Below are positions 1 through 64,000 of a stretch of DNA of 64,000 bases, piece after piece (positions within the stretch are counted from its first letter, which is position 1; each line of letters begins with the position of its first letter). The notes under the pieces are model-generated. The model was not told the origin of the DNA and made no database searches. It worked only from the letters and a program-made list of their open reading frames with translations. The stretch is taken from contig OX597825.1 of the NCBI GenBank assembly GCA_951406725.2, positions 33,232,001 through 33,296,000 on the forward strand. Reading direction: 5' to 3'. Origin of the DNA: Octopus vulgaris. Taxonomy: Eukaryota. The position numbers were made by a program, and so were the translations under genes.

Positions 1-420
1 TGAGCCTGGCTAGGCTTGAAAAGGGCGACGTTTATTGTTTTTTTTTATCGTATTGTACTTGTTAGTAGGGTGTTGTACGTAGCATGATGCATGTGGTGGT
101 TGTGATCTATATATAGGAATAAAGTGTTGTACACGGTGATAATGTGCTGTACATAATAATAGTGTTGTACATACTGGTAGTGTTTTGCATTTGGTAGTAA
201 TGTTTTGTGGTAGATGGTAGTAGAATTTTGTATATATTAGTACAGGTAGAACACTGACTCTTCAGATATTGATGATCTGGAAAGTCTTATAATCTTCACT
301 AATATATCAACAGAAACTTCAGATTCCTGCAGCTGCCAGACTAGTCTACTGGTATCTTACACAGTACCGAATTGATAAAATTGTGTTATTTATAATAATG
401 TACCTGTATTTCATTTAATT

Positions 421-645
421 ACTTTTTACTCTTTTACTTGTTTCAGTCATTTGACTGTGGCCATGCTGGAGCACCACCTTTAGTCGAGCAAATCAACCCC
501 AGGACTTATTCTTTGTAAGCCTAGTACTTATTCTATCGGTCTCTTTTGCTGAACCGCTAAGTTATGGGGATGCAAATACACCAGCATTGGTTGTCAAGCA
601 ATGTTGAGGGGTGGGGTGGAAGAGACAAACACAGACACACAAACT

Positions 646-683
<38 letters not shown>

Positions 684-855
684 CATATATACGACAGGCT
701 TCTTTCAGTTTCCGTCTACCAAATCTACTCACAAGGCTTTGGTCGGCCTGAGGCTATTGTAGAAGACATTTGCCCAAGGTGCCACACAGTGGGACTGAAC
801 CCAGAACCATGTGGTTGGTAAGCAAGCTACTTTCCACACAGCCACTCCTGCACCT
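421..855 (-). mobile_element. tRNA-derived SINE, family A (internal (CA)n/(TA)n tract)
   Basis: Reverse strand reads AGGTGCAGGAGTGGCTGTGTGG (A box) ... GGTTCAGTCCC (B box), a CORE-like GGCACCTTGGGCAA segment and the tail GACTGAAACAAGTAAAAGAGTAAAAG; more than 12 copies in the window. Confidence 0.85.
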
Positions 856-1022
856 AAGTAAATTTAATATTTGTTCAATTTAGAGTATAATTACTGCTGG
901 TTTGGAAAAATCAGTTGTTCAGAATGACTATGGAACCAAAGGTTGCAGAAAATTAATGTTATGCCTGTACATTTCAAATAATGATAGCATGTTGTATATT
1001 GTGGTAATATCTATGTTGATAT

Positions 1023-1246
1023 AAGGTGGTGAGTTAGCAGAATTGTTAGCATGCCAGGAAAAATGTTTAGTGGCATTTTGCTAATTTTTACTTTCTGAGT
1101 TCAAATTCTGCCAAGGTCGACTTTCCCTTTCATCCTTTCGGGGTCGCTAAAGATAAGTACCAGTTGAGCACTGTGAGCACTGGGTCAATCTAATCAACTT
1201 AACCCCTTCCCTGAAATTTCTGGCTTTATGCCAAACTTTGAAAGCA
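1023..1246 (+). mobile_element. SINE, family C (tRNA-like head, Nin/Deu-like central domain)
   Basis: AAGGTGGTGAGTTAGCAGAA head, GAGTTCAAATTC B box, CTTTCATCCTTTCGGGGTCG..AAGTACCAGT central motif; many copies in the window. Confidence 0.75.
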
Positions 1247-1552
1247 ATATTTATGTTGGTAGTGTTGTAAATGGAAGTGGTGTATTGTAAACGATAGTCT
1301 ATTAACTGTTACACTAGGTTTGGCATGGGCAACCTTTTTTGAGAAGTGGGCCACATGAGACATGGTTCCTCATCAGGTGGACTGCACAACTAAATAAATT
1401 AAATGTAATGTTTCATTTGGCATGCTATTCAGAGAGTCCCACAGCTTGCAGTCTACCCATGACTGCATTGGGTGTTGGTATGTAGTATATAGTAGTGTGT
1501 TGCATATGGTGACTGCTAGTGTGTTATAGATGTACCTGGATCTTTGGTGGGG

Positions 1553-1842
1553 TTTTTTTTTTCATGCTAAGAGTTGCTGAAGTATGGAACAAACTGCTGG
1601 TATCAGTTGTTGGTTGTCGGAGCACTGCATTCTTCAAAACTTCCATGCTTCTTGACATTCGCAAACACTACACCTGATTTTCTCCCCTCCATACACACGC
1701 AAGCATGTATCTGACTCATACACTGTTCACTTTCCAGACATTTGTACATTATTGCATATGCTTTATACACACTTTTGACAAGTTGTGGTGCACCTGAGTA
1801 CTGTATACAATAATTTCATCATTATTATTATCATTATTATTT
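1553..1842 (+). mobile_element. CR1/L2-type LINE 3' end with (ATT)n tail
   Basis: Translates FFMLRVAEVWNKLLVSVVGCRSTAFFKTSML, resembling the CR1 ORF2 C-terminus, followed by a short 3' UTR and (ATT)n. Confidence 0.7.
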
Positions 1843-1872
1843 TATTTGGTAGAATAATAAAAACAGCAATAC

Positions 1873-2114
1873 CTTGAATCACTAGAAACTGTATCTTGAC
1901 TGAGTAAAGAAACGATTTCATAATAAGGGTTAGTATTGCTTGTCCAAAGACATTGCAATAGATTTGGGTGTTTCACTTTTCGTAACATTCCAAGAACCAT
2001 GATTTCTTGTGCCCACAGTTTCTGCCAATTTTGACTGTAGGTTTTCATTAGACCTGTTTGAAGGAATTTCTTGTTGTCGATCCAAGAAGCTAAGAAGTGA
2101 TGTTTACCAGAATG
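1873..2114 (-). CDS. Exon encoding a protein-kinase-like N-lobe (TKL/TGF-beta-receptor-like); probable continuation of the 7TM gene
   Basis: Acceptor ttcattgctattttacag and donor AG|gtattg; 242 nt open. Encodes HSGKHHFLASWIDNKKFLQTGLMKTYSQNWQKLWAQEIMVLGMLRKVKHPNLLQCLW..., with beta3 Lys, alphaC Glu and HPN motif. Its phase 0 start matches the donor at 8706. Confidence 0.72.
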
Positions 2115-2894
2115 CTGTAAAATAGCAATGAAATATCTTCTGATATAAGCTATTCTCTCAATCAATCAGGACTTACCTTTTCCAGACACATATCAAGAAT
2201 AAAAATAGTTCTAATGAAATCCATAACAAATAGCAGCATAATTTCCCCATGGCCAGGCATGTTCTTGCAATATGCCAGAAATGAATGACACTTCATGTAT
2301 GACAGTGACAATCATTTACAACTATCATGAGATGCCAAGCCAAGAAGACACAAACACATACATGCTCACACACACATACACTCACACAAGATGAGTTTGT
2401 ATGAATTGTTATTTGTCCATATACTCGTTCTGACTGAACAGACCTGTGGTTAAAAACATTATATCTATGTCTAAATGAAATGCTTTCTCAAGACAAATAT
2501 TGTAGTGTTGTGGCTTTCTTACACTATATCCACATTAAGTAAGATATATTGATTGCTTTTCTGAATTAAACCTACTTCTGTCACTAATAACGAAAAAATC
2601 ATTGAATTACTTGTAAAAACTTCATGAGAATTCTTGTTGCAGCTCAGTCTAGCTGTACTTTTTATGAGCAATCTATTATTAATATATTTAGCTTGAAATT
2701 GAATTGTTAAAACATGAGTTTTTCTTAAAAAAAAAGATGCCTCATAAAAATCCAAATTTAATCAGAAAATATATCAAAGAGGCTACTCGACAATAAGTGT
2801 ATGATTACATTTTGGTGCAAGTTAGTGATAGTACAGGAATATGCTATGTAGTCATGCCACAAAGTCTGCAGGAATTATATATATACATATATAA

Positions 2895-3332
2895 TCTGAA
2901 TGTGGTCGGTGCCAGTACCCACTGACTGGCTCCTGTATTGGTGGCATGTAAAAAGCACTATCTAAATGTGATTTATGCCAGGGCCGCCTGACTGGCTCTT
3001 GTGCTGGTGGCATGAAAAATGCACCATCTGAATGTGCTCAATGCCAGTACCTGCTGACTTGCTCCCATGCCAGTGGCACGTAAAAAGCACTATCCATAAA
3101 TGATCGATACCAGTCCTGTCTAACTGGCTCCTGTGCTGGTGGCACATAAAAAGCACCCAATACACTCTTGGAGTTGTTGGCATTAGGAAGGGCATCCAGC
3201 TGTGGAAACATTGCCAGATCATATTGGAGCCAGGTGCAGCCTCTGGCTCTCCAAACCTCAGTCAAACTGTCCAACCCATGCCAGCATGGAAAACAGACGT
3301 TAAACCATGTTGATGATGATGATGATGATGAT
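2895..3332 (+). mobile_element. RTE LINE 3' UTR fragment (family B) with ~63-bp tandem units and (GAT)n tail
   Basis: Repeated GTGCTGGTGGCAC(A/G)TAAAAAGCAC units, then AGGAAGGGCATCCAGCTGT...GACGTTAAAC and (GAT)n; the same sequence adjoins an RTE ORF end at 18890-18990. Confidence 0.8.
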
Positions 3333-4496
3333 ATATATATATAAAACTAATGAAAGCACTTGACTGTAATTAGATTGTAATTCTAGCCATAATTGAGAAA
3401 TAAATTAAATTAATTAAAGAAATAACATGGAAAAGTAAGGATTTCTTCCTAATAAAATGATAAATGTGGAAAAGGAGCAAGGCAAGAGTAGTCAATTAAA
3501 TTGCTTCCCAGTTTTTGACTGGTACTTATTTTATGAACAAGAATGAAGAGCAGCAGTCTGTGGAATTTGAAATCAAAACATAGAAAGTTTCAACTACAAG
3601 ACATATTGACAAAAAAGGAAAATAAGTGAATAAAATAAAATAATATAGCTTCATCAGAGTTGAAAAAAATCAGCTTTCATGGACATTTAAAAGAACTTTG
3701 GATCATGTGGGAATAAGGATGATTTCATTCAGATAGAACACCTGAACTCAGTAGTTGCAACATTGGACTCTACTACAAACAACTAAGGGCTGGGTGGTGA
3801 TGGCATTAAAACAACTGAAGAATGAAGTATACCATACAAAATAGGTAATGGATTATCATCACCACTGCCGCCATCACCACTACCACCACCACCATAACCT
3901 CCTCCTCCTTCTTTTCCTCCTTCTCCTTCACCCATTGCCCTGTAGTTCTTTTGATCCTACTTATCTTGAGTATTTCTGATGTGATTGCTGGCCCTGTTAG
4001 TTCCCAAGAAATTTGGATCTTCTGTATGCCATTCATTACTCAACACATGTGCAATCCACCTACTCTGGAGGTCAGAGTGTGTTTCAGTTCACCTTTCTTC
4101 CTTTGAATGAATTTCTTTGTCCATATGATGTAAGTCTCTGGAACAAGGAAACTCTCTTTGTATCAAAACAATAAGTTTGTTTTGTTTTCTGCTAATATTT
4201 TTGGAATAAGAAATCCTTTGTGCAATAAGACTACTAACCCTACATCCAACCTGGAGGACTAAACCTGTGTGTAGCAGCCTTTTATAGCCAATCAGTAGGT
4301 ATTATTCTTTATATCTCCTAAAAGCTACTTCCCAAATATATAGGAAAACTCAATATTCAATACATTTCATCATATCACTGATTTAGAAGATGGAAAATAA
4401 TAAGAAGCATCTGAGGTGAAATTGAAAATTGAATGAAAAGTTCAAATAAAAAAAGTATAGCATATTCAATAACACTAGAGTAGTTCCAATAGCAGG

Positions 4497-5018
4497 GTTA
4501 TCATAGAGCAGCAGAATAGATCCAGGTTAAGGTACGTGATAAGAGCTGAATAGATCTGACACTAGGAGGGTATGTGATAATAATAGAATCCATCTTGTGC
4601 TAGGGTGTGTGATAGCAGTAGAATAGATTTAGTCCTAGGGGAGTATGTGATAACAGCTGAACAGATTCAGTGCTAGGAGGGTGTGTGATAATGGTAGAAT
4701 CCATCTTGTGATAGGGTATGTGATAGCAGTAGAATAGATCCAGTCAGCACTAGGAAAGTATGTGATAACAGTTGAATAGATTCAGTGCTAGGAGGATGTG
4801 GGTTAACAGTAAAATACATCACATGCTAGGGTATGTCATAACAGTTGGATAAATCTGGTGTTGGACTATATGATAACAGTTGAATAAGATCCATTACTAG
4901 GCAGGCATATGATAACAGTAGAGCAGATCCAATGTGAGGAGGGTATGTAATAGTACTTGAATACATCTTGAATCCAGATCTAATAGGGTACGGGATAACA
5001 GTAGAATTGATGGGGTGC
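4497..5018. repeat. Minisatellite, ~14 units of 35-42 bp with trimeric higher-order structure
   Basis: Consensus GTGATAACAGTAGAATAGATCCAGTGCTAGGAGGGTAT; unit lengths run about 38/35/38. Confidence 0.85.
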
Positions 5019-5619
5019 TTTTCACTTTCAGAGTTTCTTGTTAGGATGAGCCTAGCTTCATAAAGGGAGACATTCTAATTCATCAAAATCATCTCAAACT
5101 TCTTGGTCATAAACTGCTTCCTGTTAATGTAAAAACCTTTAATGACAATCTAATTATAAAAAATAGGTGCACACCCAGTAAAACAGAAAAGATGCTGAAA
5201 AGTTTCATGCAAATGTATACCTGATAACAAAAATCAAAATCATAATTCAAAACCGTTGTAAAGGAAAGAATGGTCTGAGCATGTTACTTAGTGATTAACT
5301 GTAGGCTTTTCACTGTGTTCTTCACCTGTAAATTCATGATATTAGTTATGAGTAAGGTAGCATTAATAACAACCAGGTAAATAAAACAGTAGACATGAGT
5401 AACAGTAGACATGAGTAACAGTAGACATTAAAACAGAAGAGGGACTTGTGAAAATAGGGACTTGTGAAATAGGGACTTGTGAAAAAAGTTAGTCTCTGTC
5501 ACAGGAAATATTCCAAAAAGACTCCTTGTCTCTCTCTTTTTATCTCACTCTTTTTCTTTCTTTTCTTTTCTTTCTGGCACTTACACACTTTAACCAATAT
5601 GTTAAACTGACACACTGTC

Positions 5620-5915
5620 TGTTACAACAATAAGGGTTCCTGTTGATCTGAGCAATGGCACTGCCTACTTATGAAATTAATGCGCATATGATTGGGTGCT
5701 CCACAGACATGTGTACCCTTGGTGTAGTTCTCAGGGAGATTCAGCATAACACAGCATGTGACAAAGCTGGTCTTTTGAATTACAGGTACTACTCATTTTT
5801 GCCAGCTGGAGCAACTTGAAATAAAGTGTCTTGCCCAAGGACACAATGCTCTACCGGATATCAAACTCACAAACTTATGATTGTGAGCCAAATATCCCTA
5901 AGCCATGCACCTACA
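5620..5915 (-). mobile_element. SINE, family E (shares 3' half with family D)
   Basis: CTCCACAGACATGTGTACCCTT..GTAGTTCTCAGGGAGATTCAGC matches the 3' half of 42341-42723; head GTGTCCTTGGGCAAGACACTTTATTTCA. Confidence 0.7.
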
Positions 5916-5999
5916 GTGGAAGCGGATAAAAATGGTATGGAGTGGAGATAATCAATGGTCTCTTGATGGCCTCAAGTTGTGTGCTGCAAATGACAAACA

Positions 6000-6185
6000 C
6001 ATGAAAAAGATTTTTGTAGGGGAAATGGCATGAAATTCAGTTTGGGGAAATAAACCAAAGCTACTTTAAAGAGTGGAGAATTAATGTGATTAGTAATACC
6101 ATGTTAGACTCAGAAATTAAGATAACAGATCTAGGCCAAATACAAACTTACAAATACTTGAGAAATAATGAACGAGATGGAGTAA
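6000..6185 (+). mobile_element. Degenerate R4/Dong-like reverse transcriptase fragment
   Basis: Translates GMKFSLGK*TKATLKSGEL...ITDLGQIQTYKYL, similar to the R4-clade MEFGLEKC...YKYLG region. Confidence 0.55.
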
Positions 6186-6226
6186 AAAAAATTAAATTCT
6201 TACAAATACTTAGAATTTAATGAACT

Positions 6227-6565
6227 CATGGCTGTGTGGTAGGTAGCTTGCTTACCAATCACATGGTTCCGGGTTCATTCACACTGTGTGGCACCTTGGG
6301 AAGGTATCTTCTACTATAGCCTCAGGCCGACCAAAGCCTTGTGAGTGGATTTGGTAGACGAAAACTGAAAGAAGCCCGTTGTATATATATGTATGTGTGT
6401 GTATATGTTGGTGTGTTTACATCCCCGTAACTCAGCAGTTCAGCAAAAGAGACTGATAGAATAAGTATTAGGCTTACAAAGAATAAGTCCTGTGGTCGAT
6501 TTGCTCGACTAAAGGTGGTGCTCCAGCATGGCTGCAGTCAAATGACTGAAACAAGTAAAAGAGTA
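6227..6565 (+). mobile_element. SINE family A
   Basis: Near-complete copy of the 421-855 element on the opposite strand. Confidence 0.85.
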
Positions 6566-7049
6566 CTCTATTTTCTGGTAAACAAGTTGAATTTTTCAGA
6601 TCAAAATTTACAACCAAAAGAACAAAAATCTGGAAGACCAATATTTCCATGCGAAATACAGAAGGATTTGATAAGATAGGGATGATATTTACATGTTTAC
6701 ACTATATACTTCAGTGACTTCTATACTGAAAAATGTGTTAGATGGAGTTTTAAAAAATGGAAGAAAACAATTGGTAAAGGATGTTATGGACGTAGTAGAT
6801 TACTCTTAAAATGAAAGTGAATGTTAAGATACTGTGTATTGATGGTTAAGCTACCCTCATAATAAGTTATAGTTTTATTTTCAACTGGAAGTCAAGTGAA
6901 TTGTCAAAACAAAATTGAAAAACAAGTAAAATAATGAATGCATTTAGAAGACATCACCCAGAATCTGACTAAGAAGTAATGCATATTCCCATAAGTACAA
7001 AGAGGCAGAGGTTGTCTGCAGTTACAAAATTATTATAAAATATCTGCTA

Positions 7050-7261
7050 TTGGATTACAAATATATATTGTAAATAACAAATGGGGAACTAATGTAAATA
7101 GTTATAAAATATGAAGAAAGATAGAAAAAAAGCAACCTATTTCTGTTATCAGAAATAACAGCTATAAAGAGAATTTACAGGAAGTATTAAAAATAAAACA
7201 AAAAAAGATGATACCAAATGGACTAGGTCTGTCCTTTGAATTGCAAGTACAACTCATTTTT
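7050..7261. repeat. Direct duplication, copy 1 (copy 2 at 8328-8545)
   Basis: About 210 bp, from TTGGATTACAAATATATATTG to GTAC(A/C)ACTCATTTTT, near-identical at both sites. Confidence 0.9.
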
Positions 7262-7699
7262 GCCAACTGAGTAGACTGGAGCAACATGAAATCAAAAAGT
7301 GTCTTGCTCTGCCAGGAATTGAACTCATGACCTTACGATCAGAGCTGATTACCCTAACCACTTAACCACGTGCCTTCACAAAAAGAATATATTAACCAAA
7401 CTATTCAAAGTTTTTAGTCAGAAGAGGAAGACAGTACCCATAACTTTTTACATGACTTTCGAAACTAAAAAAAATAAAGTTACCTTTATGCTGGAGACCT
7501 GATTCAGATATTTGTGAATGAGTGCATTCCACTAAAGGTAACCAAGGGCCAGTTGGTGGTGGTGGTGGTGGTTGTGATGATGTTAATTAGGTAACTGATT
7601 AAATAATCTATCATCCAGATAGATTTCATGTACTGGAAGCCATACACCTATATTATGGAATATGCACACTAAAAAAATAATGCAAACACAAATCACAAA

Positions 7700-8230
7700 A
7701 GGTCTTGTCCACTAAGATCAGAGTGACCCAGTACCTCAGTCTCCAAGTGTGTGTGCTGGAAAAATGCCATTGTGGAGCAGTACTTGATGAATTCAGCCTG
7801 CAGCCATTTTCCTGCAGCTATATGCTGCTCTGAATGACATAATTAGAAGGGGCCTTGATGTCACTGGCTTCCCATCTCAACTGAGCCAGTAGGCCTCAAC
7901 TGCAGGTATGGAAAGCACTCTGATGGAATAACTCTTTCCCCATACAAGGGAGGTAGATCCCTAGCCTGGGACATGATGTGCAGCAACATGTTCTCTGGCT
8001 CCAACCTTGTTGCATCAGCCACAAACCCAGATATTGCTGCCCATAACGCAGAGGAGAGAAGCACAAACAAATATGGGAGCCTGACTGTCACCATCAAGCC
8101 AATAAGGTGTTTTTGGACCACGCACAGCCAATTTCCTCCAAAAAATTGGGATAACTGCAGCCTGTCTGAGAAACAAGCCATGCAAGATGGGGTGGCCACT
8201 GCCATGAGTGTTGCAGGCTATTCTCCATGG
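7700..8230 (+). mobile_element. CRE-clade non-LTR retrotransposon C-terminal fragment (RLE endonuclease), frameshifted
   Basis: Piecewise translation AALNDIIRRGLDVTGFPSQ/EPVGLN..GKHSDGITLSPYKGGRSLAWDMMCSNMFSGSNL..AAHNAEERSTNKY fits the CRE pattern RPDG..W..GR.LAWD.T...AE..K..KY. Confidence 0.75.
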
Positions 8231-8327
8231 CAACAGCATCACAGTCTTGTCCACAGGGTGCAACTGAACATGGAATTTCCCGTCCCTTCTGCTGCTTAAT
8301 CTCATTCCCTTTTCTTTTTCTTTTTCT

Positions 8328-8545
8328 TTGGATTACAAATATATATTGTAAATAACAAATGGGAACTAATGCAAATAGTTATAAAATATGAAGAAAGATA
8401 GAAAAAAAAAGCAACCTATTTCTGTTATCAGAAATAACAGGTATAAAGAGAATTGTGAATCATTACAGGAAGTATTAAAAACAAAAGAAAAATGATACTA
8501 AATGGACTAGGTCTGTCCTTTGAATTGCAAGTACCACTCATTTTT
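8328..8545. repeat. Direct duplication, copy 2
   Basis: See 7050-7261. Confidence 0.9.
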
Positions 8546-8706
8546 CCCAGATTGTAATTCAGTCTAACAGATTCACAGTGAAATTGAAATAAGGAGGATA
8601 TTAGGGCATGAAATTAAAAACTGCACCAATAATAATTGGAGCATCAATTATAATTAAAGAAAAAAATAACAAAAACAACTATAACAGAAACAATGTAATA
8701 TTTTAC

Positions 8707-9639
8707 CTCAGTTCGTAAGAGTTCCAGTCGTTTTAGTTGACGAGATTCCTGTGAAATGTCACTTGGTTTTCCACAACATTCTTTCTTCATCCACAGAAAA
8801 TTGCCAAGGTTAGTGAAAATTCCATGGAGTGTGAGATAAATGCTAACTGTGATAATTGATGTGTCATGGTCATTGTTGGTTGTCTGTGAAACGGATTGCC
8901 GAAAAAGTAGTCGTGTTATCATGATACTTACGATAGTATAGATACATTGTTCGACCAGGAGTATTTTGTGTAATAACTGTCCCTGTGATATTACAGAAAC
9001 ATGGACATCTTCACTGGAATCATGTACCAAGCTGTTTTTTTTCTGGGATTTCACTAATCCAATAATACTGAAAATAAACGTGGTCACGATGACTATCCAG
9101 AAGCAAATTACTAACAGAGAAGTGTAAGTACCCCCAGATTCTTTTGGGTCATAAAGAGGGAAGAGATTGCTCCTGGAAGGTTTGAGTTGGTCTTGTTTAG
9201 GAATGACTGGCAAAATAGAAAGGAGCAGACAAGCAAGTTTTATACCAGTAAGTACTATTATTGAGGAACCAAGCTGATGGCTTGATGTACTGGATATCTT
9301 TCTCGGATTCTGTACAAATAATAGAATTGTCTGGAATGTAATAAAGGAGCACAAACCATCCATATATCCAAACAACATTAAACTCGATGATGCCAACACA
9401 AGGAATTTGGGAGTTGTACCATTGAGTACTAAAATACACAGATGCATCACCAGACCAATTCCAAAGAATAATGCTGAAGTATCAAGTAAACAAATAGAAT
9501 ATTTCCACAATTTTGGTAAAGATATTCCCTTGCAAAGTTTGTACACAAGTGAAATAAAACACATTAAAGCACCAATTGAAGAAAAGATGAAGTTGACTGT
9601 TATGAATGCAAAGTTGGTTCTGTGTGTTTCCATTTCCAT
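8707..9639 (-). CDS. Exon encoding a divergent 7TM domain (LGR/GRL101-like rhodopsin-class GPCR)
   Basis: 311 open codons with seven hydrophobic segments. LGR-like traces: ICLLDTSALFFGIGL (TM2), LLLSILPVI (TM4), SNLFPL..ESGGTYTSLL (ECL2/TM5). Ends RQLKRLELLRTE|gtaaaa (phase 0). Strong acceptor upstream at 9850. Confidence 0.8.
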
Positions 9640-10016
9640 AGAACAAATATAGCCAAGCCAAAATTGGTCACATCACTGATATTTTAAGGTAAGATTTCCT
9701 CCTGATTACATGTTTCCATTACAATAATCCAGTGTAGAATTCACCATCAGCTCAGCATAAGTTATTTATAAGACATCCATTCCAGGAATATTCCATTTAA
9801 CATTAGGAAGTCGTGGAACTTTTGTACTGCATATCTTACATATACCATGCTAAGAAAAGACAAAAAAAGAAAAAAAAAAGAATAATTTCCAAGCAATTTA
9901 CAATCCATTCTTTACAAGAAATGTTTCTTTTATATTCATGTAAATGATATCATAGGAAACCAGCATATATGATGCACTTTGAGTTTTATAAAAAAACAAA
10001 AAAAACAATGATATAT

Positions 10017-10161
10017 AGGTGCAGGCACGGCTATGTGGTAAGAAGTTTGCTTCCTAACCAGGTTCCAGGTTCAATCCCTCTGCATGGCACCTTGGACAAG
10101 TGTCTTCTACTATCGCCTTGGGCCAACCAAAGCCCTGTGAGTGAATTTGGTTAGACAGAAA

Positions 10162-10208
<47 letters not shown>

Positions 10209-10490
10209 CAGAACCTGTCACATATATATATATTACTATATGTGTGTGTGTGTTTTTGTAGCTGTGTTTGTCCCCACCACCACCACTTGACATCCAGTGT
10301 TGGTGTATTTATGTCCCCATAACTTAGCGGTTTGGCAAGAGACCAATAGCATAATTACCACGCTTAAAAAAAAAAAAAAAACCAACTAAGTACTAGGGTC
10401 AATTCACTCAAGTAAAATGCTTCAAGGCTGTACTCCAATATCACCACAGTCCAGTGACCAAAACAAGTGAAAAAATAAAGAATGAAAGAA
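10017..10490 (+). mobile_element. SINE family A
   Basis: A/B-box head, (TA)n centre, family tail. Confidence 0.8.
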
Positions 10491-10589
10491 TTCTATATGT
10501 CAGATTTTATATAACACTTTATATTATATATATATATATATATGGTGGCCGCATGCCAAAATTTGAAACTATTATTATTATTATTATTG

Positions 10590-10855
10590 CCTTTGCACAG
10601 CTTCTAGCATGAGATGTCAGCTGTTCACTACCAGTGAATTAAGGTAACACCTCTTATTTTTCGAGTACCGTCCGGAGTATTCGACCAATTCCAAGCAGTG
10701 CTGTTTTCTGCAAGTGCTTCACCCTTATTGCAACCCCTATTTGTTCCACGTACTTCTCAAGATTTTTGCTCACTGTTCCCGACAATTATTGGTACTACTG
10801 CTACCTTCCCAAACTAACCTGTCATATCTCTTGACTTTTCTTTCTTCCTTATCGC

Positions 10856-10857
<2 letters not shown>
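10590..10857 (-). mobile_element. R4/Dong-like LINE 3' fragment in a (TAA)n tract
   Basis: Reverse strand gives GTVSKNLEKYVEQIGVAIRVKHLQKTALLGIGRILRTVLEK*; flanked by (TAA)n. Confidence 0.7.
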
Positions 10858-10901
<44 letters not shown>

Positions 10902-10907
10902 TTATTA

Positions 10908-11150
10908 TATATGTTTGATTTTTGTTTTGTATTTGTACAAGTTGACTCCAAGTCTCACCCAAAGACCTCAAGAAACAACAAGTTAGAAGTCCATGTTGGT
11001 GTTATGCTTAGGGTGTCATATATTTGGTTTTGTACTTAGTGTTGTGCTAGAGAATGTTTAAGAAAGCAAAGGATAATTATGAGTTCGTTTTAAAATTTGA
11101 GATTATATAGACAGTATTTTACATACGATACGGGCAGTTCCCATGAGCAT
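10908..11150 (-). mobile_element. R4/Dong-like LINE 3' end, truncated copy
   Basis: Homologous to 11229-11450; bounded by (TAA)n on both sides. Confidence 0.7.
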
Positions 11151-11155
11151 TATTA

Positions 11156-11228
<73 letters not shown>

Positions 11229-11230
<2 letters not shown>

Positions 11231-11566
11231 GTTTGACTTTTGCTTTACGTTTGTACAAGTTGGCTCCAAATCTCACCCAGAGACCTCAAGAGACAACAAG
11301 TTGGAAGTTCATGTTGTTGTTATGCCTAGGGTGCCATATATTTGTGTTGTACTAGTGAATATTTAAGAAACCATAAGAAAATTATGTTTCTTTTGAAATT
11401 TGAGATTACATAGAAAGTATTTTGCGTAGGATATGAGCAGTTCCCATGAGCACTATCTTTTGAATTTCTGCCATTTTTGGGTTTCCTGGTATCTGAGCTA
11501 GGTAGCAATCAGCCCCTTTTGCTATCATTCCCAGGGCACCTATGACAACAGGTATTGTTTGAGTCA
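11229..11566 (-). mobile_element. R4/Dong-like LINE 3' end
   Basis: ORF end TIPVVIGALGMIAK...EIQKIVLMGTAHILRKILSM* plus 3' UTR; (TAA)n on both sides. Confidence 0.8.
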
Positions 11567-11578
11567 TTATTATAATTA

Positions 11579-11609
<31 letters not shown>

Positions 11610-11631
11610 TATTATTATTGTTGTTGTTATT

Positions 11632-11862
11632 AAGGCAGTGGACTGGCAGAATCATTAACATGTCAAACAAAAATGCTTAGAGACATTTTTCAAGCTCTTT
11701 ACATAAGGAGTTCAAATAACACTGAGATCAACTTTGTATTCATCCTTTCAGGGTCAATAAAATAAAGTACCAATCAGGTACTGGCATTGATATAATGAAT
11801 TTGCCTCTCCATCCCCACTAAAATTGTGTCCTTGTTCCAAAATTTGAAACATTATTATTATG
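11632..11862 (+). mobile_element. SINE family C
   Basis: Full head-to-tail match to 1023-1246; (ATT)n flanks. Confidence 0.75.
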
Positions 11863-12257
11863 ACTGAGGGACTATTTTATTTTATGTATGTCGCTATTTC
11901 TCTTACATGTATAACATACATGAAAGATTCAATAATTTTTTACCTTAATCTTTCTATTTGTTATCGAGTTGTTGCTATGTGGTCCCAGGTAAGCCCTGAT
12001 TAAACTAATCTCTGATCAAAGCTATCCAAAACATGCCCATGCCAGCTTTTAGTACACATTATTGTAGAGGCTCTTCTTTTTTAAGCATCATATGAGATAA
12101 TTTGGTTGCTACTTCTAGCAAGTTAAACAGCCCTGAAGATGATCCCTTGTTGACTCAGCTCTGCCAGCTAGATCCTTCTAATTCAGGATATCAGAAGCAA
12201 ACTAATTCAGGATATCAGAAGCAAAATCCCCACCATATTCATTTAATTCTAATTTGT

Positions 12258-12722
<465 letters not shown>

Positions 12723-13496
12723 TTTTTAAAAAAAAATTAACATTTTATTTATTTATTTTTTACCAGAGTTAGATATTTATACATTTATTATTCATGTTAT
12801 TAAAATCATAATTTTAATTGCATTTTCTTGGCCTAATGCAGCAAGTATGCTTGAAGCACCAACTTTACTATAAACACAACTATACAGTCCAGCTCCTGTG
12901 AATGGAATTCCTAAAATCTCTATACTATCAACTCTTGTCAGTTCTATTGCTGACACTAATACCTACAAGATTAACACCATACTTCAAATTTGGTTACTTC
13001 TTGTATCAATAACACCTAGACTATTTCTAAGCAACGGTTACTGATTGAATGAATAGATTAAAATTACGAGAGGAATATTAGTATGAAAGTGCTTCAAATG
13101 TAATTCAAAGTTAATTCCTCTTAAGTAGCAAGAAGTTATACAATAGAAGGAAATTTAAATGTGTTTACTGATTTTTTAACAATGAATCCTCAAACAAACT
13201 ATTGAAAGATAAATATTTACATTTTCGTGAACCTTAGATTTTATTTATTTATATCACAGTTAGTGAACATTGGTTTTGAAGATTAAAAGTTTCCAATGAG
13301 CTAATCTTTGCTTTACTACACTACTGATAGCAGGATTGGCTAGGGAATGTCTATGCAACTCAGTGCAGAACAAACAATGTAAAGGACTTTATTTCAAGAG
13401 CACTGATTTTCTTCATTTTCAGGGTGGTGGTGGGATTTTTGCTTTTTCACACATACACACAAATTATATAACTGGCTATAACCTAATTTCAAGAAA

Positions 13497-13756
13497 GTGC
13501 GGGTGGCACGTATAAAACACCATTCGAGCATAGCCGTTGCCAGTACCGCCTGACTGGCTCTAGTGCCAGTGACATGTAAAAGCACCCAATACACTCTTGG
13601 AGTGGTTAGCATTAGGAAGGGCATCCAGCTGTAGAAACTCTGCCAGATCAGATTGGAGCCTGGTGCAGCCATCTGGCTTGCCAGCCCTCAGTCAAATTGT
13701 CCAACCCATGCCAGCATGGAAAGCGGACGTTAAACGATGATGATGATGATGATGAT
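13497..13756 (+). mobile_element. RTE 3' UTR fragment (family B)
   Basis: Family B core and (GAT)n tail. Confidence 0.8.
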
Positions 13757-14221
13757 TTTGGTAGAACAAAAGGTGGCAAGCTGGCAGAATCATTTGCATG
13801 ACAGAAAAATTCTTGGCAGCATTTCTTCCAGCTCTTTATGTTCGGAGTTCAATTCATCTGTGCCTTTCATCCTTTCAGAGCTCATACAATAAACACCAGT
13901 CAAGTACTGGAACTGATGTAATAGGTTTACCACCACAACCACCCCATCAAAATTGTTGAACTAGTGGCTGAATAATACATCAACAATACTCATATTCTAT
14001 GCTGTTATTACTCCATAATATAACACAACTGATACAATACACATGCACTACTAAACAATATAACACTTCATATATTTTTTGTAATAACTTACCACCTAAT
14101 AAAATTAAACAAGACAAACTCTTACATAATCAATACATGACATTGTAACACCAACAAGACATATAATTCATATTCTATGCAGTTACTATCCATTAATACA
14201 TTATAACCCAAACTCTAGTAC

Positions 14222-14730
14222 CATCATCATCATCATCATCGTTTAACGTCCACTTTCCATGCTAGCATGGGTTGAATGATTTGACTGAGGTCTGGCGAAC
14301 CAGATGGCTGCACCAGGCTCCAATCTGATCTGGCAGAGTTTCTACAGCTTGATGCCCTTTCTTATGCCAACCACTCTGAGAGTATATTGGGTGCTTTTAT
14401 GTGCCACCAGCACGAGGACCAGTCAGGCAGTACTGGCAATGGCCATGCTCAAATGGTATTTTTTTATGTGCCACCTGCACAGGAGCCAGTCCAGCAGCAC
14501 TGGCAATGACCTCGCTCGAATGTTTTTTCACGTGCCACCAGCACAAGTGCCAGTAAGGTGACACAGGTAATGATCACGCTTGAATGGTGTTTTTTTTATT
14601 TTTTTTATGTGCCATTGGCACTGAGGCCAGCTTGTTGCTCTGGCAACAATCTCGCTTGAATGGTACTCCTAGGGCTCCACTAGCATGGATGCCAGTCATC
14701 AAATTTGATTTCGATTTCGATTTCGATCTC
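14222..14730 (-). mobile_element. RTE 3' UTR fragment (family B) with ~5 tandem units
   Basis: (CAT)n, family B core and repeated TGTGCCACC.GCAC units. Confidence 0.8.
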
Positions 14731-14904
14731 CAATAAATTCATAATACTAACAACAATACGGCACATGCAAAACACAAACACCAAGCAACAAAATAACATA
14801 TCTTGCATTGCACATGTTCTCACACAACATATAAGACACCAAAAATAACAAAGCAAATCCTACAACAAACCCAAACTGAAGCAACACAAACACAGTTCTA
14901 TATT

Positions 14905-16035
14905 TCAAATCCCACAAAGGTCAAATTTGCCTTTCATCCTTTTGGGGGCCAATAAAATAGGCAACTTTAATGTGGTGAGCTAGGGGAATCATTAGAAGCA
15001 TTTTGTCCATCTTTTGAAACCAATAAAAATAAGTAACTGTTAAGCACTGTCAAGCACAATTGATTCTGAGTCCAAATTTTGCTGAAGTCGACTTTGCCTC
15101 TCATTCTTTCAGGGTTGATAAAATAGGTAACTAAGATGAACACTGGGGTCAATGTAATCAACTTACCCCTTCCCCTAAAATCTTGGCCTTGTGCCAAAAT
15201 TTGAAACCAATAAAAATAAGTAACTGTCAAGCACTGGAGTTGATGCAATTATCTTCTCCCCCTAAAACGACTGGCCTTGTGCCATGACTAGGAAAGGCAG
15301 AAGAAACTCATTAAAAACTGCCAAAAATATGATGATAATAACAGTTATTTTTCAAATTTAGGCACAAGGCCAGCAATTTTTGGGAGGAGGGGATTAATCA
15401 CTATCATTGACCCTAATACTTAACTGGTTCTTCATGCTATCAACTCTGAAAGGATAAAAGGTAAAGCTGACCTTGGTAGGAATTGAATCCAGAATGTAAA
15501 GAACTGGAAGAAATATTGGTTTCAAGTTTTGGCTGAAGGCCAGCAATTTCGGGAGTGAATGAGTCGATTGCATTAACTCCAGTGTTCAACTGGTATTTAT
15601 TTTATTGATCCCAAAACGATGAAAAGCAAAAGTCAACCTTGGCAGAATTTGAACTCAGAACATAAAGATGACTGAAACGCTGCTAAGCAGTTTGCCTGGC
15701 ATGCTGATGCTTCTGCCAGTTCACTGTCTTAGCTGGAAGAAATATTGCAAAGAATTTTGTCCTCTATGCTAATGATTCTACTAATTTATTGTCCTTAATA
15801 ACAATAATTTCTGATTTAGGCATAAGACCAGAGTGGTGGGGGGTGTAGCCAATTAAATCACCTTCGGTTCTTGACTGGTACTTTATTTTATTGACCACAA
15901 GTGGATGAAAGGTAAAGGTGACCTCAGCAAGATTTGAACCCATATCAGTCAAAATTAGTACCATGTTGAATTTTGTCCAACACTCTAATGATTCTGCCTA
16001 TCTACTAACCTAACAACAACTATAATAATAATAAC

Positions 16036-16073
<38 letters not shown>

Positions 16074-16776
16074 TAATAATAATTGTTTCTGAATAAGGCA
16101 CACGACTAGCAATTCTATGGAGAAGGGTGTTAGTTGATTAAATTGAACCCTGTTCTTAACAGGAACTTTATTTCATCAATCCTGGGAATGGGTTGGGGGA
16201 GATGAAAGTAAATGTTGACCACGACAGGATTTGAACCCTGAGCATAAAGAGCCTGAAAAAATACTGCTCAGCATTTTGTCCAATGTTCTCATGATTCCGG
16301 CAAATTACCCTAACAATAACAACAATCACAATAATAATTGCTTCAAATTTTTGCATAAGGCCAGCAATTTTAGTAGGCTAAAGTTAATTGATTAAATCAG
16401 TGATTCTCAACTGGGGTTCATATGGCCCTTGGGGGTTCATAAAATATTTTATTTATGTTCAATAAATTGGTTATAATTCTACAATACATAAAATATTTCA
16501 ATTTTTTTTTTATACAATTCCTAAAAATATTTAATTATAGAAATACAGTATAACTTTTCATTCAGTGACTGGCTATGGGGGTCCACCAGAGTAAAAGAGG
16601 AACTGAAGGTGTCCATAAGCAAAAAAATGGTTGAGAACCACTGGTTAAAATCAACACCAGTACTTATTTTGTTGACTATAAAAGGATAAGAAGCAAAGTT
16701 GACCTCGGCAGAACATAAAGAACCGAAAGAGATGCTATTTACCATTTTATCTGATGTACTAATGATCCTTCCAGCT
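14905..16776. mobile_element. Cluster of SINE family C copies (first copies +, then a head-to-tail array on -)
   Basis: Repeated GGCACAAGGCCAGCAATTT...GGATGAAAGG.AAAGT.GACC...GAATTTGAAC modules, the later ones separated by (AAT)n. Confidence 0.75.
16398..16643. mobile_element. hAT (Charlie-like) MITE inserted in a SINE C
   Basis: TIRs CAGTGATTCTCAAC / GTTGAGAACCACTG; imperfect 8-bp TSD GATTAAAT/GTTAAAAT. Confidence 0.75.
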
Positions 16777-17246
16777 CAAAAAAAAACAACATTATGGCAA
16801 TACTTCCTTCTTTGGCTACAGAAGCCCTCACGCATATAATCAAAATGCGTTGGAGTGTACATTACATATACAATAATAATGGGAGGAGTAAAAACACAAT
16901 ATAAATATGGAAAACATTGCAAATATATAACAAAAGCAAACAGAGATACCCACTGCAGGGTGGGAAATGTCACCTAAACAGAATCATGTAATACCAAGAT
17001 CCCTAACCATCCTGCATTTCAGGCAGTTGCTTCCTCTCGACCGATTTCTAGACAAAACCCGACCACTAGCCTTCTCACATGCACCAGTATAGACACATAC
17101 GCAAACTTTTCATATTTGCAAGAAGGCAACACCTCCCTCTCTACCCGCAAAGATAAGGTTTATAATGAATGTGTAAAAATGAAACAAACTTAAAGACAAT
17201 ATTTACAAACTTGGTTAAGACTTATGTTAAAAGTTTGAGAACTTAC

Positions 17247-17378
17247 ATGCAGTGATTTCCAGTTTGTTCCTGTGTTTTTGGAAATTATCGTGAAGGATAG
17301 TTTGTAGTAAGCGTCAAGTTTTTGAAAGTTGGCCACCAGTTCACTCAAAAATGTGTCATCATTATTTTTGAATAACAT
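17247..17378 (-). other. Candidate upstream exon of the 7TM gene (uORF, 5' UTR or decayed N-terminus)
   Basis: Non-repetitive open frame MLFKNNDD...NWKSLH ending at a consensus donor |gtaagt, phase 0, compatible with the acceptor at 9850. Confidence 0.35.
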
Positions 17379-17732
17379 GTTATTAGGGGGTGAAAACAAA
17401 AATTCTTTCTCCTTCTTCTTCTAATTTTTGTCTTAAATATCTATCTTGAATAATTTTAGCACAATTAAATTCTGGCCACTTCAACTTGTTTTGGAAGAGA
17501 CAATACAAAACAATTCAAAAAGTAAAAACAAAATTATAGTTCTTTCAATTAATGTGCATGGCAAGAATTTATGAGACAAGGCGAAAGGAAAGAGAGGAGG
17601 AAAGAGAGAGAGTGACAGGGTTCTGCCAAATCAAGTGTGGGAAAGAAAGATAGAATATGTGAAATAAAGGTGAAAGAGAAGAGAAGAGACAGGGGAAGAA
17701 GGAACACACATACACACACACATGATCTCTTA

Positions 17733-17776
<44 letters not shown>

Positions 17777-18354
17777 ATTCCCCTCTTTCTATAAGTATGT
17801 GTGTGTATAGACACACACAGAGGGAGAAAGAGAGAGGAAGGTTAAGAGATCAACTGAGGTAAGAGAGGGATGGAAGTCAGAGTTTGAGAGAAAGAGAGAG
17901 GACAGAGGTTGACATAGATGGCGATAGAAAGAAAGACAGTGAGAGAGAAAAAGTGAGAGATTTGCAAGGGGAGTGAATGATGTTAAGGGAGTGGGAGGGT
18001 GGTAGATATGCGTTGTCAAGCTAAAAAGCAACTGAAGTTTTTCTATGTAAGTTACTATTGTCAATGATTAATGCTGTTTAAGTGGCAGTGGTCACTAGTT
18101 GCTATAGTTTTGGTATTTGTGTCTTCAGTTAGTCAGTCTGTCGGTGTGTCTGTCGGGCAGTAAGATATGGTTGCCGCATTCTCCTGCTAATAATTGTCTC
18201 ATAATGACAGGGGAGGTGGTTAGAGCGAGAAAAAAAGGCAAATAAACAAGAAGTGCAATGGGGTAAGATTTCTGAGAAGAGAGCAAATGAAAGAAAAAGA
18301 TTGCAAGGGGGTGATAGTTGAACATCTCTCTCTCTCTCTCTATCTGTCTATCTA

Positions 18355-18403
<49 letters not shown>

Positions 18404-18428
18404 TATATATATTCTGTATATATATATA

Positions 18429-18991
18429 TCATCATCATCATCATCATCTTCGTTTAGCGTCCGCTTTCCATGCTAGCATGGGTTGGACTGTTCAACTGGC
18501 ATCTGGGAAGCCAGAAGGCTGCACCAGGCCCAGTCTGACCTGGCAATGTTTCTACGGCTGGATGGCCTTCCTAACGCCAACCACTCCGTGAGTGTAGTGG
18601 GTGCTTTTTACAGGTGCCAGACGAGGCTGGTAAACGGCCACGATTGGATGGTGCTTTTTACGTGCCACCGGCACGAGGCCAGTCGGGGCGGCGCTGGCAA
18701 TGGCCACGTTCGGATGGTTCTCTTACGTACCACCGGCACTGGTATCACAGCTGCAATTTCCATTGATGTTCATCGATTTCGATTTTCACTTGCCTCAAGA
18801 GGTCTTCACAAGTAGAATTTTGTGTCCCAAGAAAGAAAGGTATGCATAAGTGGACTGGCTACATCCCATGTAGAGGCCACGGGTTATGGTCTCACTTGTC
18901 CTGCCAGGTCTTCTCACGCACAGCATACTTCCAAAGGTCTCGATCTCTAGTCATTTCCTCAGTGAGACCTAAAGTTCGAAGGTCATACTTC
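18429..18991 (-). mobile_element. 5'-truncated RTE LINE: ORF C-terminus plus long tandem-repeat 3' UTR
   Basis: KYDLRTLGLTEEMTRDRDLWKYAVREKTWQDK* followed by the family B sequence and (GAT)n. Confidence 0.8.
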
Positions 18992-19026
18992 ATATATATA
19001 TATACTCTTTATATATATATATATAT

Positions 19027-19345
19027 ACTCTTTTACTCTTTTACTTGTTTCAGTCATTTGACTGCAGCCATGCTGGAGCACCACCTTTAGTTGAACAAAT
19101 TGACCCCAGGACTTATTCTTTGTAAACCTAGTACTTATTCTATCCGTCTCTTTTGCCGAACTGCTAAGTTACGGGGATGTAAACACACCACCATCGGTTG
19201 TCAAACACATACACACAAACATATACACACACATACATATATATATACATACACTTGACGGATTTCATTCAGTTTCCACCTACCAAATCAACTCACAAGG
19301 CATTGGTTGGCCCGTGGCTATAGTAGAAGATAAAATTTTAGCCCA
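19027..19345 (-). mobile_element. SINE family A (5'-truncated)
   Basis: Matches about 421-770. Confidence 0.8.
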
Positions 19346-19370
19346 ATATATATATATATATGCATGTGTG

Positions 19371-19415
<45 letters not shown>

Positions 19416-19774
19416 ATGTTTGTATGTATATATATGTATATATATGTATATATAATATAAATAATATATAAATATATGCATATATACATACATATATATA
19501 TGTACCTACATATATATGTATATATACATGCATACATGGGTACAGGACATCAAAAACAAAATGAGAAACGAGAACATAAAAAACAAAAACATGGAAAACG
19601 AACATTTTTTCGAACAGTGAAAGAAACAAATAGAGAAACGAGACAGGCAACATAAAGAACATTCCCTTCGTTAGTTGTCCCCTGTTTTAACTACTCCATG
19701 TTTCGAAGGAAGGGACAAGACACAACTTCATTAAAACAGTCCTTCCTGCAAAGCAAGTTAAATAAAACTAGGGA

Positions 19775-21275
19775 ATGTGGTGTCCAGATAAGATGTTCAA
19801 CTTCACTAGAATGTTCCTCGTGCCATTCACTAACAACTTTAGCTGTGTGAATTGTTACTGTAGCAAGTAGCCATTTTAAAATAAGTGCACCAATTTGTGG
19901 TACCTGGCAATTTCACATAATGTCGTATTGCCGAAGAAATATTATTGTCGCTTTTCCATTGGTTAATATAACTGCTCATATAGGAATTCTAAGAATTAGT
20001 TTAAGAATATTTGTATGTATTTTCGATTCTTTAAAGTCAAGTTGAGCAGTTATAAAAACCCTGGATTTTGGGAAAAATTTCAGTGTTTGTTGGATGTAAC
20101 TAAATTCTGCGACACTCACTCCTTTGAGACATTGGTGATTTTTCATGCCATGTCCAAGGAAAATCCAACAATTTTTATTTGAATTGTTGAGATTTAATAT
20201 TAGCTAGAATGAGAAATTAGATAGTTAAAATATATAGTCATAATTCTCTACGACGAAATTTACTTTTCTTCAAAATGTATATAATATAAAAATGTTATAT
20301 GTATATAATAAAAATTAATTAAGAAAATGTTTTCTCTTTCTTCACGTTCTTCAACTATATATAAAATGTATTTCTATAATTATTAAACTGTATTTTTTTA
20401 TAGTGGTTAAAAGAACACGAAAATATATTTAACATACATGCCCGCTAATGTTCGTTAGCATTCCAGAAAGTATATTTCTCTATGGCATTTATATAGCTGT
20501 AGTTAGGACCTGCATATAATGATAACACTTAAGTAAGTTATAAGTGACGGTTTTATCATTATATATCCCTACTTTAAAAGCTAAATAATTTTATCTATTT
20601 CCAAATAGGAAACATAATAAGTAGCGTTGCATTAACTGTAAGCAAACTAACTAGAAAATATACGCTATAATATATAACATAAGAGAAACTTGGTTGCTAA
20701 ATCGCTATAGTACATTATCATCCTGAAAGATTGCATTTCCCTCTGGAAACAGTTCCACAACTATAGGATGAATTTGATCAGATAAAATGCTTACATAGTT
20801 TTCACTATTAATTCTGCTATGAAGGGAAACCATTGGGCTGGTGGGTTTCCAAGATATAGTCCCCACCAGATTATCACAGATCCTCCTTCCATGCTTAACA
20901 ATTGGAAGAAGGCAGTCTAGGTCAAATACTCTTTTGGATGTCTTCACATGTATACTTGGCCGGTGGTCGGAAGTATGGTAAAGGATGACTCATCCAAGAA
21001 AATAACATTCTTCTACTGCTCTAGGGACCAATTCTGTAGGTTTTTATTCCACTTTAAACACTTTGCAACGTTTGTTTTTGAAAGTAATGGTTTTCTGTTT
21101 GCCGCCCACCTATGAAATCTGGCTTTGCGCAGATCCCAGCAAACAGTTTTTGTGGAAACTGAGTTCGTGAGGTGGTCATTAAGCTCTGCAGTAATTTTGG
21201 GAGCTGTACTTTTGTGATCCTTTCTTACAATTTGCCACTAGCATTAATAACTCTCCTGAGTATTAATGTTGTTTG
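19775..21275 (-). mobile_element. Degenerate Tc1 transposase, split by an 851-bp insertion
   Basis: RKPLLSKTN..NWSLEQ*KNVIFLDES..PIVKHG..YVSILSDQIHP..FQDDN at 20710-21275 continues as IHTAKVVSEWHEEHSSEVEHLIW at 19775-19858. Confidence 0.8.
19859..20709. mobile_element. Probable solo LTR inserted in the Tc1 remnant
   Basis: Ends TGTAGC...GCTATA (near TG..CA), imperfect 4-bp TSD TTAC/GTAC, interrupts the transposase frame cleanly. Confidence 0.5.
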
Positions 21276-21659
<384 letters not shown>

Positions 21660-21660
<1 letters not shown>

Positions 21661-21892
21661 GTTTCTTTATTACCCACAAGGGGCAAAACATAGAGGGGAC
21701 AAACAAGGACAGACAAACGGATTAAGACGATTACATCGACCCCAGTGCTTAACTGGTACTTAATTTATCGACCCCGAAAGGATGAAAGGCAAAGTCAACC
21801 TTGGCGGAATTTGAACTCAGAATGTAGCGGCAGACGAAATACGGCTACGCATTTCGCCCGGCGTGCTAACATCTCTGCCAGCTCGCCGCCTT
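21660..21892 (-). mobile_element. SINE family C variant (CpG-rich, alternative 3' end)
   Basis: AAGGCGGCGAGCTGGCAGA head and central domain; 3' end CCCCTTGTGGGTAATAAAGAAAC differs from other copies. Confidence 0.75.
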
Positions 21893-22149
21893 TACACACA
21901 CATATATATACGTCCTTTTACCAATTATATACTTTTTATTTATTATTTTGTACATTACTTAATCATTGATATATGTTTTTATCTTATATTTAATTTTTTT
22001 CTATATGGTATAATTTAATTATTTCATTGTTGAATTGATAAAAGGTGTTTTTTTTCTAATTTATATACATGTATTATATTTTGTGAAATTTGATTTAGTA
22101 TTACTAAATTGAATTTTTCCCTGTAAGTTTGGAATAATATTCCCTAATG

Positions 22150-22193
<44 letters not shown>

Positions 22194-22194
<1 letters not shown>

Positions 22195-22565
22195 GGCGCA
22201 ATCGCCAAGTGGTTTGGGCAGCAGATTTGTGGACATAGGATTGCAGTTTTGATTCCTGGATTGGGAATTGTGAGTGTTTATTGAGCAAAAACATCTAAAT
22301 CTCCATGAGGCTCCGGCTGTGGGTGGTGGTGAACCCTGCTGCACTCTTTCACCATAACTTTCTCTCAAAATTTCTTCTTGTTTCTGTTGTACCTGTATTT
22401 CAAAGGGCCAGCCTTGTCACACTCTGTTTCATGCTGAATTTCCCCGAGAATTATATTGAGGGTACACATATCTGTGGAGTGCTCAGCCACTTGCATGTTA
22501 ATTTCTTGAGCAGGCTGTTCCATTGATCGGATCAACGGGAACCCTTGTTATCATAACCGATGATG
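22194..22565 (+). mobile_element. SINE family D, older copy
   Basis: Colinear with 42341-42723. Confidence 0.8.
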
Positions 22566-22616
<51 letters not shown>

Positions 22617-22620
22617 GATA

Positions 22621-22903
22621 TTTTATTATTAAAGCTGCAAAAACATCACAAAAAATCACAAAAATCTACTACTCAGAGTTTCCCGTTCCTATTTGTTGAA
22701 TGAACAGGAGCGTGAAACTCTGCCCGACAAAGGGGAACATGAGACTCTGTCTGGCGAATGGGAATGAGAAAATCTGAATAGCAATTTTTTTGTTATTCTT
22801 TGTGATGTCTTTGCAGCTTTAATAATAAAACATATTACTCTACCTCTGGTATTCAAGTACTATTTTTTACCACCTTATTTCCCATTATGCGCTTACTCTG
22901 GTA
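22621..22903. mobile_element. Fold-back element with degenerate tandem hammerhead-like units (Penelope-like remnant)
   Basis: About 70-bp inverted arms (TTTTATTATTAAAGCTGCAAA../..TTTGCAGCTTTAATAATAAAA) enclosing three ~27-bp units; embedded in (TA)n/(TATG)n. Confidence 0.5.
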
Positions 22904-22908
22904 TATAC

Positions 22909-22941
<33 letters not shown>

Positions 22942-22949
22942 TGTATGTA

Positions 22950-22998
<49 letters not shown>

Positions 22999-23104
22999 AT
23001 GTATGTATGTATGTATGTATGTGTGTGTGTATGTATGTATGTATATGATGATGATGATGATATATATACAGATACGGACATAATGACACACCCACACATG
23101 CACA

Positions 23105-23263
23105 TGCTTCTTTTAACTTCCGTCTATGAAATCCACTCACAAGGCTTTGATTGGCTTGAGGCTATAGAAGAAGACACTTGCCCTGGGTGCCATGCAGTGA
23201 GACTGAACTTGAAACCATGTGGTTGGGAAGCAAGCTTCTTACCACACACTCATACCTGCACCT
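23105..23263 (-). mobile_element. SINE family A, 5' part
   Basis: Head and CORE-like segment. Confidence 0.75.
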
Positions 23264-23934
23264 ATAACACAGGTATGCCTAAAAAAAAAATTACCATGTG
23301 TTATTTTAGTAGAGTGGGTTACCTGATTATGAGCTATGTCACATGTGACTTACTTCTCGAAAAATTGTCCCAGCCTGTGTTAAAGGGGTATAAGTTTGAG
23401 AATATACGTAACTGAAGGATTCAAAGAAAATAAAATTAGAATGTGCAAGAAAGCACATTTTAAGTCTATTTTCTTTGAATCCTTGAATGTCTTAGTTAGA
23501 AGAATGAGAGTGTAAGAATTTGATAGCAAGAATATGATTTGTGTAAGAAAAAAATGTAAATGAAGCCACCACAAGGTCCATTCCTTGTTGCAGTCGGGTG
23601 GCTTGTGTATCTCAGTGACCCCGGGAACTATGGCAGTGAAGGGCAAGACCCTGATAGGGCTTCTCATGTTGGGTAAGTCAAAGGTCGGAGGCCAGTTAAT
23701 ATGGACTATCTCTTCCCAGAAGTGAAAATGGGTTTGCATTGGGTTAACATTCCTACTTAGAAAAAAAAAATAAAGTCCCAGAAACATCAATAGAAATCAA
23801 ACACCAATAAGATGTTGTGGAGGAAGGCCTTAGACAGCTCAGAATTGAGAACAGGGGGAAAAAATCGTTGATAGCAGATGCTCTATAGAAAGCAAAGGGC
23901 TTAAATAAGTAAATAGGAAGAAAAACAAATGAAA

Positions 23935-23965
<31 letters not shown>

Positions 23966-23989
23966 ACTAGAAGATAGATAAATTGATAG

Positions 23990-24043
<54 letters not shown>

Positions 24044-24294
24044 CCAAACTCTAATAACTGAAAGACAGTCTGAGTAAGTTAAGAGAAGAGGGAGAATAAT
24101 TGAAGGAAGTACAATTATAAGAGAGAAATAGGAGTGTAATGAGTCAAAGGTGGCTTTTACTCATAAGAAACAAGTCATGACAAGGCAATGAATAAACGGA
24201 GGTTCCTATTTGGTCTCTTTGTGTTCAATATGTGCTGCATTTAGATAACAGCTAGAAGCATTTCCATAACTATGTTTCTAACTAGTTGGTGTTG

Positions 24295-24622
24295 GTTAGC
24301 TCAAAATCTCTCGTGGAAGCGCCATCCAACCAAAATGCAAATATATGGGAAACTACCACCTGTGTCATCTCTTGTGAAAGGTAGGAGAGTCCAGTTTGCT
24401 GGACATTGTTGTTGTAGAGCAGAAAAAGAAGTAATTTCTGCTCTTCTCCTCTGGAAGCCATCTACTCACAATACCAGAGGGCGCACACTCTCCTACCCTG
24501 ATGTAATCTCCAGGGATACAGGCATCCAGCAACAGGACCTCCGTAATGCTATGATGGACCGTGAAGTCTGGCATAACATAGTAAATTCCATTGTCTCGAC
24601 CACAGTCGAACAATGATGATGA
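24295..24622 (+). mobile_element. RTE/RTEX LINE 3' end
   Basis: LSWKRHPTKMQIYGKLPPVS..RRVQFAGHC..LLLWKP..AMMDREVW* followed by (GAT)n. Confidence 0.8.
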
Positions 24623-24659
24623 TAGCCTCCGATTAGTCTCAGCTGAGTAGTCTTGGGAT

Positions 24660-25042
24660 CAAGGCATTCCAGCAAGATTTTATGGGACTTTTCAGTTCAA
24701 ATGGATAAGAAGATAGAAAATAACAAGCCAGATATAACAATGATAGACAAGAAAAAGCAAATTTGCTTACTTGTTGATCTTTCTTGTCTGTTTGATTCCA
24801 GGTTTGTGAAGAAAGCAGATGAAAAGTTAAAAAATACAACCCTTAAAATTTGAGATTGTAAGGATTTGAAATATGAAATCTGTAAAGGTTGTAGCTGTAA
24901 TGGTTGGTGCATAAGAGTCTGTGAGTAATGACATGGACAACTGGTTAAAGGAAATTGGAATGGAATGTCCTGAAGAGCTTCTACAGAAAGTTTGCATCTT
25001 AGGAATAGGAAAAATCAGGAGAAGGGTTTTGAACACTTGATG
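24660..25042 (+). mobile_element. R4/Dong-like RLE endonuclease fragment
   Basis: KILWDFSVQMDKKIENNKPDITMIDKKKQICLLVDLSC..D..KKADEK (PD..D..K motif) and LLQKVCILGIGKIRRRVLNT*. Confidence 0.8.
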
Positions 25043-25065
25043 GTTTATTGGAATAATATGGTTAC

Positions 25066-25152
25066 AGGGAGAATTTGAACTCAGAATGTAATTAATGGAT
25101 GACATGCCACTAAGCCTTTTGCCCGGTGTGTTAACGATTCTGCTAGCACACC

Positions 25153-25186
<34 letters not shown>

Positions 25187-25411
25187 GTTTCAAATTTTGG
25201 CACAAAGCCTGCAATTTTGGGAGTGGGTTAAGTTGATTACTTTGACCCCAGTGCTCAGCTGGTACTTATTTTATTGACCTAGGAAGGATGACAGGGAAAG
25301 TCAAGCTTGGTGGCATTTGAACTCAGAATGTAAAGACGGACAAAATGCCACTGAGCGTTTTGCCCAGCATGCTAATGATTATGTCAGCTTACCTTTTTAA
25401 TAATAATGATA

Positions 25412-25457
<46 letters not shown>

Positions 25458-25671
25458 TGATGATGATGATGATGATGAAGTTTCAAATTTTGACACAAAA
25501 TCATCAATTGGGAAGGGGTTAGGTGGTTACACTGACCCCAGTAATTGACTGGTACTTTATTTTATTGGCCCTGAAAGGATGGAAAGCAAAGTTGGTTATG
25601 GTAGGATTTGAACTCACTATGTAAAGAACTGACATTTTCTGATGCTCTACCAATTCTGCGAGCTCACTACC

Positions 25672-25702
<31 letters not shown>

Positions 25703-25768
25703 TGATGATGATGATGATGATGATGATAATGATGATGGTGATGGTGGTGGTGGTGGTGGTGGTGGTGG

Positions 25769-25812
<44 letters not shown>

Positions 25813-26048
25813 TTAATAATAATACTAATAATAATAATTCTTTCTACTATTGGCTTAAGGTCTGAGACTTTGGGGAGGGTCTAGTTGATCTGATTGACCT
25901 CAGTGTTCAGCTGATATTTATTTTATTAATACTGAAAGGAAGAAAGGCAAAGTCAACCTTGGTGGAATATGAACTACGAACATAAAACTAGAAGAAATGC
26001 TGCTAACCACTTTGTTCATTGTACTAATAATTCTGCCAGGTTGCTGTC

Positions 26049-26108
<60 letters not shown>

Positions 26109-26330
26109 CAGTCTTTCTACAATAGACACAAGACCTGAAATTTGTGGCCAGCGGATCAGTTGATTACACCAACTTGAGTGTTCAAATGGTACTTATTTCA
26201 TCAACTTTAAAAGACTAAAAAAAAGCAAAGTTGAACATAGTGTCATTTGAACACTGAATGCAAAACTGGAAGAAATGTTGCTAAGCATCTTATTGTGTGT
26301 GTTAACAAGTTTGCCATCTCATTGCCTTAA
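25066..26330 (-). mobile_element. Head-to-tail array of ~5 SINE family C copies separated by (AAT)n/(GAT)n
   Basis: Copies near 25066, 25185, 25478, 25838 and 26110, all in the same orientation. Confidence 0.8.
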
Positions 26331-27109
26331 TAATGATGATGATAATGATGACAATGATGATGATGATGATGTTGATGATATCTGAAACAAATATTTCTTA
26401 TTTCATCCTTAGCCACTTACTTGGTCAGTACTGTTAACAAGTTTGCCATCATTGCCTTAATAATGATGATAATGATGACAATGATGATGATGATGATGTT
26501 GATGATATCTGAAACAAATATTTACAAGAGTAGCAACATTAGTGACTGGGAAATATGGAACTACTTATTTCAATTACTAAATGCAAATTCCTTAGACATA
26601 CTGCTTTCTTTCAGTTATGTTAGTGACACATCTCAAATCTTGCTCATATTTGCTTAGTTTCCTTTCTTTCTTTCTTTCTTTCTTCCTCTGTCAGTCATAA
26701 TATAAAAGACACAGCAGTTGGTCAGAAGGTTCTCATTAATGCTACTTCACTTACCATATCATTATTCACCATGACAAAGTTTTGGGTTTTTTTTTCTTCT
26801 TCTATGCCTAAGATGCTGCTCTTAAGTGGGTTGAAGGTGACTATTTTTTTTTATTTTAGTTTTAGCTATGAAAAATTAACAGTAATGTTCTGAAAATGGA
26901 AAGAGAGAGAGAGAGAGTGATAACAGCTTCACTTCAACTCATTATAAAGTTTGCTACAGATATCTGTATTTCATATCAGCTGCTAGAGTCTGACACGTTC
27001 ATGCATGGTTATGTGGTTCAGAAGTTTGCTTCATCACTATATGGTTTTGTGTCAGATCTCACTATGCCATAACTTGGACCACGTTTCTTCAACTGTAGCA
27101 TAAAATTGC

Positions 27110-27297
27110 TTAACTCTTTAGCATTCAGATTATTCTGTCAAATGTGAAGTTTATTTATTCATATTTCGATGATGTGATTGCATACTTCTAGAACGGTATT
27201 GTAGAGTAGGTGTGAGAGTTTGGATCTGGTCAGTTTGAACCTAAAACAGGTAGAATATTTGGGCCTGATATGGCCAGTTTAAGTGCTAAAGGGTTAA
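27110..27297. mobile_element. TTAA-flanked (piggyBac-like) MITE
   Basis: TTAA|CTCTTTAGCA...TGCTAAAGGG|TTAA; same family at 32414, 40157 and 59299. Confidence 0.75.
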
Positions 27298-28039
27298 AAT
27301 TTTGTGAGTGAACTTTTGTGGATGAAGACTATTTAAGTCTGTCAGAAGAACTCATTCCTGTTCGTCAATGATAACCAATTTGTACCTGGATTAATACCAC
27401 TAGTTCATTCCTAGGGTGTCTTTATATAGAATTAGTTCTTTTGCAAGCATTCAGGCTGGGTCTTTGGTCTGAGGTTAACTTTGTTCCCTCTATCCAGTGG
27501 TCCTGAAAAATAGTCCTGTTCTTCTCTCTTTGACTAAACTATTAAATAAAAGAAAAAAAATACTAATGATGGTCTGATGACAAGTCATTGAATTGAACTC
27601 TTTCATGGAGATTTTATTCAGTGTTCACATTTTTCTAAAGAGTTTTAATTCCATACACCTACACACGCACTTCATAAGATTACTGTCTCTATACTTGAAT
27701 CATGTACAAATGTACGTAGATATCAAATCACACACACACACACACCCATTCTTATGTATCATTCATACATAATGTCACTTTTATGCACTCAAATTCAGGA
27801 GCTTGAAAGAATGAACATTCTCTTTTACATACTTGTAGGTAATGACCACTCACTTTAAATATTCTCCGTCTTCCTCAGTATCTCTACCTGTCTCTCTCTC
27901 CCACCTCTAGCCATTCTTCTCTTCCTCTGTCTCTCTAGTGAGCAGACACACAGATGCACAAAAGGAAAATTAACACATGTACACTCCTCATTCATACATA
28001 CTATACATCTTCTTAGTTTACATCACATCACTTGTGGAT

Positions 28040-28600
28040 GTTGAACTCAAGAGTAAATTTCCCTCCAGGCTGTGCAAGATGAAATTGCATGTGCCAACCC
28101 TAAGGCATTGCACTATCCTGTATTCTGTGTCAGTTCATGGGGATACACTATGCAGGCTTGGACATCCCTCTGAGGTTATAGAAAAAAAATGCAGTGACAG
28201 GTTGATCTGTTTGACAAAAATAGTGGCCTGAAAATTTTAGCTGTCTTTGTTTGCTTGCCTAGCAGATGGATGGTAAACATCCCTATAGTGACTTGTTTGG
28301 CATAGGAGATGAGCCTTGTGTTGAAGTTGAGTGTATGTGCTGTCTAGTGATTGCTGTTGAGCCACCATAAGAGATCAGCATTGAGAGCCATAGAGCAGGA
28401 CAGATTCTACTGTAGCTTGAAACAGGAATTGATTCAGGTCATGTGACAGCTGTGGTGCTTTCCAAATTTTCCATAACTTGTCAGATGCCAACCATGCTAT
28501 CACTTAATGGATGTTAATGTCTATGCTGGTAGAGCAAATACAAGAGTCTGAGTAGTAGAGATCAGCAACTGACTCAATGGGCCCCCAATAAAAGTGTAAG
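28040..28600 (-). mobile_element. Degenerate RTE/RTEX LINE C-terminal region
   Basis: Reverse strand DINIH*VIAWLASDKLWKIWK..LFQATVESVLLYGSQC*SL..LDSTYT. Confidence 0.7.
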
Positions 28601-29675
28601 ATTACTCACACCAGTATTTTCATCAATGATTTTGGTTTTGGTTTTCAGTCAGTTTATTGAGAGACCAACTTCAAGAGCAGCTGACTCCAGATTTGTGAAG
28701 AGAGTTTGAGCAATTGTGATCATCAGCAAAGTTGAAGTTGTGTGAGTAGCCATGTAGCTCCCTTACAAGAACCTGCTCTGTCTCATTCCCTTTTCTCATA
28801 CTTGTCTGCAAGCATAAATCCCTTCCACTTAGGATTTGCAGGTTTGAGAGCTGCATGGCAACCTCCTTAGTGCTATTGGCATGAGAAAAGCATGCAGTAC
28901 ACATCATGAAGTGGTTGGCATTAGGAAGGGCATCCAAACATAGAAACCATGCCAGAGTAGATACTTAAGCATGAGACAGTCTTTGGACCCATCAAATCAG
29001 TCAAGCTGTCCAACCCATGCCAGCATGGGACATGGATGTTAAATGATGAGGGTGATGAATATATTCATAAGCATTAATACATTTAAAATTATAGAACAAC
29101 AACAAAAGCATCACAGATATATTTACTTAAATATTTATTTGAAATAAAAAGAAAATGGACAAAATTGCTCATTGTTACAAAATGTATGAGAAGATTTGTA
29201 TGAAGTTTCATCATATGTATTGCTAGGTGTATCCATTCATTCATGATTGCCAGACAAATTATTTTGTTTAGTATATAATGAAAGACATAATTATAATTAT
29301 TAAATCATATAAATGCACCAGACTCAAATAGAAATAGATTAAAAAAGATTGAAGTTTTGCTTCTAAAATAACACTTTGGGACATATTGAACAATAGCAGT
29401 AATATGCATTACCAAATAATGGGCACAGGCATGGCTGTGTGGTTGAGAAGTTCCCTCTACAACCACATAATTCTGAGTTTAGTATCAGTGTTCGGTACCT
29501 CGGGCAATTGTTTTCTATCATAGCTTCAGATTGATAGATGGTGAACACAAATTGTACAGAAGCTATCATGTGCAGGTGTATATATATATATATATAAGGA
29601 TAAGATCGTTAATTTAAATATCGATCTTATCAAGTGGCCAGCATGGGAATAAAAACCTTCAAAGGTAATAATTAT

Positions 29676-29834
29676 TATTAAAATTATAATTTGGGGTATC
29701 TAAGAGATACCATCACGATGGAAATAGCAGCCAAAACTTGACTAATACCATTTAATGTGGTTTTAGAGTCAAGTTTTGGCTGCTATATCCAGCGTGGTGG
29801 TATCTCTCAGATCCCCAAAATTATAATTTTAATA
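29676..29834. repeat. Long inverted repeat (~75-bp arms)
   Basis: ..GAGATACCATCACGATGGAAATAGCAGCCAAAACTTGACT.. pairs with ..AGTCAAGTTTTGGCTGCTATATCCAGCGTGGTGGTATCTC.. Confidence 0.85.
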
Positions 29835-30653
29835 TATTATATACACACCCACACATATATCAGAGTAACTGACCTATACAAAAAAAAAACATGTGGAGAA
29901 CATATTCCCAGAACTTTGCAAACTATATACATATCTGTGTGTATCACCCAATAAGCTGAAAAGTTAGATGCAATGTAACATTGTCAGAAACCAGGTTGCA
30001 ATTGGGAGCAATGAAAATTTTTGACACCATATTACAAACAATGAATGTTTAAGTGAAGTTAAGAATCTTTGTGTGTTTTTGAAAGGCTACTGTGTTTCAT
30101 CACTTGCATGGTGTGTACACCTTTGAAATAATATATGTATGTATATATATATACTTATATTAAGGGCATTACTATACATAAATGCCCTTAATATAAGTAA
30201 ATATATTTAAGAGGAATAATTGATGGATTTTTCCCTTATGAGGTTTTTCATGCTAACTACTTGATAAATTCCTATAAAGATTTTATCCTGTTTTTAAATT
30301 ACATATATATATAAAATTTAAACAATTAGAAGATTGTACCAGTCTCCTTATTCTTTGAATATGGAAACTGGTACATCTTCAAATAAAAAAAAAAAATTTA
30401 AACAGTTAATTACACAATATAATTGATTAAAATGACTGACAGTTAATTACACAGTATAAATGGTTAAAATGACTGACACATGTTTCTACTGCACAGACGA
30501 TGTGCAGTTACATATGTAACCTGCAATATTCTGCTATGCCTTTATTCAGGGTCTTTCCACAAGTGTGGTCTGAAACGAACTGAATTTTTTTATGTGTGGC
30601 TAGCTTATTTCTTTATTTTACTAAGGTTTTAGATATAAAAGGAAAGCGAAAGG

Positions 30654-30860
30654 GAGATATGCAAGGATATTGCATTTGTAGATCCATTATTTAGGCAGAA
30701 TGGTATACATATAAGATTCCAATACCTTGTGAGTAAAATCCAATAGTATCCAAAATTGGTCATTCCAATTTTAGATTTTACTCACAAGGTATTGGAATCT
30801 TATATGTATACCATTCTACCTAAATAATGGATCTACAAATGCAATATCCCTGCATACCTC
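30654..30860. repeat. Near-perfect inverted repeat (87-bp arms, 3 mismatches)
   Basis: 30654-30740 is the reverse complement of 30774-30860. Confidence 0.95.
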
Positions 30861-30934
30861 ACATTTATTTTCATTCCTCCACTTCACTCTCTATTTTGTA
30901 TCTTATTAACTATTGCTTAACCATTTTCTCATAC

Positions 30935-30985
30935 AATCTCCGATGAAGGGATATAATAAATATCCTGGAAACAGCTGTAAGACCT
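30935..30985 (+). ncRNA. Minimal type I hammerhead ribozyme motif (Penelope type, CCGAUGA variant)
   Basis: tct-CCGATGA-agggatat/aataa/atatcctg-GAAA-cagctg-TA-aga: stems I and II, palindromic stem III, GUA cleavage triplet. Confidence 0.6.
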
Positions 30986-32413
30986 TCTAGCAAATCCATA
31001 AGAGATATTATCTCTGAACAAAAACTGTAGTAAATTTGTCTATCATGTTGTTTTTACATTAAGTATGATACATAAACTGCTATATAAATATATATCATAT
31101 ATATATATATATATATGACACCTGCTCTTGTCCCTCTGTCATACATTCATATCTCTCAATACTATATGCTACTCAGTTAAGAGGTCTTGTCTTAAAAGCA
31201 CTTGGTAACCTCACTAATGCTGGTGCCACAAAGAAAGAGCCCAGTGCACTCTGTAAAGTGGTTAGGAAACAGCTGTAGAAATGATGCAAAAGATATTGGA
31301 ATTTTGTGTAGGCCTCTGGCTCATCAGTTCTTGTAGAACCGTCTTCCTACCCATGCCAGCATGGAAAAAGGGACTTAAGATGATGATGGTATATATTACA
31401 CACACACACGCATTTACACGTGTGCTTCTCCGGATTTATATTTTTCTAAAAACGATATATATATATATGTATTTTCACACACTCTCACATGTATATCTTT
31501 TACTGATGAAAGATGTAAACATTAGCAAGAAAATCAATTAACCAGTGCTTTTGAATAAAAACCTTTGTGCTATTTGTTCTGCCATGATTGCACAGGTGGT
31601 GTCTTGTAACTCTATCTTTAATATAGTGAACTAATGATTGGCCTATCAGAGACTTGTAACAATCTCACAGTTCTAAAAATGTATCAATTCTTTTATGCAT
31701 CTTAGTCAAAAGACGGGCCATGTTGCGGCACCACATATGTAAAATAAAATTATAGTTCTTATAAAAGGTCAGCTGACAGGTCACATAATTATTAGACATG
31801 ATCAGTACATGTTAGTGTTAATAAGACCAGCAGGTTAAGTTGAGAGAATGTCTGTTAATGGTCAGATGGGTCAACAGTTTTTTTTTTTACCTGAATAGCA
31901 ACAATACTGCACTGCAGTCTAGATAAATATGCTTAGCTTATTTAATGGATGGGTCCAAGTATCTTGAAAAAGGTATGACAGGGAGGTACAGTTATTCCCA
32001 CCCTTAATTGTAAACAGTAAGAGACACAGTGCCTGGGAAATATATTACATTAGCTAGCAGTGTTATTTTATCTTTGCAGTAGTAGGAAGAGAACATTTGC
32101 AATACATCAAGTGTACTCTGAATTAAATTACTGTACGAAAATATAGTATTCCATGCTGGCCCAATAATTTAAGGCTACAATACACTTTATTACTGACACA
32201 CATTTAAAAACAAAAATCTTTAATCGAATAAAAAAAAAATGAAAACAGATTGAATTAAGAAAATCAATATGTTTTGTAAAAAATGTAACAATAATTTTTT
32301 TTTTTTTTTGATGAACACAAATCCCTTTACAAGAAAAAACAAGACATATAAAGGGTTAATTTTAATTGATAAATATTTCAAACAATGTCTCAACATTTCA
32401 GGAAATTTTGTAT

Positions 32414-32623
32414 TTAACCATTCAGCATTGAAAGCAGCTGCATCTGGCCTAAATATTCTATTTGTTTTATGTTCAAACTGGCTCAATCTGGCCTTTCACA
32501 AACACCCTGCAATAATTACATCATTAAAATCGTGAAGATATGAGATAATGTATGATTAATTCAAAACAATGTGAAAAAATAAGCATTACATTTGACATAA
32601 TAGTCTGAATGCTAAAGGGTTAA
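32414..32623. mobile_element. TTAA-flanked MITE
   Basis: Same family as 27110-27297, opposite orientation. Confidence 0.7.
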
Positions 32624-34944
32624 ATATGTGAAATATTTTCTTTGTGAATAAAGATGAAATACAGAGTATTTTGGTGAAAATTTTGAGCAAAATAGTCTAA
32701 ATATTGAAAAATTGCTGTCAAAGAAGCCTTTCAATATCTTGGAATTATGGAATGTCATGGATTATGACTAAGAAATACATCAACTGCATTTTCCTTAATG
32801 TATGATGTTAGTAGTGTAGCTTTTTTTTTTTTTTTTTGTATTCAGTGATAAACCCAAGAGTTTTAGAGGAACGAGAAAAAAAAAACTGTTTTGGTTGTAT
32901 TTCCAATGTAAATTATGATTCCTAAAGCATATTTTATATAAATTAGAAAAGTTATTAAACATTTAAAAATTAAGTTTGATTTCTGAAAACTAAAATCGAA
33001 ATCAATATCAAATAAAAGTATGTCAAATGAGAAAATTGTGTTTTTCTAAAATATTTTTTATGAACTCAGTTTTATATGTCGACAAGACATCTTTTTTCTT
33101 TTCTCACCATTATGGGTATATATATACATATATTTATATATATACATACTGTATTTGAAGGGATATAAGACACATTGTATCTCCCCAAAAAGTGTTTTGT
33201 GAATTTGTCCCAGGTCCTATATGCAAGATCATCTTAAATATCAGATGTTTTAATGCATCAAAAACTTTTTTTCTTGAATATGTGCTGCTGAAATTGGGGT
33301 GCATCTAATATGCCCATGCATCTTTTATGCCATCAAATACAGTAATTTGGATAAAACTCTAACTACCAGGCACATTGTGATTCCTGCAAAATGATAATGT
33401 GAAGATTCTGTACACCATTCAGATTGCCAATGACAACTCTTGCTCTCTTTCTCTTTCACACATGAAAGAACATGACAAAAATGGTAGTGGTGTGTAAATA
33501 AATCCATGTCAGTTATGAAGTGATTATAATGTTATGTAGATGTGAATTGAAAATCTTTACAGCTATAGTGATTTAGTTATTGAATTATGGACACAGGCAT
33601 AGACAAGTGATTAAAATCTTTGCTGTGTGACACCTTGGTTAAGTATATTTTACTAAAGCCCAGGGCTGACCAAAGTGTGGATGCAAATATGGCTGTGTGG
33701 TTAAGGTGTTTGTTTCACAACCATGTAGTTTCAGGTTCAATCCCACAGTGTTGCAACTCAGCTAGTGTCTTCTGTCACAATGTGAGATCAATCAAAGCCT
33801 TGAATGAATTTTGAAAAACAGAAACTTTATGGCAGCCTACTGGAGAGGCCATTATTGTTACAAGGTGGGAGGCACAATGCATTGTCCAGGTTAACACAAC
33901 TACTTGGTCCATAGGTGCCTTTAGCAGATAAACAGATAGATATATGGGAAATCCATACTGTTGCAAGCATTCTGACCAGGTCTTTAGCCTCAGAATAAGT
34001 TTTTTCCATAAAAAAAAAGTGGTTTTAAGAGTAATTCATTTGACAAAAATAGAAAGGTGCATGATGTCTTCTGAAAAAGATTTTATGAATTTGCTGATAT
34101 GGATGGCTATGAGAAAATTCAAGAAATTTTTTTTATTAGTAAGTATGAAATAATGACAAGTCCTTTAACATAGAAATTACAACATTTCAAGTCTCAATTC
34201 TTCAAGAATTTACCTCCTCTATATATGTTTTATACCATATGATAAACACTTACTTAGAAGTAAGGAAAACAAGAAATTCTAGTATTTATACCTTATATCA
34301 ATTTGGTGTGGTCAAGCTACATCAAATGGCATTATGTCAATTGTTTTGTCATTTCCAAAGGGGACATGAAGTTGCTTTTATTCAGTGATAGCTATTCATC
34401 TCCCTGCTTATGAATATTTTATAAAACCATATATTTTCTTATTCTAAGAGTGACTAAAAGCTCATCAAAGTACCACCGAATGTTCCCTTTTTTTTTTTTT
34501 TTTTTCTTTCTTTAATTTTTCATTAGTTTCAATTAATGCTTCTCTGAAGCAATACAAAATAGAAATCAAAACTGGCTTTAAGATTACTAATTAATGTTAC
34601 AAGAACTCTCAAAACTGATGAGGAGTCAATGTAGTCACTTGATATATTAGAAATAGCAGCCAAATTTCCTTAAAAGAAGAACACAGATAAAGAAGTTCCT
34701 ATTTATGTATGTGAAGTCAAAAATGTTATGGCTTGAATTTTTGTGACCGTAAACTTTTTTTAAACAGCTAATCAGGGATAAAATGACAATAATTACTAAT
34801 TAAGATTCTTTTTATCTATACCCAAGAGAAATGTTTATAAAACTGGAAGCTATTGATGAACAACATAATTTTATTATTTTGACATTTTATAAATACTAAC
34901 CATATGAAAGACAAGAAACAGCCTCTGTATAATTGAAGATCATA

Positions 34945-35178
34945 CAGGGGTTGGCCAAATGACACTCAACAGTAAATCAAAATTCCATAAATACTATCTG
35001 TAATCCTGTATTAACTCAAATGGAAAAATGTGTCACTCAAGAAGGACTTCAAATTGAATAAGTTTCATGATGTTTCATATTTAGATGCTTTTATTAACTT
35101 TATCCAATTGTTAAACATAAATAAATCTTGGGATTAAATGGTTTTGACTTACTGTCAGGTGACTTTTGACCAGCCCTG
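34945..35178. mobile_element. Tc1/mariner MITE
   Basis: TA|CAGGGGTTGGCCAAATGACAC..AGTAAATCAAAA and TTTTGACTTACTGTCAGGTGACTTTTGACCAGCCCTG|TA imperfect TIRs. Confidence 0.7.
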
Positions 35179-35221
35179 TATAAAGTCATGAAGCTTATAT
35201 AAGACAACACTGATCTTCTAA

Positions 35222-35860
35222 CAGACATAAGGTTATGAATTTGAAGGAGGAGTGTAGGCAGTTAGCTCAATCTCAGTGCTTTATCACCCCAGGAAGAATG
35301 AAAGGCAGAGTTGACTTTAGCTGGATGTGAACTTAGCATGTAAAGGACCGTAACTAAATGTTGCAAAACATTTTTTCTTATACTAATTATATTGCCAATC
35401 CATCATAGTGATGATGATGGTTTCTAATTTTAGCACAAGGCCAGCAGTTTAAAGAGGAGGTGCCATCTGATTACATCAACCCCAGTACTTGACTAGTACC
35501 TGACTTTATTGCCCTCAAAAGAATGAAAAGTAAAGTCAACCACAGTGGGATTTGAACTTCAAAACATAAAGGGTCATGAGAAATGCTGTGAGACATTTTA
35601 ACAGCTGTGTTAATGATTCTGCCAGCTCATTGCCTTAATAATTGTTTCAAATTCTGACACAAGGTCAGCAATTTTAGTGGAAGGATATAGTCAGTTACAG
35701 CAACTCCCATTACTTGACAGATAGTTTATTTTATTGACCCCAAAAAGATGAAAGGCAAAGTTGACCTCGACAGTATTTGGATACACAGTGTAAAGAGCTG
35801 GAAGAAATGCCAACAAGCATTTTGTCTCACTTGCTAACAATTCTGCCAGCTTGCCACCAA
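35222..35860 (-). mobile_element. Three tandem SINE family C copies
   Basis: Copies near 35222, 35418 and 35642. Confidence 0.75.
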
Positions 35861-36275
35861 AATAATAATGTTTTTGCATTTCATAATAATGGTTCTGGTT
35901 CTCTGCCAATTGGCTAACTCCAATTTCCTTATATTTAAATCTTTGGGCTAGGCACCAGGCCAATTTTGAAGAGGGAGAAAGAGAAGTACAGCTAAATAAA
36001 ACAAACCACTGTGTGTTATTGTTACTCAATTTACTGATATTGGATGTGGAAGTTAACTCACTCAGTTCTTCATGTGATTTGCATTGCTATTAGAATATCA
36101 AATTAGAATACAAATTCTAAAAAGGCGAGATATTTCTCCCTTTATGATCATGTTTATGGCTAACAGACATGTGTTATAAGAGCTACTTATCTAGAGAAAT
36201 AATTAGCTTCATATCTTTCAATATCATACCAGCTATGGCTACTGACATTATAAGCACCATAGAAATTGATTAAAG

Positions 36276-36707
36276 CAAGGATCCCCAACTATGCAGATCA
36301 TTTGATACTGGGCTACACAGAAAGAATAAATTTTTATTTTTATTATACTGACTATCAAAGACAGCAGGGCGCTTTTGCATAATATATATATATATATATA
36401 CAGCACGTAAAAGCACCCACTACACTCTCGGAGTGGTTGACGTTAGGAAGGGCATTCAGCTGTAGAAACTCTGCCAGATTAGATTGGAGTCTGGTGCAGC
36501 CATCTGGTTCGCCAGACCTCAGTCAAATCGTCCAACCCATGCTAGCATAGAAACTGGACATTAAACGATGATGATGCAATGTATATGTAATATATATGTA
36601 TTATATACAATAATTAAATTACATATTATGCACATGATATCCTGGTCCATGGGAAAATTGTCATGCATGAAATGGGTTTATGGTGCAAAAAAGACAGAGG
36701 ATTACTG
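36276..36707. mobile_element. hAT MITE with a nested RTE 3' UTR fragment (~36400-36576)
   Basis: Perfect 8-bp TSD GATTAAAG (36268-36275 and 36708-36715); ends CAAGGATCCCCAAC / GAGGATTACTG. Confidence 0.7.
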
Positions 36708-37658
36708 GATTAAAGAATTATATCTGGAATAAACTTTTTTTAAATATAATGACAGCACCCTAACAATCTCTATTACAAATTATGGTTTCTAACATAGTTA
36801 TGGCAACAATAGATTTTAAGAGCAGGTAAAGTGAGTTCCTCTGATGTTCAAGGCTTTCCTGAGGACATCAATAGTACAAATAAAGGTGTTCCAACTGGGA
36901 ATTACAGCCAGTGAACTGTTTGCAGAGAATTTACCACCGTGTTTGCCATAAGTCCACCAACAATAAAGAATTCTTACATTTAAGGAACAAGTCTAACAAC
37001 ACCAAAAATAATCAAAATGTTTGATTTCTTCACAAAAGGAATGACGTTTAATTTCTTTCTTAAAGAAAATGTTATATTGAATAAATGAATAAATGACAAA
37101 GATTAAATGTCTTCTGTGAACCAATGTTTGTTGAAGAGTGTAGTCAGAATTGAAGAAGTCTTTTGAATTAGATATCCTCCAAACAGTAACTACACACATA
37201 CAAATATTTTCTCTGTAAATACAAAATGGTTTACATGTGTATGTGCAAGAGACTAAAAAAAATATTCATGTATATAAATATAAACATACATTTATTAATG
37301 CTGGCCTTATAAAGGTTTAAAACCCTTCTCAAATATTGACTATAGTCAAAGCTTAAAATTTCAAAACATTATCTTGTGGCTACATAAATTTTTATGTTCA
37401 TCATTTTTATTTATTGCAAACATTATAGCTGTCACTTTTCTTTCTTTTACAGCAGTGAACAAGCACTAATAATAATATTAAAAAAAAAACTTTTTATAGA
37501 AACATACAAAAACAATAAAATTTTGAACAGAATATTCAAAGTAAAAAATTATATAAAAAAATGGCAATGACACAATTAGTACATATTCACAATTCTTGTA
37601 ATTAATTTTAAAAAAAATACAAAAAAAATTGTTCTTGATGTTTATTATTTTCGTTATA

Positions 37659-37810
37659 CTAACATGTTTGAATGTTAGGAAAGACATGGGTTAGAATGAA
37701 AAAAGCTACATCTTGGTTTGACCAATAGGCAGTATGTGAAGTTAGTGCAGATATGTAACTATTCTCAAAACTGCTTTCTTTCAATTGAAAATCCATACGA
37801 TATTCCAGAA
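37659..37810 (-). CDS. DDHD1: Phospholipase DDHD1, last coding exon
   Basis: tttacag| then LEYRMDFQLKESSFENSYISALTSHTAYWSNQDVAFFILTHVFPNIQTC*; contains the C-terminal D, H and D residues of the DDHD domain. Confidence 0.93.
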
Positions 37811-37859
37811 CTGTAAAGGAAAAGAAAAAAGGATTTAAAAATTTTTTTTGTTTTGTTTT

Positions 37860-38192
37860 TGCTTCAGTCATTGGGCAGTGCCTTGAAAGATTTTGGTCAA
37901 ATGAATTGATCCCAGTACTTATTTATAATGTCTTATTCTATTGGTGTCTTTTGATGACCCACTAAGTTACAGGGACGTATACAGACCAGCACTGGTTGTC
38001 AAGCAGTGGGTGGGTGGAGGTGGATGGGGGCAAACAGACGTGAAGACAAACATTTTTTGGGCTTCTTTCAGTTTCTGTCTACTAAATCCGCTCACAAGGC
38101 TTTGATTACTCCATGGCTATAATAGAAGACACCAAACCTGGAACTATGTACTTTGGAAGCAAACTGCTAACCACACAGCCAAACCTGTACCT
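37860..38192 (-). mobile_element. SINE family A, degenerate
   Basis: Family A body and head. Confidence 0.7.
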
Positions 38193-38789
38193 CTCTTACC
38201 ACACAGCTACATGTATGCACAAATTATAATATAATTCTATAGAAAATGATGGATAAATTAAACATAATATTGTGACAGTGCAGAAGGACAGATAAAGCCA
38301 AATACTTAAAAAAAAACCCCCCAAAAAAACCCCCAAAACTTTCTATTATTCAAACCATGTAAACAAATGGATTAGAACAGCTGATATAGAAACCAGAATT
38401 AGAATTTCTCAATTATTTTCCTATAATTTGTGTTTATTCTTCTCTCTCAATCCAACAGCGAATTGTCATCCTATTTACTCCTACTGCCATGAAGTAGTGA
38501 CTGCTTCACTTGACACTCCAAATTCTAATTATACTCTGATGGTATTGATAAAAACCTTCATCAATGACACTAGTTGTTTTGATAATTGTTTTTATCAATG
38601 AAGCTTTTTCGGCCTCTCATCACAAAAGTCAATGAGTAGACTGCAGACTCTGAGATCTGTCATTGAATTTATCAGTGATGATATTGTCTCAAAGCAATGA
38701 ACAATGCAAAGCATATGAAAATTAGGTCATTTTGTCTGGGTGTTTGCTATCACCACACTCTGATCTTGTAGGTTCCAAGATCACTAATA

Positions 38790-39005
38790 GCCGTTCAAGA
38801 ATTTGGGCCTGGAGATCCCTATTTCCAGCGACTTCGAGGGCCACTTCCCAGTGGTGTTGGGCGTAAACGAAGAGCCCTCGACTACAACAAGACGATCAAA
38901 GTTTTTTTTCTTTTTTTCCTAAGGTCTGGGGTCTCCCGCCCCTAAGCCCTAGACCATCACCTAATCACCCTTACCCGTCTTGTTGCTTAACAACAACAAC
39001 AACAA
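38790..39005 (+). mobile_element. Young 5'-truncated non-LTR retroelement with (CAA)n tail
   Basis: Perfect 14-bp TSD CAAGATCACTAATA (38776-38789 and 39006-39019); GC/CpG-rich body. Confidence 0.8.
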
Positions 39006-39570
39006 CAAGATCACTAATATGCCCTCAGGGGCTAAGTTATCAGTTGATTACATTGTATATTTTAACATGTTAGCAGCATTTCCCAGCACTGAAATGTCTG
39101 AGCCCATATGAAGAGCTACACCAACTCAGGTGATACCATTGTTTAGTTTTATAACAATATGACACATTGGGAGGCGACTAAGCCAGGCACTGCCCCATAG
39201 CTCACATATAGCTATCAGCTATGCAAAAAGTTTTGTTGATTTTATATTTCTGCAAGTACATAGTCAATAACAATATGCTTTGCAGAAATATTCAATATCT
39301 ACAATGAATTTGAAACTTGTTTTCTTTGAATTCTGTAAACAGTATCATTTTATTATTATTTCATATGGATTACATCAAGTTGATTACCAATTTAATTTGA
39401 TACAGAAAAAAATAGATTAAGTAATAGTATTAATGGTATTCTTTTATTCTTTTATATGTTTCAGTCCAATGACTGTAGCCATGCTGGAGCACCGCCATTG
39501 AAATGCTGGAGCATATCTATATGTCTATTAGGAATAATGTAAAGTAAAAAAAAAATAATAAAGCACATAC

Positions 39571-39711
39571 CTGGGGCATTATGTACAGAACAACTCGGCA
39601 TTGGAGTTGGGTTCATTTCTTCTAACTGTCTTGCTTCCGTCTCCATTTTTTTAAGCTCACGAGTTAATAAATCTGAAGGTGACTTTTTAATTAAAGTTAA
39701 GAACATGTTTC
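39571..39711 (-). CDS. DDHD1: DDHD1 exon
   Basis: tttctgcag|...|gtatgt, 141 nt, phases 1/1 match the neighbouring exons; NMFLTLIKKSPSDLLTRELKKME... Confidence 0.85.
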
Positions 39712-39815
39712 CTGCAGAAAGAAAAGGGTGTAAGAGTGAATGATAGCTAGAAATTCCAAAAACAGAAAATGACAGTACTTGAAAAGATGAATCTTAAATC
39801 TAAAAATCAACCTAC

Positions 39816-40050
39816 CCAAAGAATATCCAATGGTTTTGGGTAAGGATGAGGATTCTGCTTCAGTTTCTGTGGAAGATTCAGGAATGCTTGCAATACTGTG
39901 TTCACTACTTGAATCAACAAGAGTATCAGAAGTACTCCCTCTTCCGGAACACTCTGAATAGGGTCTCTTTAATGGGGCATCAAACCGTTGGATGTCGACA
40001 GGTAAAATAGATGCATAATGTTTGTAGATTAAGGGTTCAATGCGATATGC
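39816..40050 (-). CDS. DDHD1: DDHD1 exon
   Basis: tttttag|AYRIEPLIYKHYASILPVDI...IGYSL|gtaggt, 235 nt; conserved DDHD AYRIEP motif. Confidence 0.92.
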
Positions 40051-40156
40051 CTAAAAATAGATTGATAATTTAATTGAAAATGCTATGCTCTAATTTACAC
40101 ACGTCAAAAGTTGTCATAATTATCCTCCCTGTTGATAGCTGTGTGTGTAACATCTT

Positions 40157-40385
40157 TTAACTCTTTAGCATTTAGACAGGCCACATCTGGCCCAAATATT
40201 TTACCTGTTTTATATTCAAACTGGCCAGATATAGCCTCTCACACATACACCACAATATCATTGTAAAAGTAAATAATCATATCATTGAAATTTTGAAGCT
40301 ATGAGATAATGCATGAATAGTTCAAAACGATGTGAATAAATAAGCAATACATTTGACAGAGTAATGAGAATGCAAAAGGGTTTAA
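40157..40385. mobile_element. TTAA-flanked MITE
   Basis: TTAACTCTTTAGCA...TGCAAAAGGGTTTAA. Confidence 0.75.
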
Positions 40386-41101
40386 CATTAAGATTTACAA
40401 CAGATAGTTTCATACCAGTAGATCCTCACATACCCTAACAATTAATATTATGGATTCTACAACAAATGGTTACTTTTCTTTATATAGCAATTTGGTGATT
40501 AGAAACTAGTAAATTTAAGAACTTGCTAACGAATTCAGTACGGGCAGCTGTGTAATTAAGGAGTTTACTTTCAATCTAAGTGTTCCATGTTCAATCCTGT
40601 TGTATATGTATGTGTATATTTGCATCTCCTTAAATCGTTATCTCAAAAGTGATGGGAGAGGAGAAAAGATGGGGTTTTCAATGGTTTTCAGATGAAGGAG
40701 AGAGAACAGAACATGGTTTAGGTACAAAAGGAAGAGACAGACAGACAGACAGACAGAAAGAAGGTAATACAGAAAGGAGGGAGAGAAGTGAAAGAATAAG
40801 GGAGAGGTAGCCAAGTTAATGATGTAAGATTAACAGCACTATGGTTTGTAATTTAGAATGTATACTACTCTGTTGTTTATAAGCAAGCAATTCAACTTTC
40901 TCTCATTCTGTATGGTCACCATACAATTAATAAATGGCTAATTAACTTGTGCAAATTTTAAAGTCTTTAATGGGTCTGTGTAATGACAGAAATCATCATA
41001 TTGTGTCCCTGTTGAACAAATTCTATAACTAATATTTGAAAGTGGACCCAATATGAATAAAAATTTGAACTGTGAAATTTATGCAGAATAAGCTTCCTTA
41101 C

Positions 41102-41257
41102 AATTGGGTCGGCTGGATGGTAAATGTTGAAGAGTCTATGACACAAATGTGATGGAATGACGTTTGGTTGTCCATTGTTATCACAGCCATGAAGAGGAAC
41201 ACCTCGGAGAGTTAGAAACACAGCCAAAGGAGAACCAAGACAAAAGAGGTTTTCTAC
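41102..41257 (-). CDS. DDHD1: DDHD1 exon (start of the DDHD domain)
   Basis: VENLFCLGSPLAVFLTLRG...CHRLFNIYHPADPI, 156 nt, canonical AG/GT. Confidence 0.95.
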
Positions 41258-41989
41258 CTAAAAATGAAATGACAGAAAAAAAAAAAATTAAAACATCAAT
41301 AAATATATACAGTTTCTGAAAGAACAATTAGAGAAATCATTATGTAACAAATGTATAGATTACAGAGAAAAGATTTTCTAAATGACATTAGATTTTATTA
41401 ACAGCAATTTGTCACAGAAGAGACCAGTAGGTCCACTGATAAGACTTACTGGGCACACTGTAGTGTGATTGGTGATATAAACATGTTTATATCACTCTTT
41501 GTAAGTGATATAAACATGGGTCAAGCTGTCAGTGAGCTTGCTGTTCTTTTCTATCTCAAACTGGTGCTTATAGTATCTAACAGAATTTACATGAAAAATA
41601 TTAGCAGAATTCATATTTACTAATGCAAAATCTGAGAAATTTAATAACAAAACATCTGAGTCAATATTGGTGGGGATTGCATAATACTTGAGTGTGAAAA
41701 ATGAGGATAATATATATAAAGAAGAAAATATATATTATTGAGTTTTAGGCAGAAAAATTGGAGGTGGTGGTCATATTATATTCAAGACTGTAATGTAGTC
41801 AAGAAAATATGGAAGTTCATGGTAAGATTTCATTTTGATTGAATTGATTTTGGTTTCATAATCAATGCAGAGAACTGATCAGAGTAAGAAGTAAAGAAAA
41901 CAAAAATAAGCACACTTTTGATAAGAAAAAAGCCTGTTCATACTGCATTGATCAAGTGAACAGGCCAGATCAATCTGTTCATTGCAAAT

Positions 41990-42290
41990 ATTGTTTTCTT
42001 GTTGGTCTTTCATTATGATACTGGTTCATCCATTCGTTCAAAGTATATCTGAAAATTCTTCCATATTCAGTACTCATGTCTTGCTACCATAGGGCACCAT
42101 ACTTAGACATACTTCATACATTCTACCTCTTGTATGAAGAGAGTTATGCCCAACTGCTCCCTCAGCACACTTGTACTCTGCCTCACATTCATGTTGAAGT
42201 TACACATTCTATGCATCATCGAATTTTCCATACTCAATGGCAAATACAATGTCACTAACATTTTTCTCAACTTTGTAGATAAACATTCTG
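41990..42290 (-). mobile_element. Degenerate RTE LINE fragment
   Basis: Reverse strand LHTRGRMYEVCLSMVPYGSKT*VLN resembles the RTE KGRLY..CV...LYGSETW motif. Confidence 0.5.
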
Positions 42291-42340
42291 TCCTACAACT
42301 ATGGATATAGTAGTTTATTTATCAGATACACCCTTCAGTT

Positions 42341-42723
42341 GTGGAGGTGCAATGGCCCAGTGGTTAGGGCAGCGGACTCGCGGTCGTAGGATCGCGGTTT
42401 CGATTCCCAGACCAGGCGTTGTGAGTGTTTATTGAGCGAAAACACCTAAAGCTCCACGAAGCTCCGGCAGGGGATGGTGGTGATCCCTGTTGTACTCTTT
42501 CACCACAACTTTCTCTCACTCTTACTTCCTCTTTCTGTTGTACCTGTATTTCAAAGGGCCGGCCTTGTCACACTCTGTGTCACGCTGAATATCCCCGAGA
42601 ACTACGTTAAGGGTACACGTGTCTGTGGAGTGCTCAGCCACTTACACGTTAATATCACGAGCAGGCTGTTCCGTTGATCGGATCAACCGGAACCCTCGTC
42701 GTCGTAACCGACGGAGTGCTTCC
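42341..42723 (+). mobile_element. Full-length young tRNA-derived SINE, family D
   Basis: A box TGGCCCAGTGG, B box GGTTTCGATTCCC, CpGs intact, perfect 13-bp TSD ACACCCTTCAGTT (42328-42340 and 42724-42736). Confidence 0.9.
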
Positions 42724-43280
42724 ACACCCTTCAGTTAAAACTGTACCTCAAACATGAAAAAACAAAAAACAACAACATATCAAGCACACCTGAAGAAAGC
42801 TGTCTGTGTAGAAACACCAATGAGTAGATGTGAATAGATCATGCAATACCAAAACCATTTTCTATTGAACAGAAGTCAAGCATTTAAATTCCAGTCAATC
42901 AAGTGCTGTACGGGTATGTACATACACAGTTGTAAATATGTTCTGAAAGAGCTTATGAGAGCATAAGCACTAACTCAAGTTAAAATCCAGAGTATGTAAT
43001 CAAAATGGGTGCAAGATATAGGTGGCAACTGCAATAAAGGGTGCAATATACAGGTAGTTACACTAAAATATTCTTAAAATGGGGAAGAGAAAAGTAAGAA
43101 AGAAAAATATGAAAATGATAAGGAAACAGAGAAAAAAATTAAAAGAAAAGGACAAAACATGATTATGTTTGTTAAATAAAAATGAGCCCAGTGACTATGG
43201 GAAAGGGCATTACAAGACTAATTTCTACCAAACCAAAAAAGAATAATAAATTGCAAATAATCAAAATTAAGGATAATTAC

Positions 43281-43356
43281 TCGGAATTTGAGTGCTTGTG
43301 ACCCTTTTTGCTGTTTCTCTTGAAGTGAAGACAGTTGGGATTCAATTTCAGAAACT
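43281..43356 (-). CDS. DDHD1: DDHD1 exon
   Basis: ttttcag|(R)VSEIESQLSSLQEKQQKGSQALKFR|gtaatt, 76 nt; ALKF precedes VEN.F as in DDHD1. Confidence 0.9.
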
Positions 43357-43980
43357 CTGAAAACATAAATAAATAAATCATACATTATTAATGCACTGTC
43401 AGGGGGTATGCTTATTTCATTTGACACCTTTTTTCATGTACGTATGTATGTATAAAGTAAAGACCTCCTTCAGTCATTAATGACCATGGGATTGCACCTA
43501 GAAAGTTATCCATAGAGGTACAAGTCCAGGCAAAGTTGTTAATGGAAGACCAGCAGTCACCCTTCTCCATTGATGTTATCCAAGGGAAAGGCAATACAGC
43601 TTGGCACCAGTGACATCACAACTCATTTCTACAGCTGAGTGAACTGGAGCAACATGAAATAAAGTGTTTGCTCAAAAACACAACACACTACCCAGTCTAG
43701 GAATCGAACCCACTACCTCATAATTGTTAGGCTGATGCTCTAACCACTGAGCCATGAGCCTTCTTTATATATATAAATCTTTAGTTAAATATATTCAATG
43801 AGAATATTATATACTGAATTTATATTGAGTGGTCTATTGTATTAAAGTATTTATGTTTTTAATACGAGCAATTATATATATTTTATATAATACATTATTA
43901 TTAATATCAGAAAATCAATATTAGAAAATTCTTCCTGATATTAATAATAATAATATATATTTATTATATATATATATATA

Positions 43981-44222
43981 TCATCATCATCATCATCGTT
44001 TAACGTCCGTTTTCCGCGCTAGCACGGGTTGGACGGTTTCGACCGGGGTCTGGGGAGCTCGGGACTGCCCCAGGCTCCAATCTAGTCTGGCAGTGTTTCT
44101 ACAGCTGGATGCCCTTCCTAACGCCAACCACTCCGCGAGTGTAGTGGGTGTTTTTACGTGCCACCTGCACAGGTGCCAGAGGGTCTGGCATCGGCCACGT
44201 TCGGATGGTGCTTTTTATGTGG
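43981..44222 (-). mobile_element. RTE 3' UTR fragment (family B variant)
   Basis: (CAT)n-GTTTAACGTCCG..CTACAGCTGGATGCCCTTCCTAACGCC. Confidence 0.8.
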
Positions 44223-44245
44223 GGGGTGGTGGTGCAGAAATATAG

Positions 44246-44284
<39 letters not shown>

Positions 44285-44521
44285 CACACACACACACCAT
44301 TCAGCTTCTATTTCAGATTTTCTCAGAATTCATTTTTGGCATTGTTAGTTGTATAGAATTTTAACTTTTGTATTCTTCCTTTTCCAGTTACTGGACTGTA
44401 GCCATGGTGGGGCACTTACTTGAAGGGTTTTAACCAAGTATATTTTTTCTAGCATCTACTTTATAAATCTTTCTTGTATTGTGAGTGAATTTGGTAGACA
44501 GAAACTATGTGGAACTCCTTC

Positions 44522-44609
<88 letters not shown>

Positions 44610-44660
44610 CTTTTATGTTTCAGTCCAATAACTGTGGCCATGCTGGAGCACCACTATTAG

Positions 44661-44775
44661 AAAAGACATTTGCAGCACCTAGGTTCTGCAAGCGGTCACC
44701 CATCTAAGTACTAACTAGGCTCAACGTTGCCTAACTTCAGTGATCGGATGAGAACCAGTGTTTACAAAGTGATAT

Positions 44776-44778
<3 letters not shown>
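44661..44778 (-). pseudogene. 5S rRNA pseudogene
   Basis: Reverse strand GCCATATCACTTTGTAAACACTGGTTCTCATCCGATCACTGAAGTTAGGCAACGTTGAGCCTAGTTAGTACTTAGATGGGTGACCGC...GGTGCTGC..TTTT; 5' end missing, many substitutions. Confidence 0.85.
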
Positions 44779-44839
<61 letters not shown>

Positions 44840-46425
44840 CTGCCATGAAACAGAGCTAGTAGAATTGTATCCCACCCACAAGTAACAGCACACTTTTCGC
44901 CCACTCTACCTTGAGAAACCAAACTACATAACCTCTTCTAACTGCATCTTTTCCTTCCTCATATTGCCCCTTCATAAACTATGATTGTTTTCCAATCCCT
45001 TTTCTTACCCTCATTGCCCTGCTCACTGTATCTCCCCACACCCTATTTTTCTACCCAGGTTCTATGCTCAGATCCTTGTTACTTGTGAGTACACTCAAGC
45101 ACTACACCATCTCTCTTACACTTTTGCAGTTTCCTACTCTCTCTCTCACTGGGTAACCATGTCCCTCCTCTATAACAAGACACCTATTTCTGTCTCTCTA
45201 TTTCTCTGTCACTCTAACCTTTCATCATTTGATACTGGATCACCCCTCTGTTGTGGTAAGACACCTGCTTCTGCCTCTCTGCCATGCTCTAACCTTTCAT
45301 CCTCTGACACAAGTTCCCCTCCTCAAATGCCTCTGCCTCTCTCATAATCTCTTGTTTTGTGACTTACTTGGTTACCCTGCCAGTGCTGGTGCCACGTTAA
45401 AAGCATTCAGTCCAAACTGTAATGTGGTTGGCATCTAGAAGAGCATCCAACTATAAACATCATGCCAAAACTAACCTCGCCTGTGCTAGTGCCACGTAAA
45501 AAGAACTGAGTCCACTTTGTGGAATGGTTAATGTTAGAAAGGGCATCCAGCCATAAAATCCCTGCTGAAACAGATACAGTAGCCTAGGGTAGTTTTTCTA
45601 CCTGGCCAGCTCCTGTAAACCATTCTACCCATGCATGCATGCATGGATGTTTTTACTTGTCAAACCAAACAATGCAAAAGTGAAATAATTAAAAATCTAA
45701 GTTTTATATGATCTCAGTTTAGCTGGTTGATGAACCTCAATTCTACAGATAATGTGTTAGCAGTTAGAACATCAAAGAGATTTAAAGACAAAAATAGTTA
45801 AGTTAGTGTTAACATATGCAATGAATGGAGTATTATTTTTCATTCTCAATATATAAGTGTGTGTTTGCACAGTGAGGGGGAAAAACGATTATTTCAGTCT
45901 TTTTCCTGCAAGTATGAGAGGCAATTCGAGATATGTTTCAGTATCATTTTGACTGCATCAGCAAAACAGATTTTTACTATACTTGTTGAAGTAACGATGA
46001 ATGAATAACTAATTAAATGTACAATACTGTATATTTATTGAGAAGGGAAAACATGTAGAGAATAAATAATTCAGAGTCACCAACTCATTCCAACCATGTT
46101 AATAGGAGAAACAAAACTGATGCAAAATCATAAGGTTCTACTTAAGCAAGCAAACACAGACAACAACAACAATGAAACAAAAATAAACTTAAAGGAAATT
46201 ACAGCTTAAGACTGTATTACTGTATTTTCTGGCATACAAGACAAATTTTCAAAACCAAAATTTACAACCAAAGCAGGCAGGCTGAGTTATACACCAAGAC
46301 AACTTTGGAGGGTCAAAAATTCTTTGTGAAAAACAATAGAATCTGGGAAGAGAGTGAGGACATTTCAATGTTTACACCATATACCTCATCAATTTGTATG
46401 TCAAAAAATACTGTAGGCTCCATAC

Positions 46426-46493
46426 CTTGCTCTGGCACTGTCCATATCAGATAACAGATGAGTACTATCTTGCAACTGTTCTCGTTTTTCATC
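46426..46493 (-). CDS. DDHD1: DDHD1 exon
   Basis: catttag|DEKREQLQDSTHLLSDMDSARA(R)|gtatgg, 68 nt; phase 0 to 2 bridges the exons at 54364 and 43356. Confidence 0.85.
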
Positions 46494-46641
46494 CTAAATG
46501 TTAAAAAAACAAAAACAAAAAAAAAGGAAGAAAGAAAATACATGAACCAAATATGGTTAGATTAATTTCTGGATTCATAAGTGAGCTATAGATATCTGTT
46601 GTGTGCATGTGTTTGTTAACACACACAATACATGTGCTACT

Positions 46642-46818
46642 AATGTTTTAATGTGCTACTAATAGTTTTATATGTTGAAAAATACCTTAAACATATTCAT
46701 CAAACACAAACAAACAACAAACTAAACATTTCTAGTTTGTTATATGTGGTTTCTGTTTGATGGATATGTCTGAGGTATTTCTCAACATATAAAACTATTG
46801 GTAACACATAAAAACATT
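46642..46818. repeat. Intronic inverted repeat (~69-bp arms)
   Basis: AATAGTTTTATATGTTGAAAAATACCTTAAACATATTCATCAAAC pairs with GTTTGATGGATATGTCTGAGGTATTTCTCAACATATAAAACTATT. Confidence 0.85.
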
Positions 46819-47107
46819 TATTGTGTATATCAAATAATATTTATCTCTCCACCAGATGGAGAACTTTTTTGTTGATCTCACCATCATGGAACAGTTCAGT
46901 TTATATACACACATAAAATCATTTAATGTACACAGTGTCTCCATGACATGATACTATTAGAAACCCTTATTTTAACACTGTGTACATTAAATGACAATCA
47001 GCTCTCACTGGATGGAGCACAAGTTGCTCGTCTTACCTTTAATAAAACATGAAAAGTTAAAGACGGTGAAAGCAACTACACACAAGCTTCCTTTCGTCAG
47101 TTGACAA

Positions 47108-47431
47108 TTGGAGCACTGCCTTTAGTCGAGCAAATCGACCCCACAACTTATTCTTTGGAAGCCTAGTACTTATTCTATTGGTCTCTTTTGCCAAACCCAC
47201 AAAGTTATGGGGAGGTAAACACACCACCATTGGTTGCCAAGCGATGTAGGGGGAGGGGAACAAACACAAACATATACATATACGATAGGCTTCTTTCAGT
47301 TTCCGTCTACCAAATCCGCTCACAAGGATTTAGTTGGCCCGAGGCTATAGTAGAAGACAAATGCCCAAGGTGCCACACAGTGGAAATGAACCCAGAACCA
47401 TGTGGTTGGTAAGCAAGCAACTTACCACACA
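47108..47431 (-). mobile_element. SINE family A
   Basis: Family A body and head. Confidence 0.8.
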
Positions 47432-47438
47432 CCCACAT

Positions 47439-47481
<43 letters not shown>

Positions 47482-47510
47482 TACATACATACATATACAC
47501 ACATATAAAC

Positions 47511-47543
<33 letters not shown>

Positions 47544-47572
47544 TACATACATACATATACACACATATAAAC

Positions 47573-47605
<33 letters not shown>

Positions 47606-48179
47606 TACATACACACACATATATAAACATACATATATATATATATATATACACACACATACATACACACACACATATAAACATACATATATACACACAT
47701 ACACGTATATATATATAATGCATGTATATATATATATATATATACTCATATATACATATATACACACATATACATAATATATATATGTAAAAACATACAT
47801 ACACGTATATATATAATGCATGTATATCATCATCATCGTTTAACGTCCGTTTTCCATGCTAGCATATATATATGTATATATATATATACATATACACTCA
47901 CATATATATATACATATATACACATCCATACACACACACATACACACACACACACATATATATACACATCCATATAAATACACACACACACACACACACA
48001 CACATACACATCCATATAAATACACACACACACACACACACACATACACATCCATATAAATACACACACACACACACATATACACATCCATATAAATACA
48101 CACACACACACACACACACATATATACACATCCATATAAATACACACACACACACATATATATACACATCCATATAAAT

Positions 48180-48213
<34 letters not shown>

Positions 48214-48228
48214 TTATTCATATATATA
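47432..48228. repeat. Compound (TA)/(CA) microsatellite with higher-order units (TACACATCCATATAAATA(CA)n x ~7)
   Basis: Seen directly. Confidence 0.9.
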
Positions 48229-49615
48229 AAAGAAATGTTAACTACTATGACTATTCTTCACAGGTGAGAATGACTGTGCCTGTCAGATGATACGTTCACC
48301 CAACCTATCAGCCTTAACTTACAGCACAAAAAATATTGTCATTTGAACTTACAAAATTTCTAAGCTTAATCATGTGATCATTCTCTGCCAATCAAATTGT
48401 ATCCTAAACAAATACTAATTTGAGTCATGTTCTCTCCATAAAAAACAAGAGAATTTTCAAACTAGCTAGAAGTAAGATAATTGCAGCATAGCCCAAAGTC
48501 TTTCTATATCACTTAACTTTTGAACATCACAAAAATCTGAGAAACTGATTAAACCTTTAAAAATAAACCATCTGAAAGACTCCCAGTACATTTTCAACTT
48601 CTTTTTTCCATACACACACATCCATGCACATATACACATGTATACATATGTACAGTAAGTTGTACTGTTTGCCATTCTGTCAAATCATAGATTGAAAGAC
48701 ATCTAGCCAAAAACTGCCTTTTATAACATTGCATGAAGACTAAAAGTTCCCGAAACTATTAGTCACCTGGCATCAAATAAACAGATATAAATTATCTAAA
48801 TTGGGTCACCAACAAAAAACAACATCTAAATGAATTTACATCATCTTTTCAATTAGTTAACTATTTATTTATTATAAATATCATAATCAAAATATAATAA
48901 AATGATGATAAGCAACAGAAAGGATGGAAAAGACAGTGAAGCAGTAAGAATAACTTGAAGTGTTAACATAGTATCTTCACAGTAAAAGAGTAACAACTAA
49001 ACATTAACCCTAATTTTCAAAATTGATATTTAATGTTTCTTAAAAAACAAAACTGAATAAATAAATTAATGAAAACCATTATCTCTTATTCTCTTATATG
49101 TTTTGGTCACTGGACAGTCACCATGCAGGGGCACTGCCTTGTATGCTTTAGCTGAACAAAACAAGTCCAGTATTTATTTTAAAGTCTGGCGCTTATTCTA
49201 TTGGTCTCTTTTGCTGAACCACTAAGTCATGGGGATGTAAACAAATCAAAGCAATGATCCAAACACACATATGTATATATAGTTTCTGCCTACCAAATTC
49301 GCTCACAAGGCATTGGTAGGCCCAGGGCTGTTGCAGAAAATATTTTCCCAAGGGGCTACATAGTGGGACTGAATCCCAAACCATGTAGCTGCAAACGAAC
49401 TTCTTAATTACACAGTTATGCCTGGACCTGCAGACATTTTGTTTAATTCTTGAAGACAATAAAATTAGTAACAAATGAAAAATCCATTCCTTAGACCAGC
49501 CGTTCCCAGACTGGTTTCTTGCAAGACAATTTTTCCACAAACTTGGGGAAATCATGTGCATAACAAAACACAGTGAATTGCATAATATAATATATTTTAA
49601 TTATCACACATAAAT

Positions 49616-49660
<45 letters not shown>

Positions 49661-51529
49661 ATGCAAAAAATTCCCAGTAGATTGCGATACTCAATAAAAT
49701 AGAAATATAATTTTAATATTTATTCTTTCTGTGGAGCCTGACACCAAATGATTCACTACTCAGTACTGGTCTGTAGCTAGGTGGTAGTACCACCTGTTTT
49801 ATGAAATAAAGCAAAAGGAACAGTAAGAGTTTTTGGAAATACCAGAGTCGCAAACTAAACACCATGCATCATTCAGTTACATCCTTTTATGGACTGACTT
49901 TAAATTTATTTGTCCAAGTTGATAAAAAATACTGCCATGAGGTTGATTTGATTATCATACTCCACCTATTTCAATTTGTCTTTTCACAAACGTGAATGAA
50001 AATCAGTGCATGAAGCTGCTCATAGCTGACATACATTGTTCTTGCATTATGTCCATTGTGATATTTGTCTCTAATTAATCTGATATAAAATAAATCCCCC
50101 AAAACAAAGGAAATACCACAAGTTCTGTGAACACCACAATGCCTATAACAGGATTAACATTTTAAACTCTAGTGTTTTATTTACTGTACCAAACAAAGAA
50201 TACCAAAATTATGAGGCTTCAGATAATTCACATCACCTGTATCTCTGTCAAACTACTTCATGTGATTATAAGCACCTATTTGAAAAGGGAAAGGACAGGA
50301 CTCAAACCGTGTAATTATTGCTTGACAACCAACTATGATGCACATTGCACACCTGAGCATACTACTTGACACTTAATCTATATATTTTTAATGCTATAAG
50401 TTTAAAAAAAAAAAAGAAGAGAAATTAAAGATTACATAAAATTCAAGAACATTCTCTTTAGCAAGAGGTAGCCCCTAATTCTGCCAACTCTGGTTTGTCT
50501 GACTGAAGTGAAGAGAAGAAGAGCTATTTCTGTTTCAATACTGAGTGGTTAGTAATAAAGAAGGGACATCCAGCTGTAAAAGCAACTGTTACAATAAATA
50601 TATCATCCCAACCATGCAAAAAGGGATAATGTATATGAAATATCAGAAAAGCAAAACAGATAAATTAGTAATCAATAAGGTATATTAGAAGCTTTGAAAG
50701 AACAAGAGGATTAGAGATAATTAGCAACAATAACATATACATGTGTTTATGTGTGCACCCACACCAAGTGCACATATAAACCTGAGCATTAACCCTCGAC
50801 CTGCCACCAACATGCATTCTAATTATTCATTCATTCAGAGGCTTAGTTATCATTCTTGATGCTTGTCTATTGTTGTTGTTGTAGATTATTGAATTTTATC
50901 ACTTTTCCTGTTCCGTATGTATTTCTTTTTGTGAGCAGTGTTAAGATATAATTACCAGCGTTAAGACATAATTGCCAACGTTTAAAATCATTAAGTTATA
51001 AAAGGAAGATAAGTTCAACATAAGTTAATCAGATAATAAAAATAACTACATTCCTCATCATTAATTATCATTTAATGTCTGGCTTCCATGCTAGCATGGG
51101 TTGAATGGTCTGACAGGATCCAATGAATTAGAGGACTGCACTGAGCTCCAATCTCTGTTTTGGCATGGTTTCTATGGTTGGATGCTCTCCCTAATGCCAA
51201 CCCCTTTACATACCCTAATATGGTTGTAGTTTTATATTCTGTGACCGTCATTTGTAAATGATTTCTCAATACATATTACTATACTAACAGTGGCAATTCA
51301 CAGTAAAATATTCTGTGCTAATTGTAGAATATGAATACATTTCATTTGGTCTAATATATCGTCACCTTTGTTGTAAACAGAAGCAGGGTCTAGTATGTAA
51401 ATATGTAAGAGAGGCAAACATACAGACAGAGACAGTGTTAGAGTATTAAAAAAAAAATGAAAAAAGAAAGAGAATTATTTGAAAATGTTAGATACATCCA
51501 AACATACTAGTATAAGAGACGTAACTTAC

Positions 51530-51550
51530 TATTAATTCCATATATTGTTT
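51530..51550 (-). CDS. DDHD1: Candidate 21-nt DDHD1 microexon (KQYMELI)
   Basis: Long polypyrimidine tract, then tttatttcag|AAACAATATATGGAATTAATA|gtaagt; phase 0/0 and stop-free. Confidence 0.6.
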
Positions 51551-52373
51551 CTGAAATAAAATTTATGAAAGTGAAGAATGAAAAAAAAAAAAAAAATGAA
51601 TAAATAAAAGCAAGATATAAAAATTATGAAAATGGTTCATGGTTCCTTTATATTTCAATGAACCTACAAGCAAGTAGATATATTTTAGTGTTTCAGTGGA
51701 AATTATTCCTATCCTTTTATTTGCTGTCAATTCTTAGATGCAATCTACGAGAGTGAATACACAACCTCTTAAAGACCTCTCTGTATATGTCAACCTTAGA
51801 GAATTTAAGCATAGAAAAAGAAAAAAAAAACCTACTGGAGTTAACATGGCTCCCTTTGGCAGGGGTCAATAACAAATAGTAAGCATGTTTTGAAGCTGAT
51901 TCACTCCATTATACCTGTCCCCAACAAAGTAGTAATTATGTACTAATGCAAAAAAACAAAATGTGGTCGCTCAGCTTACTAGAGATAGCATTCAAATTAT
52001 CCTTGTATCACCCAATCTTGCCCTTGTCATCTTGAAAAAAAAAAAAAAAATGAAAATGAATTTGGAAAAGGCAAAAAAAAATCAAGAAAACATTAATTTT
52101 TTCCCCTTGAAATATTAAGCTGTCAACAGACAAAATGTTTGCATTCCTACAGCCTGGACATAGAAAAATTGTGGTTGTATGGTGAGAAGAATTGCAGGAG
52201 ATTCCAAAGCCGTCTGGAGGCTGTGGTTGAAGCCAATGGTGATTTTATAGAATATATTTACCCTTTAGTATTTCAAGATATTTTAACGTAATTTTGGTAA
52301 ATATGTCTGTGAAAATGAAAGGTCAGTGTTATTTTCATTTTTGCGTAATTTAGACAATACATTTACCACACAA

Positions 52374-52414
<41 letters not shown>

Positions 52415-52450
52415 CACACATTTATATATAAATATATATATATATATATG

Positions 52451-52488
<38 letters not shown>

Positions 52489-52598
52489 CACACATTTATA
52501 TATAAATATAAATATATATGTATGTATATATGTATATATATATATATATATATATACATACACACATTTATATATAAATATAAATATATATGTATGTA

Positions 52599-52636
<38 letters not shown>

Positions 52637-52744
52637 CACACATTTATATATAAATATAAATATATATGTATGTATATATGTATATATATATATATATATA
52701 TATACATACACACATTTATATATAAATATATATGTATGTATATG

Positions 52745-52776
<32 letters not shown>
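52374..52776. repeat. (TA)n-based minisatellite, ~5 units of ~70 bp
   Basis: Repeated CATACACACATTTATATATAAATAT...GTATGTATAT. Confidence 0.9.
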
Positions 52777-52780
<4 letters not shown>

Positions 52781-52982
52781 GAGCATTCACAAAAAAAACA
52801 ACCAAAAAGACGAAGACAGGTGGTGTAGACAACAAACAGATGTATTAGTATAACACTCGGAAAGTGAAAAAGTCTTTAACATTTCGAGCCTATGCTCTTC
52901 CACAGAAAGGAACACAGAAAAAAAAACAAGTGGAGAAAATAAAGAATGTGTAGTGCCTAGCAATCTATCATATATATATATA

Positions 52983-53849
52983 CAAAGTGTTTCAAAAAAT
53001 TTTATATCATTTCGCAATCTTAACAACTTTGCCAGTCCTTGTTCAAATGATTTCAAATTTTAACAGCATGTGTAGAAACAGGTCAAAATTTTATGTTTAA
53101 TGTTTGATATGTTTATCCTTTCAGCTATAGAAATGGCATTCACTGGAAGTGAAAAGGCGTTTTGTGTGTTGGAGTATGCTCATACACAGTCGAACAAGAC
53201 TGTGCAGTGTGCATTTGTGATAGAGTTCTCTAAAATGTCACCAACGGCAATGCAGATTTGGACATGGCACAAAAAATTCAAAGAGGAAGGCTATCGGTGC
53301 AGGGCAAAAGGATCTGGACAACCACTAACATTGGAAGAGATGGTCAAGCAGGTTCACCAAAAATTCTTGCAAAGCCCCAAGAAGTCCATAAGAACAAGTC
53401 TGGAAACCCAGATTCTCTAACGACAATTTGGCACATCCTGAGGAAACACTTGCTAATGAAACTCTACTAGCTGCAGTTTGTTCAGGCCATAACAGCAGAT
53501 GACAAGCAAAAGTGCAAACAATTCAGATTTGAAGAATCTGAGTTGAAGGAATGTCTTGTTTTCAGTGATGAGGCCACATTTCATACGATTGGCAAAGTCA
53601 ATAAGCATAATATTTGCATTTGGGGGCGAAGAAAGTCCCCATGCCACAGTTTAGTATGCAGGCGGTGCGCATACTGAACATTTGTGAAATCGTTCATGGA
53701 ATCCACATACCTTTGAATTTCTCATTCAAATTTGGAGGAATAAATCTTATGTTGCTCAACATTAAGCCTGTTTAGTCTCATTTGCTTTGACTATGTAGTT
53801 TCTGTGATATTTACATCGCAAATGATATCAAATTTTTTTAAACACTCTG
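52983..53849 (+). mobile_element. Internally deleted Tc1/mariner-superfamily transposon (DUF4817-type HTH, DD41D/rosa-like)
   Basis: TA TSD and ~30-bp TIRs (CAAAGTGTTTCAAAAAATTT/AAATTTTTTTAAACACTCTG); transposase EKAFCVLEY..WHKKFKEEG..SPKKSIR..VLFSDEATFH..GKVNKHN..WG, then jumps to the C-terminus GGAHTEHL*. Confidence 0.85.
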
Positions 53850-54026
53850 TATATATATGTATGCATATACATACATACATATGTATGTATATAAATATAT
53901 ATGTCTGTGTATGTATATATAGGTATATTCATATGTGTGTATATAATAATAATATATAAGTATATTTATATATGTGTGTGTATGTTATATATGTATGTAT
54001 GTAGAAGTATATGTGTGTGTGTATAC

Positions 54027-54063
<37 letters not shown>

Positions 54064-54123
54064 GTAGTATATGTGTGTGTGTATACATATATATATATAT
54101 ATATGTATGTATGTAGAAGTATA

Positions 54124-54171
<48 letters not shown>

Positions 54172-54363
54172 AGTATATTTGTGTTTGTGTGAATATAAAT
54201 ATATGTTTTAATTCAGATAATGTTAAAACATGAAGCCTGAAGCTTAGAACCAGGAGTTGTCCCAGACATGTTGGTATCAAAAGGGTTAAAGAAATTCTTC
54301 AAAACCAGTAATGAGTTTGTGATTAGAACAAATTACCAAGAGATAGGGAAAAGGGTTACTTAC

Positions 54364-54440
54364 GATTAAAGATGCAACAAACTGATCGTAAAGTTTGATT
54401 GGGTTCCAGCTTGTAATGATATCGTATGTTATCACAGCAC
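54364..54440 (-). CDS. DDHD1: DDHD1 exon
   Basis: cccctag|(G)AVITYDIITSWNPIKLYDQFVASLI|gtaagt, 77 nt; completes the HSLG.VI.YD motif. Confidence 0.93.
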
Positions 54441-55020
54441 CTAGGGGCCAGAAATATACAAACAGAAAGTTGAAATAATTTTTCATATTTAAAAAAAAAT
54501 ATATTTGTGATATGTTGAATGTGAAAAAATACAAAATTTCAAGATTTTTATTGCATATAAATACATATAATAATCCTTTCTATTGAAGGCACAAGGCTTG
54601 AAATTTTGTAGGAAGGGACTAGTCGATTGCATCGACCCCAGTGTTCTACTGGTATTTAACTTATCAACCCTGAAATGATGAACGGCAAAGTCGACCTTAG
54701 TGGAATAAATATAAATAATATGATATTATAAGAGCTATTTCAACAAACTTTACCAAGTGACTATATATATTATCATCATCATCATCATCATTTAATGTCC
54801 GTTTCCCATGCTGGCATGGGTTGGATGATTTGACAGGAGCTGGCTAGGCGGAAGATTGCACAAGTCTTCACTGTCTGTTTTGGTAGGGTTTTTATGGCTG
54901 GATGGTCTTCCTAATACCACCAACCACCATACATGCACACATATATATGTATTAGACAAACACAAAGATTTATACAGAGTGGGCTAAAAGTCATGCACAA
55001 AATAAGTTCAATAAGCTCAC

Positions 55021-55055
<35 letters not shown>

Positions 55056-55122
55056 CATATACTATACACACACATACACGTATATACATACATATATATA
55101 CATACGCTCACGTGTGTGTGTG

Positions 55123-55158
<36 letters not shown>

Positions 55159-55242
55159 CATATACTATACATACACATACACGTATATACATACACTTTT
55201 AAATACATATATATATATATATATATATAAATATATATATTA

Positions 55243-55431
55243 CCGCCTAACAGGCCCTCGTGCCGGTGGCACATAAAAGCACCCATTTTTGGTTGGCATT
55301 AGGATGGGCATCCAGCTGTAGAAACTCTGCCAGATCAGATTGGAGCCTGATGCAGCCATCTGGTTCACCAGAGCTCAGTCAAATTGTCCAACCCATGCTA
55401 GCATGGAAAGCAGACGTTAAACGATGATGAT
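55243..55431 (+). mobile_element. RTE 3' UTR fragment (family B)
   Basis: Family B core and tail; an inverted copy lies at about 54772-54930. Confidence 0.75.
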
Positions 55432-55447
55432 ATATATCATATATATA

Positions 55448-55492
<45 letters not shown>

Positions 55493-57125
55493 TCACCTGA
55501 TGTCTTAGCCTCAGGATATGATCATTGTCCTAGGTTGAGTTTGAATTGGGAACCATATTTTAAAAATGAGTAATAATGATGTCATTATAGTCTTATTGAA
55601 ATAAGTTATTTCAGTCAATTAGACATTTAATCTGCCTAAATGAAATCAAGTAACGAGAATAATGTATCTATGTAGTCACTTGACCTACCATACCATGCCA
55701 CCTTTAAAAATGGATACACCAGAAAATGTAGTTCATGGTATACTGTTTCTGGATGGGTGAGGGAAGTTTATAGCTCTTTACAGTAGGGTTGTTTATTCAG
55801 GGCCAACTTGGGGCTTACAACAACAACATAAATCAAATTCTATTCTTCACTATGCCATTCCCAACTTCAATATTTATGAAAGAAAACCATTAAAATGAAA
55901 TTAACAATGTCTTTCAATAGAACATACACTTCAGCAAGCAAGTTACCCTATTGTAAAGATGGGCTTAACCTTATAGTTAACCTACTTAACAACACCAGAT
56001 CAATAATGAGAGTATAATTGTTCTCTTTATCAATAATTGATTAAGTATCATTGTCCAATGCATGACAAAAGTCTGAGATACTCTCCCTTCACACATTATG
56101 GATTGCCATAATCATAATGATATAATATGAAAATCAAACAATACCATTACAACTTATTTCATAAGGATTAAAAACACATACATAACACTAAAAACTAAAA
56201 CCCTTTTCAAATTATATTATTTTTTTATCACTTTTAATTAGTTTCTTTTATTAATTCATTCATATTTTATTGATATTTAAACTAAATTTTGGATCAAAGA
56301 AGCTGCATAATTGGTGGTGGTGGGGGAATGATTTCATAAATCAGTTTATTTGGATCAATAAGCATTCAGATAGAACTTTTTCCTAATTTTATTCTGGATT
56401 TGACAGTTCAGTATCCAACACCTATTTTCCCCCCCCATTATCATGAATAAATGATGAAGTTTCATAGAGACTGAATGAGATAATTATTAACGTTATCATG
56501 TTACTAAAGACTGTGCCTTTGGATTGCATTTTATATATTAAAAAAAAAATGTCAATGACTAAATATAAAGACAACAATGTAAGTGAGAAGTATGAACCTT
56601 TTCAAAGAATAAATTATTTAGCTTAAGTACTTGCAAAACAATATATATTGTTTATCTTTGAACAGTTTTCAATCATTGGACTGTGTTCATGCTGGGGTAT
56701 CGCCTTGAAAAGTTTAGTCAAACAAATAAATATTAGTACTTAATATTTTTTTTAAAATCTGATACTTTTTCCATTGATCTCTTTTGTCAAAAATTGTCAA
56801 GTGGTGGTGGGCATAAAGACACACATATATACAATCATCATACATAAACATACATTACATGGAAAAATGTGAGCATGAAAAGTCATATTCTTAAGATTAT
56901 AAACCTGGAAAAGTACAGGACAAGTTATTACACCTGTAAAAGTATAGGACAAGCTATTGCTTCTAGTAAAGTAAAGAATAAGAAACTTTTTACTTAAAAT
57001 ATTGCAGCAAAGAATGCCAGTTATTCTTACTTATCAATCTTTACAGTTCCCATCTTTTAAATTGTTCAGCTAATTTGTAAGTTTGTCTAATTAGTCACTT
57101 TTTTTCTGTTCAGCTAATTTGTAAG

Positions 57126-57520
57126 TCTGGTTTCCGTGTCGGTGGCACGTAAAAAGCACCATTTGAACGTGATAGTTACCAACATCACCTTACTGGCACT
57201 TGCGCCAATGACACGAGAACAAAACATTCGAGTGAGGTTGTTGCCAGTGCTACTGGACTGACTGCTGTGCAGGTGGCACATAAAAAACACCATTTTAGCG
57301 TGCCCATTGTGAGTACCGCCATACTAGCCCTCGTGCTGGTGGCACATAAAAGCACCCACTACACTCTTGGAGTGGTTGGCGTTAGAAAGGGCATCCAGCT
57401 GTAGAAACCCTGCCAGATCAGATTGGAGCCTGGTGCAGCCATCTAGTTCGCCAGTCCTCAGTCAAATCGTACAACCCATGCTAGCATGGAAAGCGGACAT
57501 TAAATGATGATGATGATGAT
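57126..57520 (+). mobile_element. RTE 3' UTR fragment (family B) with 4 tandem units
   Basis: Repeated GGTGGCAC.TAAAA units, core and (GAT)n. Confidence 0.8.
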
Positions 57521-57727
57521 ATATATATATATTTAGCAAATAAGAAAATGGAGGAGAACAATAGGTGGTTCATCAACTTTTGAACATTAAAATGTTAACT
57601 TATTTATTTATTAAACTAATAATTATAACATACATACATATAGCATATTATTCTTTAGATATAAGATATAAAATATAGTAATATATAAGGATACCAGTAA
57701 TTATTATAAAGAACATAAATTGGTAAA

Positions 57728-57856
57728 ATAACTTACAGCTGTTTCAGCCAATAGATAAAAATACCTCATTCTACCTATATTACTCAAGTGGATTGAGGTA
57801 ATAGGTAGATGAACATGAGGTACTTGTATATATCTCTAGGCTTCGTCAGAGATTAC
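57728..57856 (-). ncRNA. Hammerhead ribozyme (Penelope type) with intact core and 97-nt extended stem II
   Basis: gtaatct-CTGACGA-agcc[long hairpin]ggct-GAAA-cagctg-TA-agttat; predicted cleavage after GUA at 57734. Confidence 0.72.
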
Positions 57857-58244
57857 ACATACACACACAAATATATATATAGCCATGTGGACTAGTAGTT
57901 AGGGAGTTGCACTAACAACTGCTAAATTGTGGGCTCAGTTCACTGACTGAGTGGTGAATAGTGTTCCTCAGTAGAACACATCATTTCACATTGCTTCAGT
58001 CCACTCAGCTGTAAATAAGTAACCCTATAAAAGACTAGCTTCCAATCAGGGGTAATGTTGGGCTGCTCACCCAGCCATTAGGGTGGCACCATTCAAAAGC
58101 TAAAATGATGCAAAGAACATTGTGACAAGCAATGTATAACAACATCTAATAGTCTGGTTGATTACAGCTTATACATACATATATGTATAGAGACACACAA
58201 TACATTCACACACACACACACACATATATAAATATATACACACA

Positions 58245-58565
58245 TTACTGGCGCTCCATTGGTTATGATGACAAGGGTTCTAGTAGATCCAATCAATGGT
58301 ACAGCCTGCTCATGAAATTAACATGTATGAGGCTGAGCACTCCACAGACACATGTACCCTTGATGTAGTTCTCGGGGAGATTCAGCATGACACAGAGTGT
58401 GACAAGGCTGGCCCTTTGAATTACAGGTACTACTCATTTTTACCAGCTGAATGGACTGGAGCAACATGAAATAAAGTGTCTTGCTCAAGGACAGAACATG
58501 TCGCTGGGAACTGAACTCACGACCTGGCGATCCTGAGTCAAATATCCTAACCACTAAACCACATA
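58245..58565 (-). mobile_element. SINE family E
   Basis: 3' half shared with family D, different head and body. Confidence 0.75.
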
Positions 58566-59130
58566 TACATACATAAATATACTTATAATCATCATCATCA
58601 TCGTTTAATGTCTGTCTTCCATGCATGCATGAGTAGGACAGTTGACAGGAGCTGGCTAGGTAGAAGACCACCCCAGGCTACTGTGTCTGTTTTGGCAGGG
58701 TCTTTATGGCAGGATGCCCTTCCAAACACCAACCACATACATACATACACACACACACTATACATACATACACACACACACTATACATACATACACACAC
58801 ACACACACACTATACATACATACAGACAGACAGAAATATAGTCTTTATTTTTTGGTTTAAACAGCAATGCTATTTGTGTAAGGTCTGACTGCTATTTCTA
58901 GCACAACAAGTAAAAGGATTTTATAGAGGCTGTCTTGGCTCAACTAAGTAAGTAAAACAAATGTGTTAACATACAGCCATTTCTGTTATAGTATATATCT
59001 GAAACAATAAAGAGGATGGTCACAGTTGGAATTCTATGACCTTAGTTTTGTTCAATCAAAGATGACCTAGAGCTTAACAACAACAACAACAACAACCAAA
59101 ATGATTTGAAGTGTCTGTTTAAATACTTAC

Positions 59131-59242
59131 CCAAGGAATGTGCAGCAATGGATATCTTTCCTCCAGCAGAAATAAAATAAGGATTTCTGAGGCAGAACAC
59201 AGAATACAGTCTGTTTATCTCAGATTGCAAACCATGGGTAAT
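59131..59242 (-). CDS. DDHD1: DDHD1 exon with the catalytic lipase motif (AHSLG)
   Basis: tttcag|ITHGLQSEINRLYSVFCLRNPYFISAGGKISIAAHSL(G)|gtaagt, 112 nt. Confidence 0.95.
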
Positions 59243-59419
59243 CTGAAATAAAGTTACACTTTTATTAATAATTTGCCATCAAATTTTGAATTCAAATGTT
59301 TACCTCTTTAGTATTTAAATCAGCTATATCTGGCCAAAATATTCTACTTGTTTATGTTCAAACTGGCCAGATTTGAACTCTTACATACACCCTGTATCAT
59401 TCTAAAAAAAACAACCAAT

Positions 59420-59800
59420 AGGCACAGGAGTGGCTGTGTGGTAAGTAGCTTGCTTACTAACCACATGGTTCCGGGTTCATTCCCACTGTGTGGCACCTTG
59501 GGCAAGTGTCTTCTACTATAGCTTTGTCAGTGGATTTGGTAGACAGAAACTGGAAGAAGCCCGTCGTATATATGTATATATATGTGTATGTGTGTGTATA
59601 TGTTTGTGTGTCTGTGTTTGTCCCTCCAACATCACTTGACAACCGATGCTGGTGTGTTTACGTCCCTGTAACTTAGTGGTTCGGCAAAAGAGACCAATAG
59701 GATAAGTACTAGGCTTACAAAGTCCTGGGGTCGATTTGCTTGACTAAAGGCAGTGCTCCAGCATGGCCACAGTCAAATGACTGAAACAGGTAAAAGAGTA
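59420..59800 (+). mobile_element. SINE family A nested in a TTAA MITE
   Basis: Full copy; AACCA duplicated at both flanks. Confidence 0.85.
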
Positions 59801-59834
59801 ACCACATGATCGAAATCTCAAAGCTATGAAATAA

Positions 59835-60052
59835 TCCTTTGTATTATAGGCACAAGGCTAGAAATTTTGTGGGAGGAGGCTAATTGATTACATTGTTCCC
59901 CCAGTAACTTGACTGGTACTTATTTTATCAACCCTGAAAGGATGAGAAGGCAAAGTCAACCTTGGCAGAATTTGAACTCAGAATGTAAAGAGAGACAAAA
60001 TGCTATCACACATTTTGCCCAGCATGCTAATGATTCTGCCAGCTTGCCACTT
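59835..60052 (-). mobile_element. SINE family C nested in the same MITE
   Basis: Full copy; AAAGCTAT..ATAAT repeated at both flanks. Confidence 0.8.
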
Positions 60053-60579
60053 TAAAGCTATCTGATAATGCAATAACTAATTTAAAACAATGTGAATAAA
60101 TAAACATTACATTCAACAGAAACTGTACCCAATACATTCTCTAAAGTCACTTCTGACTGATTGACCAGGACATAGAGGCAAGAGGATCTGTTAGTCCAGA
60201 TGAAGATATGACATTCTCTCTAGTGCTAATGCCACATAGAATGCAACCAGTACACTTTATAAAGTTGATGGGAAGGGCATGCAGCCATAGATGCCAAAAA
60301 TAGAATGAATAAGCAAGACGTGGACCCCTGAGTGCGGGAGGACAGTAACTCAGAATAGAAACTGATTTGGACTGACAACTTTTCCATTCCCAGCCAGCAT
60401 GAACAGTGGATAGTGATGATGAAGATTATCTCCATTATTAAAGTGAGTTTCAGCCTTGTTTATATTTGAACTACTTCTTGTACAAAATATAAAACATAAT
60501 TGAATAAATGAGGTGTTCTTGCTCTTATTGACAGTAAAAAGAAGCTGAGATATGCTATTTAGAGACATTGGTGTAAGGA

Positions 60580-61320
60580 GAATGCATGGGAGAAAGAGGG
60601 TCTATCCCAAGTTGACAGCAGTATGGTAGACAGGGCAATTTAGGATATGAAGGCAGGGAAGGCACCTGGTCCACCAGGAATCACAACTGAGATGCTTAAG
60701 ACCTCTGGCAGAGTAGGAAATGTGTTTGTCACCCACATAATAAACAAGGTTATACAAGAAAGTGTCAAACCCAATGTTGGCAAAGCAGTATCATTGTCAA
60801 AAGTTACAAAGACAAAGGCAAAATATAGAGGTATTAGACTAAGTTTTGAAAGTTACAGAATTATAACACAAAAGACTACTGATGCCACGTTCTTAGTGAG
60901 ACCTCTATAGGAGTAATCTAGTCAGGAATAAGCCTCTATACCTCTCCAGAGCAAGGAACTCTAGAGAAGATAGGATTCTTTGCTCTGTGATCTGGTGGTC
61001 ACTGAAGAAGCTTGGAGTAGACATGTAGCTTGTGAAAGCTGTGCAAACCATGTATAAGGGAATAGTTAAAGTGAAAATTAGTGACAAAGTATAGCAATGA
61101 ATTTAGTGTGAAGGTTAGGGTTAACAAGGGCTTAGTCTTCAGTCTCTTTTCTTCACTACAATTCTTAAAGCTATAACAGAAAGGTTTAACACCATCTGCC
61201 CATGGGAACTTCTTTATGCTGACAACCTAACTATTATGGAAGACTCAGAAAAGAAATTCCTGACATACAAGACCAAATCTGGAATCAAGAGGCTTTAAAG
61301 TGAATTTAGCAAAGACAAGC
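60580..61320 (+). mobile_element. Degenerate RTE reverse transcriptase fragment
   Basis: MKAGKAPGPPGITTEMLK..YRGI..TTDATFLVR..IWWSLKKLGV..VQTMY..CPWELLYADNL with stops and frameshifts. Confidence 0.85.
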
Positions 61321-61453
61321 TTTAAGTAAGTAAGCATTATACAATCTTCATGATCTTTACTCTGTTTTTGAAATACAGTCCCATTCCTCAAAACTTTCCA
61401 CAAACAAGATTTGAACTCTACTCATATAATAATTGAATGGAAAGAGAACTTAC

Positions 61454-61560
61454 CTCTGATCGGTAGAGTGGACTTGTATAGTATAGAATATCCATGGCAC
61501 TACTATTTAGAATTGTGCGGAGACCTTTTACACTATGGGGTGTAATGAGCTCAACAGTAT
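61454..61560 (-). CDS. DDHD1: DDHD1 exon
   Basis: attatcag|(D)TVELITPHSVKGLRTILNSSAMDILYYTSPLYRSE|gtaagt, 107 nt; LNSSAMDI.YYTSPLYR is typical of DDHD1. Confidence 0.95.
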
Positions 61561-61662
61561 CTGATAATGAATAATGGAGAAATTAAATTATTATTTACTT
61601 AATTTGCATCAGCTGATGTAAAAAGTTATTAGTAATAACACAATGATCTGATATCACATAAA

Positions 61663-62407
61663 TCTATATACACTACAAAAACTCGGCTTGCTTACGTGAG
61701 TGCTTGACTGTAATTTAATACAGCCAAACTAGTGCATAATGGGAAAATACTCTGAAAATAAGGTACCCCTGAAATGTGAATACAAATGGAATAAAGCAAG
61801 TTTTGCATAAATAGGACCACAGTTTAGTGAGAAAGGCGTTTTTTTTTCTTTTGATTTGTTTCCACAAATTTACGCAGTGAAACCTGGAGTTATTGCCCTT
61901 TGCAGAGAACACCTGGATAGTCTTGCCTGCATGCGTGCATGTCTGTAATTTAATACAGCAAAACTGGCGCATAATGGGAAAATACTCTGAGATACGTGGG
62001 TTTTATTTTTTTTAGGTACCTTCATAAATAGCCAAAACGGTGCATAATAGGAAAATACTCAGAAGATAACATAACCCAGATATGGGAAAATTGTTTCCAT
62101 TAATTTTATGTTTATGTTATATAATAATTCCTTTTGCCTTTTTGTAGAAGTGTGCACATATGTCATAAATAAATGCTGTTAATGGAGTTTAAGTTTATCC
62201 CAGAAGATCTATTTCTATAAGATGCTGTAAATAACGAATAAAACCTTAAGCATGAACTTGTAAACCAGACCTATGATGAAACAAACGAATTGAAGTATTT
62301 AACTGACTCAACATAAAATTAACTTGCATTTCAATGCAATGTTGAAATCAGTTTCAATGTTTTAACACCTAAACCGTCGGTGACCCAATCGGTTACGGGT
62401 AGTCTAG
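61663..62407 (+). mobile_element. Non-autonomous Helitron
   Basis: A|TCTATATAC 5' end; 3' hairpin (GTGACC/GGTTAC within CCGTCGGTGACCCAATCGGTTACGGG) followed by TAGTCTAG|T; three internal ~40-bp repeats. Confidence 0.7.
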
Positions 62408-62579
62408 TATTATATAAATTTATAAAAGTATATTACAAAAATCAATATACTTAGGTTATTAATATTAATGCAATGGTTCCATATAAAATTTCACTTGAAG
62501 TGAGCAAAAATTAAGAAAACAAATGAAAGATATGTAGACATGTGGTTCCTCTATATATTTTAGCAAGAAACTTCAAAAC

Positions 62580-62781
62580 TACTGTATTTTCTAGCATAAA
62601 AGTTGATGTAATATATAGCATAAACATGTAATGTAAATATTGTAATTATCCTTCCAAATTCTGCTGCATTTCACATGAAATTTGTACTCTTCCAAAGTTG
62701 TCTTAGTATATAAGTTAATCTACTGCTTTTGGCAACAAACATTGGTCTGAAAATTTTCCTTGTATACCAGAAAATATGGTA
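62580..62781. mobile_element. Tigger/pogo-like MITE
   Basis: TACTGTATTTTCTAGCATA / TATACCAGAAAATATGGTA terminal inverted repeats. Confidence 0.5.
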
Positions 62782-63038
62782 CCAATCCACAAGAGATAAA
62801 TTAGACATCTTATGATTGTTAGTGTTCTCAAATTACCGAGAGGAGTGTTGTCTAACAACAGTAGTTTTTTTATATCCCTTCTTTTTACTTACAAAAGGTA
62901 TCTCCATCTTATAAAAGAAAGCAGCAAAGTACAACAAACTTTTAGGGAGCTTTAAGCAGATAACAGTGAGTGTTGTAAACTATTTAGGAAAAGTAAAAAA
63001 AAAAACAACAAAAAAACTAAAAACAAGTTAATACCTAC

Positions 63039-63154
63039 CACCATCTAGTTGTAGACTGGATCGCCACTCTACAGGCAGGAATTCTACTCTCTGATTACCT
63101 TGGTCCAAATTAGGGAAATTTTTCTTTTTCAGTCGCTCTATAGATTCCCGCAGT
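63039..63154 (-). CDS. DDHD1: DDHD1 exon (most 5' exon found in the window)
   Basis: gattacag|LRESIERLKKKNFPNLDQGNQRVEFLPVEWRSSLQLDG|gtaggt, 116 nt; VEFLPVEWRS motif. Confidence 0.95.
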
Positions 63155-64000
63155 CTGTAATCAGTAAATACCATGTTATTTCAACAAATAAATTTCATCA
63201 AATAAAATCATCATCATCATTTAATGGAAAGTGGATGTTAAACGAAGATAATGATAAAAGTAGTAAAAGTTGAATGTATTAATAAGTCATTACAAAATGA
63301 AGTTTGCAAAGTCTTACATGCTTTATAAATATCAATTAACTTTTATCAAACTCAAAGTCTTTTTATTAGGGAACGGGGATATACTACATTGACTTGACCC
63401 CAGTATGTATCTCTGAATCCCATTATCAAACAAACTATTGGATTTTGTTATACATCGTTGGTCACAATGCACTTCAATTCTTTCTTCATATGCCCTTCTC
63501 TTCCATCTTGGCCCAAATCATTTAACTAAATTGTCATGGAGGTCTTCTCAGTCTCTTGAATACCAACTGGCATCTGCACAGGTCCACCTGCTGTGAACCT
63601 TGTGAATTGTCCATCCCAGCAAAACTTGTGCTTTGTGTATAATGTAGTTATGTTGTTCATTCTACTTCCCAAATTCTCATTTCATGCCAGCCTCTTCAAT
63701 AGCACCATCCTACTTCTGTTCTTATATGCAAGTGGAACATGGGCTACACTGAAAGATCCATGCTAGTATCTCAGTATGTAACTGCTATGCATTTTATTTA
63801 CACAAAGGAGATCAAAGAAAGAAAAATCAAACAAGACAATATTTGAACTCACAACCAAGAGGTATCAAATACCGTAAGTAGTTTCTTACATCTCTTTGCC
63901 ATCTGTGACACTTCAACTATAAGATGTTACTTAGCTTCACATCATCCCTGATTAAGCAGACTAAACGTTATCAGTAGAGGCATTTCAGCTGTGACTATCT

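Follow-up and report, generated by a model that had tools for sequence, protein, structure and literature searches.

A predicted seven-transmembrane receptor-pseudokinase fusion in Octopus vulgaris and its old bilaterian family

A minus-strand locus of Octopus vulgaris raises the question whether a seven-transmembrane (7TM) domain and a kinase-like domain, encoded on either side of a long intron, belong to one protein, and what kind of receptor they would form. The locus lies at the left end of the window, the whole stretch of 64,000 nt that was analysed (GCA_951406725.2, contig OX597825.1, 33,232,001-33,296,000, forward strand). Coding exon 1 (8707..9639, minus strand; residues 1-311, 100% identical to P0001 1-311) encodes a 10-residue N-terminus, seven TM helices (~9636-9532, 9513-9427, 9408-9316, 9282-9214, 9132-9043, 9012-8902 and 8880-8773 in the AlphaFold model), a Cys-Cys linker and the first strand of the kinase N-lobe. 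Within the minus-strand ORF 9672-8644 the first Met, at 9639, lies 11 codons downstream of an in-frame stop (9673..9675); the frame reads ...RQLKRLELLRTE to 8707 and ends there at a phase-0 donor, GTAAAA. Intron 1 (2115..8706, minus strand; 6,592 nt, GT...AG) offers, behind pyrimidine-rich acceptors, a single further stretch of at least 50 aa that is open in phase 0, and this one lies in reiterated sequence. Coding exon 2 (1873..2114, minus strand; 242 nt, residues 312-391 plus 2 nt) encodes the putative pseudokinase N-lobe; preceded by the acceptor ...ttttacag, it opens in phase 0 (HSGKHHFLASW) and runs to a phase-2 donor, GTATTG. It carries a degenerate Gly loop, W322 (2084), the beta3 lysine K335 (2045), W345 (2015), the alphaC glutamate E348 (2006), an HPN motif (H360, 1970), W368 (1946) and a beta4-beta5 insert of ~20 aa. 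A reading made from the window's letters (the sequence-only reading) had recognised both of these exon boundaries and called for an extension to the left, where the gene runs on through intron 2 (about 2.8 kb; 1..1872 in the window, minus strand); the phase-2 exon that it predicted opens 938 bases to the left of the window, and three further exons with kinase parts were found. Exon 3 (L002 9062-8867) encodes the hinge, helix E and a dead catalytic loop, HKHLSSIR; exon 4 (L002 7939-5387) encodes DFE, helix F, a 738-aa insert and the helix G region; exon 5 (L003 8023-7922) encodes helices H-I, the C-terminal ETTV and the stop.

The five exons, each with one match in the octopus genome, form a single stop-free reading frame for a 1,341-aa protein that agrees with the Octopus RefSeq models; it has 7 differences from P0001 and none from P0005, an O. 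vulgaris model of 1,058 aa. Across the exon 1/exon 2 junction the joined peptide matches Octopus sinensis XP_036363744-6 and O. bimaculoides XP_014780971 at every residue. An annotation artefact, in which gene predictors joined a single-exon 7TM gene to a separate kinase-like gene, is highly improbable and close to refuted. It would fit the 7TM-only read-through ORFs in the database (P0007, P0008) and the start of P0005 at residue 284, with most of the 7TM missing; yet P0005 includes the junction, and the relatives' read-through ORFs cease matching exactly at the donor, terminating at the same place as octopus read-through, which meets a stop at 8646-8644 (AATAAA and ATTAAA are absent from 8644-8001). 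The junction is identical in independent annotations from 7 phyla, and intact ORFs of 1,309-1,393 aa occur on Logan contigs of 4.3-5.9 kb, which are too short for the introns seen in the same clusters and thus argue against an artefact; moreover, the first kinase strand lies in exon 1, so that neither half is complete by itself. Judged from sequence, the fusion of 7TM domain and kinase fold in one octopus gene is genuine, and the single-chain receptor of the sequence-only reading gains support from the RefSeq models, the five-exon frame, the relatives and the structure models; nothing was found of what the sequence-only reading had named as refuting it.

Pfam assigned no family to the three ORFs tried, and neither exon matched alone; in the full octopus protein the kinase fold was recognised as PK_Tyr_Ser-Thr (PF07714, 30.5 bits, above the cut-off). 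The 7tm_1 family, which the sequence-only reading had also suggested, did not match the octopus protein, and even the Diadema member reached only 27.8 bits against a cut-off of 30.5. The family has remained hidden because Pfam overlooks the 7TM and recognises no more than a kinase fragment of 70 residues. Orthologues were found in cephalopods, bivalves, gastropods, a brachiopod, an annelid, a bryozoan, hemichordates, echinoderms and amphioxus; 38 full-length members from 7 phyla share an identical three-part order. On these sequences the gene is a member of an old bilaterian family and no cephalopod novelty; that family and the split kinase had escaped the sequence-only reading because the evidence lies outside the window. 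The pseudokinase parts are more conserved than the 7TM, which changes faster: identity between octopus and the coleoid P0003 is 79% and 80% for the N and C parts of the kinase, 59% for the 7TM and 40% for the insert, and between octopus and Mercenaria 48%, 43%, 30% and 16%, respectively.

The 7TM domain had been likened to LGR/GRL101 receptors, and this assignment is upheld. Among solved structures, a profile of 25 family 7TM sequences matched RXFP1 first (E 2.3e-9; runner-up 9e-4); RXFP1 also came first in a second family-profile search (4.4e-21) and with the Ptychodera member (1.2e-14), followed in both by TSHR/LHCGR/FSHR/LGR4. The octopus AlphaFold model has seven helices, and its top Foldseek rows are all class A (E about 1e-4); the amphioxus-member model gives Z 24.2-24.5 to TSHR, RXFP1 and a C. 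elegans LGR (TSHR: Z 24.5, rmsd 2.9, 251 residues aligned). Sequence matches support a place for the octopus 7TM in the relaxin-receptor lineage (type C LGRs, C1 and C2 not being separated). The family is linked to the LGRs by P0113, a full LGR with MAM/LDLa/CUB/LRR domains, a 7tm_1 domain (117 bits; the only one to pass the cut-off) and the same pseudokinase tail; P0113 retains ADRF and NPVLY. In the available text of two sources, LRR, LDLa and hinge are the defining features of type C LGRs (PMC11863921, PMC8286064). The octopus family resembles type C LGRs and RXFP1 in 7TM sequence and fold, but the octopus receptor lacks all three features: a search of the window's minus strand found no LDLa, LRR or LGR-hinge motif and hence no evident ectodomain exon, and 0-33 residues precede TM1 in 37/38 members (71 in one model). 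Unlike RXFP1, it carries a pseudokinase and the 740-aa insert after TM7, and of the DRY and NPxxY motifs, already reported missing by the sequence-only reading, a DRY-like form and NPxxY persist in one of the 38 members each; xPxxY is retained in the four deuterostome members whose TM7 is intact. The TM3 and ECL2 cysteines are present in 29/33 and 31/33 members outside the cephalopods and both gone in 5/5 cephalopod proteins, and all seven helices and an ECL2 motif are retained across the bilaterian tree.

A motif census of the 38 members settled the "(pseudo)kinase" of the sequence-only reading as a pseudokinase. The catalytic Asp occurs in 1/38, the Mg-binding Asn of the catalytic loop in 3/38 and the DFG Gly in 1/38, while the beta3 Lys (36/38), alphaC Glu (38/38), DFG Asp (36/38) and helix-F Asp (38/38) are retained; Saccoglossus is the member with the catalytic Asp (HND) and Asn intact. 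By its motifs the octopus domain is likewise a pseudokinase: the Gly-rich loop, rightly called degenerate, has one Gly left, an APE motif is missing, and DFE and helix F are just 27 residues apart. MLKL, KSR, HER3, PTK7, ROR and RYK resemble it in having a kinase fold that serves as switch or scaffold without catalysis; these are single-pass or soluble proteins, and none of them is known to us to be joined to a class A 7TM or interrupted behind helix F by 300-1,250 residues. Kinases with long inserts are a further parallel.

The comparison with TGF-beta receptor kinases appears to hold only in part, for the N-lobe and helix H and not for the core. Trp at +10 and Glu at +13 from the beta3 Lys are found in 37/38 family members and in 4/68 panel kinases, all four of them TGF-beta receptors, and an N-lobe profile ranks five octopus TGF-beta receptor exons 3, 4, 5, 6 and 8 of 103. 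A C-terminal profile matches helix H-I of ordinary kinases (11 matches of at least 5 bits vs. 0 in each of 20 shuffles), with the helix-H exon of an octopus ALK2-like receptor as best match. Over the whole domain, however, TGF-beta receptors rank 89 of 97; they are not among the best 60 PDB sequence matches, and PDB matches include MLKL, KSR and Asp-to-Asn LIMK1 chains. Helix E and the catalytic His are 5 residues apart in the octopus family and 13-16 in TGF-beta receptors; the amphioxus model scores TGF-beta receptor I (Z 21.9) and ActRII (21.7) level with Src (22.5) and IRAK4 (21.8). TGF-beta/activin/BMP receptor kinases have a Cys-rich ectodomain, a single TM, a GS box and catalysis, which the octopus family lacks, and activin-type Pfam domains were not found in the family proteins searched. 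The nearest catalytically intact kinases are P0160 and P0186, single-pass receptors with a Frizzled-like CRD, which form the sister group of the family (100/99; hhalign E 5.9e-27); the branch that unites family, Frizzled-CRD kinases, three TGF-beta receptors and two tyrosine kinases has a support of 90/90 and is not starred.

The kinase is interrupted behind helix F by an insert of 323-1,258 aa in the family, which contains 18-25% Ser+Thr and is predicted to be disordered over its ~740 aa in octopus. In the amphioxus member, the only one for which the fold-back was modelled, the last ~90 residues are predicted to return and finish the C-lobe, making the insert a giant loop, although AlphaFold may complete the fold by likeness to solved kinases. 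The model's pLDDT is about 80-97 in the 7TM, the N part of the kinase and the C-terminal segment and about 30 in the insert; the kinase domains of Src, TNNI3K, TGF-beta receptor I, ActRII, IRAK4 and JAK1 align over its residues ~360-999, spanning the insert (235-251 residues, rmsd 2.9-4.1, Z 21.5-22.5). The octopus model shows the seven helices and is weak in the kinase (mean pLDDT 58, kinase mostly 40-55). A DSGxx[ST] motif occurs in 30/30 molluscs (2.2 expected from shuffles) and 4/8 others (0.4 expected), counts that related species inflate; by motif match, the DSGF(D/E)(S/T) of the insert is a candidate beta-TrCP-type degron. Two basic motifs are also conserved in the family, and the C-terminus reads x-S/T-x-V/L/I, a candidate class I PDZ-type end, in 34/38 members, again inflated by related species.

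With slightly better than even confidence, the protein is read as a single-chain orphan receptor that combines a relaxin-receptor-derived 7TM without ectodomain and a split pseudokinase, and that likely serves as a G-protein-independent, phosphorylation-regulated scaffold. A relaxin-type hormone is not proposed as ligand because no LRR or LDLa remains to bind one; a small ligand, lipid or partner receptor would instead induce a 7TM change that passes to the pseudokinase. The latter, ~10-15 residues past TM7, would occupy or gate the G-protein-binding cytoplasmic face; since the models' pTM of 0.49-0.52 does not fix the 7TM-to-kinase orientation, this step is conjectural. The pseudokinase would serve as a switch of conformation and as a surface for docking, and it may bind nucleotide, though without catalysis. 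Once partner kinases had phosphorylated the Ser/Thr-rich loop, SCF-beta-TrCP would be brought in through the degron and end the signal; the PDZ-type tail would place the receptor in the cell.

On this reading signalling would likely need no G protein; against it, class A receptors may use G proteins even where canonical DRY or NPxxY is missing, and xPxxY persists in the deuterostome members named above. An orphan GPCR that still couples to G proteins or arrestin, its pseudokinase being a built-in lid or desensitiser released on activation, is an unlikely alternative; the class A fold and the cysteine pair kept outside cephalopods speak for it, as does P0113, the ancestral form, in which the fusion and G-protein motifs coexist, but the ectodomain-less family has all but lost these motifs, cephalopods have lost both cysteines, and the 7TM has changed more quickly than the pseudokinase has. 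Somewhat less probable still is a ligand-less co-receptor whose 7TM is a mere anchor or dimerisation module and which tunes an active receptor kinase of the TGF-beta family or the Frizzled-CRD type. The missing ectodomain, the lost cephalopod disulfide, the beta3-alphaC signature and the kinship with single-pass Frizzled-CRD receptors would all suit such a role; seven helices and an ECL2 motif kept across bilaterians exceed an anchor's needs, and one stricter first search found no Frizzled-CRD kinase orthologue in octopus. That the kinase is an atypical, weakly active enzyme, and the protein a true 7TM receptor kinase acting on its own loop or on a partner, is quite improbable: the conserved Lys, Glu and DFG Asp, the Saccoglossus member and the Ser/Thr-rich insert would allow it, and some Asp-less pseudokinases hold on to trace activity, but the catalytic Asp is replaced in 37/38 members, the Asn in 35/38 and the DFG Gly in 37/38, and the octopus domain has, in addition, a Gly loop reduced to one Gly, no APE and a short DFE-helix F spacing.

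The scaffold reading can be extended, tentatively and with a little less than even confidence, to an undescribed ancient receptor class: a relaxin-type GPCR would have taken up a TGF-beta-receptor-like kinase, which died; in one copy, before the protostome-deuterostome split, the ectodomain would have been lost and the C-lobe opened into a motif-bearing loop. Kept from octopus to amphioxus as one gene, it would signal free of G proteins, the 7TM switching a split pseudokinase whose halves clamp a degron-controlled loop. The family presents a rhodopsin-class receptor with a built-in pseudokinase in a form open to testing, and a natural split kinase domain closing over about 300-1,250 residues; an insert after helix F, with the C-lobe completed by the last ~90 residues as predicted for the amphioxus member, would be new. 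It provides one knock-out target in tractable animals (amphioxus, sea urchin, Aplysia, Biomphalaria, oyster, octopus) and bears on early domain exchange between LGRs and receptor kinases in animals.

Like the octopus gene, the GPCR-kinase fusions known as GPCR-bigrams, among them the GPCR-TKL fusions of oomycetes and amoebozoans, the GPCR-TKL/K of choanoflagellates and the GPCR-TK of choanoflagellates and sponges place a 7TM before a kinase in one chain; the octopus family differs in its LGR-derived 7TM, its pseudokinase and the split. The LGR-type 7TM suggests an origin independent of the protist, choanoflagellate and sponge fusions. The available text of two reviews places GPCR-kinase fusions only in these three groups and reports functional characterisation for none (PMC5784254, PMC12716839); conservation of a class A GPCR-pseudokinase fusion over seven bilaterian phyla extends beyond the ranges given there. 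Metazoan "GPCR-TMKs" were placed inside the TK clade, with mention of sea urchins and no family description, by Yin et al. (2023; PMC10463195). Their supplement contains XP_030855453 (545 aa, 7 TM at 13-291, PF07714 462-527; PMC10463195); its layout agrees with that of P0104 from Diadema (543 aa, PF07714 463-525), and, judged by layout alone, it probably belongs to the same family as the octopus gene.

The fusion of a seven-transmembrane (7TM) domain with a kinase-like domain in this octopus gene is real and conserved. Exon 1, on the minus strand, runs from the Met at window position 9639 to ...LELLRTE at 8707, where it ends at a phase-0 GT donor, and its translation matches residues 1-311 of O. 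sinensis LOC115217889 at 100% identity; exon 2 (2114-1873, minus strand) is preceded by ttttacag and has phase 0 at its start and phase 2 at its end, and the frame and splice sites agree with the junction proposed in the sequence-only reading. The leftward extension suggested there for further kinase exons yielded three, located 0.9-12.1 kb left of the window at 9062-8867 and 7939-5387 of one octopus stretch (L002; exons 3 and 4) and at 8023-7922 of another (L003; exon 5). The exon lengths of 933, 242, 196, 2,553 and 102 nt give a protein of 1,341 aa with a single terminal stop, which shows 7 differences from the O. sinensis protein P0001 and none from the O. vulgaris model P0005 (1,058 aa). 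Among the best-scored candidates for paralogues of the two window exons in their own genome, only the self-match was found. A pyrimidine-rich AG at window 9851-9850 (minus strand) is a possible acceptor of exon 1, in which case the 5' UTR (window 9851-9640, minus strand) contains several upstream ATGs; three RefSeq accessions with one common protein suggest alternative untranslated exons.

Splicing at the 7TM-kinase junction is supported indirectly. The junction is present in an Argonauta model and in RefSeq models for two species of Octopus. Logan contigs of 4.3-5.9 kb contain intact orthologous ORFs of 1,309-1,393 aa; they are most likely spliced transcripts, since the same clusters also contain read-through fragments, which end where octopus has its introns and thus reveal introns in those species. 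In 24 ORFs consisting of the 7TM domain only, a Val is located exactly at the junction column in the six closest sequences and within a few residues of it in 20/24, which is what a phase-0 GT donor common to them would give. Beside these models, contigs and ORFs, a fusion created by annotation error is extremely improbable.

Pfam found no match on single exons, with the consequence that the gene is invisible to Pfam alone; 7tm_1 did not match the octopus protein, and reached a sub-threshold 27.8 bits in the Diadema member. An ESM Atlas search with residues 1-300 returned only leads below 0.9, among 7TM families, and the octopus structure model predicts a class A fold. The LGR-like affinity recognized in the sequence-only reading was upheld, with RXFP1 leading the solved structures in all three comparisons: a 7TM profile built from 25 sequences (E 2.3e-9, with 9e-4 for the runner-up), a broad profile (E 4.4e-21), and the Ptychodera member alone (1.2e-14), followed in this last case by a C. 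elegans LGR, TSHR, LHCGR and FSHR. The frame has a stop 11 codons upstream of the receptor start, and at most 33 residues precede TM1 in 37 of the 38 full-length family members; a motif scan ruled out an upstream ectodomain, with no LDLa, LRR or hinge motif on the minus strand of the window. Upstream DDHD exons were rejected as part of the receptor and belong to another gene; these last exons of a DDHD-domain phospholipase gene (window 37650-41257, minus strand; Pfam DDHD) appear to end near 37660, ~28 kb upstream of the receptor start codon on the same strand. The TM3 and ECL2 cysteines are kept in 29/33 and 31/33 non-cephalopod proteins and absent from 5/5 cephalopod proteins; judged from these sequences, loss of both disulfide cysteines (window 9408-9140, minus strand) is a cephalopod-specific change of the extracellular face.

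Within the kinase-like domain, the 38 members keep the beta3 Lys (36), alphaC Glu (38), catalytic-loop His (38), DFG Asp (36) and helix-F Asp (38), and rarely the catalytic Asp (1), catalytic-loop Asn (3) or DFG Gly (1). The octopus catalytic loop reads HKHLSSIR and the DFG position DFE; by the usual criteria, the domain classifies as a pseudokinase, and this motif count settles the earlier wording "(pseudo)kinase" on the pseudokinase side. The Saccoglossus protein P0204 is the sole member with both catalytic Asp and Asn (HNDVTATN); its model is without TM5-TM7, and the annotation is possibly incomplete.

Helix F is followed by an insert of 738 aa in octopus (323-1,258 aa in the 17 members measured) that is about 70% polar. 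A profile of the last ~105 residues, scored on 79 non-family sequences and 20 shuffles, matched helices H-I of ordinary kinases, with 11 domains at 5 bits or more in the 79 sequences vs. 0 per shuffle; in 5/11 cases an HRD-like motif, itself matched, precedes the start of the match by 60-200 residues, and on visual inspection each of the 30 best falls on a C-W/L..P..RP stretch. The kinase is weak in the octopus 7TM-kinase model (mean pLDDT 58); in a full-length amphioxus model, pLDDT is about 80-97 for most of the 7TM domain and for residues 371-590 and 921-990, and about 30 for 595-915. Residues ~360-999 of the latter align with complete kinase domains across the insert, including Src (235 aligned, rmsd 2.9, Z 22.5), TGF-beta receptor I (248, 3.5, 21.9) and ActRII (244, 3.4, 21.7), and the C-terminus is therefore predicted to return to the kinase and complete its C-lobe, in one single-chain model whose outcome likeness to solved kinases could produce. 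Identity between octopus and the coleoid member P0003 is 79% and 80% in the kinase halves, 59% in the 7TM domain and 40% in the insert, with the two halves better conserved than the 7TM domain.

The architecture, sought in mollusc and other lophotrochozoan proteins as the sequence-only reading had advised, was found there and also in deuterostomes. Octopus residues 1-520 retrieved 27 proteins out of 5,882 candidates, from cephalopods, bivalves and gastropods; when 1.84 billion representatives were searched with a profile of 12 sequences, 23 matches reached E 1e-30 and 114 reached 1e-10. The 20 that were looked up among the 150 listed include Lingula, Owenia, Watersipora, Ptychodera, Saccoglossus, Antedon, Diadema, Branchiostoma, Biomphalaria, Patella and Solemya, and no named vertebrate, arthropod, nematode or cnidarian protein (11/20 with species name). 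Searched as a profile, the broad alignment A4 recovered only its own first sequence (1/7,999 candidates; crowding by shared words). Most members are labeled "uncharacterized", with single automatic labels as LRRK2 or RXFP2. In a kinase tree of 45 rows, 22 of which are panel domains picked in list order with one for each protein, all 13 rows of the family cluster together (99/96), and deuterostome members (97/93) separate from lophotrochozoans (83/40), which fits vertical descent. Type C LGRs and the ectodomain-less family are linked by P0113 (3,282 aa), a giant type C LGR that combines five MAM domains with LDLa, C-type lectin, laminin G, fn2, pentraxin, CUB and LRR domains, an intact 7TM domain (7tm_1 117 bits; ADRF and NPVLY), and, as its tail, a short version of the family's kinase-like domain without the long insert (hhalign E 2.8e-18).

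In the available portions of earlier work, GPCR-TKLs were found only in oomycetes and amoebozoans (PMC5784254), choanoflagellates and sponges were added as hosts of GPCR-kinase fusions, none characterised (PMC12716839), and GPCR-TMKs were mentioned in sea urchins, with XP_030855453 in supplement 8 (PMC10463195; among 55/66 sea-urchin rows). In layout, XP_030855453 matches the Diadema member; a family member has thus probably been published already, listed within the tyrosine-kinase clade but not described. The corresponding portions of PMC8286064, PMC11863921, PMC9545775 and PMC2246102 contain no description of kinase-fused LGRs, and the word "kinase" occurs neither in the LGR review on placozoans and cnidarians (PMC9545775) nor in the amphioxus GPCR survey (PMC2246102). 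The literature covered, with subscription journals mostly outside it, yielded no account of this family, of its descent from LGRs or of the split pseudokinase; the family is apparently a form of GPCR-kinase fusion undescribed as such.

The insert carries DSGxx[ST] in 30/30 molluscs (2.2 expected) and 4/8 others (0.4 expected), counts that include related species; the consensus degron of beta-TrCP is DSGXXS (PMC13097077). Two alignment-defined basic motifs occur in 22/30 and 26/30 molluscs and in 0/8 others, again counting related species. The class I PDZ pattern is a C-terminal x-S/T-x-V/L/I, and 34/38 members, related species included, end in this putative motif. We lean slightly toward a receptor-scaffold in which the 7TM domain would switch the tethered pseudokinase independently of G proteins, partner kinases would phosphorylate the loop, beta-TrCP would terminate the signal, and the PDZ tail would localise the receptor. 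A DRY-like motif and NPxxY each occur in 1/38 members (the sequence-only reading had noted that octopus lacks both), and P0113 retains its counterparts; a receptor still coupled to G proteins, with the pseudokinase as regulator, is unlikely. A ligand-less co-receptor of an active receptor kinase, an idea to be set beside the short N-terminus, is rather doubtful, and a weak atypical kinase, with beta3 Lys and DFG Asp kept and the catalytic Asp missing, is quite improbable.

By sequence, the kinase is assigned to the TK/TKL type, and TGF-beta-receptor ancestry is plausible, with the chances about evenly balanced. For comparison, TGF-beta receptor sequences were taken from this octopus genome: an ALK2-like type I receptor has Gly loop to helix F in one exon (L019, 4659-9510), and four more receptor genes lie within other stretches (L033-L045). 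The likeness claimed earlier holds for the N-lobe and helix H: scored with the N-lobe profile of the family, five octopus TGF-beta receptor exons take ranks 3, 4, 5, 6 and 8 of 103, a Trp at +10 and a Glu at +13 from the Lys occur in 37/38 members vs. 4/68 panel kinases, all four TGF-beta receptors, and the best match of the C-terminal profile is the ALK2-like helix-H exon (13.4 bits). It does not extend to the whole domain, where a TGF-beta receptor ranks 89 of 97 (the family profile had served to choose the panel, which is hence biased against such likeness); the spacer before the catalytic His has 5 residues in the family vs. 13-16 in TGF-beta receptors, and none of the latter is among the 60 best matches in any of three profile searches of the PDB, led by LIMK1, LRRK2, RAF, TYK2 and EGFR via the helix E-F core. 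The tree branch that unites the family with TGF-beta receptors (90/90) includes two tyrosine kinases as well.

Closest among the intact kinases are P0160 and P0186, single-pass receptors with a weak Frizzled-like CRD match that form the sister group of the family (100/99; hhalign E 5.9e-27). Both (771 and 651 aa) are catalytically intact by motif (HRD, DFG, APE) and have the unusual N-lobe common to the pseudokinase family; their RPPIPERW stretch resembles the ALK2-like receptor. An octopus orthologue was sought with a strict first search and none found. Neither protein fits any named kinase subfamily well (best PDB E 2.5e-13), and the two may represent an undescribed receptor-kinase family. 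Another octopus stretch (L042) encodes ankyrin repeats together with a TNNI3K-like kinase in a frame of 855 aa that lacks introns.
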